NCBI GenBank assembly: GCA_041694835.1
Contig: JBGFRZ010000047.1
Coordinates: 1-23,883, forward strand
DNA length: 23,883 bases
Direction of reading: 5' to 3'
Origin: Ignavibacteria bacterium
GTDB taxonomy: Bacteria; Elusimicrobiota; Endomicrobiia; PHAN01
Shown here: positions 1-23,883 of the stretch, one piece after another
How the letters are laid out: each line of letters begins with the position of its first letter
Numbering within the stretch: the first letter of the stretch is position 1
Translations under genes and position numbers: made by a program
Notes under the pieces: generated by a model
What the model was told of the DNA's origin: nothing
Databases searched by the model: none
The model's input: the letters and a program-made list of their open reading frames with translations, nothing else

Positions 1-54
1 GAAGTAAGCAGAATGCTTGAAGGCATCATTCAAAATTTAAGAGACCGACAATGA
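1..54 (+). CDS. 3' end of a four-helix-bundle (IVS-protein-like) gene, copy 1, truncated by the window edge
   Basis: Frame 1 reads EVSRMLEGIIQNLRDRQ*, the same as the C-terminus of the copy at 3778-4137. TGA at 52-54 overlaps the next ATG (ATGA). Intactness cannot be judged. Confidence 0.85.
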   Translation, partial: EVSRMLEGIIQNLRDRQ

Positions 55-2414
55 GAAAACCATTTACTATTCGCTATTCGCTATTCGCTATTTGCTTACT
101 ATTCGCTATTCGCTATTCGCTATTCGCTCAACAACTCATTGATCTAAACACCGCTTCACATCAGGAACTAACGAGCGTGGAAGGCATAACCGAGACAATC
201 GCAAGAAACATAATTTTTTACAGGACGGCAACGCCGTTTAAAATAGTCGATGATTTGAAAAAAGTTGAAGGCATAACAGAAAATTTATTTCTGCTGGCGA
301 GAGAGCGATTTTTTGTCTCCGTCGTCGGGGAAGATATTGAGATTTACGACGATGTCGGCGAAATCGCTGACGAAGAAGGCGCCGCTTCGCCTATTGACGC
401 CGCTGGCGGCGCAGACGGGACAAGCGTCCTTGAAGATTTGCGAAAGACGCCTCTGGACTTGAATATCGCCAGTAGAACGGATTTTCTGGATTTGCCCGGC
501 ATAACTTTTGCGCTCGCCGAAGCTATTATTGCTTATAGGAGAACCCAGCCGTTTAAGTCGGTGGACGATTTGAAAAAAATCCTCGCCATAACGCCCGAGA
601 TTTATGCCACTATTCTTCCATATATAAGGGTGATGAGAGTCGAAGAACGCGAGTTCTTCGCCGGCGATACGCGAGTGAGAGTGGGTCCATCTATTTCGCC
701 GTCTAAACCCGACGCAAACAATGAATACACGGTAGAACCTTTTAATAACCCGGTGCAACTTTACAACAGAACTCGTCTTCGCTTCGGCTTGAGGTATGAA
801 GCGGGTTATATCATAGACGCGGGAAGATGGGAGCCGTCAATCAATTTTCAGACGCTCAGGGATTTGCATCTTAAAAAGTTTTATGTCAGAGTGAACGAAT
901 CATTTGGTTTCGACAAGGTTGTTATGGGGAATTACCAGTTGCAATTTGCACAAGGTCTTGTCTTTTACTATCCTTACGGGGAACTTGTGCGTCCGATAAA
1001 GGTCAAACCCAGGGGCGTTAAGGTTGACACGGGAACAAATCCAAACACATATTTCAGAGGGGTCGCTGTTGAAAAAAAACTGAGTGCGTTTGATTTTGCG
1101 GGGTTTTATTCATACAAAGGACTTTACGCCGATTTGAACGACGACGGCACAGCGCGATTCGACCTTGAGAGCGATGCGAAGAATGATTTAGGGGATAATA
1201 AGATGTATAGCGCCAGGGACCCTTACAGGAATATCAACCGAAAGGATAATCTTCACGAGGAGTTATTAGGCGCTAGAGTCCAGTGGAATTTTGCTCCGGG
1301 AACTCATATTTCTGTTATCGGTTATGACGCAACATATTCGCCTCACATAAACCATAAAAGCTGGGACGGTAGCAAATATGTTTTAAGGAATATCTATAAA
1401 TTCCGAGGCAACAGAAACACAATTGTGGGCGGCGACTTTGAAACATGGTTTAAAGGAATAAACATTTTTGGAGAGTACGCCAGAAGTTTTGAGCAAGGTA
1501 AGGAAAAACTGAATTTGCCCGCGCCGTTTAATAAGGAAAGGAGCGGCGATGCGTGGCTTTTGCAGTCGATGTATAATTTTAAAAAATTCACTTTCTGGGT
1601 TGCTTATTGGGATTATGCCCCGGATTATTACAACCCCCACTCTTCGGCTCAAGGTGGTCGCACAATGCGGGACAAAGATTATAATCAGGTCGGGACATAT
1701 CTGGGATTATTGCTGAAAGAAAGAAAGATTGAATCTCAGATTTCGTATAAACCGGTCAAATATAAAATTCCGCAGGATGCGAAAAACTATCCCGGGCAAT
1801 CGAATGATTTCTGGTTTGATATAAAATATAAGCCGCAGAAAGAGTATGAAATTTATTACAGGGCATGGCATCACTGGTGGGATGACAGCCATAAAATCAC
1901 ATCAATGGACGGAACAACATCCGAGACGACAGACATTTTGAGGGGATATATTAGGAACAGGTATCAGATTACTTACAAACCGATAAAGGCACTGAGATTA
2001 AAAGTCAGGTTTGATGATTCAAGAAAACTTGTGCCGTCGCAGAATTACGAGGAATTTGGCTGGCTTTCTTATGTGGATGTGGATTATGGGCTCACGTCTG
2101 ATTTAAAACTTTCATTTAGATATATGTTCTTCGATTCACCGTTTTTTGCAATGTCATCGATTGACAATATGTGGCCGGGGGTTCTTGTTCCTTTCTTCTG
2201 GACACAAGGAGAGGGCAAGGGCAGGAGATGGTATTTGGCTCTAAGCCAGAAACTCGACAGAAATACGAGCATATGGCTCAGATATGAAAATCTGTTTTAT
2301 CTGAAAGATGGTTATGACAGACATACTTTTAAAGCGCAGTTCGATTATAAATGGGGCGCCGCTCCACGAAGAGCCCGACGAAGAGAGCGAGAAGATGCTC
2401 TGGATGAGCGATAG
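51..2414 (+). CDS. Helix-hairpin-helix (ComEA-like) domain protein with a probable C-terminal outer-membrane beta-barrel
   Basis: 787-aa ORF with two ComEA-type blocks (IDLNTAS..EL..VEGI....A..II.YR...PF..VDDLKKV.GI; LDLNIAS...LPGI...AEAII.YR..QPF.SVDDLKKI). The C-terminal two-thirds is aromatic-rich and beta-strand-like, and the N-terminus is hydrophobic. Confidence 0.8.
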   Translation: MRKPFTIRYSLFAICLLFAIRYSLFAQQLIDLNTASHQELTSVEGITETIARNIIFYRTATPFKIVDDLKKVEGITENLFLLARERFFVSVVGEDIEIYDDVGEIADEEGAASPIDAAGGADGTSVLEDLRKTPLDLNIASRTDFLDLPGITFALAEAIIAYRRTQPFKSVDDLKKILAITPEIYATILPYIRVMRVEEREFFAGDTRVRVGPSISPSKPDANNEYTVEPFNNPVQLYNRTRLRFGLRYEAGYIIDAGRWEPSINFQTLRDLHLKKFYVRVNESFGFDKVVMGNYQLQFAQGLVFYYPYGELVRPIKVKPRGVKVDTGTNPNTYFRGVAVEKKLSAFDFAGFYSYKGLYADLNDDGTARFDLESDAKNDLGDNKMYSARDPYRNINRKDNLHEELLGARVQWNFAPGTHISVIGYDATYSPHINHKSWDGSKYVLRNIYKFRGNRNTIVGGDFETWFKGINIFGEYARSFEQGKEKLNLPAPFNKERSGDAWLLQSMYNFKKFTFWVAYWDYAPDYYNPHSSAQGGRTMRDKDYNQVGTYLGLLLKERKIESQISYKPVKYKIPQDAKNYPGQSNDFWFDIKYKPQKEYEIYYRAWHHWWDDSHKITSMDGTTSETTDILRGYIRNRYQITYKPIKALRLKVRFDDSRKLVPSQNYEEFGWLSYVDVDYGLTSDLKLSFRYMFFDSPFFAMSSIDNMWPGVLVPFFWTQGEGKGRRWYLALSQKLDRNTSIWLRYENLFYLKDGYDRHTFKAQFDYKWGAAPRRARRREREDALDER
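66..128 (+). repeat. (TATTCGC)n heptamer tract, right arm of cassette 1, translated as the N-terminal hydrophobic segment
   Basis: Tandem TATTCGC/TATTTGC units are directly visible and encode IRYSLFA repeats. Confidence 0.95.
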
Positions 2415-2425
2415 CCGCCGGTAAG

Positions 2426-2499
2426 GAAATTAATAGAAAATGAATAAATTTTCCAATTACAACAAATTTCTATCAATTTCAACTAATTTCTTTTATTTC
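2426..2499. repeat. Inverted decamer-repeat element (GAAATTAATA/GAAAATGAAT ... AACAAATTTC TATCAATTTC AACTAATTTC)
   Basis: 10-nt periodic AATTTC units are complementary to the upstream GAAAT units. The element ends just before GGAG and the ATG at 2511. Confidence 0.6.
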
Positions 2500-2510
2500 T
2501 GGAGTTACTT

Positions 2511-3734
2511 ATGAAAAAACTATTTGCTATTCACTATTTGCTATTTGCTATTCGCTATTTGGTTTTAACTATTGCCTATTGCCTATTACCTATTGCCTAT
2601 CTTCAGGCTTATTCCTATCTCGGCTCCTCCGCCGCGCTCGGCGATATGAGCGTTGGTCAAGGACTTCGTTCCGCTGCTATGGGTGGAGCGGGTATTGGTG
2701 GAAGCGATGAGCCGTCCACATTGCTCCACAATCCTGCGACTATGAATTTCCTTGAACGCAGACAAATCTCCGCCGGGTTCGGATTTGTGCCGTTTACTGA
2801 AAGAGTGAGCACATCCGATAAACGCACATATTACAACGAATCAACTAATTTTCAGATTAACAATTTCGCCGCGGTTTTACCATTTAGAGAAGGCATGTTT
2901 GCCGTCGGATTTGCCTACGCTCCTCTTTACGATTATAATTACAAACATACACAGAATATTTTTAGTCAAGCCGCTCCCGCCACAAAAATTGGTTACAAAG
3001 AATTAGATGCTTCGGGCGGCATCCACGCTATGAGTCCAGCGGTTTCGGTTAAACTGGGCGATTTATTTTCGCTCGGTTTGTCTTACAACATAATAGGGGG
3101 GACACTTAAAAGAAAAACGCATGAAATAGATACCACGGGAACTTCCGCAGTAATAAAATACAGCACATCGATAACCGCTAATGTTTCGGGCGGAAACATA
3201 AATTTCGGATTAGTTTTTACAGGCGTAGGGCCATTAAGAATAGGGCTCAACTACTACGGGCAATCCAGTGTCAATTTGAAAGAAAAAAATGAAACGACAA
3301 ACGTTACAACGGATAGAAAAATCGCTCTGCCGGGTTATATCGGATTTGGCGTTGCGTGGGATTTCGGAGGGATGCGCAACACAAAACTTGCGTTTGATGT
3401 GCTTCCCATTCCTTACAGCGGCGCAAAAGTTGACGATGTAAAAATTGGTTTGTCAGACATAACGGTCTTGAAAATGGGCGTTGAGCATTTTGTTCAGGAA
3501 GATATTCCGTTTAGATTTGGTTTCTACTCGCTCCCTTTCTACGCTGACAGAAAAATAGAACTTGTGGCATTTACATTGGGCGTTGGTTATAAATTATCTG
3601 AAAATGTATTTTTTGATATAATGGGAGAATACGGCAAGAGAAATTTTTTTGGTGATAATTTATTTTTTGATTCTAAAACAAGCGTTGATGAGTCGTTCAA
3701 AAAACTGATGTTTGGCGCAAATTATAAGTGGTAG
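2511..3734 (+). CDS. Outer-membrane beta-barrel protein, OmpP1/FadL-PorV-like
   Basis: 407 aa with a G.RSAAMGGA...S.....HNPA motif typical of FadL/PorV-type N-termini, alternating beta-strand patterns and a terminal YKW. GGAG lies upstream. Confidence 0.75.
   Translation: MKKLFAIHYLLFAIRYLVLTIAYCLLPIAYLQAYSYLGSSAALGDMSVGQGLRSAAMGGAGIGGSDEPSTLLHNPATMNFLERRQISAGFGFVPFTERVSTSDKRTYYNESTNFQINNFAAVLPFREGMFAVGFAYAPLYDYNYKHTQNIFSQAAPATKIGYKELDASGGIHAMSPAVSVKLGDLFSLGLSYNIIGGTLKRKTHEIDTTGTSAVIKYSTSITANVSGGNINFGLVFTGVGPLRIGLNYYGQSSVNLKEKNETTNVTTDRKIALPGYIGFGVAWDFGGMRNTKLAFDVLPIPYSGAKVDDVKIGLSDITVLKMGVEHFVQEDIPFRFGFYSLPFYADRKIELVAFTLGVGYKLSENVFFDIMGEYGKRNFFGDNLFFDSKTSVDESFKKLMFGANYKW
2520..2600 (+). repeat. 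Degenerate (TATTYGC)/(TATTGCC)n heptamer tract encoding the signal-peptide-like N-terminus
   Basis: Units tatttgc tattcac tatttgc tatttgc tattcgc ... tattgcc tattgcc tattacc tattgcc are visible. Confidence 0.9.
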
Positions 3735-3747
3735 ATAATAATTGAAG

Positions 3748-4238
3748 GCGAATAGCAAATAGCGAATAGCAAATAGTATGAGGCCGCATAAAAATCTTAA
3801 AATTTGGGAAAAAGTGATGTTGATGATAGAAGAAATTTATCAGCACACTGGCGGTTTTCCGAGAGAAGAAGTTTATGGATTGACAGCCCAGATATGAAGG
3901 GCGGCGGTTTCTGTCGCTTCAAATATCGCAGAAGGCGCGGCAAGAAAAGGAAAGCAAGAAAAAATTCAATTTTTCAATATTGCCAAAGGTTCGCTGAGTG
4001 AAATAGATGCGCAGTTGGAAATATCTTTCAGGTTAAAGTTTTTAAGCAAAGATGACCATTCAAAGTTTCAGTGCGCAATAGATGAAGTAAGCAGAATGCT
4101 TGAAGGCATTATTCAAAATTTAAGAGACCGACAATGAGAAAACCATTTACTATTCGCTATTCGCTATTCGCTATTTGCTTACTATTCGCTATTCGCTATT
4201 TGCTAATCACTATTTGCTATTCGCTATTCGCTATTCGC
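3748..4238 (+). mobile_element. Four-helix-bundle cassette, copy 2, bounded by inverted heptamer arms
   Basis: Left arm (GCRAATA)x4 at 3748-3775, gene at 3778-4137, right arm (TATTYGC)n at about 4148-4238. Near-identical units occur at 1-128 and 5739-6203. Mobility is inferred from the repeated occurrence only. Confidence 0.7.
3778..4137 (+). pseudogene. Four-helix-bundle protein (23S rRNA IVS-protein-like, TIGR02436-type) with one in-frame TGA
   Basis: Manual translation: MRPHKNLKIWEKVMLMIEEIYQHTGGFPREEVYGLTAQI*RAAVSVASNIAEGAARKGKQEKIQFFNIAKGSLSEIDAQLEISFRLKFLSKDDHSKFQCAIDEVSRMLEGIIQNLRDRQ. The family motifs L.IW, FP.EE.YGL..Q.RR, S..SNIAEG and A.GS..E are present. TGA at 3895-3897 corresponds to CGA in the paralog. 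Confidence 0.9.
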
Positions 4239-5738
4239 TGTCTTTATTCTTTTGAAACCGTAAAATTTCGTTCGCCGAGAACCGGTAGAGTCGTCGACGT
4301 GATAAAAGACGAGGTCTTAATTGTTTTTCACGAAGGAATTAAGACGGAAGCAAAAAATGCACTTCATCGGGCTCTGCGCACGACGAAAATCACTGACGAT
4401 ACAGACGAGATATTCTTTCAGAAAGTTAGAATCCCCGCTGGCGAGACCATTGAAAACGTAATACAAAAATACAAGGCCGACCCAGCGGTGAGATATGCCG
4501 AGCCCAACTTTATAAAAAGAAAATTTACCGCTGTCAACGACCCGCTTTATACGGAAAATCCCACAGATGTAGCCAGACAATGGGGGATTGCAAAAATCAA
4601 TGTCAAACAAGCATGGGGTATCTCAACCGGTTCAGGCGTTGTAGTTGCCGTTTTAGATACAGGAATTGACAAAGACCATCCTGATTTTGCGTCAGCGCTA
4701 ACCCCACCGGAGACATGGGGCGTTTATATCGGAACAACAGGTATAAAGGATGTCGACGGACACGGCACTCATGTTGCTGGGATAATCGCCGCCCGTTCCA
4801 ACGGACAGTATGTGGTGGGTGTTGCGACAAATTGTTTGATTCTGCCGATAAAAGTTCTTGGCGATGACAGAAAGGGGACTTTGGCTTCGGGGATTAACGG
4901 GCTTATTTATGCTTCGACCGTTACAATACCTGGCCATCCCGCGGGTGTCCGAATAATAAATTTAAGTTTGGGAAATTATGAATTTTCGGATATAGAGAAT
5001 TTTGCAATCCAAGAGGTCTACAACAAAGGAATAAGTATAATAGCCGCCTCTGGCAACGACAACCGCGACAGCCTCGCGTATCCGGCGGGATATGCAAATG
5101 TTCTTGCGGTCGGCTCCTCCACACCCGATGACACGCGTTCTTCTTTTTCCAACTATGGCTCAAACCTGGGTTTAGTTGCACCGGGCGGCAGAGGTCTGGT
5201 GATAGCCGGTGAGCCCGGCGATATTATTTCGACTTACCCACTTGTGCGCGGAGCCACAGCATACCTTGCGGGCACTTCAATGGCAACACCATTTGTTTCA
5301 GGTGTCGCCGCTTTGATGCTGTCTGCAAACCCCAATTTGTCGCCAAAAGATGTTTATCATATTCTGCGCCACACAACCGATGATATAGACACTCCCGGTC
5401 GCGATATCCGCACAGGATATGGGCGACTTAATGCTTTTAAAGCGGTAAACGCCGTCGTCGGCTACTCTCCAAAAATTCTTGCAAAAGCATATTCATATCC
5501 CAATCCGTTGCATATCGCAAAAAGGCAGGTGGTATATTTTTATATCCCCGAAGCCCTCGGTGTAGAAAATCTCAGGATAAGAATATATAATTTCGCAGGC
5601 GACGAAATAAAAGCCATTAGTGAAAATATGTGGGACGGGAAAGACGACAACGGAAATCTTGTCCCGACGGGACTTTACTTTTTTGCGGTCGAGACATCCA
5701 GAGGCAAAAGCACGGGGAAGATGACGGTTATTAGATAA
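4134..5738 (+). CDS. S8 (subtilisin-like) serine peptidase with prodomain and C-terminal T9SS-sorting/FlgD-Ig-like domain
   Basis: Triad motifs VAVLDTG, HGTHVAG and GTSMA. The prodomain ends V.YAEPN. The C-terminus reads YSYPNP...IRIYN..G...WDGKDDNG..VPTG.YF...TGKMTVIR. Confidence 0.92.
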   Translation: MRKPFTIRYSLFAICLLFAIRYLLITICYSLFAIRCLYSFETVKFRSPRTGRVVDVIKDEVLIVFHEGIKTEAKNALHRALRTTKITDDTDEIFFQKVRIPAGETIENVIQKYKADPAVRYAEPNFIKRKFTAVNDPLYTENPTDVARQWGIAKINVKQAWGISTGSGVVVAVLDTGIDKDHPDFASALTPPETWGVYIGTTGIKDVDGHGTHVAGIIAARSNGQYVVGVATNCLILPIKVLGDDRKGTLASGINGLIYASTVTIPGHPAGVRIINLSLGNYEFSDIENFAIQEVYNKGISIIAASGNDNRDSLAYPAGYANVLAVGSSTPDDTRSSFSNYGSNLGLVAPGGRGLVIAGEPGDIISTYPLVRGATAYLAGTSMATPFVSGVAALMLSANPNLSPKDVYHILRHTTDDIDTPGRDIRTGYGRLNAFKAVNAVVGYSPKILAKAYSYPNPLHIAKRQVVYFYIPEALGVENLRIRIYNFAGDEIKAISENMWDGKDDNGNLVPTGLYFFAVETSRGKSTGKMTVIR

Positions 5739-6203
5739 GCGAATAGCAAATAGCGAATAGCGAATAGTGATATGAGTCCACATAAAAATCTTAAAATTTG
5801 GGAAAAAGTGATGTTGATGATAATTGTCATACCAATAACTTTCCCAAAGAGGAAGTTTATGATTTGATAGTCCAAATACGAAGGGAGGCTGTTTCGGTTG
5901 CTTCAAATATCGCAGAAGGTGCAGCAAGAAAAAAGAAAAGGAAAACAAGAGAAAATTCAATTTTTTAATATTGCCAAAGGGTCACTGAGCGAAATAGATG
6001 CGCAGTTGGAAATATCTTTCAGGTTAAAGTTTCAGTGTGCAATAGATGAAGTAAGCAAAATGCTTGAAGGCATCATTCAAAATTTAAGAGACCGACAATG
6101 AGAAAACCATTTACTATTCGTTATTCGCTATTCGCTATTTGCTTACTATTCGCTATTCGCTGTTTACTCTTCACTATTTGCTATTTGCTATTCGCTATTC
6201 GCT
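5739..6203 (+). mobile_element. Four-helix-bundle cassette, copy 3, bounded by inverted heptamer arms
   Basis: Left arm (GCRAATA)x4 starts immediately after the S8 stop codon, followed by a degenerate gene at 5772-6101 and a right arm at about 6112-6203. Confidence 0.7.
5772..6101 (+). pseudogene. Four-helix-bundle protein pseudogene (frameshifted)
   Basis: Starts MSPHKNLKIWEKVMLMI. Relative to copy 2 it has an approximately 10-nt deletion near 5823, a 7-nt AAGAAAA duplication near 5930 and a 27-nt deletion between AAAGTTT repeats near 6030. It ends LEGIIQNLRDRQ*. Confidence 0.88.
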
Positions 6204-7033
6204 GTCTTTATTCTTCGCCTTTTCTGAAACTTCCGACTGGTGCTCGGGGCTTGGCACTATCTGGGAGTTATGTTGCTGGCGAGGATTTAAGCGTTGTTGA
6301 ATATAACCCAGCGGGACTTATGACATACAGAGGACTCAACGCCGAATTTTCGTATATGAGACACCTTGAAGAAACGACTATTAACAGTCTTTATGGCGGA
6401 TACACTTCAAGAAAATTCGCCCTGGCGTTCGGCTACAAAGGTTATTCCGCAGATGACACAGCGAGGGACACATTGGGTGCAGAGGCGGGTAAAATCACTC
6501 ATTCGGAATCGGTAATCAGCGGAGCGGTTGGTTTGACTATGGCCAGGAATTTTTCGGCGGGGCTGAATGTCAGGTTGCTTTCAAGAAAAATTTCAGACTC
6601 AAGTATTGGGGGTATTAGCACATCACTTTCAGGAATAATTTTTGATGTAGGATTTATGTATTTGCGAGGAGCCGATAGTTATGGTGTTTCCATAACGAAT
6701 ATCGGCAGCGGAATGAAGTTTGATTACATAGGAGCCGTCCCGGAAGCTCCACCTTTGACATACTCTCTTGGCGGTCGGCACAGTATTGGAAGAATCAGCG
6801 GTTTGTGGCAGATTTCAAAATTAAACGACAATAAAAGGCTCTTAATTTCGACGGCACTTGAATACCATATAATCGAGCATCTTGCCTTAAGGGGCGGGAT
6901 TAAATATCTTAAAGCGTTTGATGTTTCTTTAGGAGCAGGATTCAGGTGGAATAAGTTTCATATTGATTATGCTCTTTCGCCTCATGTCGATTTCGGAGCG
7001 GTTCACAATATTTCCGTCGGGGTAAGATTTTAA
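6098..7033 (+). CDS. PorV/PorQ-family outer-membrane protein
   Basis: 311 aa with the N-terminal motif FLKLPTGARGLALSG.Y......YNPAGL and a C-terminal IDYA.....FG.VH.ISVG.RF ending in Phe. Confidence 0.8.
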   Translation: MRKPFTIRYSLFAICLLFAIRCLLFTICYLLFAIRCLYSSPFLKLPTGARGLALSGSYVAGEDLSVVEYNPAGLMTYRGLNAEFSYMRHLEETTINSLYGGYTSRKFALAFGYKGYSADDTARDTLGAEAGKITHSESVISGAVGLTMARNFSAGLNVRLLSRKISDSSIGGISTSLSGIIFDVGFMYLRGADSYGVSITNIGSGMKFDYIGAVPEAPPLTYSLGGRHSIGRISGLWQISKLNDNKRLLISTALEYHIIEHLALRGGIKYLKAFDVSLGAGFRWNKFHIDYALSPHVDFGAVHNISVGVRF

Positions 7034-7128
7034 AAAAGTTGAAGGTTAAAGGTTGAAGGTTAAAATGTTTTGCTGTAATTTAAATTTTAACTTTTGACCT
7101 TTTAATTTCCGCATTGGCGGGTCGGAGG
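7034..7128 (+). repeat. Empty inverted heptamer element (RAAGGTT)n...(RACYTTT)n followed by a CCGC-ATTG-GCGG hairpin and GGAGG
   Basis: Arms at 7034-7061 and 7082-7102, hairpin at 7109-7120, SD at 7124-7128. Confidence 0.75.
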
Positions 7129-7132
7129 TTCT

Positions 7133-7291
7133 ATGGCAGAAGGAAGATGTATGAAGTGCAAGAAGCAGGTTGAGATTAAAGACGCAAAAGAAGTTGAGTT
7201 CAAAGGTAAAGGTGACGCTGTGAGAAAAGCTCTTCAGGGAGTGTGTCCCACCTGCGGGACTAAAGTTTTTAGAATTTTAGGAAAAAAATAA
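7133..7291 (+). CDS. Small basic zinc-ribbon protein, DUF5679-like (52 aa; not in the ORF track)
   Basis: MAEGRCMKCKKQVEIKDAKEVEFKGKGDAVRKALQGVCPTCGTKVFRILGKK has two CxxC motifs. GGAGG lies 4 nt before the ATG. Confidence 0.85.
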   Translation: MAEGRCMKCKKQVEIKDAKEVEFKGKGDAVRKALQGVCPTCGTKVFRILGKK

Positions 7292-7347
7292 TAGCCGCAC
7301 CGACGCTACAAAATCACACTATCTTTTATCTCTATACCTTGTTAAAT

Positions 7348-7418
7348 CTCCGGGGCTTGGATTCGAACCAAGATCCCGTGGTCCAGAGCCACGTATCCTA
7401 CCGTTGGACGACCCCGGA
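7348..7418 (-). tRNA. tRNA-Gln (anticodon CTG)
   Basis: Cloverleaf TCCGGGG...CGTGG-CT-CTG-GA-CCACG...CTTGG-TTCGAAT-CCAAG-CCCCGGA-G. CCA is not encoded. Confidence 0.95.
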
Positions 7419-7423
7419 ATAAA

Positions 7424-7705
7424 TTAGTGCTTTGTCTCTGAACTTTGTATTTTCTTGACTTCATCTGCATAGTTCAACTCAAGGTCTGACAAAGTTGTAA
7501 TTAAAAGCTTTTCTTCTTCTTCAGAAAGATTCCCCGCCATTTTTTCTTTTATCATCAGCAACATATCGATTGAAATTTGCGCATGCTCTAACTGTCTTTC
7601 TATTTTGCCGTTTATGGGATTTGGAATTTTGCCCAACTGCTGCCAGCATGCGGATGCGAGCATTAAAACAAGATTTATGAAATTAGGATTTGTCTTCTTC
7701 TCCAT
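7424..7705 (-). CDS. DUF1844-domain protein
   Basis: 93 aa matching the pattern F..LV.ML...QQLG..PNP..GK....LE.A...IDML..I.EK..GNL..EE..LL...L.DL.L.Y. Confidence 0.8.
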   Translation of the reverse strand: MEKKTNPNFINLVLMLASACWQQLGKIPNPINGKIERQLEHAQISIDMLLMIKEKMAGNLSEEEEKLLITTLSDLELNYADEVKKIQSSETKH

Positions 7706-9329
7706 ATTCTAGATATTCGCTTAAAAATTTTGCAATCCTTTCAACCACTTTTTGTTTGCCAAGAAGTTCAAGCAAGTCAAAAAGTCCGGGGCCATACATT
7801 CTTCCCGAAACCGCCACCCTTACGGGATGAAATGCCCTGGATGTTTTGATGCCATTAAGTTCACAGAAATTTCTTACGGATTTTTCGAGAAGAACTTTTG
7901 AGAAATCGTTGCAATTTTCAAAGATGGGCAACAAATCGCGCAGTATCTTGTCTGCGTTTTCATCTTTTAGAACTTTTTCTAGCGCAGAACTTTCATATTT
8001 TACATCATTTAAGACGAAAAAGTCAATTATGTTGGGAACATCGCTGAGCAGTTTTATTTTTTCTTTCTCGGTGCGAAGAATTTTTATAATTAGTCCGGGA
8101 TTATCCATAGGCAGAGCGGCGTTCGTTATAAACGGAATTGACTTCTTATATATTTCTTCGGCGGAGAGTTTTTTAAGGTATTCCATATTGAGCCACTGAA
8201 GTTTTTGTATGTCAAAAATAGCGGGGCTTTTTGAACATTTCTCAAGCGAGAATTTATTGAGCAGTTCGTCTAATTCAAAAATTTGCTGGCTGTCCGATGT
8301 TGACCAGCCAAGAAGCGCAAGATAATTGATAAGTGCCACATTGAGATATCCGTCATTCTTGTATTCCAAAACGCTCGTGTGTCCATGCCTTTTTGAAAGT
8401 CGACTTCCGTCGGGACCAAGTATCATAGAAAGATGAGCGAATTGCGGCAACTCCCAGTTCAAGGCATTGTAGAGATGAATTTGTCGCGGCGTGTTTGAGA
8501 GATGGTCGTCGCCTCTTATTACATGCGATATCTCCATCAGTTTATCGTCTATGGTGCATGCGAAGTTGTATGTGGGAACTCCCGACGCTTTCAGAATAAC
8601 AAAATCGTCCAGCAATGTGTTTTCAAATTCAAGATGTCCGCGGACAATGTCGTCAAACGCGATTTTTCCTTCCCGCGGCATCTTAAATCTTATTACAGCA
8701 TTCTGTCCCCCGCCATCTGTTCTCACTCCTCTATTCCTGCATCTTCCGTCGTATTTAGGGGGAAGTTTTTTTGATTGTTGCTCTTCGCGCATTGTTTTGA
8801 GTTCTTCGGGAGTGCAGTAACAGTAGTATGCTTTTCCGTTGGAAATAAGTTGTTTGGCGTATTTTTTGTAGATGTCGAGCCGCTCCATTTGGAAATAAGG
8901 CCCATACGAACCAAGTTGAGAGTTGAGAGTTGAGGGGTGAGAGGTGAGAGGTGAGAGGTGAGAGTTGAGAGATGAGAGTTGAGAGATGAGGGGTGGGGGG
9001 TGAGTTTTTTCTCTGTCCCCCGTTTTCTGTCCTCTGACCTCTGTCCTCTGTCCTCTGACCTCTGTCCCCTGTCCTCTGACCTCTGTTCTCTGTCCCCTGT
9101 CCTCTATTTTCGGGCCTTCGTCCCAATTTAAACCCAGCCATTGCATACTTTCAATTATTGCTCTTATCGATTCATCCGTTGAGCGGGCTTCGTCGGTATC
9201 CTCGATTCTTAAAATAAATGCGCCTCCGTTTTTCTTTGCAAACAGCCAGTTAAAAAGAGCGGTTCTTGCTCCGCCGATGTGCAAATATCCCGTCGGAGAA
9301 GGCGCAAATCTGACTCGGATTTTGTTCAT
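7683..9329 (-). CDS. gltX: Glutamate--tRNA ligase with a 66-aa repeat-derived insertion
   Basis: Motifs RVRFAPSPTG.LHIGG (HIGH), LRIEDTD, SHVIRGDDH and RLSKR (KMSKS equivalent), plus a C-terminal anticodon-binding domain. Confidence 0.96.
   Translation of the reverse strand: MNKIRVRFAPSPTGYLHIGGARTALFNWLFAKKNGGAFILRIEDTDEARSTDESIRAIIESMQWLGLNWDEGPKIEDRGQRTEVRGQGTEVRGQRTEVRGQKTGDREKTHPPPLISQLSSLNSHLSPLTSHPSTLNSQLGSYGPYFQMERLDIYKKYAKQLISNGKAYYCYCTPEELKTMREEQQSKKLPPKYDGRCRNRGVRTDGGGQNAVIRFKMPREGKIAFDDIVRGHLEFENTLLDDFVILKASGVPTYNFACTIDDKLMEISHVIRGDDHLSNTPRQIHLYNALNWELPQFAHLSMILGPDGSRLSKRHGHTSVLEYKNDGYLNVALINYLALLGWSTSDSQQIFELDELLNKFSLEKCSKSPAIFDIQKLQWLNMEYLKKLSAEEIYKKSIPFITNAALPMDNPGLIIKILRTEKEKIKLLSDVPNIIDFFVLNDVKYESSALEKVLKDENADKILRDLLPIFENCNDFSKVLLEKSVRNFCELNGIKTSRAFHPVRVAVSGRMYGPGLFDLLELLGKQKVVERIAKFLSEYLEYGEEDKS
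8913..9110 (-). repeat. In-frame two-arm heptamer element inside gltX: (ACAGAGG/TCAGAGG)n - spacer - (CTCTCAA/CTCTCAC)n
   Basis: 198 nt between the codons for WDEGP and GSYGPY. Heptamer periodicity is clear on both arms. Confidence 0.93.
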
Positions 9330-9335
9330 AGTTAA

Positions 9336-9462
9336 GCAAATAGCGGATAGAGATGAGAGGTGAGAGTTGAGAGTTGAGAGATGAGGGGAGGGGGTTGAGT
9401 TTTTTCTCTGTCCCCCGTTTTCTGTCCTCTGACCTCTGTTCTCTGACCTCTGTCCTCTGACT
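9336..9462 (-). repeat. Second copy of the same two-arm heptamer element, directly upstream of gltX
   Basis: Shares an approximately 70-nt core (gagagttgagagatgagggg...tgagttttttctctgtcccccgttttctgtcctctgacctctgt) with 8974-9044, with 2 mismatches. Confidence 0.9.
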
Positions 9463-9503
9463 TGTGCTCTGTTGCTTGAATCTATACCTCTCTACCTATG
9501 CTA

Positions 9504-10361
9504 TTATTTTGCGCATCTAAACCCGACGTCGTATCTGACTTCGTCGGGTTTTATAATATCGCGTATATAGACGGCGGCCAGAGTTTTCGATGTTTTGAAA
9601 GATCCACCTCTTACAACGATGTACATCTTTCCGAATTTGTCGTTTTTATAGATGCAACCCGGGTATGGCTGGAAAAAAGAGTCGGTTATTTCCTTCGCGT
9701 TGCCCGCCATATCTAAGCATCCGTAAGGGCTTTTACCTTCAACAAATACGCCCGTTTTTTTGAGCCATCCCAGACCGAGCCACGAACTAACGTTTGCCAA
9801 GTTGTCATACCATGTTCCTCCCCAAGGATAGCGTCTTCCGTCGATGCCCCTCGCCGCTTTTTCCCATTCCATTTCGGTGGGGAGCCTTTTGCCTGCCCAT
9901 TTGGCGTATAAATGAGCGTCATAGTAGGAGACATTTGTAACGGGATAATCGTCTGTTCCGCCCGGAAAGTCGCCGTTTTTCCAGTGCCTCGGTGGTCTAT
10001 GCTTCGTAGCGTCGATGAATCTTTTATACTGAACGTTTGTGACTTCATATTTATCGATATGGAAGCTGTCGATGTATATTTTTCTTCTCGGGCCTTCGTA
10101 AGGAAAACTCTCGTTCGTTCCCATAATAAACTCACCGGCAGGCACAAAGACCATTCCAGGGATTTCTCGCTGTTTTTTGTCTGCGGCATAAAGACATTTG
10201 TAAGATGAGAAAGTGATAAAGTGACAAAGTAAAAAAGTAAAAAGTAAAAAGTGGAAAAAACATAAAGTATAAAACACAGATAGTTTTAAACACTTTCTGT
10301 TTTCAGCTTTTCGCATTTGTTTTTTGGCCTGTGCCTCGCACCGTACTCTCGGATTTATCAT
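9504..10361 (-). CDS. Formylglycine-generating-enzyme (SUMF1/EgtB/PvdO) family protein; the true start may be ATG at 10316
   Basis: Motifs MVFVPAGEFIMG, F.IDKYEVTN.QY..F, PVTNVS..DA..YA.WAGKRLPTE.EWEKAARG, DMAGN, RGGS and GFRCA. Confidence 0.92.
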   Translation of the reverse strand: MINPRVRCEAQAKKQMRKAENRKCLKLSVFYTLCFFHFLLFTFLLCHFITFSSYKCLYAADKKQREIPGMVFVPAGEFIMGTNESFPYEGPRRKIYIDSFHIDKYEVTNVQYKRFIDATKHRPPRHWKNGDFPGGTDDYPVTNVSYYDAHLYAKWAGKRLPTEMEWEKAARGIDGRRYPWGGTWYDNLANVSSWLGLGWLKKTGVFVEGKSPYGCLDMAGNAKEITDSFFQPYPGCIYKNDKFGKMYIVVRGGSFKTSKTLAAVYIRDIIKPDEVRYDVGFRCAK

Positions 10362-10765
10362 CTCATCAGTTTCTCTATAAGTTTGTTGATAGATTCCACA
10401 AGCGATTTCAACGTGTCTTTTTTTCTAAGTGTCAAAAGATGGTAATTATTGCTATCGACCATCTGCTCCATCTCCTTGCTTAGTCGCCCGAGAGGTCCAA
10501 CAAATCTATGCAGATGTATCACAATCAAGACGGTTATGAGTAAAAATATCACGAAAAGTTGCGCCATCAGTAAAATCCCAAATCGCATTATCTCGGCTTT
10601 GGTGTCGGAAAGAGCTATGAACGGCAAGACTGTGTTCAGAAAAGAGTAAATTTGCCATTCGATGATAAGGATTATCAAAAGAAACGCTCCAGCGATGATG
10701 TATACGGGTTTCATCTGGAATTTTTTTTCGACAAGATATTTTTTTCTTCTTTCAGCAGCGGTCAT
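10358..10765 (-). CDS. Two-TM membrane protein with a HAMP-like C-terminus
   Basis: 135 aa with RRKKYLV.K.FQ, two hydrophobic segments and HR..GPL.RL...LRK.D.L..L...IN. GGAGG lies upstream. Confidence 0.7.
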   Translation of the reverse strand: MTAAERRKKYLVEKKFQMKPVYIIAGAFLLIILIIEWQIYSFLNTVLPFIALSDTKAEIMRFGILLMAQLFVIFLLITVLIVIHLHRFVGPLGRLSKEMEQMVDSNNYHLLTLRKKDTLKSLVESINKLIEKLMR

Positions 10766-10829
10766 AAAACCTCCATTCCGCCAATGCGGAAACTAAAGCT
10801 TAAGAGTTAAAATTAAACAAAATATTTTC

Positions 10830-11000
10830 GGCTCTTCTCCAAATGTTGTTGTAACATTGGGTAAAGATTTTGCAAAAACAAAGTATTTTCGCTCATTCTC
10901 GTCCCGATAAATCGGGAGCGGGGTAATCAAGTGTTCACACTTGATTAAACCCGCTCAAACACTTTGTTTTTATACGCACAACAAAAAATGGAGAAGACCC
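10830..11000. mobile_element. MITE-like element, copy 1 (171 bp)
   Basis: Imperfect terminal inverted repeats GGCTCTTCTCCAAATGTTGTTGT / ACAACAAAAAATGGAGAAGACCC. Internal hairpins AAAAACAAAGT..ACTTTGTTTTT, TCCCGA-TAAA-TCGGGA and AATCAAGTGT-TC-ACACTTGATT. Confidence 0.82.
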
Positions 11001-11350
11001 TTAATATCTACCAAATCTGCGAAAATCTGCGTCCTAAAAAATAATTGAACGCAGATGAACGCAGATGAGAAAAGATTTGAATCACGAAAGCGCGAAAACA
11101 CGAAAATACTTGTAAAGAATTTTGTGATTTCTAATTTTCGTGATTTCGTGGTAAAGTTTTTAATCTGCGATAATCCTGTAAATCTGCGTCCTAAAAAATA
11201 ATTGAACGCAGATGAACGCAGAAATAACTTTGATAAACGCAGATTAAAACAACTATAAACCCATCCGCGAAAGTCCGCGTCCTATTTCTGCTCCGTTTTT
11301 TTATTTTTGGACGCAGATAAATACCGATGTTGACAAAAGTTTTTAATATC
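11001..11350. repeat. Array of inverted decamer elements (RACGCAGAT...ATCYGCGTCC) enclosing an octamer element (CACGAAA...TTTCGTG)
   Basis: Units are directly visible, with an exact 43-bp direct repeat at 11023-11065 and 11180-11222. The segment begins and ends with TTAATATC. Confidence 0.85.
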
Positions 11351-11553
11351 GGCTCTTCTCCAAATGTTGTTGTAACATTGGGTAAGGATTTTGCAATACC
11401 GCTATGATGTGTGTGGGGTTATGTAAAAACAAAGTATTTTCGCTCATTCTCGTCCCGATAAATCGGGACTGCGAGGCAATCAAGTGTTCACACTTGATTA
11501 AATCCGCTCAAACACTTTGTTTTTATACGCACAACAAAAAATGGAGAAGACCC
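11351..11553. mobile_element. MITE-like element, copy 2 (203 bp), direct orientation
   Basis: Same termini and hairpins as 10830-11000, plus about 30 extra nt near 11397-11425. Confidence 0.82.
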
Positions 11554-11572
11554 ATATTTTTAACCTTTAACC

Positions 11573-14569
11573 TTATCTACCTTCTCTCAGTTTGGCAGCG
11601 GCCATTTTTCTTAAGACCGGGTCCGGGTCGTTAGCAGATATATATTTTAACGCCGTAAGAACTCTCGGATTTTTTATGTCAATCAGTGATTCGATAGCTT
11701 TTTGCCTGTATGCAGGATTTTCTTCCTTCAGCGCGCGCACTGTAAGATTGATGGACGCTTCCGACTTTAGATTTTTCAGTTGTTCTATAACCCACATCTT
11801 TAATTCAGGTTTGTTTAGAACATAAAGTTTTTCAAGCTCTGGGATGTCGCTTTCGTCTATAAGTTTGGATAAAACAGCCAAAAATTCATGGTTTTCTTTT
11901 CTGTTCCGGGGGTTTAAAAATTTCGCCATGTTAAAAAGAACGGGATTCGCTTCATGTAAGTTCAATTTAGGAATGATACCGAGGGCGTAATTGCGTGAGT
12001 GCCAGTTTTCGTCGTTAAGGGCTTTTAATATATACGGCAGATGAGATTTGTTCAATATCGAATCGAGAATAGATTTCGCTTCATCTCTGACCGAGGAATC
12101 GCTGTCTTTAACGAGGTTGAAATATATGTATATCGTTTTTTCATCGTTATCACCCATCTGAAAAAGCGCTTTCACAGCGTTTTTTCTGCACTCGGGATAT
12201 ATGTCTTTTTCGGCCATTTTTCTCAAACTCGAAATCGCGTCCCGGACATTCGCTTTGCCCATGATTTTTGCGGAGAGAGTTCTTATCGACATGTCATTAT
12301 CAGAAAGCATGGTCTGGATTTTTTTTAGTGCTTCTTCATTTACTATATTCTCTATCGCAAGAAGAGCGTTTTGTCTTACAGAAATATCCGTGTCGCCGAG
12401 GAGCGGGATTATTTTGGTGGCGTGCTCAAATCTCGGGTTCTTTGCCATGAACTTTAAAGCCTCCTCTCTTACAGATGGATTTGCGTCAGAAAGCGCCCCT
12501 AGAATATCATCGGAGACATCCGTTTTTTGTGTTTCGTTTATCGCTTTTGATGCCATCCATCGTATCTCGGGGTTTTTGTCTTTCAGCGCAAGCATCAAAA
12601 ATGGATGAGGCTCTGCCATTTTTAAATTTCTTATTACCTCAATAAGCGAATATCTGATTTCGGTGTCCGACTTTTCGTAGTCTATGTATTCGAGATTTTT
12701 GGCGAATTTCTTTGAAGGGAATCTTTTTAACACCCCGAGTATAAAAAGCCGCATTTGCTTTTTTTGTATTTTAAGATGTTCTGAAAGCTCAACGACATCT
12801 TGCTCGTTTTTGACGATTTTTTCTATAGCGTCTTTGGCTCTGAGAGAAACCTCTATATTTTTATCGTTAGCCGCCCTTGCGAGATGGGGAATGGCCGAGG
12901 TGTCGGCGCGAGATGAGAGTATCTCTATAGCCTGAAATTTGATTTCGTCCGGATGTTTCTCTAAAAAGTGAAAAGCCAGTGTGTAAGGCGCGGGCACAAG
13001 TTTATCCATTGTTTTTAATACCTCTTTTTTGACGGACGCATCAGTTTCTTTTTTAACGAATATTTCAAGCACTTCCACCGATTCCCCATATTTTATTTTT
13101 GATATTTTTTCCAGGCACCGCAAGGCTGCTATCCTCGTCTGCGGAGATTTGGACATTGCGGCTTTTTTTATTTCCGGCAGGTTATCTTGGGAAGATATCG
13201 AGTACATCGCTTCCGTAAGCACTTCCGAAACATATTTGTTGCTCTCGTTTTCGATGGCCGATATCAGAAAATGAAACATCGTGCTTTCTTCGGATATTTT
13301 TATCAGTGCACCTGCATTTTTTCTTCTGATGGGATTCTTTGAGTTAAGCTCCGTTATTAAATAATAAATGAATTTTTTATCGAAGAGCTTTTGAAGGTTG
13401 CTCTCGGCCGCGGTTCTTACTTTTTTGTCGGGGTCGTCAAGCATTGAAAATATCATTGGGAAGGCGTCTTTTTCTCCTATGTCGCAGATGTTCTCGACGC
13501 AAAATGCCCGAATTTTAGGCGAACCCATCTTCAGAGCCGCAATCCAATAAACGAGCGAGTCGCTGCCATCAAGATTTTTTAGTATGGATGGTATATTTTT
13601 TTGTATTTTCTCGTCCCTGTCCAAGAGAAGAGAGAGCGTCTTTCCTATGAAAGGGTAGTATCCGATTTTGGATATCGTTCTTGCGGCTTCAAGCCGTATT
13701 TCCGGAATCTCGTCTTTCAGATATTTTTCAAGTATTACAAGTGAGATTTTATTTTTTCCGAATTTGTGTAAAATCCTTGAAATGGCGTATCTTATGTTGT
13801 CATTTTCGACGGATATCGATTTAAAATAGTCGATAACTTCTTCGCGTTCGAAACTGCTTATCAGATCAAGCGTTTCATATACCAGGGTTGTTTCGTTTTT
13901 TGCTGTTGACACAAACGTTTTAAGCGTTTGAAAAGTGAAATCGTCTTTATTTGAAAGAATGATTTTTCTTGCAAGATCTTTAACCTCTGCATCGCTGTCG
14001 TCGAGTAGCGGAAGTATATGTTTTAAATAATCGTTCCTTAAATACGCGGTTATGCCTTTTAGTCCGGCTTCCCTCACCGAATTATCCGGGTCGATGAGCG
14101 CCGCTCTCAATATGCCGAAAGATTCGGGCGACTTCATCTGTGACATTTTTTCAACAGCATCTTTTCTTCTGTCGGGTTGCCCAAGCTCGAACTGGGATTT
14201 CAGAGCGTTGAAATCCTGAGCATTTAATGGAGGGAGCAGAGAATAGCAAATAGCGAATAGCGACGTAGCAATATAGCGACGTAGCGACACGGCAAACAGC
14301 GAATAGCGGATAGAGATGAGAGGTGAGAGGTGAGGGGTGAGAGAATAAAATGCCGTAAAGCGGAAAGCGTAAATGGTGAAGGGTGAGAGAATAAAATGCC
14401 GTAAAGCGGAAAGCGTAAAGGGTGAAGGGTGAGAGATAAAATATCGCGAAGCGTAAAGCGTGAAGAGGGAACGGCTTTTAACTCTTTCCGCTTCCCGCTT
14501 TCCGATATACGCTTCCCGCTTCCCGCTTTCCGTTTTCTGTCCTCTGACCTCTGTCCTCTGTCTTTTCAT
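11573..14569 (-). CDS. Large HEAT-repeat protein with a repeat-derived N-terminus; the true start is uncertain
   Basis: Many L.D.D..VR..A...L units over about 880 aa. The ATG lies 9 nt after the hisG stop. Confidence 0.88.
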   Translation of the reverse strand: MKRQRTEVRGQKTESGKREAYIGKREAERVKSRSLFTLYASRYFISHPSPFTLSALRHFILSPFTIYAFRFTAFYSLTPHLSPLISIRYSLFAVSLRRYIATSLFAICYSLLPPLNAQDFNALKSQFELGQPDRRKDAVEKMSQMKSPESFGILRAALIDPDNSVREAGLKGITAYLRNDYLKHILPLLDDSDAEVKDLARKIILSNKDDFTFQTLKTFVSTAKNETTLVYETLDLISSFEREEVIDYFKSISVENDNIRYAISRILHKFGKNKISLVILEKYLKDEIPEIRLEAARTISKIGYYPFIGKTLSLLLDRDEKIQKNIPSILKNLDGSDSLVYWIAALKMGSPKIRAFCVENICDIGEKDAFPMIFSMLDDPDKKVRTAAESNLQKLFDKKFIYYLITELNSKNPIRRKNAGALIKISEESTMFHFLISAIENESNKYVSEVLTEAMYSISSQDNLPEIKKAAMSKSPQTRIAALRCLEKISKIKYGESVEVLEIFVKKETDASVKKEVLKTMDKLVPAPYTLAFHFLEKHPDEIKFQAIEILSSRADTSAIPHLARAANDKNIEVSLRAKDAIEKIVKNEQDVVELSEHLKIQKKQMRLFILGVLKRFPSKKFAKNLEYIDYEKSDTEIRYSLIEVIRNLKMAEPHPFLMLALKDKNPEIRWMASKAINETQKTDVSDDILGALSDANPSVREEALKFMAKNPRFEHATKIIPLLGDTDISVRQNALLAIENIVNEEALKKIQTMLSDNDMSIRTLSAKIMGKANVRDAISSLRKMAEKDIYPECRKNAVKALFQMGDNDEKTIYIYFNLVKDSDSSVRDEAKSILDSILNKSHLPYILKALNDENWHSRNYALGIIPKLNLHEANPVLFNMAKFLNPRNRKENHEFLAVLSKLIDESDIPELEKLYVLNKPELKMWVIEQLKNLKSEASINLTVRALKEENPAYRQKAIESLIDIKNPRVLTALKYISANDPDPVLRKMAAAKLREGR
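14238..14562 (-). repeat. Composite of several heptamer/octamer repeat families plus a 46-bp tandem duplication, all in frame in the HEAT ORF
   Basis: On +: GCRAATA and TAGCGACG units, then TGAGAGG units, a 46-bp unit at 14335-14380 and 14381-14426, AAAGCG units inverted to CGCTTYC units, then CCTCTGW units. Confidence 0.9.
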
Positions 14570-14578
14570 CTCTACTCT

Positions 14579-15448
14579 CTAATATATCACTTTATTAAGT
14601 GGATATTCAATAATCCCTTCCGCTCCTAGACGCTTTAACTTCGGAATTATTTTCTTTACGACGGATTCTTCTATCACTACTTCTAACGCGATCCAGCCCT
14701 TCATTGTTAGATAAGAGACTGTAGGTTTCTTCAGCGCCGGAAGCTCTCCGAGTATTGTCTTGAGATTTTTTTCTTCAAGATTCATCTTGAGTCCGACGAG
14801 TCCTTCAGCGTTCAATGCCCCTGTCAGCAGTATGCTCAAATTTTCAAGCTTCTCCCTTTTCCACGCATTTTTCCATGATTTCTTGTTCGCTATAAGGCGC
14901 GTTGTCGAAAAAAGAAGCTCGTCGACTATTCTGAGTTTGTTCGCCCGCAGAGATGAGCCCGTTTCGGTGAGTTCAACTATGGCGTCGACAAGCGAGGGGG
15001 TTTTGGCTTCGGTCGCTCCCCATGAAAACTCTACTTCGACATTTATCTTTTTTTTCTCGAAATATTTTTTGGTGAAGTTTATGAGTTCGGTTGCAATTCT
15101 TTTCCCGCTAAGGTCTTTGATTGAGCGTATTCTTGAGTTTTCCGGGACCGCCAGAACCCATCTTACCGGCTTGAACCCGGATTTCGCATAAAGCAGTTCG
15201 CAGATTTCCATGATATTCACATCCGACTCGAGTATCCAGTCATAACCCGTTATCCCGGCATCAAAGACTCCATCCTCGACATATTTCGGTATTTCCTGCG
15301 CCCTTACAAGCATTATTTCGAGTTCCTCGTCGTCGCAGTTGGGAAAGTAAGAACGTTCCGAGGATCTTATTTTTATCCCGGCTTTCCTGAAAATTTCAAT
15401 CGTCGATTCCTGTAAACTTCCTTTTGGGAGCGCAAGTTTAAGCTTCAT
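14579..15448 (-). CDS. hisG: ATP phosphoribosyltransferase (long form)
   Basis: Motifs LKLALPKGSL, RAQEIP.YV..G..DAGITG.D, RIATE, GATE and DAIVELTETGSSLRAN.L, plus the C-terminal regulatory domain (LPALKKPTVS...GAEGII). Confidence 0.96.
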   Translation of the reverse strand: MKLKLALPKGSLQESTIEIFRKAGIKIRSSERSYFPNCDDEELEIMLVRAQEIPKYVEDGVFDAGITGYDWILESDVNIMEICELLYAKSGFKPVRWVLAVPENSRIRSIKDLSGKRIATELINFTKKYFEKKKINVEVEFSWGATEAKTPSLVDAIVELTETGSSLRANKLRIVDELLFSTTRLIANKKSWKNAWKREKLENLSILLTGALNAEGLVGLKMNLEEKNLKTILGELPALKKPTVSYLTMKGWIALEVVIEESVVKKIIPKLKRLGAEGIIEYPLNKVIY

Positions 15449-16698
15449 AGTCTCTCTCCTGGTATGCTTAAAATTTCATCCACCACATTCTCAATTTTTA
15501 CGGTTTTTTGGGAACCGTCGGCCATGTTTTTCAGTATCACCTCATTTTTTTTGAACTCTTCCTCGGCGAATATTATGGAAAAATCGAAAGCCATCTTGTT
15601 CGCCGAGTTCAACTGGCTTTTCAGCGATCTGGCGGGAATAGGCCCCTCAGTGACAAACCGATTTTCCCTGAGTTTTAACGCCAGTGAGAGGGCTTTGTTT
15701 TTGAAGTCGTCGCTTTGTATGGCAACAAAAAATTTTTTTGAATTTTTTATCGGAATATTTTCCGAAGCGAGAATGAGTCTTTCTACCCCTATGGCAAAAC
15801 CACAGGCGGGCGTGGCTTTGCCGCCCATTTCTTCAACGAGACAGTCATATCTTCCGCCGGCGGCTATGGTGTCCTGAGCCCCCAGAACATCGGATTTTAT
15901 TTCAAAAACCGTTCCGGTATAATAGTCGAGACCACGGACAATTTTGGGTTCAACGGCGAAATCTATTTTTTGCTCGTTCAGTATACTCTTTAACTCATAG
16001 AAATGATTTTCACAATTCCGGCAGAGGTGTTCGTATGCGGCTGGGAAATCTTCGAGCTTTTTTTTGTCCGTCCTGCAGTCGAGCACTCTTAATGGGTTTT
16101 TGTCAATCCGCCTTTGGCAGTCTTCGCAAAGCGTGTCTTTTATTCTCACCGAGTATTCCTTGATTTTTTGAGAGTAGGTGGGACGACACTCTCTGCATCC
16201 GATAGAGTTTATGTTGATTTTTCTGCTTTTGACGCCGCACTCTCCGAGAATTTTATCGGCTAAAATGATTATTTCAGCATCTGAAACCGCCGATCCGTTT
16301 CCAAAGTACTCGCATCCGATCTGATAAAATTCTCTGTATCTTCCTTCTTGCGGTCTTTCATATCTGAACATAGACCCCGAGTAAAAAAGTTTTGTGACGG
16401 GATAAGTCGCAAAAAGGTTGTTTTGGATGCAGCTCCTTACCACCCCGGCCGTTCCTTCCGGTCTTAACGCAACCGTTCTTTCGCCTTTATCCTTGAATAT
16501 GTACATCTGTTTTTCAACTATATCGGTCGACTCACCTATGGTTCTTAAAAAAAGAGATACCTCTTCGACGGAAGGCAATTTTATTTCGACGTAATTGAAG
16601 CTTTGGAAAATCTCCCTTGATTTTTGTTTTATCAGGAAGATTTTTGATGCCTCTTGCCCGATGATATCGCGCATTCCTCTTAGGCTGCGGTATTTCAT
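15445..16698 (-). CDS. hisS: Histidine--tRNA ligase (start placed at ATG 16698)
   Basis: Motifs RGMRD, TDIVEKQMY.F.D, LRPEGTA, MFRYERPQ.GRYREFYQ, VRGLDYY and GGRYD, plus the C-terminal anticodon-binding domain that HisZ lacks. Confidence 0.95.
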   Translation of the reverse strand: MKYRSLRGMRDIIGQEASKIFLIKQKSREIFQSFNYVEIKLPSVEEVSLFLRTIGESTDIVEKQMYIFKDKGERTVALRPEGTAGVVRSCIQNNLFATYPVTKLFYSGSMFRYERPQEGRYREFYQIGCEYFGNGSAVSDAEIIILADKILGECGVKSRKININSIGCRECRPTYSQKIKEYSVRIKDTLCEDCQRRIDKNPLRVLDCRTDKKKLEDFPAAYEHLCRNCENHFYELKSILNEQKIDFAVEPKIVRGLDYYTGTVFEIKSDVLGAQDTIAAGGRYDCLVEEMGGKATPACGFAIGVERLILASENIPIKNSKKFFVAIQSDDFKNKALSLALKLRENRFVTEGPIPARSLKSQLNSANKMAFDFSIIFAEEEFKKNEVILKNMADGSQKTVKIENVVDEILSIPGERL

Positions 16699-16725
16699 AG
16701 TTATTGTTTCAAAAAATAAAATATA

Positions 16726-16944
16726 ACCACGGAAGTACGAAATCACGAAAATTCAAATGAGAACTCCATGTATTTCGTGCTCGGAGACCTTTTTGTGTGA
16801 TAGCAATCGCATCGCTACTTACTTAGCTTAGAGTTTAGAGAAGAGCGTCAAGAGAAAAGAGATGAGAGGCGCCAGACGGGAAACTTTTATTCACCTTCCG
16901 CCTTCCACCGCCTACCTTCTACCCTCTAATATTCTCTAATCTCT
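16726..16944. repeat. Intergenic degenerate octamer (CACGAAA/TTTCGTG) and heptamer (TTAGAG.../CTCTAA, CCTTCYR) repeat arms
   Basis: accacggaagtacgaaatcacgaaaa...tatttcgtg; ttagagtttagagaagag...ccttccg ccttcca ccgccta ccttcta ccctctaatattctctaatctct. Confidence 0.6.
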
Positions 16945-16952
16945 GTCCGCTA

Positions 16953-17129
16953 TTATAAATCTTCCGGAAGAGTGTTAATCGCTATGGCAAGAAGAAAAAG
17001 AACGGCGCTTATGCCTGCAAATGCGCGCGATTCAATTCCGAAAATCGGCTCAACCCTTATTCTGGATACAAACCCTACGATAGCAAGCACAACTCCCGCC
17101 ACAATTGCTGTTACAGAGATGAACTTCAT
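16953..17129 (-). CDS. Small two-TM membrane protein (58 aa; not in the ORF track)
   Basis: MKFISVTAIVAGVVLAIVGFVSRIRVEPIFGIESRAFAGISAVLFLLAIAINTLPEDL, with a strong GGAGGAGG upstream and co-oriented between lon and hisS. Confidence 0.75.
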   Translation of the reverse strand: MKFISVTAIVAGVVLAIVGFVSRIRVEPIFGIESRAFAGISAVLFLLAIAINTLPEDL

Positions 17130-17186
17130 AAAACCCTCCTCCCTATTTTAATTTGTTGACCGTCGATTTGATGATTTTTAGTAATA

Positions 17187-19553
17187 TCAACTTGTCAACT
17201 TGGTGTTTTTCTCGAGAGCCAACTCAAGGACTGTTTCAAGATTTTTTACATCAACCAGCTTTATTTTTTTAAGTATATGTTTCGGTATCTCTTCTATATC
17301 CTTTTTGTTCCCTTCGGGGTATATCACAATTTTTACCTCATCTCTGTATGCGGCTATTAGTTTCTCTTTCAGCCCGCCTATGGGCAAGACTCGGCCCCTG
17401 AGGGTTATTTCTCCTGTCATCGCCAGATCTTTCTTAACGGCTCTTTTTGTAAGAAGTGAGGCAAGAGCCGTCGTTATGGCTATACCGGCCGACGGTCCAT
17501 CTTTAGGTATAGCGCCTTCCGGGATGTGTATATGTATGTCGGATGCTTTAAATGTCGACGATGGGATTTTGTATTTCGGCGAAACCGATTTTATATAACT
17601 TAAAGCCGCCTGGGCGGATTCCTTCATAACATCTCCGAGCTTTCCCGTCAGGATAAGCTTCCCCGTCCCTTTCATAAGTGTAACTTCTATCGTCAGCGTT
17701 TCTCCGCCTACTTCGGTCCACGCAAGACCGGTGCAAACGCCGACGGCGTTGGGCGACACCCTTTCCTTGTAAAACTTCGGAATTCCGAGATAGTCCTTGA
17801 TGTTGTCGGGCATCAATACAACTTTCGACTTTTGCGATATGTTGCCGAGCGCTATTTCTTTTGCGTATTTTCTCGCGGCGTTGGCTATTTCTCTCTCAAG
17901 ATTTCTTACCCCGGCTTCTTGTGTATAGAGCTGAATTATGTTGCCGAGAGTTTCCTCGGGTATGACGAAGTGTTCAGGTTTTATGCCGTGCTCTTTGAGC
18001 TGTTTTGGTATCAGGAAGTTTTGCGCGATCTTTATTTTTTCTTCGATTGTATATCCTGGAAACCTTATAGTTTCAAGGCGGTCGACGAGTGCGGGGGGGA
18101 TTGAGTAGAGCGTATTCGCCGTGGTTATGAACATAACGTCGGAAAGGTCGAATTCGACATCAAGATAGTGGTCGGTAAAAGAATGATTTTGCTCCGGGTC
18201 CAAAACTTCCAGAAGCGCAGCCGCAGGGTCGCCGCGCCAGTCGGTTCCGAGTTTGTCTATTTCGTCGAGTATGAATACCGGATTTTTTGACTTCGCTTTT
18301 CTCATCGACTGAATTATTCTTCCGGGGAGCGAACCTATGTATGTGCGTCTGTGTCCCCTTATTTCCGCCTCGTCTCTGACGCCACCGAGCGATATTCTTA
18401 CAAAATTTCTGCCGAGCGAACGGGCTATAGAATGTGCGATGGAAGTCTTTCCGACGCCGGGCGGTCCGACAAAACAAAGTATCGGACCCTTTATTTTTTT
18501 GACGAGTCTTAAAACCGCCAAATATTCGAGGACCCTTTCTTTTGGTTTTTCAAGTCCGTAGTGGTCATCATCAAGGATTTTTTGGGCCCTTTTTATGTCG
18601 AGGTTATCTTGCGTGAAGTTTGCCCACGGCAGGTTTATCATCCAGTCGAGATAAGTTCTTGAAACCGTTGCCTCCGGCGAAAACGGCATCATTTTTTCAA
18701 GACGCTGAATCTCTTTTTCCGAAGATTCCTGTGCCTCTTTCGGCATTTTTGCCTGTTTTACTTTAGCTCTCAATTCGTCTATCTCTTTGGCGAAGTCGTC
18801 TTTCTGGCGGAGTTCTTTTTGTATGGCCTTCATCTGCTCGGTGAGATAGTACTCCTTCTGTGATTTTTCGATCTGATGACGTATCCTGCTTTGTATTCTT
18901 TTTTCGATATTTTGTATTTCAATCTCTTTATTAAGGAGTTGTGCTATTTTTTCGAGTCTTTCAGTGATGTTGAGAGTTTCGAGTATCTGCTGTTTTTCCG
19001 GTATTTTCAGGGTCAGATGCGCAGCTATGGTATCCGCAAATTTTCCGAGGTCGGTCATATTCGTTATCGCATTTGCAACCTCTAACGGAATTTTCTGGCT
19101 GACCCTGGTGTATGATTCAAAAGATGTCGTTATCCTTCTTACAAGGGCTTCTATCTCAAGGGTGTGCCCCATCTTCTCTTCTTTCAAAATTTCGATGTCG
19201 ACGGTGACGAATCCCTTTGCGGTTAGTTTAAAATTTTTCCATTTTGCCCTCTCAAGGCCTTCTACAAGGACCTTGAGCGTGCCGTCCGGCATTTTGAGAA
19301 GTTGTAGTATCTCAGAGATAATTCCTATGGCATACAGCTCTCCCTCCGTTGGATCGTCGATCTGCGAGTGTTTCTGCGTTACAAGAAGTATGTATTTTTG
19401 TCCGCTCATAGCTTCTTCAACCGCTTTTATCGATTTTTCCCTTCCTATGGCGAGAGGTATCACCATGGACGGAAAAACAACCACATCTCTGACCGGCAGA
19501 ACACCCACGTTTTCGGGAAATACCCTTACGTTGTTTGTTTTGGTTTCATTCAT
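17187..19553 (-). CDS. lon: ATP-dependent protease La (start placed at ATG 19553)
   Basis: N-domain LPVRDVVVFP, Walker A GPPGVGKT, DEAEIRGHRRTYIG, catalytic PKDGPSAG and IGGLKEK. Confidence 0.97.
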   Translation of the reverse strand: MNETKTNNVRVFPENVGVLPVRDVVVFPSMVIPLAIGREKSIKAVEEAMSGQKYILLVTQKHSQIDDPTEGELYAIGIISEILQLLKMPDGTLKVLVEGLERAKWKNFKLTAKGFVTVDIEILKEEKMGHTLEIEALVRRITTSFESYTRVSQKIPLEVANAITNMTDLGKFADTIAAHLTLKIPEKQQILETLNITERLEKIAQLLNKEIEIQNIEKRIQSRIRHQIEKSQKEYYLTEQMKAIQKELRQKDDFAKEIDELRAKVKQAKMPKEAQESSEKEIQRLEKMMPFSPEATVSRTYLDWMINLPWANFTQDNLDIKRAQKILDDDHYGLEKPKERVLEYLAVLRLVKKIKGPILCFVGPPGVGKTSIAHSIARSLGRNFVRISLGGVRDEAEIRGHRRTYIGSLPGRIIQSMRKAKSKNPVFILDEIDKLGTDWRGDPAAALLEVLDPEQNHSFTDHYLDVEFDLSDVMFITTANTLYSIPPALVDRLETIRFPGYTIEEKIKIAQNFLIPKQLKEHGIKPEHFVIPEETLGNIIQLYTQEAGVRNLEREIANAARKYAKEIALGNISQKSKVVLMPDNIKDYLGIPKFYKERVSPNAVGVCTGLAWTEVGGETLTIEVTLMKGTGKLILTGKLGDVMKESAQAALSYIKSVSPKYKIPSSTFKASDIHIHIPEGAIPKDGPSAGIAITTALASLLTKRAVKKDLAMTGEITLRGRVLPIGGLKEKLIAAYRDEVKIVIYPEGNKKDIEEIPKHILKKIKLVDVKNLETVLELALEKNTKLTS

Positions 19554-19589
19554 TTTATAACCTGTCCTTATGGTACAGAGCAATATAAA

Positions 19590-20834
19590 TTATGCCGAAA
19601 GTTCGTGATAGGTGATGAGTTTCGGCGCCGTAGAACCTTCGACGACATCCTTATCAACCACACATTTTTTGATGCCAGATTTCGCCGCTATTTCAGGGAG
19701 TTCGAACATCGTGTTGAGAAGCATGTTTTCTATTATCGACCTTAAACCTCTCGCCCCGCTTCCGTGTTTTATAGCCCTGTTGGCGATTTCATAAAGCGAT
19801 TCTTCGGTAAAGAGCAGTTCAACGCCTTCAAGAGCAAATATCTTCTGATATTGCTTAACTATGGCGTTTTTCGGCTCTTTCAAAATTTTAACCAAATCAT
19901 CTCTCTTTAAACTTTCAAGCGCTGCTACTATGGGGAGCCTTCCAACGAGTTCCGGAATAAGCCCGTATTTGATGAGGTCTTCCGGTCGGATTGACGATTT
20001 CAAAAGTTTATTGTCTCCTTTTTTAGACGATAAATTCATAAAACCCACGGTTTTAGATTCAATCCGCTCTTTCAATATTTTATCTATCCCGTCAAAAGCT
20101 CCGCCACATATGAAAAGGATATTTGTCGTATTGATTTGAACGAACTCCTGTTGGGGGTGTTTCCTTCCGCCCTGCGGAGGGACGTTCGCCGTCGTCCCCT
20201 CTATGATTTTCAAAAGAGCCTGTTGAACTCCCTCACCCGAAACATCCCGGGTAATCGAAGGATTTTCGGATTTTCTTGAAATTTTGTCGAGCTCATCGAT
20301 ATAGATTATGCCCTTCTCGCATTTTTTTATATTATAATTTGAGTTCTGAAGAAGTCGCACGAGAATGTTTTCAACGTCCTCGCCTACATATCCCGCCTCG
20401 GTCAGCGTCGTCGCGTCCGCTATGGCGAAAGGGACGTGGAGAATTTTCGCAAGTGTTTGCGCCAGGAGGGTTTTTCCAGTTCCGGTAGGACCTATCAAAA
20501 GTATGTTTGATTTCTGCATCTCTACACCGTCAATAACCCCGCCTTTTTCCATTCTCTTGTAGTGGTTGTAAACGGCAACCGCCAGCACCTTTTTTGCCTC
20601 CTCCTGTCCGATTACATGCTCGTCGAGAATTTTTTTTATTTTAGTCGGTGTTGGAAGTGAACGAGATTCTTTTAAAAGTTCCTCTTTTTCAATCTCGCAC
20701 AGCAGAGCGCTCGCGGTTTTGACGCATTCCGAACAGATGTATTTGCCGCGGCTACCTATAAGGTGTATGCCCTGCGATCTTTTTTTAAGGCAAAATTCGC
20801 ATTGCGTTTCGTATGATTGTTTAGTTTCCGTCAT
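19590..20834 (-). CDS. clpX: Clp protease ATP-binding subunit ClpX
   Basis: C4 zinc domain (CEFC...CSEC), [44 protein letters not shown] and a VGF loop. Confidence 0.97.
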
Positions 20835-21445
20835 TTTGTTTTCCTTGAAACTATTATTTCGTCGATTATGCCATAATTTTTAGATTCCTCGGCGCTCATG
20901 TAAAAGTTTCTCTCGGTGTCGTGCTTTACCTTTTCTCGGGACTGCCCCGTATGCTTTGAGATAATCTCAATAAGCCTGTTTTTTGTATTTAAGAGCTCTT
21001 TGGTTTCGATGTCTATGTCCGTTACGGCGCCGGAAAGTCCTTCCCCATATATTAGCGGCTGATGGAGCATTATTCGTGAGTGGGGTAGGGCGTATCTTTT
21101 TCCTTTTGTGCCAGCCGCAAGAAGGAGGGCACCGAATGACATAGCCATCCCTATGCATATGGTTGTTATAGGGGATTTTATGTACTGCATCGTGTCGTAA
21201 ACGGCCAGCCCCGCCGTAACTATTCCGCCGGGCGAGTTTATATAGAGATTTATGTCTCTGTCGGGGGCTTCAGCCTCAAGATATAAAAGCTGTGCGATTA
21301 TGAGGTTCGCCGAATCGGTTGTAACGGTTCCACCGTATCCGCCGACGAATATGATTCTGTCTTTAAGCAACCGCGAATAAATGTCGTATCCAACCGCCGC
21401 TCCCTGATTCCATCTTTCAATTATCGTGGGTACAACATTTGCCAT
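20831..21445 (-). CDS. clpP: Clp protease proteolytic subunit (start placed at ATG 21445)
   Basis: Motifs [28 protein letters not shown] (catalytic Ser) and MLHQP (His). GGAGG precedes the ATG at 21445. Confidence 0.96.
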
Positions 21446-21490
21446 AAAACCTCCAAACAACGAAGCATATGCACAAGTGCACAAAGGATA

Positions 21491-21580
21491 GTAGATGGTA
21501 GTGGGTTGTGGTCGCATTGCTATGCGACAATTTGCGGGCTCGCAATCCCGCCGCTAGTATCTACCCGCTACTCGCTACTG
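21491..21580. repeat. Inverted heptamer element with two internal hairpins between tig and clpP
   Basis: gtagatg gtagtgg ... atctacc cgctact cgctact, with inner GTCGCAT-TGCT-ATGCGAC and TTGCG-GGCT-CGCAA. Confidence 0.6.
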
Positions 21581-21681
21581 TTCTAATGCCCAGCTGCTCC
21601 GTCTCATTTTTGAGCAATTACTTAAAAATCTTTTTTCTACGAGTGTATGATGGCTCTACCGCTTTGCTGTTATTATTGTAG

Positions 21682-22971
21682 TTATTTGACCGCTTCTTCT
21701 TTGATTATAGCATTATCAATGATGAACTTAAATACTTTTTCTTTTAGTATATCATATTTTATCTGCGAAATATCCGCCTGCCATTTTTTTTCAAAATCCG
21801 CCGGGTTTTTATCGTATATTTTTTTGAGCGTTTCCTTGGTTTTATCGAGATCGTCGTCCGTAACCGAGATTTTTTCGGCTGTCGCTATGAAGTCATAGAT
21901 GTAAAAAAGATTGAGCGCATCCCTCGCATCTTCAAGCGATTTTTTTTCGACAGCTTCTTTATTCTTGTCCCACTCTTGTTCATTCGCTCCTTTCGAAAGA
22001 AAATATCTCTTCATCGATTCAATCAGCGATTTTTGGTAGTCGGATGTTATCTTTTCCGGAACTTCGAACCGATTGTTTCTGAGAAGGAAATCCTCTATCT
22101 GTTTATGCATGTTCTCTTTTGTCTTTTGCTCTTCGTCGAAAACGAGTGATGATTTGATGTTGGTTTTCAAAGATTCGAGGCTTTCGAAACCGAGATCTTT
22201 TGCGAATTCGTCGTCCAGATTAGGAAGAATTTTTTTCTTGACATCCTTGACTACCGCCTCAAGATTCCCATTTCTGCCGGCAAGATTTTTGTTAGGATGA
22301 TTTTCAGGGAACGACACTTCTATCGTCTTTTTGTCGCCTATTTTCGAACCTATAAGGGCTTCATTGAGACCCTTGATGTTCGCCTGATTCGAAACATCGA
22401 CCAGGAAATTCTGAGCCGAAGCATTTTTGATTTTATTTCCGTCGGCATAGAGAGTGTAATCGATTATGGCGAAGCTTTCCCTGTCGATAGTTTTGGTTAA
22501 ATCGGGGCAGAGAGATGCATTACGTTCTTGAAGCAGTCCGAGTCTCGACTCGATGTCGGCCTCGTCCGTCGGCTTTGTTTTTTTTGTGAGTTTAATTTTT
22601 TTGTAGTTCTTGACTTCGATTTCCGGATGACGTTCGACAAGCACGTTGAAGGTCAGGTTCTTTTCGGGCTCATAGGAAATATGGGTTATCATCGGAGTCG
22701 CCGCTGTTTTTATATTTTCTTTTTCGATATAGTCATATATAAGTTCCGTCGAAAGCTTTGACACCATTCTTTCGCCGGCGGTTTTAGAAAATTCTTTTTC
22801 GATTGTTTCAATGGGCGCTTTCCCAACCCTGAAGCCCGGTAGTTGCGCTTCTTTTTGAATTTCCTTAAATATCCTATCCAGATATTCACCGACTTTTTCT
22901 TTGCCAACTTCAAAAGTAATCGTGATTTTGCACGGTTCAGATTTAAGCACCTTGATAGATGTTTTTTCCAT
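21682..22971 (-). CDS. tig: Trigger factor
   Basis: LPGFRVGKAP ribosome-binding signature, FKBP-like FP..HP...LAG and LDDEFAKDLG, in the canonical tig-clpP-clpX-lon order. Confidence 0.95.
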   Translation of the reverse strand: MEKTSIKVLKSEPCKITITFEVGKEKVGEYLDRIFKEIQKEAQLPGFRVGKAPIETIEKEFSKTAGERMVSKLSTELIYDYIEKENIKTAATPMITHISYEPEKNLTFNVLVERHPEIEVKNYKKIKLTKKTKPTDEADIESRLGLLQERNASLCPDLTKTIDRESFAIIDYTLYADGNKIKNASAQNFLVDVSNQANIKGLNEALIGSKIGDKKTIEVSFPENHPNKNLAGRNGNLEAVVKDVKKKILPNLDDEFAKDLGFESLESLKTNIKSSLVFDEEQKTKENMHKQIEDFLLRNNRFEVPEKITSDYQKSLIESMKRYFLSKGANEQEWDKNKEAVEKKSLEDARDALNLFYIYDFIATAEKISVTDDDLDKTKETLKKIYDKNPADFEKKWQADISQIKYDILKEKVFKFIIDNAIIKEEAVK

Positions 22972-23006
22972 ATTTTATCCTTTCGATATTTAATTTTCAA
23001 TTATCT

Positions 23007-23088
23007 TGCCGCGGGAGGGAGTTGAACCCACACGAGTCACCTCACACGGTCCTAAGCCGTGCGCGTCTGCCAGTTCCGCCACCGCGGC
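23007..23088 (-). tRNA. tRNA-Leu (anticodon TAG)
   Basis: GCCGCGG...CACGG-CT-TAG-GA-CCGTG, a long variable arm (GAG-GTGA-CTC), GGTTCAACTCC and CCGCGGC-A. Confidence 0.95.
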
Positions 23089-23182
23089 GAACATATCGAC
23101 TTCGTCGCAAATTAAAAATTATGAAATTTGTCTTTTTGTATTAGTTTTTAATTTTACATTTTAATAGTCCGATGCGTTAAAA

Positions 23183-23254
23183 TACGCCCGGAGGGAGTTG
23201 AACCCACAACCAACGGATTAAGAGTCCGCTGCTCTACCATTGAGCTACGGGCGC
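23183..23254 (-). tRNA. tRNA-Lys (anticodon CTT)
   Basis: GCGCCCG TA GCTCAATGGTAGAGC A GCGGA-CT-CTT-AA-TCCGT ... GGTTCAACTCC ... CGGGCGT-A. Confidence 0.95.
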
Positions 23255-23269
23255 ACAAAAATAGATTAT

Positions 23270-23445
23270 GAGATTATTGAAAAACCCATCTTTTTCACTT
23301 AAAGAGCAATTTTTTAACGGTTAAAAGTTTCAATCGGCCCGCAAAACTCCTTGTTTTGCTCGTCGGACATTGCGGTCTAAACGATTTCAACTTTTAACCT
23401 GAAACTGCCAGATCCTTCAAAAAATTAAGGTTTTTCAACACTCTC
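23270..23445. mobile_element. MITE-like element (176 bp) with a 5-bp target duplication
   Basis: TIR GAGATTATTGAAAAACC / GGTTTTTCAACACTCTC (15/17 match), ATTAT on both sides (23265-23269 and 23446-23450), and an internal IR GGTTAAAAGTT / AACTTTTAACC. Confidence 0.8.
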
Positions 23446-23507
23446 ATTATATAAAATTTGGTAATAGCCAAAGAAAACGGACTAAAATTATGCTAAAATA
23501 AGACATT

Positions 23508-23695
23508 GTGAAACGACAATGTCCCCAATGTTCTCACTGTTGGGCATGGAGGCTTAAAGACGGTAGATACAAGTGCCGCAAGTGCGAGCACAGATATAGT
23601 TTCAAAAGTATATAGGAAACATTCAGGATTTCTGAAAGTGCTAAAAAGAGGCTTTTGGAATATTTTGTTTTGGGCGTGCCTGTTTATCGACTTAG
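23508..23695 (+). pseudogene. N-terminal fragment of an IS1595-family-like transposase
   Basis: VKRQCPQCSHCWAWRLKDGRYKCRKCEHRYSFKSI*ETFRISESAKKRLLEYFVLGVPVYRL: a zinc ribbon plus an HTH-like start, with an in-frame TAG at 23613-23615. The family call is from recalled motif resemblance. Confidence 0.6.
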
Positions 23696-23883
23696 GGTCT
23701 GCTGATAAATTATTTTTTTGTTAATATCTTGAAACGATGGCTCTCAACTTTTACTGTTTTTTTGCTACTTTGTTGATAACTTCGTTTGCTTTTCTTAGAT
23801 TCTTGCCATCGCTGTGGATAAATTCATCCCTATTAAGCCTAACCTGATGTTCAACTCTTCATTTTTGTAAACCAACCGTTCTA
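23696..23883 (-). mobile_element. Probable right end of an IS5-family-like element with a transposase C-terminus (23795-23881), cut by the window edge
   Basis: The - strand reads ERLVYKNEELNIRLGLIGMNLSTAMARI* and then ...TTTATCAGCAGACC|CTAA. It truncates the preceding fragment at a TTAG/CTAA site. Confidence 0.45.

Follow-up and report, generated by a model that had tools for sequence, protein, structure and literature searches.

The window analysed here, a stretch of 23,883 nucleotides from an Ignavibacteria bacterium (contig JBGFRZ010000047.1), contains repeated copies of a small cassette built around a four-helix-bundle (4HB) gene of the PF05635/TIGR02436 family. Each copy fills the stretch between the stop codon of the upstream gene and the point where the mature part of an exported protein begins. 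Sequence comparison makes it probable that this unit is a cassette of the intervening-sequence (IVS) type, one arm of which has replaced native signal peptides as start codon and leader.

Cassette copies and their arms

Two complete copies, B (3748-4250) and C (5738-6214), and one copy cut by the contig end, A (1-128), were found in the window; a fourth, outside it, heads a PorV-family gene (G000:C79:29999-30931). Contig ends cut 2 of the 4 copies, and the junctions and array lengths are as given by the assembly alone. The order within each cassette is a (GCRAATA)n arm, the 4HB gene, an ATGA overlap of stop and start codons, and a (TATTYGC)n arm. Alignment and BLAST showed that a single homology block reaches from the 3′ end of the 4HB gene across the ATG and the arm in the four copies, which precede unrelated genes, and that the flanking sequence diverges immediately beyond this block. 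The ATG, the residues MRKPF and the first arm block were identical and contiguous with the 4HB 3′ end in 4/4 copies. The first 21 residues are exactly equal in ORFs 51-2414, 4134-5738 and 6098-7033. A preliminary description of this DNA had reported the repeated cassette, the shared 21-residue start of these three ORFs before otherwise unrelated genes, and the coding of that start inside the cassette; all three points hold, with small corrections to the coordinates.

In copy A, the contig begins inside the 4HB gene, of which only the 3′ end is present (1-54, + strand; 96.9% identity to copy B in BLAST), and the TGA stop (52-54) overlaps the ATG at 51. The 5′ half of this copy is probably the end of contig C41, a placement that is consistent with synteny in a relative of the same family, G001.

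Copy B begins with a left arm, (GCRAATA)4, at 3748-3777 (+), which carries TAG in all frames. Its 4HB gene (3778-4137, +) matched PF05635 (E = 8.9e-35, 119.6 bits against a cut-off of 33.8) and TIGR02436 (114.6 bits, cut-off 24), the scores being computed with X at an in-frame TGA (3895-3897) that interrupts the ORF. Recoding of this TGA was ruled out, as the paralogue has CGA at the codon and the 4HB genes here end with TGA. The ATGA overlap lies at 4134-4137, the right arm was placed by TRF at 4150-4239 (13.3 copies, period 7), and homology with copy C extends to 4251.

Copy C has its left arm, delimited by arm pairing, at 5738-5770 (+), the stop codon TAA of the preceding S8 gene (5736-5738) being part of the arm complementarity. 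The 4HB gene (5771-6101, +) is decayed by indels and lies in pieces in two frames; it is followed by the ATGA overlap (6098-6101) and the right arm (6114-6203), and the leader ends at 6214. Between B and C, identity is 80–92% in the 4HB body, with 44 gap columns in the alignment, and 96–98% in the arms and in the segment made up of the ATG and the following 63 nt. The 4HB genes of both complete copies are pseudogenes.

The right arm consists of two or three blocks of approximately 30 nt, each complementary to the left arm (90–97% over 29–30 nt in copy B and 87–91% over 31–33 nt in copy C). Folding of the cassette RNA predicted a minimum free energy of -147.4 kcal/mol (z = -3.9), a stability equalled by none of 100 shuffles; the predicted stem encloses the ATG and two arm blocks, which counts against the reading of the arm as a leader. 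In 11 of 12 cassettes of the genome, arm complementarity exceeded that of all 372 shuffles. Perfect arrays of at least 3 copies numbered 104 at period 7 and 0–24 at any other period from 4 to 12. The excess at period 7 and the complementarity of the arms indicate that the pattern is not due to chance.

Inverted arms are present, and no consistent target-site duplication was seen at the cassettes. The ends TAAAGRCAG...CTGTCTTTA are common to some of them. The terminal 9-mer (CTGTCTTTA / TAAAGACAG) is no more than a lead as a possible transposon end; it is not enriched genome-wide (37 matches, shuffled mean 21.5, maximum 90). About 10 of the 37 matches mark the end of an array immediately ahead of a mature-protein N-terminus, and a script flagged 9 of them as preceded by an array at a distance of at most 40 nt.

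Array-coded leaders and orthologous sites

Leader A (51-128, +; 26 aa) reads MRKPFTIRYSLFAICLLFAIRYSLFA and is followed by the mature sequence QQLIDLNTAS of a ComEA-like protein (51-2414, +) with two HHH_3 modules (Pfam HHH_3, E = 5.2e-28) and a large C-terminal domain; its orthologues in G001 and G002 share 64–66% identity. Leader B (4134-4250, +; 39 aa), whose ATG overlaps the 4HB stop, is made of three arm blocks and ends in CLYS before the mature FETVKF of an S8 subtilase (4134-5738, +; Peptidase_S8, E = 2.6e-60). This protease carries a prodomain at its N-terminus and, at its C-terminus, a sorting domain of the T9SS type, for which the CHU_C and Por_Secre_tail matches score under their cut-offs. 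Leader C (6098-6214, +; 39 aa) also ends in CLYS, before the mature SPFLKLP of a PorV/PorQ-family outer-membrane barrel (6098-7033, +; NCBIfam NF033709, 98.7 bits against a cut-off of 90), and the PorV_fam profile alignment starts at residue 40, straight after the leader.

Two further genes of the window have array-coded leaders and no 4HB gene. A PorV-family/FadL-like outer-membrane barrel (2511-3734, +), identified by weak family matches only (Toluene_X 29.8 bits, cut-off 29.7; BamG 67, cut-off 250; PorV_fam 52.8, cut-off 90), has a leader of TATTTGC/CTATTGC arrays (2520-2600) with no 4HB gene upstream. The leader of ORF 9504-10361 (- strand), a putative formylglycine-generating-enzyme-like gene named by reading of the sequence, consists of period-7/8 arrays (10206-10258) and ends in KCLYA.

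None of the three frames of the array (TATTYGC)n contains a stop, and each is translated as YSLFAIR or YLLFAIC. By the crude heuristics that served as gene caller and signal-peptide caller, the cassette leaders have a charge of +3 in the first 8 residues, a run of 12–13 uncharged residues, and LFA before Q or LYS before F/S. Their best 10-residue hydropathy is 3.21, as compared with a median of 2.54 for signal-peptide-like N-termini of G001. They are unusual in having Arg within the hydrophobic region and in their length of 39 aa in B and C. A Shine-Dalgarno core is absent before the cassette ATG; this was dropped as an argument against the start, since the core motif is present in just 72 of 193 confident starts of the genome.

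The preliminary description had suggested a search for empty orthologous sites with ordinary signal peptides, and such sites were found in G001 (1.19 of about 2.1 Mb sampled). The ComEA-like gene, the barrel, the T9SS protease, the PorV-like gene and gltX are syntenic there, and the locus contains no period-7/8 array, no 4HB gene and no cassette. The orthologues have ordinary signal peptides ending at the same residue as the arm-coded leaders of the window: MKKAIGIAAILALTALGPSAGILAA before QEDVDLNAAS in the ComEA-like protein, and a leader ending in PSGARA before SSFLKMP in the orthologue of the PorV-like ORF 6098-7033. Ordinary leaders were likewise found in the orthologues of the barrel 2511-3734 (ASGGAWS before QSYLGA) and of ORF 9504-10361 (-) (GGSILSA before PGRQ). 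Among 41 genomes searched, S8 orthologues in 5 agree with G001 in having ordinary leaders before F-Q/E-x-x-K-F, with ends such as SEA before FQREKF and AGA before FQVEKF. G006 and G015 leave no room for a cassette at that site, since the stop codon of their S8 gene overlaps the start of the PorV-like gene. None of the 40 relatives searched belongs to the same genus. In metagenome contigs, an exact 30-nt junction-proximal pattern gave no matches, and a protein-guided scan gave one distant, uninformative locus with 37% identity.

The leader thus occupies the signal-peptide position of the orthologues, which supports the earlier suggestion that the cassette supplies a start codon and a predicted export signal. 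In the reading we prefer, the unit is a cassette of the IVS type, made of a purine-rich word-repeat arm, a TIGR02436/PF05635 4HB gene and a reverse-complementary pyrimidine-rich arm, and it lies within operons in the direction of their genes. The subfamily seen here has a 4HB stop that overlaps the ATG (ATGA), followed by Arg-Lys and (TATTYGC)n. The four near-identical copies would have spread within this genome, presumably by copying of the whole unit, each replacing the entire stretch from the upstream stop codon to the first mature residue. The exported proteins would start at the cassette ATG, with the arm acting as a Sec-type leader (basic N-region, hydrophobic core, small -1 residue) that would direct export and be cleaved off. 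Translation from this ATG would probably depend on coupling to that of the 4HB frame, or of what is left of it; simple coupling is uncertain because both complete 4HB genes are broken.

Genome-wide distribution and alternative explanations

Fourteen cassette sites were found in the genome. The arm feeds an exported protein at 7. Of the other 7, one lacks a nearby gene, and six precede genes of other kinds, which encode AhcY, two sugar enzymes, a MotA-like protein, an Fe-S protein and a membrane sensor. All 7 cassettes located before outer-membrane-protein or T9SS-type genes have the ATGA start in frame with a long ORF. Among the non-feeding sites, the arm frame stops after 16–20 codons in three, these being the remaining 3 of 10 ATGA-type copies, and the 4HB stop has no overlapping ATG in four. 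All 25 neighbour genes of 13 4HB genes are on the same strand as the 4HB gene.

A forced-coding 5′ pyrimidine-rich array was present in 15/181 genes with an exported-looking G001 orthologue and in 10/433 of the remainder, in a comparison of 624 genes paired with their G001 orthologues (odds ratio 3.9, p = 0.0011), and at least 7 of these 10 other genes also have a hydrophobic leader as judged by eye. The suggestion in the preliminary description that secreted-protein genes are targeted is not borne out, about half of the cassettes (7/14) preceding non-exported genes or none. From the sequences, the link to export appears better explained by selection on where a hydrophobic arm, open in all frames, is tolerated than by targeting. 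The link would then be a filter: a translated hydrophobic arm would be tolerated or useful only before an exported domain, and ahead of non-exported genes the arm frame either ends early or is located in front of the start codon proper to the gene.

A bolder version can be put forward only tentatively. The cassette may be a self-contained, frame-agnostic operon adaptor, its 4HB protein a copying factor independent of reverse transcriptase that seeded the roughly 1,000 heptamer and octamer arrays of the genome; in this lineage, about one in ten secreted proteins would then have had its export signal rewritten. The left arm would end any frame, the ATGA would restart translation, the open arm would fuse to the downstream gene, and slippage by one unit could correct the frame.

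It is unlikely that the arrays came first, that is, that heptamer arrays expanded in situ in signal-peptide regions and the 4HB cassette entered later by array recombination, so that no leader was donated. Signal-peptide coding regions accept nearly every sequence that is hydrophobic; a 4HB gene is missing from the vicinity of at least 20 array-coded leaders (among them 2511-3734, 9504-10361(-), C62:1514 and C62:11592); and about 61 AATAGCG/AAATAGC-unit arrays, dispersed through the genome, offer homology for exchange. Such an origin is opposed by the fact that in each of the four copies the identical ATG, MRKPF and first arm block directly continue the 3′ end of the 4HB gene, by the array-free syntenic sites of G001, and by a search of 5.8 billion database proteins in which the cassette leader was confined to four, all from this genome (4 from 56 candidates). 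These three observations fit recent copying as a unit. The many array-coded leaders that have no 4HB gene suggest that a cassette may not always be needed for arrays to form or to be kept.

A phase-variation switch, in which slippage of 7-nt repeats in the leader turns surface and outer-membrane genes on and off as with the CTCTT repeats of Neisseria opa (PMC3960869), is improbable. The unit length is not a multiple of 3, and it is the leaders of T9SS cargo and PorV-family proteins that the arrays encode, as such a switch and its opa precedent would have it. Its operation is difficult to reconcile with arrays that are interrupted (three or four perfect units in a row at most), with the in-frame state of all seven cassette-fed genes, and with the same arrays flanking cytoplasmic genes and forming intergenic hairpins.

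Also improbable is an explanation of the arms as non-coding 5′-UTR or terminator hairpins or as repeat-induced mis-joins, with true starts elsewhere. In its favour, an arm open in every frame could by itself give long ORFs, longest-ORF calling clearly over-extends through purine-rich arrays elsewhere (48/103 strong 5′ arrays), and contigs break inside two of the four copies. Against it, the sequence that separates the arm from the conserved mature N-termini offers no alternative in-frame start or hydrophobic segment, a Sec signal is required by T9SS cargo and outer-membrane barrels alike, the signal peptides of orthologues sit exactly at the arm position, copies B and C lie within unique sequence of one contig, and the C41-to-C6 join agrees with G001 synteny.

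If the replacement of signal peptides by cassette arms is correct, a small repeat-armed cassette that has so far been no more than a curiosity of rRNA genes also shapes protein-coding operons, ending one gene, starting the next and being able to exchange native signal peptides for repeat-coded ones in several unrelated exported proteins at once. Bacterial genomes have an excess of heptanucleotide repeats that has long lacked an explanation, and the cassette would account concretely for part of it; gene starts and signal peptides in such genomes may sit inside apparently intergenic repeat DNA, a warning for annotation. The (YSLFAIR)n leaders would be a natural, minimal, repeat-built set for probing the needs of Sec recognition. 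PF05635/TIGR02436 matches number 15 in this expanded lineage and 0–5 in array-poor relatives, a contrast by which the function of the family may become approachable.

Comparison with known systems

No published description of the cassette or of an arm-as-leader layout was found in literature on TIGR02436/PF05635, S23, heptanucleotide repeats, signal peptides and palindromic elements. The 23S rRNA IVS with an S23p ORF, described for Leptospira and Coxiella burnetii, encodes a PF05635/TIGR02436 protein (PMC4990558). As there, the present cassette has such a protein gene, complementary borders, a position as part of a host RNA in host orientation, and an ORF prone to decay. In contrast to the IVS as described there, the window copies lie between protein-coding genes and not at 23S helices 9, 25 or 45; their arms are tandem arrays of 7- or 8-nt words; and these arms overlap the coding sequence of the neighbours, the left one contributing a stop codon and the right one a start codon with a leader (PMC4990558). 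An RNase III gene is present in the genome (G000:C30:8179-8559); excision of the cassette by RNase III would destroy the downstream leader, unlike the harmless excision of an IVS (PMC4990558).

In Neisseria opa, CTCTT coding repeats lie in the leader-peptide region (PMC3960869). In both systems, a short tandem repeat with a unit not a multiple of three encodes the hydrophobic leader of outer-membrane proteins. The opa tracts are perfect, act as a slippage switch and lie outside any gene-bearing inverted-repeat cassette, whereas the arrays described here are imperfect, paired with a complementary arm and common to unrelated genes (PMC3960869).

Marine Beggiatoaceae have abundant intergenic heptanucleotide direct repeats, for example TAACTGA, and resemble the present genome in being rich throughout in period-7 arrays, many of which sit a short distance before a start codon (PMC4679880). 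Within the available portion of that report, the repeats are not linked to PF05635 genes, inverted pairing or signal peptides, and the terms "S23", "helix bundle" and "signal peptide" do not occur.

The 4HB protein belongs to a fold family related to the Avd protein of diversity-generating retroelements, with weak matches to bAvd and NF033474. Identity with Avd was ruled out: NF033474 scored 42.5 bits against a cut-off of 80 and PF22296 32 against 40, and, unlike in those systems, no reverse transcriptase was detected (no PF00078 match in the 97%-complete genome), as the preliminary description had noted for the window.

Rickettsia palindromic elements are small repeats of inverted symmetry that sit inside coding sequence, where their translation is tolerated, and add internal surface segments. 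The cassette differs from them in carrying a gene and, in the reading favoured here, in replacing the N-terminal start and targeting signal of the proteins that it would head.

Anatomy of the cassette and its copies

The window is one whole contig (C6) of a 1.9-Mb genome (G000) assembled into 89 contigs and 97% complete. Sequence reading and the ORF list of the window bore out the repeated unit of the preliminary description, a left arm, a four-helix-bundle (4HB) gene, an ATGA overlap and a right arm. In copy B, the left arm, (GCRAATA)4, occupies positions 3748–3777, the 4HB gene 3778–4137 (PF05635, E 8.9e-35; TIGR02436, 114.6 bits), the ATGA stop/start overlap 4134–4137, and the right arm, (TATTYGC)n, 4150–4239 as delimited by TRF. 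Copy C (5738–6214) has the same layout, and of copy A (1–128) just the right half is present, its 4HB gene being cut by the start of the contig. The ORFs following copies A, B and C encode a ComEA-like protein, an S8 subtilase with T9SS-type C-terminal domain matches under their cut-offs, and a PorV/PorQ-family barrel (98.7 bits; cut-off, 90), respectively; as described earlier, their first 21 residues are exactly identical.

The 4HB genes of both complete copies are pseudogenes, that of copy B having an in-frame TGA at 3895 and that of copy C having indels (44 gap columns in the 4HB body relative to copy B), with remnants in two frames. The right arm consists of two or three blocks of approximately 30 nt, each complementary to the left arm (90–97% in copy B and 87–91% in copy C), and in the RNA fold of copy B the left arm was paired with the distal right-arm block (MFE −147.4 kcal/mol, z −3.9). 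The first mature codon, at 4251 and 6215, marks the end of cassette homology. Comparison of copies B and C gave 96–98% identity for the arms and for the ATG plus 63 nt and showed the 4HB body to be decaying, a pattern that reflects either constraint or gene conversion on exactly the parts that the neighbouring genes use.

When copy B was compared with the genome by BLAST, the left arm and the 5′ part of the 4HB gene were found at the ends of contigs C41 and C87, and the 3′ part plus the leader at the start of C6 and the end of C79, where the leader precedes another PorV-family gene (186 bits). The final gene of C41, whose last four codons and stop (...ANSK, TAG) lie inside the left arm, is the orthologue of the gene preceding the ComEA-like gene in G001, a same-family relative from another genus; this orthology makes it very likely that C41 joins C6 through copy A. 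For the cassette-gene junctions the evidence is the assembly, in which copies B and C are both embedded in unique sequence of a single contig. The left arm of the fourth copy (C87:27130–27200) is broken by a small GC-rich palindrome, GCGGCGGGATTGCTATCCCGC.

Orthologous sites in relatives

Region C7:119000–129500 of G001 has a gene order identical to that of window positions 1–9300. Neither a period-7/8 array (TRF) nor a 4HB gene (ORF list) was found in this region, and the single PF05635 match of G001 lies on contig C21. For the G001 proteins of this stretch, the signal peptides are ordinary, and homology to the window proteins sets in at the end of the arm-coded leaders: ...GILAA then QEDVDLNAAS in G001 versus ...YSLFA then QQLIDLNTAS in the window for the ComEA-like protein, ...GGAWS then QSYLGA versus ...AYLQA then YSYLGS for the barrel, and ...SGARA then SSFLKMP versus ...RCLYS then SPFLKLP for the PorV-like protein. 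Orthologues of the S8 protein with 38–41% identity were present in 5 further genomes (41 searched, the window's own included); their leaders, judged ordinary by eye, stop immediately ahead of F-Q/E-x-x-K-F, the counterpart in the window being CLYS followed by FETVKF, and a direct duplication is present in that of G012. The stop of the S8 gene and the ATG of the PorV-like gene overlap in G006 and G015 and are 3 bases apart in G003, so the site carried no cassette ancestrally.

A protein resembling formylglycine-generating enzyme, named by sequence reading alone (9504–10361, minus strand), has a leader from period-7/8 arrays at 10206–10258 that ends in KCLYA, and its G001 orthologue has an ordinary signal peptide. 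Leaders ending in (C/Y)LY(A/G/S) recur genome-wide after arrays of different units.

The right arm as a probable translated leader

All three frames of the word TATTCGC read YSLFAIR, and in its complement every frame has TAG. From the cassette ATG to the conserved mature N-termini, the sole other in-frame start-type codon noted was a TTG in the S8 arm, and a start there would give a leader without a basic N-region. By a simple heuristic, the charge over the first eight leader residues is +3 and the uncharged core is 12–13 residues long, with a hydropathy of 3.21 versus a median of 2.54 for signal-peptide-like N-termini of G001. No second hydrophobic segment was found after the arms in the window ORFs.

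An ATG overlaps the 4HB stop in 8 of 12 G000 cassettes. Five of these run directly into ORFs of 311–548 residues, all of outer-membrane or T9SS type, and three end after 16–20 codons, the next gene being a membrane sensor or AhcY, or no gene being close. With copies A and C79 counted, the frame is maintained in all seven exported cases. Reading through the right arm was also seen for two PorV-like genes of relatives (loci L060 and L064). A search of 5.8 billion database proteins found the MRKPF leader in the four proteins of G000 only (4 hits among 56 candidates of the lengths searched), a distribution that fits recent intragenomic copying.

These observations, together with the conservation of the arms and ATG of copies B and C, lead us to read the leader as cassette-borne and as now providing a predicted start codon and Sec signal. 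The earlier proposal that the cassette supplies both is supported in sequence anatomy, frame and empty orthologous sites, and its export part stands as a prediction. Arg residues within the hydrophobic stretch, a leader length of 39 residues and upstream 4HB frames that are broken raise real doubt on the efficiency of translation and cleavage.

Other reading arrangements were observed in relatives. At L068 (G038:C86), a cytoplasmic sugar-nucleotide dehydratase starts at the cassette ATGA, with a non-hydrophobic right arm as its N-terminal extension; L063 (G014:C54) resembles it by eye, and by script no ATG was detected between −4 and +12 relative to its 4HB stop. The 4HB frame is open for 440–458 residues in three relatives (G026:C56:1978–2289, locus L065; G013:C4:56012; G020:C59:135), and at L065 no stop interrupts it on its way across the right arm and into a PorV-like gene.

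Genome-wide arrays, exported genes and the nature of the element

Period 7 was in very large excess in G000, with 104 perfect arrays (≥3 copies) versus 0–24 for any of the remaining periods in the range 4–12. TRF gave 800 period-7 and 403 period-8 rows among 2238, merging into 1085 arrays. Strong arrays per Mb numbered 143.6 (period 7) and 52.9 (period 8) in G000 versus 25.1 and 0.8 in G001, which is array-poor rather than array-free. PF05635 matches numbered 15 in G000 and 0–5 per genome in the 40 relatives. All 12 cassettes examined in G000 lie between a purine-rich word array and the reverse complement of that array, the words varying between 4HB subfamilies. Arm complementarity beat all 372 shuffles in 11 of these 12 and exceeded the 99th percentile in the remaining one; in relatives, 11 of 19 cassettes beat all shuffles and 4 were not significant. 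For 13 4HB genes, all 25 neighbours have the same orientation as the 4HB gene itself.

Arrays also occur in other settings in the window. At 14241–14562, upstream of a 998-aa HEAT-repeat-like ORF (11573–14569, minus strand), four different heptamer arrays surround a 46-nt unit repeated three times; those on either side are without mutual complementarity, and being a hairpin arm is therefore not a property of every array. A cargo-less hairpin (7034–7105) immediately follows the PorV-like stop and consists of (AAAGGTT)n followed approximately 13 nt on by its reverse complement (TTTAACC-type)n, with no counterpart seen in the G001 syntenic region. In gltX (7683–9329, minus strand), two different heptamer arrays at 8914–9105 encode an in-frame insert of approximately 63 residues in a glutamyl-tRNA synthetase loop (RGQRTEV... 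then SQLSSLNSHLSPLTS...), where the G001 orthologue has 13 ordinary residues and no array-coded insert.

Insertion specific to secreted-protein genes, as suggested previously, was not borne out, since 7 of 14 cassette sites feed exported proteins, 6 precede other genes and 1 has no gene close; the background signal-peptide-like fraction was 29% by our own caller. Orthologues were compared over 1.19 Mb of G001, the sole relative sampled in bulk, with crude ORF calls in both genomes. The 631 reciprocal best hits gave 624 usable pairs, classed by a signal-peptide-like N-terminus of the array-poor G001 orthologue using our rule-based caller (181 positive); both gene and signal-peptide callers are heuristic. 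A pyrimidine-rich array lay at the homology start in 24/181 positives versus 27/443 others (odds ratio 2.36, p 0.0056), and an array inside the ORF without a later in-frame start was found in 15/181 versus 10/433 (odds ratio 3.9, p 0.0011). At least seven of those 10 others have hydrophobic leaders in G001 too, by eye; these are array-type leaders in their own right, which is why the caller missed them. The apparent bias towards exported genes does not amount to targeting and is sufficiently explained by a selective filter on the sites at which translation of a hydrophobic arm is tolerated. Cassettes were seen to recur between a gene whose product ends in a T9SS-type C-terminal sorting domain and the next PorV-family barrel gene, at about five sites in G000 counted by reading (C52, C81, C6, C87/C79); in relatives the same gene pair is directly adjacent, with an ATGA overlap in two cases.

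The cassette is most likely an IVS-type element living in mRNA operons. An RNase III gene is present in G000, and no reverse transcriptase was found in the genome. The 23S rRNA IVSs are described as having an S23p ORF, complementary borders and RNase III cutting (PMC4990558). An excess of heptanucleotide repeats has long been noted in many genomes (PMC4679880), and the phase-varying leaders of opa genes are coded by repeats (PMC3960869). In a literature search covering articles without their supplements, no paper was found tying PF05635 genes to word-repeat arms or donated signal peptides. What is new here is the occurrence of one leader in four copies on unrelated proteins, combined with empty sites at syntenic positions.

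Follow-up and report, generated by a model that had tools for sequence, protein, structure and literature searches.

Introduction

The RPE of Rickettsia are short, palindrome-like elements of ~150 bp that form families of conserved sequence, occur in many copies per genome and sit in frame in unrelated genes, housekeeping genes among them, to which they add peptides that are judged to be tolerated by the host protein's fold and function (Ogata et al. 2000, cited through a MITE review, PMC10969869); tandem 7-nt units are not part of their make-up. Heptanucleotide repeats are a second related system, with GGGAATC arrays in Xanthomonas and GGGGA(T/C)T arrays in Nostoc that include inverted pairs (Rehm et al. 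2015, PMC4692102). These units are spread genome-wide in variable copy number, often form convergent (inverted) pairs able to fold into stem-loops and favour spacers between co-oriented genes. In coding regions they are reported to be under-represented, G-quadruplex formation was the focus of the work on them, and the accessible text of that paper does not describe in-frame translation within aminoacyl-tRNA synthetases. [quoted passage not shown] Finally, according to the available portion of a preprint, fast-evolving direct tandem repeats in ORFs of Borgs, which are archaeal extrachromosomal elements, create intrinsically disordered protein regions (bioRxiv 10.1101/2022.05.18.492195).

The element described here, found inside gltX of an Elusimicrobiota-type metagenome-assembled genome, has something in common with each of these systems. 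As for RPE, copies are numerous and in frame in unrelated genes (eight inserts in seven genes, with an identical centre in three of the inserts), but the heptamer arms vary in length and a 23-nt centre is the only conserved part. By analogy it may work like an RPE, though we do not claim that it is one, the host not being Rickettsia. The arrays resemble heptanucleotide repeats in consisting of 7-nt tandem units in at least four copies, in their genome-wide spread and variable copy number, in their frequent inverted pairing and in their preference for spacers between co-oriented genes, but the units are not G-tracts. The Coxiella GACAGAT heptamer is one base from the GACAGAG unit found here, whereas the gltX arms are only partly complementary and lie in a protein-coding frame; unlike the rRNA IVS, the gltX element has no PF05635 gene and no ORF of its own, and excision by RNase III would be harmful. 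In contrast to the Borg repeats, these are two-arm heptamer hairpins in bacterial housekeeping genes. We consider it probable that the gltX insert is a real insertion of a species-private element, translated in frame as a tolerated loop of a functional glutamyl-tRNA synthetase (GluRS), and that it is selfish or neutral.

Results

A two-arm heptamer element lies in frame within the only gltX gene detected

The window analysed is a 23,883-nt stretch of DNA (contig JBGFRZ010000047.1 of assembly GCA_041694835.1) from a metagenome-assembled draft of 89 contigs that is 97% complete. The features relevant to the insert, all on the minus strand, are as follows.

7424..7705, minus: DUF1844 protein, 93 aa (ORF and Pfam), downstream of gltX and overlapping its end by 23 nt
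7683..9329, minus: gltX, glutamyl-tRNA synthetase, 548 aa (ORF; Pfam tRNA-synt_1c 5.8e-107, Anticodon_2 6e-29)
8913..9110, minus: in-frame insert, 198 nt, 66 codons (residues 74-139), 28 heptads in one register plus 2 nt
9024..9110, minus: purine-rich arm, 87 nt, with units GAGGACA, GGGGACA, GAGAACA and GAGGTCA (A37 G35 C11 T4)
9001..9023, minus: 23-nt centre without repeats, ACGGGGGACAGAGAAAAAACTCA, translated as TGDREKTH and diagnostic of the sub-family
8913..9000, minus: pyrimidine-rich arm, 88 nt, a C-rich tract followed by CTCTCAA, CTCTCAT and CTCTCAC units (C47 T24 A17 G0)
9341..9470, minus: sibling (twin) element in the same orientation as the insert, in the FGE-sulfatase/gltX spacer, centre at 9396-9418
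9504..10361, minus: protein with an FGE-sulfatase (SUMF1-like) domain, 285 aa (Pfam PF03781 9.3e-50), upstream in the gltX operon

The gltX product matched both PF00749 and PF19269, which places it among the bacterial class I GluRS, and the tRNA-synt_1c profile matched it in two stretches. Its best solved relatives are GluRS structures (E = 2.4e-119), and the nearest named GluRS come from metagenome-assembled genomes of Elusimicrobia and Endomicrobiales. H17, G19, S312, K313 and R314 are conserved; the last three, which belong to the LSKR (KMSKS-type) motif, do not vary across 109 aligned GluRS sequences, and neither does the HIGH region. Residues 139-539 are 62% identical to same-family orthologues, and the gene is intact on both sides of the insert. 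A tblastn search of the genome gave a single full-length match of the GluRS/GlnRS type, gltX itself, and thus no second intact gltX was detected. The genome also encodes GatB. From what is established on the transamidation pathway, this GluRS, as the sole gene product of its type detected, would therefore have to charge both the Glu and the Gln tRNAs.

The original prediction of a 66-residue, in-frame, two-arm heptamer insert in gltX was borne out at 8913-9110 (codons 74-139). The inserted peptide reads KIEDRGQRTEVRGQ...THPPP...STLNSQL between WDEGP and GSYGPY, with the purine-rich arm translated as (E/D)RGQRTEVRGQ... and the pyrimidine-rich arm as PPPLISQLSSLNSHLSPLTSHPSTLNSQL; a tryptic peptide predicted from the insert starts THPPPLISQLSS and continues into GSYGPYFQMER. 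Tandem Repeats Finder reported period-7 arrays at 8914-8990 (11.0 copies, 90% matches) and 9011-9105 (13.6 copies, 77%). The element runs from a purine-rich arm through a 23-nt centre to a pyrimidine-rich arm nearly complementary to the first, and keeps to a 7-nt register throughout.

The insert occupies a loop that is short in other GluRS

We found the insert in none of the 28 related genomes with a GluRS match (28/28 lack it) and in none of the 108 other aligned GluRS. The site had been described as normally a short loop, and in the GltX alignment it spans at most 14 aa in all but four of the 109 sequences, with modes at 3 and 8; the four exceptions are the 66 aa found here, which is 2.4 times the next longest loop known in the alignment, and loops of 27, 25 and 22 aa. 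T. maritima GluRS2 (3akz) has a single residue at this position (query residue 75 aligns with chain residue 96, and query 140 with chain 98). The closest GluRS at the protein level (P0002, 74% identity) has the 25-aa loop, whose left edge, I-D-G-RT, resembles the left edge of the insert, and going by this edge the gltX loop may have held repeat sequence before the present copy came. A different, small heptamer hairpin is found in the same GluRS loop of another relative, G002. A search with the G002 array pattern matched no more often than its reversed control, which is a rotation of the same repeat.

The AlphaFold2 model of the protein is confident overall (mean pLDDT 87.9, pTM 0.85). Residues 82-135 have pLDDT <50 and no secondary structure, and most flanking 10-residue blocks average >90. 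An unstructured, low-pLDDT insert in a confident fold, together with the in-frame nature of the inserts and the absence of split genes among 16 informative flanking pairs, favors the RPE-like, disordered loop that had been offered as one of two fates for the insert. The insertion site would be the one hypervariable surface loop in the Rossmann-fold half of GluRS.

A twin lies upstream and the centre recurs across the genome

A copy of ~70 nt with two mismatches had been noted upstream of the gltX start, and we detected a 72-nt stretch with two mismatches there. The similarity extends further, with 92.8% identity to the insert over 111 nt (9349-9459, eight differences) or, in another alignment, 91% over 118 nt. 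The twin sits between the stop codon of the FGE-sulfatase-like gene (9504) and the gltX ATG (9329), and it is in the gltX reading frame yet without a start codon. The order of the two genes is conserved in G001 and G002. Relatives have 0-19 nt between them, with 19 nt in G001 and overlapping genes (ATGA) in G002, as against 174 nt here. A C-rich tract after the centre is common to the twin and the gltX insert and absent from the four other copies.

Across the genome, we counted 800 period-7 TRF rows and 112 merged elements of >=60 nt. The 23-nt centre is present in six copies, five perfect and the sixth off by one base, with three in genes (gltX, hisF and a NuoF-like gene) and three intergenic. 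It was absent from the 121 other genomes of the class, for which the reversed control pattern also gave no match, as well as from JGI metagenome contigs and from species-representative genomes. The original prediction had suggested a scan of other core genes, and this revealed similar in-frame inserts in six further genes on six other contigs, where they break Pfam domains of hisF, ValRS (twice), a PALP (PLP) enzyme, a metalloenzyme, a NuoF-like protein and a histidine kinase. ValRS gained about 70 residues on each of the two occasions. The valS inserts and the hisF insert are missing from five of five relatives each, and the NuoF-like insert is missing from both paralogues of the sole relative having that gene.

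Expansion of the loop in place by slippage, with the likeness to other arrays arising by convergence or gene conversion, is an unlikely account of the insert taken as a whole. It would fit with the entire insert, centre included, being in one 7-nt register, with the similar left edge of the 25-aa loop in the closest GluRS, with the different hairpin in the G002 loop and with the arm lengths, which vary freely among copies. Slippage cannot, however, independently make a non-repetitive 23-mer that is identical at five places and one base off at a sixth. It probably explains the differences in arm length and is thus a partial contributor rather than a full alternative.

The arms are inverted and 66% complementary, and some copies have A-runs or T-runs at their outer ends, but compared with MITE terminal inverted repeats no clear terminal inverted repeat was found at the eight in-gene junctions, and no target-site duplication was seen by eye at these junctions. 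No transposase partner is known, so that the shared centre is the one ground for proposing a mobile step. The gltX copy would most likely be derived from the sibling 395 nt upstream, or have been its source, and transfer between the two could have occurred by local transposition, template switching or recombination between arrays. No reverse transcriptase (PF00078) was found in the 97%-complete genome, which leaves a DGR-like or telomerase-like origin of the arrays unsupported.

The insert is collinear with an intact gene

The 548-aa GluRS is a singleton among 5.8 billion protein clusters, and the insert consequently rests on one assembly. Likewise, a 23-nt gltX flank had no match in metagenome contigs, where no independent assembly of the species was found. 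It is quite improbable, but should be weighed, that the insert is an assembly artefact generated from the nearby twin, or a minority allele with most cells carrying plain gltX. The source is a metagenome draft in which a repeat of 93% identity lies at a distance of 395 nt, the protein clusters alone in the protein collection, and public reads gave no coverage bridging the locus. Six public sequencing runs each contained only 5-7% of the sampled words, and no public run, RNA runs included, was found to contain the locus. Contigs from four of the runs matched only the simple-repeat parts (8822-9103 and 9292-9479) at <100% and none bridged into gltX; these contigs correspond to heptamer repeats of other organisms. 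Against an artefact, a mis-join with the twin would delete or duplicate the 5´ end of gltX rather than place an exact 3n segment between intact, collinear halves. Moreover, the insert is not a copy of the twin, since it has longer arms (28 heptads vs about 16) and eight differences over 111 nt, and the similar in-frame inserts lie in six other genes on six other contigs.

In-gene copies keep the frame and are free of stop codons

On the coding strand of the gltX insert, frames 0 and 2 are free of stops, and a single TAG interrupts frame 1. The ORF list confirms the second frame that had been pointed out as open over the insert (8755..9141), and the opposite strand is rich in TGA as had been stated, with 3, 5 and 7 TGA codons according to frame. 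With only four T, the purine-rich arm leaves hardly any room for a stop codon, and the pyrimidine-rich arm, which has no G on the coding strand, can form neither TGA nor TAG there. All eight inserts in the seven conserved-domain genes keep the frame and are stop-free. For the inserts in hisF and the NuoF-like gene, one frame of the six is open and is the frame of the host gene, and the centre is read in the same frame in all three in-gene copies. Copies within ORFs, as given by crude ORF calls, are strongly biased in orientation (37 vs 4 and 34 vs 7), whereas intergenic copies occur in both orientations (18 vs 11 and 11 vs 12).

These observations agree with the proposal that the elements enter essential genes in the tolerated orientation and frame, the reverse orientation being shut by TGA in every frame. 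Because the arms cannot make stops and the reverse strand has TGA in every frame, forward copies of length 3n alone survive in genes. Since seven is not divisible by three, slippage inside a gene shifts the frame every time. Orientation and frame would accordingly have been shaped by selection rather than by targeting, with both orientations persisting between genes.

The other fate originally suggested for the insert was removal or bypass after transcription, by excision of a hairpin and re-joining, ribosome hopping or protein splicing, leaving a mature GluRS without the insert. We regard this as very unlikely. The arms can indeed pair into the periodic mRNA hairpin that had been envisaged (-74.2 kcal/mol), but this claim is borne out weakly, as the fold scarcely beats shuffled sequences (-63.7 +/- 5.3, z = -1.98, with 6 of 200 shuffles folding as well) and the purine-rich arm is 66% alike to the reverse complement of the pyrimidine-rich arm (44/67, ungapped). 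RNase III excises the related stem-flanked intervening sequences of 23S rRNA, but the rRNA fragments are then left unjoined (PMC4990558), and such cutting would destroy an mRNA. Rfam returned four sub-threshold chance matches (snoRNA, miRNA and CRISPR-repeat families) and none at threshold, and Pfam found the two GluRS domains alone, with no intein or intron domain. The junction codons differ, and no matched take-off and landing codons are visible. If the inserts were removed, frame and stops would be irrelevant, yet all eight are in frame and stop-free, two of them in the sole open frame. Finally, 16 of the 20 ORF pairs flanking an element had Pfam matches on both sides, and none of these 16 informative pairs is a gene split by the element.

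Translation of the insert as part of the enzyme thus fits the data better than its removal. On this proposal, the insert would be transcribed and translated in frame, giving a 66-residue disordered excursion from an enzyme that stays functional. The element has no demonstrated benefit and would behave as selfish or neutral DNA that puts low-complexity peptides into tolerant loops, in the manner of RPE. An adaptive role, with the mRNA hairpin regulating gltX translation or the peptide serving as a disordered tail in interactions, might be read from the second copy in the leader of the same mRNA and from the similar peptides gained by several enzymes, but is hardly to be expected of a sub-family private to one species, whose relatives function without the insert, whose peptide is predicted to be unstructured and which is present in unrelated genes and spacers in both orientations.

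Discussion

A possible link to PF05635 cassettes

The two-arm elements could be the gene-less form of widespread, undescribed mobile cassettes that colonize rRNA helices, operon spacers and tolerant protein loops, the full form being a PF05635 (S23p/Avd-like four-helix-bundle) gene between complementary arms of tandem words. We put this forward tentatively, as an idea that is more doubtful than probable. Cassettes of the full form have been known so far solely as 23S rRNA intervening sequences. The genome has 12-13 PF05635 genes, the highest number among 122 genomes of the class, and their flanks are complementary (>=16/20) in 10 of 13 cases vs 5 of 150 control genes; for PF05635 genes of other genomes, the numbers are 25 of 29 vs 0 of 52 shifted controls. 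The arm words of these genes rank among the commonest heptamers of the genome. In one relative, G022, a PF05635 cassette lies directly upstream of gltX, exactly at the place of the twin, and GluRS is extended at its N-terminus by the reading of the cassette's downstream arm.

A PF05635 cassette with CAGAGGA/CTCTCAC arms was not found. For (GACAGAG)x4 arrays in other phyla, a PF05635 gene was nearby at only 2 of 80 loci, which indicates that the link to cassettes does not extend to such arrays in general. The absence of a reverse transcriptase also speaks against the idea. The association could moreover run the other way, cassettes having landed in pre-existing hairpins. A full-text search, with supplements and subscription journals outside its scope, returned no paper on PF05635 genes bracketed by heptamer arms, and none on heptamer arrays translated in aminoacyl-tRNA synthetases.

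If the PF05635 link is true, a large protein family of unknown function would gain its first biological role, rRNA intervening sequences would be tied to the excess of heptamer repeats in bacteria, for which an explanation has long been missing, and the cassettes would have written new peptide segments into essential enzymes.

Repeats as a source of protein sequence in essential enzymes

Few known proteins are as constrained as the aminoacyl-tRNA synthetases. In this genome, a genome-wide repeat process appears to have lengthened GluRS by 66 residues and ValRS, on two occasions, by about 70, and to have given similar peptides to five or more further conserved-domain proteins. If the insert is what we think it probably is, the RPE paradigm would come to include uncultured, free-living phyla as well as elements composed of 7-nt repeats, and the insert would show new protein sequence arising from selfish DNA. 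Nature would also have tested, through the set of inserts, which loops of core enzymes can accommodate large disordered segments.

The sole gltX gene carries a heptamer element in frame

The window is the entire contig C6 (23,883 nt) of a 1.91 Mb draft genome (89 contigs, 42.5% G+C, 97% complete). Among named proteins in the protein cluster search, its GluRS is nearest to sequences from metagenome-assembled genomes of Elusimicrobia and Endomicrobiales. All parts of the observation behind the original prediction were found in place at the gltX locus:

7683..9329, minus strand: gltX, 548-aa ORF
8913-9110, minus strand (that of gltX): insert, codons 74-139, 198 nt between WDEGP and GSYGPY
9349-9459: twin, in the spacer between the FGE-sulfatase-like gene and gltX, 92.8% identical to the insert over 111 nt

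In the gltX product, Pfam recognises the anticodon-binding domain and, as two stretches, the class-I Glu/Gln catalytic domain; residues of the HIGH region and of LSKR are conserved, and residues 139-539 are 62% identical to a same-family orthologue. Apart from the insert, gltX is a healthy gene. A second, intact gltX was not found by tblastn, which detected this as the only GluRS/GlnRS-type gene in the genome. In the transamidation pathway, a single GluRS supplies Glu-tRNA and the precursor of Gln-tRNA; because gltX is the only such gene and GatB is present, its enzyme should supply both here.

The insert consists of 28 heptads in one register, counted in sevens from the seventh base. It starts with eleven purine-rich heptads (GAGGACA, GGGGACA, GAGAACA, GAGGTCA), passes through a transition with the non-repetitive 23-mer ACGGGGGACAGAGAAAAAACTCA (the centre) and a C-rich tract, and ends in pyrimidine-rich heptads (CTCTCAA, CTCTCAT, CTCTCAC). 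Because T accounts for 4 of the 87 nt of the purine arm and the pyrimidine arm lacks G, the coding strand is nearly stop-free: the gltX frame and one other are open, and the third has one TAG. On the other strand, TGA closes all three frames, with 3, 5 and 7 such codons.

The other GluRS compared lack the insert, and one has a different repeat at the site

GluRS was detected in 29 of the 31 genomes searched, this one included, with no match in G012 or G026. The 28 others lack the insert: in their DNA the match to residues ~1-76 directly adjoins the match to ~138-540, and alignment of GluRS from 19 of them gave 5-27 residues at this point. When 5.8 billion protein clusters were searched with residues 45-175 only, 642 GluRS were returned at E <= 1e-10, and the 548-aa GluRS was a singleton. 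The loop is 66 aa here, followed by 27, 25 and 22 aa, and at most 14 aa in the remainder of the 109 listed proteins that were aligned; the solved structure of T. maritima GluRS2 (3akz) has a single residue at the site.

G002, a genome of the same family but another genus, has a 27-aa loop here, encoded (L003, G002:C146) by a heptamer hairpin of another kind, 81 nt long, with a purine arm, a pyrimidine arm and CCTTCCA units. P0002, the closest GluRS (74% identity), carries 25 aa in the loop, and the left edge of that loop, I-D-G-RT, is similar at the protein level to that of the insert. The GluRS loop thus appears to be a recurrent landing site, where the present copy may have displaced or lengthened a remnant of an older repeat. 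Because of this possible remnant, we retain expansion of the loop sequence in place, instead of insertion, as a partial rival.

Copies share a non-repetitive centre

The twin matches the insert in a 72-nt stretch with two mismatches. It is an insertion too, since the spacer between the FGE-sulfatase-like gene and gltX is 174 nt here, 19 nt in the compared genome G001 and reduced to an ATGA stop/start overlap in G002. The genome contains six copies of the centre, five of them perfect:

Copy 1: gltX insert
Copy 2: twin upstream of gltX
Copy 3: insert in the NuoF-like gene, contig C9
Copy 4: insert in hisF, contig C28
Copies 5 and 6: spacers, contigs C59 and C62

The 121 other genomes of the class gave no copy, and the reversed control pattern also had no match. 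JGI metagenome contigs and 185,579 species-representative genomes likewise yielded none. Only the insert and the twin share the C-rich tract after the centre, which makes them each other's closest kin. Arm lengths vary freely among the copies. A common non-repetitive core with variable arms argues for copying of the element followed by arm slippage rather than for independent expansion in place.

Resemblance to PF05635 cassettes

PF05635 is the four-helix-bundle, Avd-like family of 23S rRNA intervening-sequence proteins (PMC10053308). None of the other genomes among the 122 of the class has as many PF05635 genes as this one (12-13). With 110-nt flanks and a window of at least 16 complementary positions in 20, complementary flanks were found for 10 of 13 PF05635 genes versus 5 of 150 control genes in this genome, and for 25 of 29 PF05635 genes versus 0 of 52 shifted controls in 29 other genomes. 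The arms are tandem 7-9-nt words, which here include several of the commonest heptamers (GCACAAG, CTATTCG, GGCTCGT, CTATCTA). G022, a genome from a different family in the class, has a cassette immediately upstream of gltX (L086, G022:C3:160800-164300, positions 2030-2580); its arms are 9-nt words, the downstream one in frame with GluRS as the N-terminal extension MNPMNSTNPMNLTNS. In the published Coxiella intervening sequence, GACAGAT heptamers, variable in number, precede the S23p gene (PMC4990558).

The window holds two PF05635-like genes, each with an (AGCGAAT)n array upstream and a complementary (CTATTCG)n array downstream, the latter read as the N-terminal hydrophobic stretch (IRYSLFA...) of the gene that follows:

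3790-4104 (region 3748-4239): PF05635-like gene with an internal TGA
5831-6035 (region 5738-6203): PF05635-like gene split over two frames

The gltX element has the architecture of a PF05635 cassette minus the gene. Descent from such cassettes nonetheless seems unlikely: we found no cassette with CAGAGGA/CTCTCAC arms and no reverse transcriptase in the genome, and a PF05635 gene lay near a (GACAGAG)x4 array in 2 of 80 loci (L108-L187) among the matches listed. Public genomes of many phyla (Planctomycetota, Pseudomonadota, Verrucomicrobiota, Actinomycetota, Bacteroidota, Clostridia and others, among the matches listed) contain perfect (GACAGAG)x4 arrays, on at least 120 contigs; by our own estimate from collection size, a random 28-mer is expected ~2e-5 times. 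PF05635 cassettes could, in the reverse direction, land in pre-existing hairpins.

Heptamer elements interrupt other conserved genes

Tandem Repeats Finder returned 800 period-7 rows in the genome, which merged into 319 heptamer elements, 112 of them at least 60 nt long. The 21 open frames that run through an element and continue for 50 codons or more to both sides of it were translated. Besides gltX, six show a Pfam domain broken by the element:

hisF: 267-nt element
ValRS: two elements, 215 and 188 nt
NuoF-like protein: element in a conserved domain
PALP enzyme: element in a conserved domain, from the Pfam split alone
Metalloenzyme-superfamily protein: likewise, from the Pfam split alone
Histidine kinase: likewise, from the Pfam split alone

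The hisF insert and both ValRS inserts are missing in five of five relatives; the NuoF-like gene is present in one of the five, and both its paralogues lack the insert. The peptides added to the interrupted genes are alike: RGQRTE(D/N)R... is followed by EKREKTH or a second centre, and this by LSSLISHLSPLTSHLS.

Further repeats were observed in the window:

14239-14580, opposite orientation: compound element at the 5' end of a 1001-aa HEAT-repeat ORF, with (GAATAGC)n, (AGAGGTG)n, a 46-nt unit in three copies that encodes FTLSALRHFILS (a peptide shared with the inserts of ValRS and of the metalloenzyme), (CTTTCCG)n and (TCTGTCC)n
21-128, 2511-2600, 4134-4239 and 6098-6203: CTATTCG-/CTATTTG-type arrays in which four ORFs start, read as a signal-peptide-like hydrophobic segment; the 128-nt 5' ends of three are 95-97% identical
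10823-11565: ~551-nt tandem duplication downstream of a 135-aa membrane-protein gene, copies 92-96% identical, with an exact 43-nt repeat at 11023 and 11180 of TGAACGCAGA words

Elsewhere, giant open frames of 8222, 6366 and 5422 aa (contigs C66, C89 and C77) contain several short in-frame heptamer arrays, and heptamer elements fill highly conserved operon junctions, among them rpsG-fusA, pgk-gpmI, hisF-hisI and ATP synthase B-D (L088-L107).

The insert is probably translated

The original prediction left a choice between a disordered loop and removal or bypass at the RNA level. We favour translation, given the preserved frame, the lack of split genes, the orientation bias inside ORFs and the lack of a splicing or bypass signature. 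All eight in-gene inserts keep the reading frame, those in hisF and the NuoF-like gene have one open frame of six, that of the gene, and the three in-gene centre copies share the same reading phase. Intergenic orientation is mixed (18 versus 11 and 11 versus 12), and inside ORFs the stop-free orientation dominates (37 versus 4 and 34 versus 7) in counts that use crude ORF calls and score open arrays at gene starts as internal. These data support the proposal that the elements enter essential genes in the tolerated orientation and frame.

Splicing would tolerate out-of-frame inserts and leave genes apparently split by elements, but among 20 elements flanked by same-strand ORFs of at least 150 aa, the 16 pairs with Pfam matches on both sides each consisted of two distinct genes of essentially full length (S7 and EF-G, PGK and iPGM, and ATP synthase B and D among them), with no split gene. 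At the insert, no signature of a known catalytic RNA, of an intein or of bypass was detected. The gltX locus was not found in public sequencing runs, the matches in four runs being simple-repeat words of other organisms. The predicted long periodic hairpin is weak: the arms are imperfectly complementary (66%), and the fold has z = -1.98 (6 of 200 shuffles fold at least as well). For the twin, z = -2.9. In an AlphaFold2 model built on the 109-sequence alignment (mean pLDDT 87.9, pTM 0.85), residues 82-135 have pLDDT < 50 and no secondary structure, and most flanking 10-residue blocks average > 90; consistent with the proposed loop, the insert looks like a disordered surface excursion.

Relation to known repeats

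In the open full texts searched, we found no account of translated heptamer arrays within aminoacyl-tRNA synthetases or of the association of PF05635 with such arms. A MITE identity is not supported: no target-site duplication was seen by eye at eight in-gene junctions. Closest in behaviour are the Rickettsia palindromic elements (RPE), described in PMC10969869 as inserting in frame in many genes; the likeness is claimed for behaviour, not for membership of the described RPE families, and the host is not a Rickettsia. In substance, the gltX element groups with the poorly understood bacterial heptamer repeats, which are known as inverted pairs from Xanthomonas but, according to PMC4692102, depleted from coding regions.
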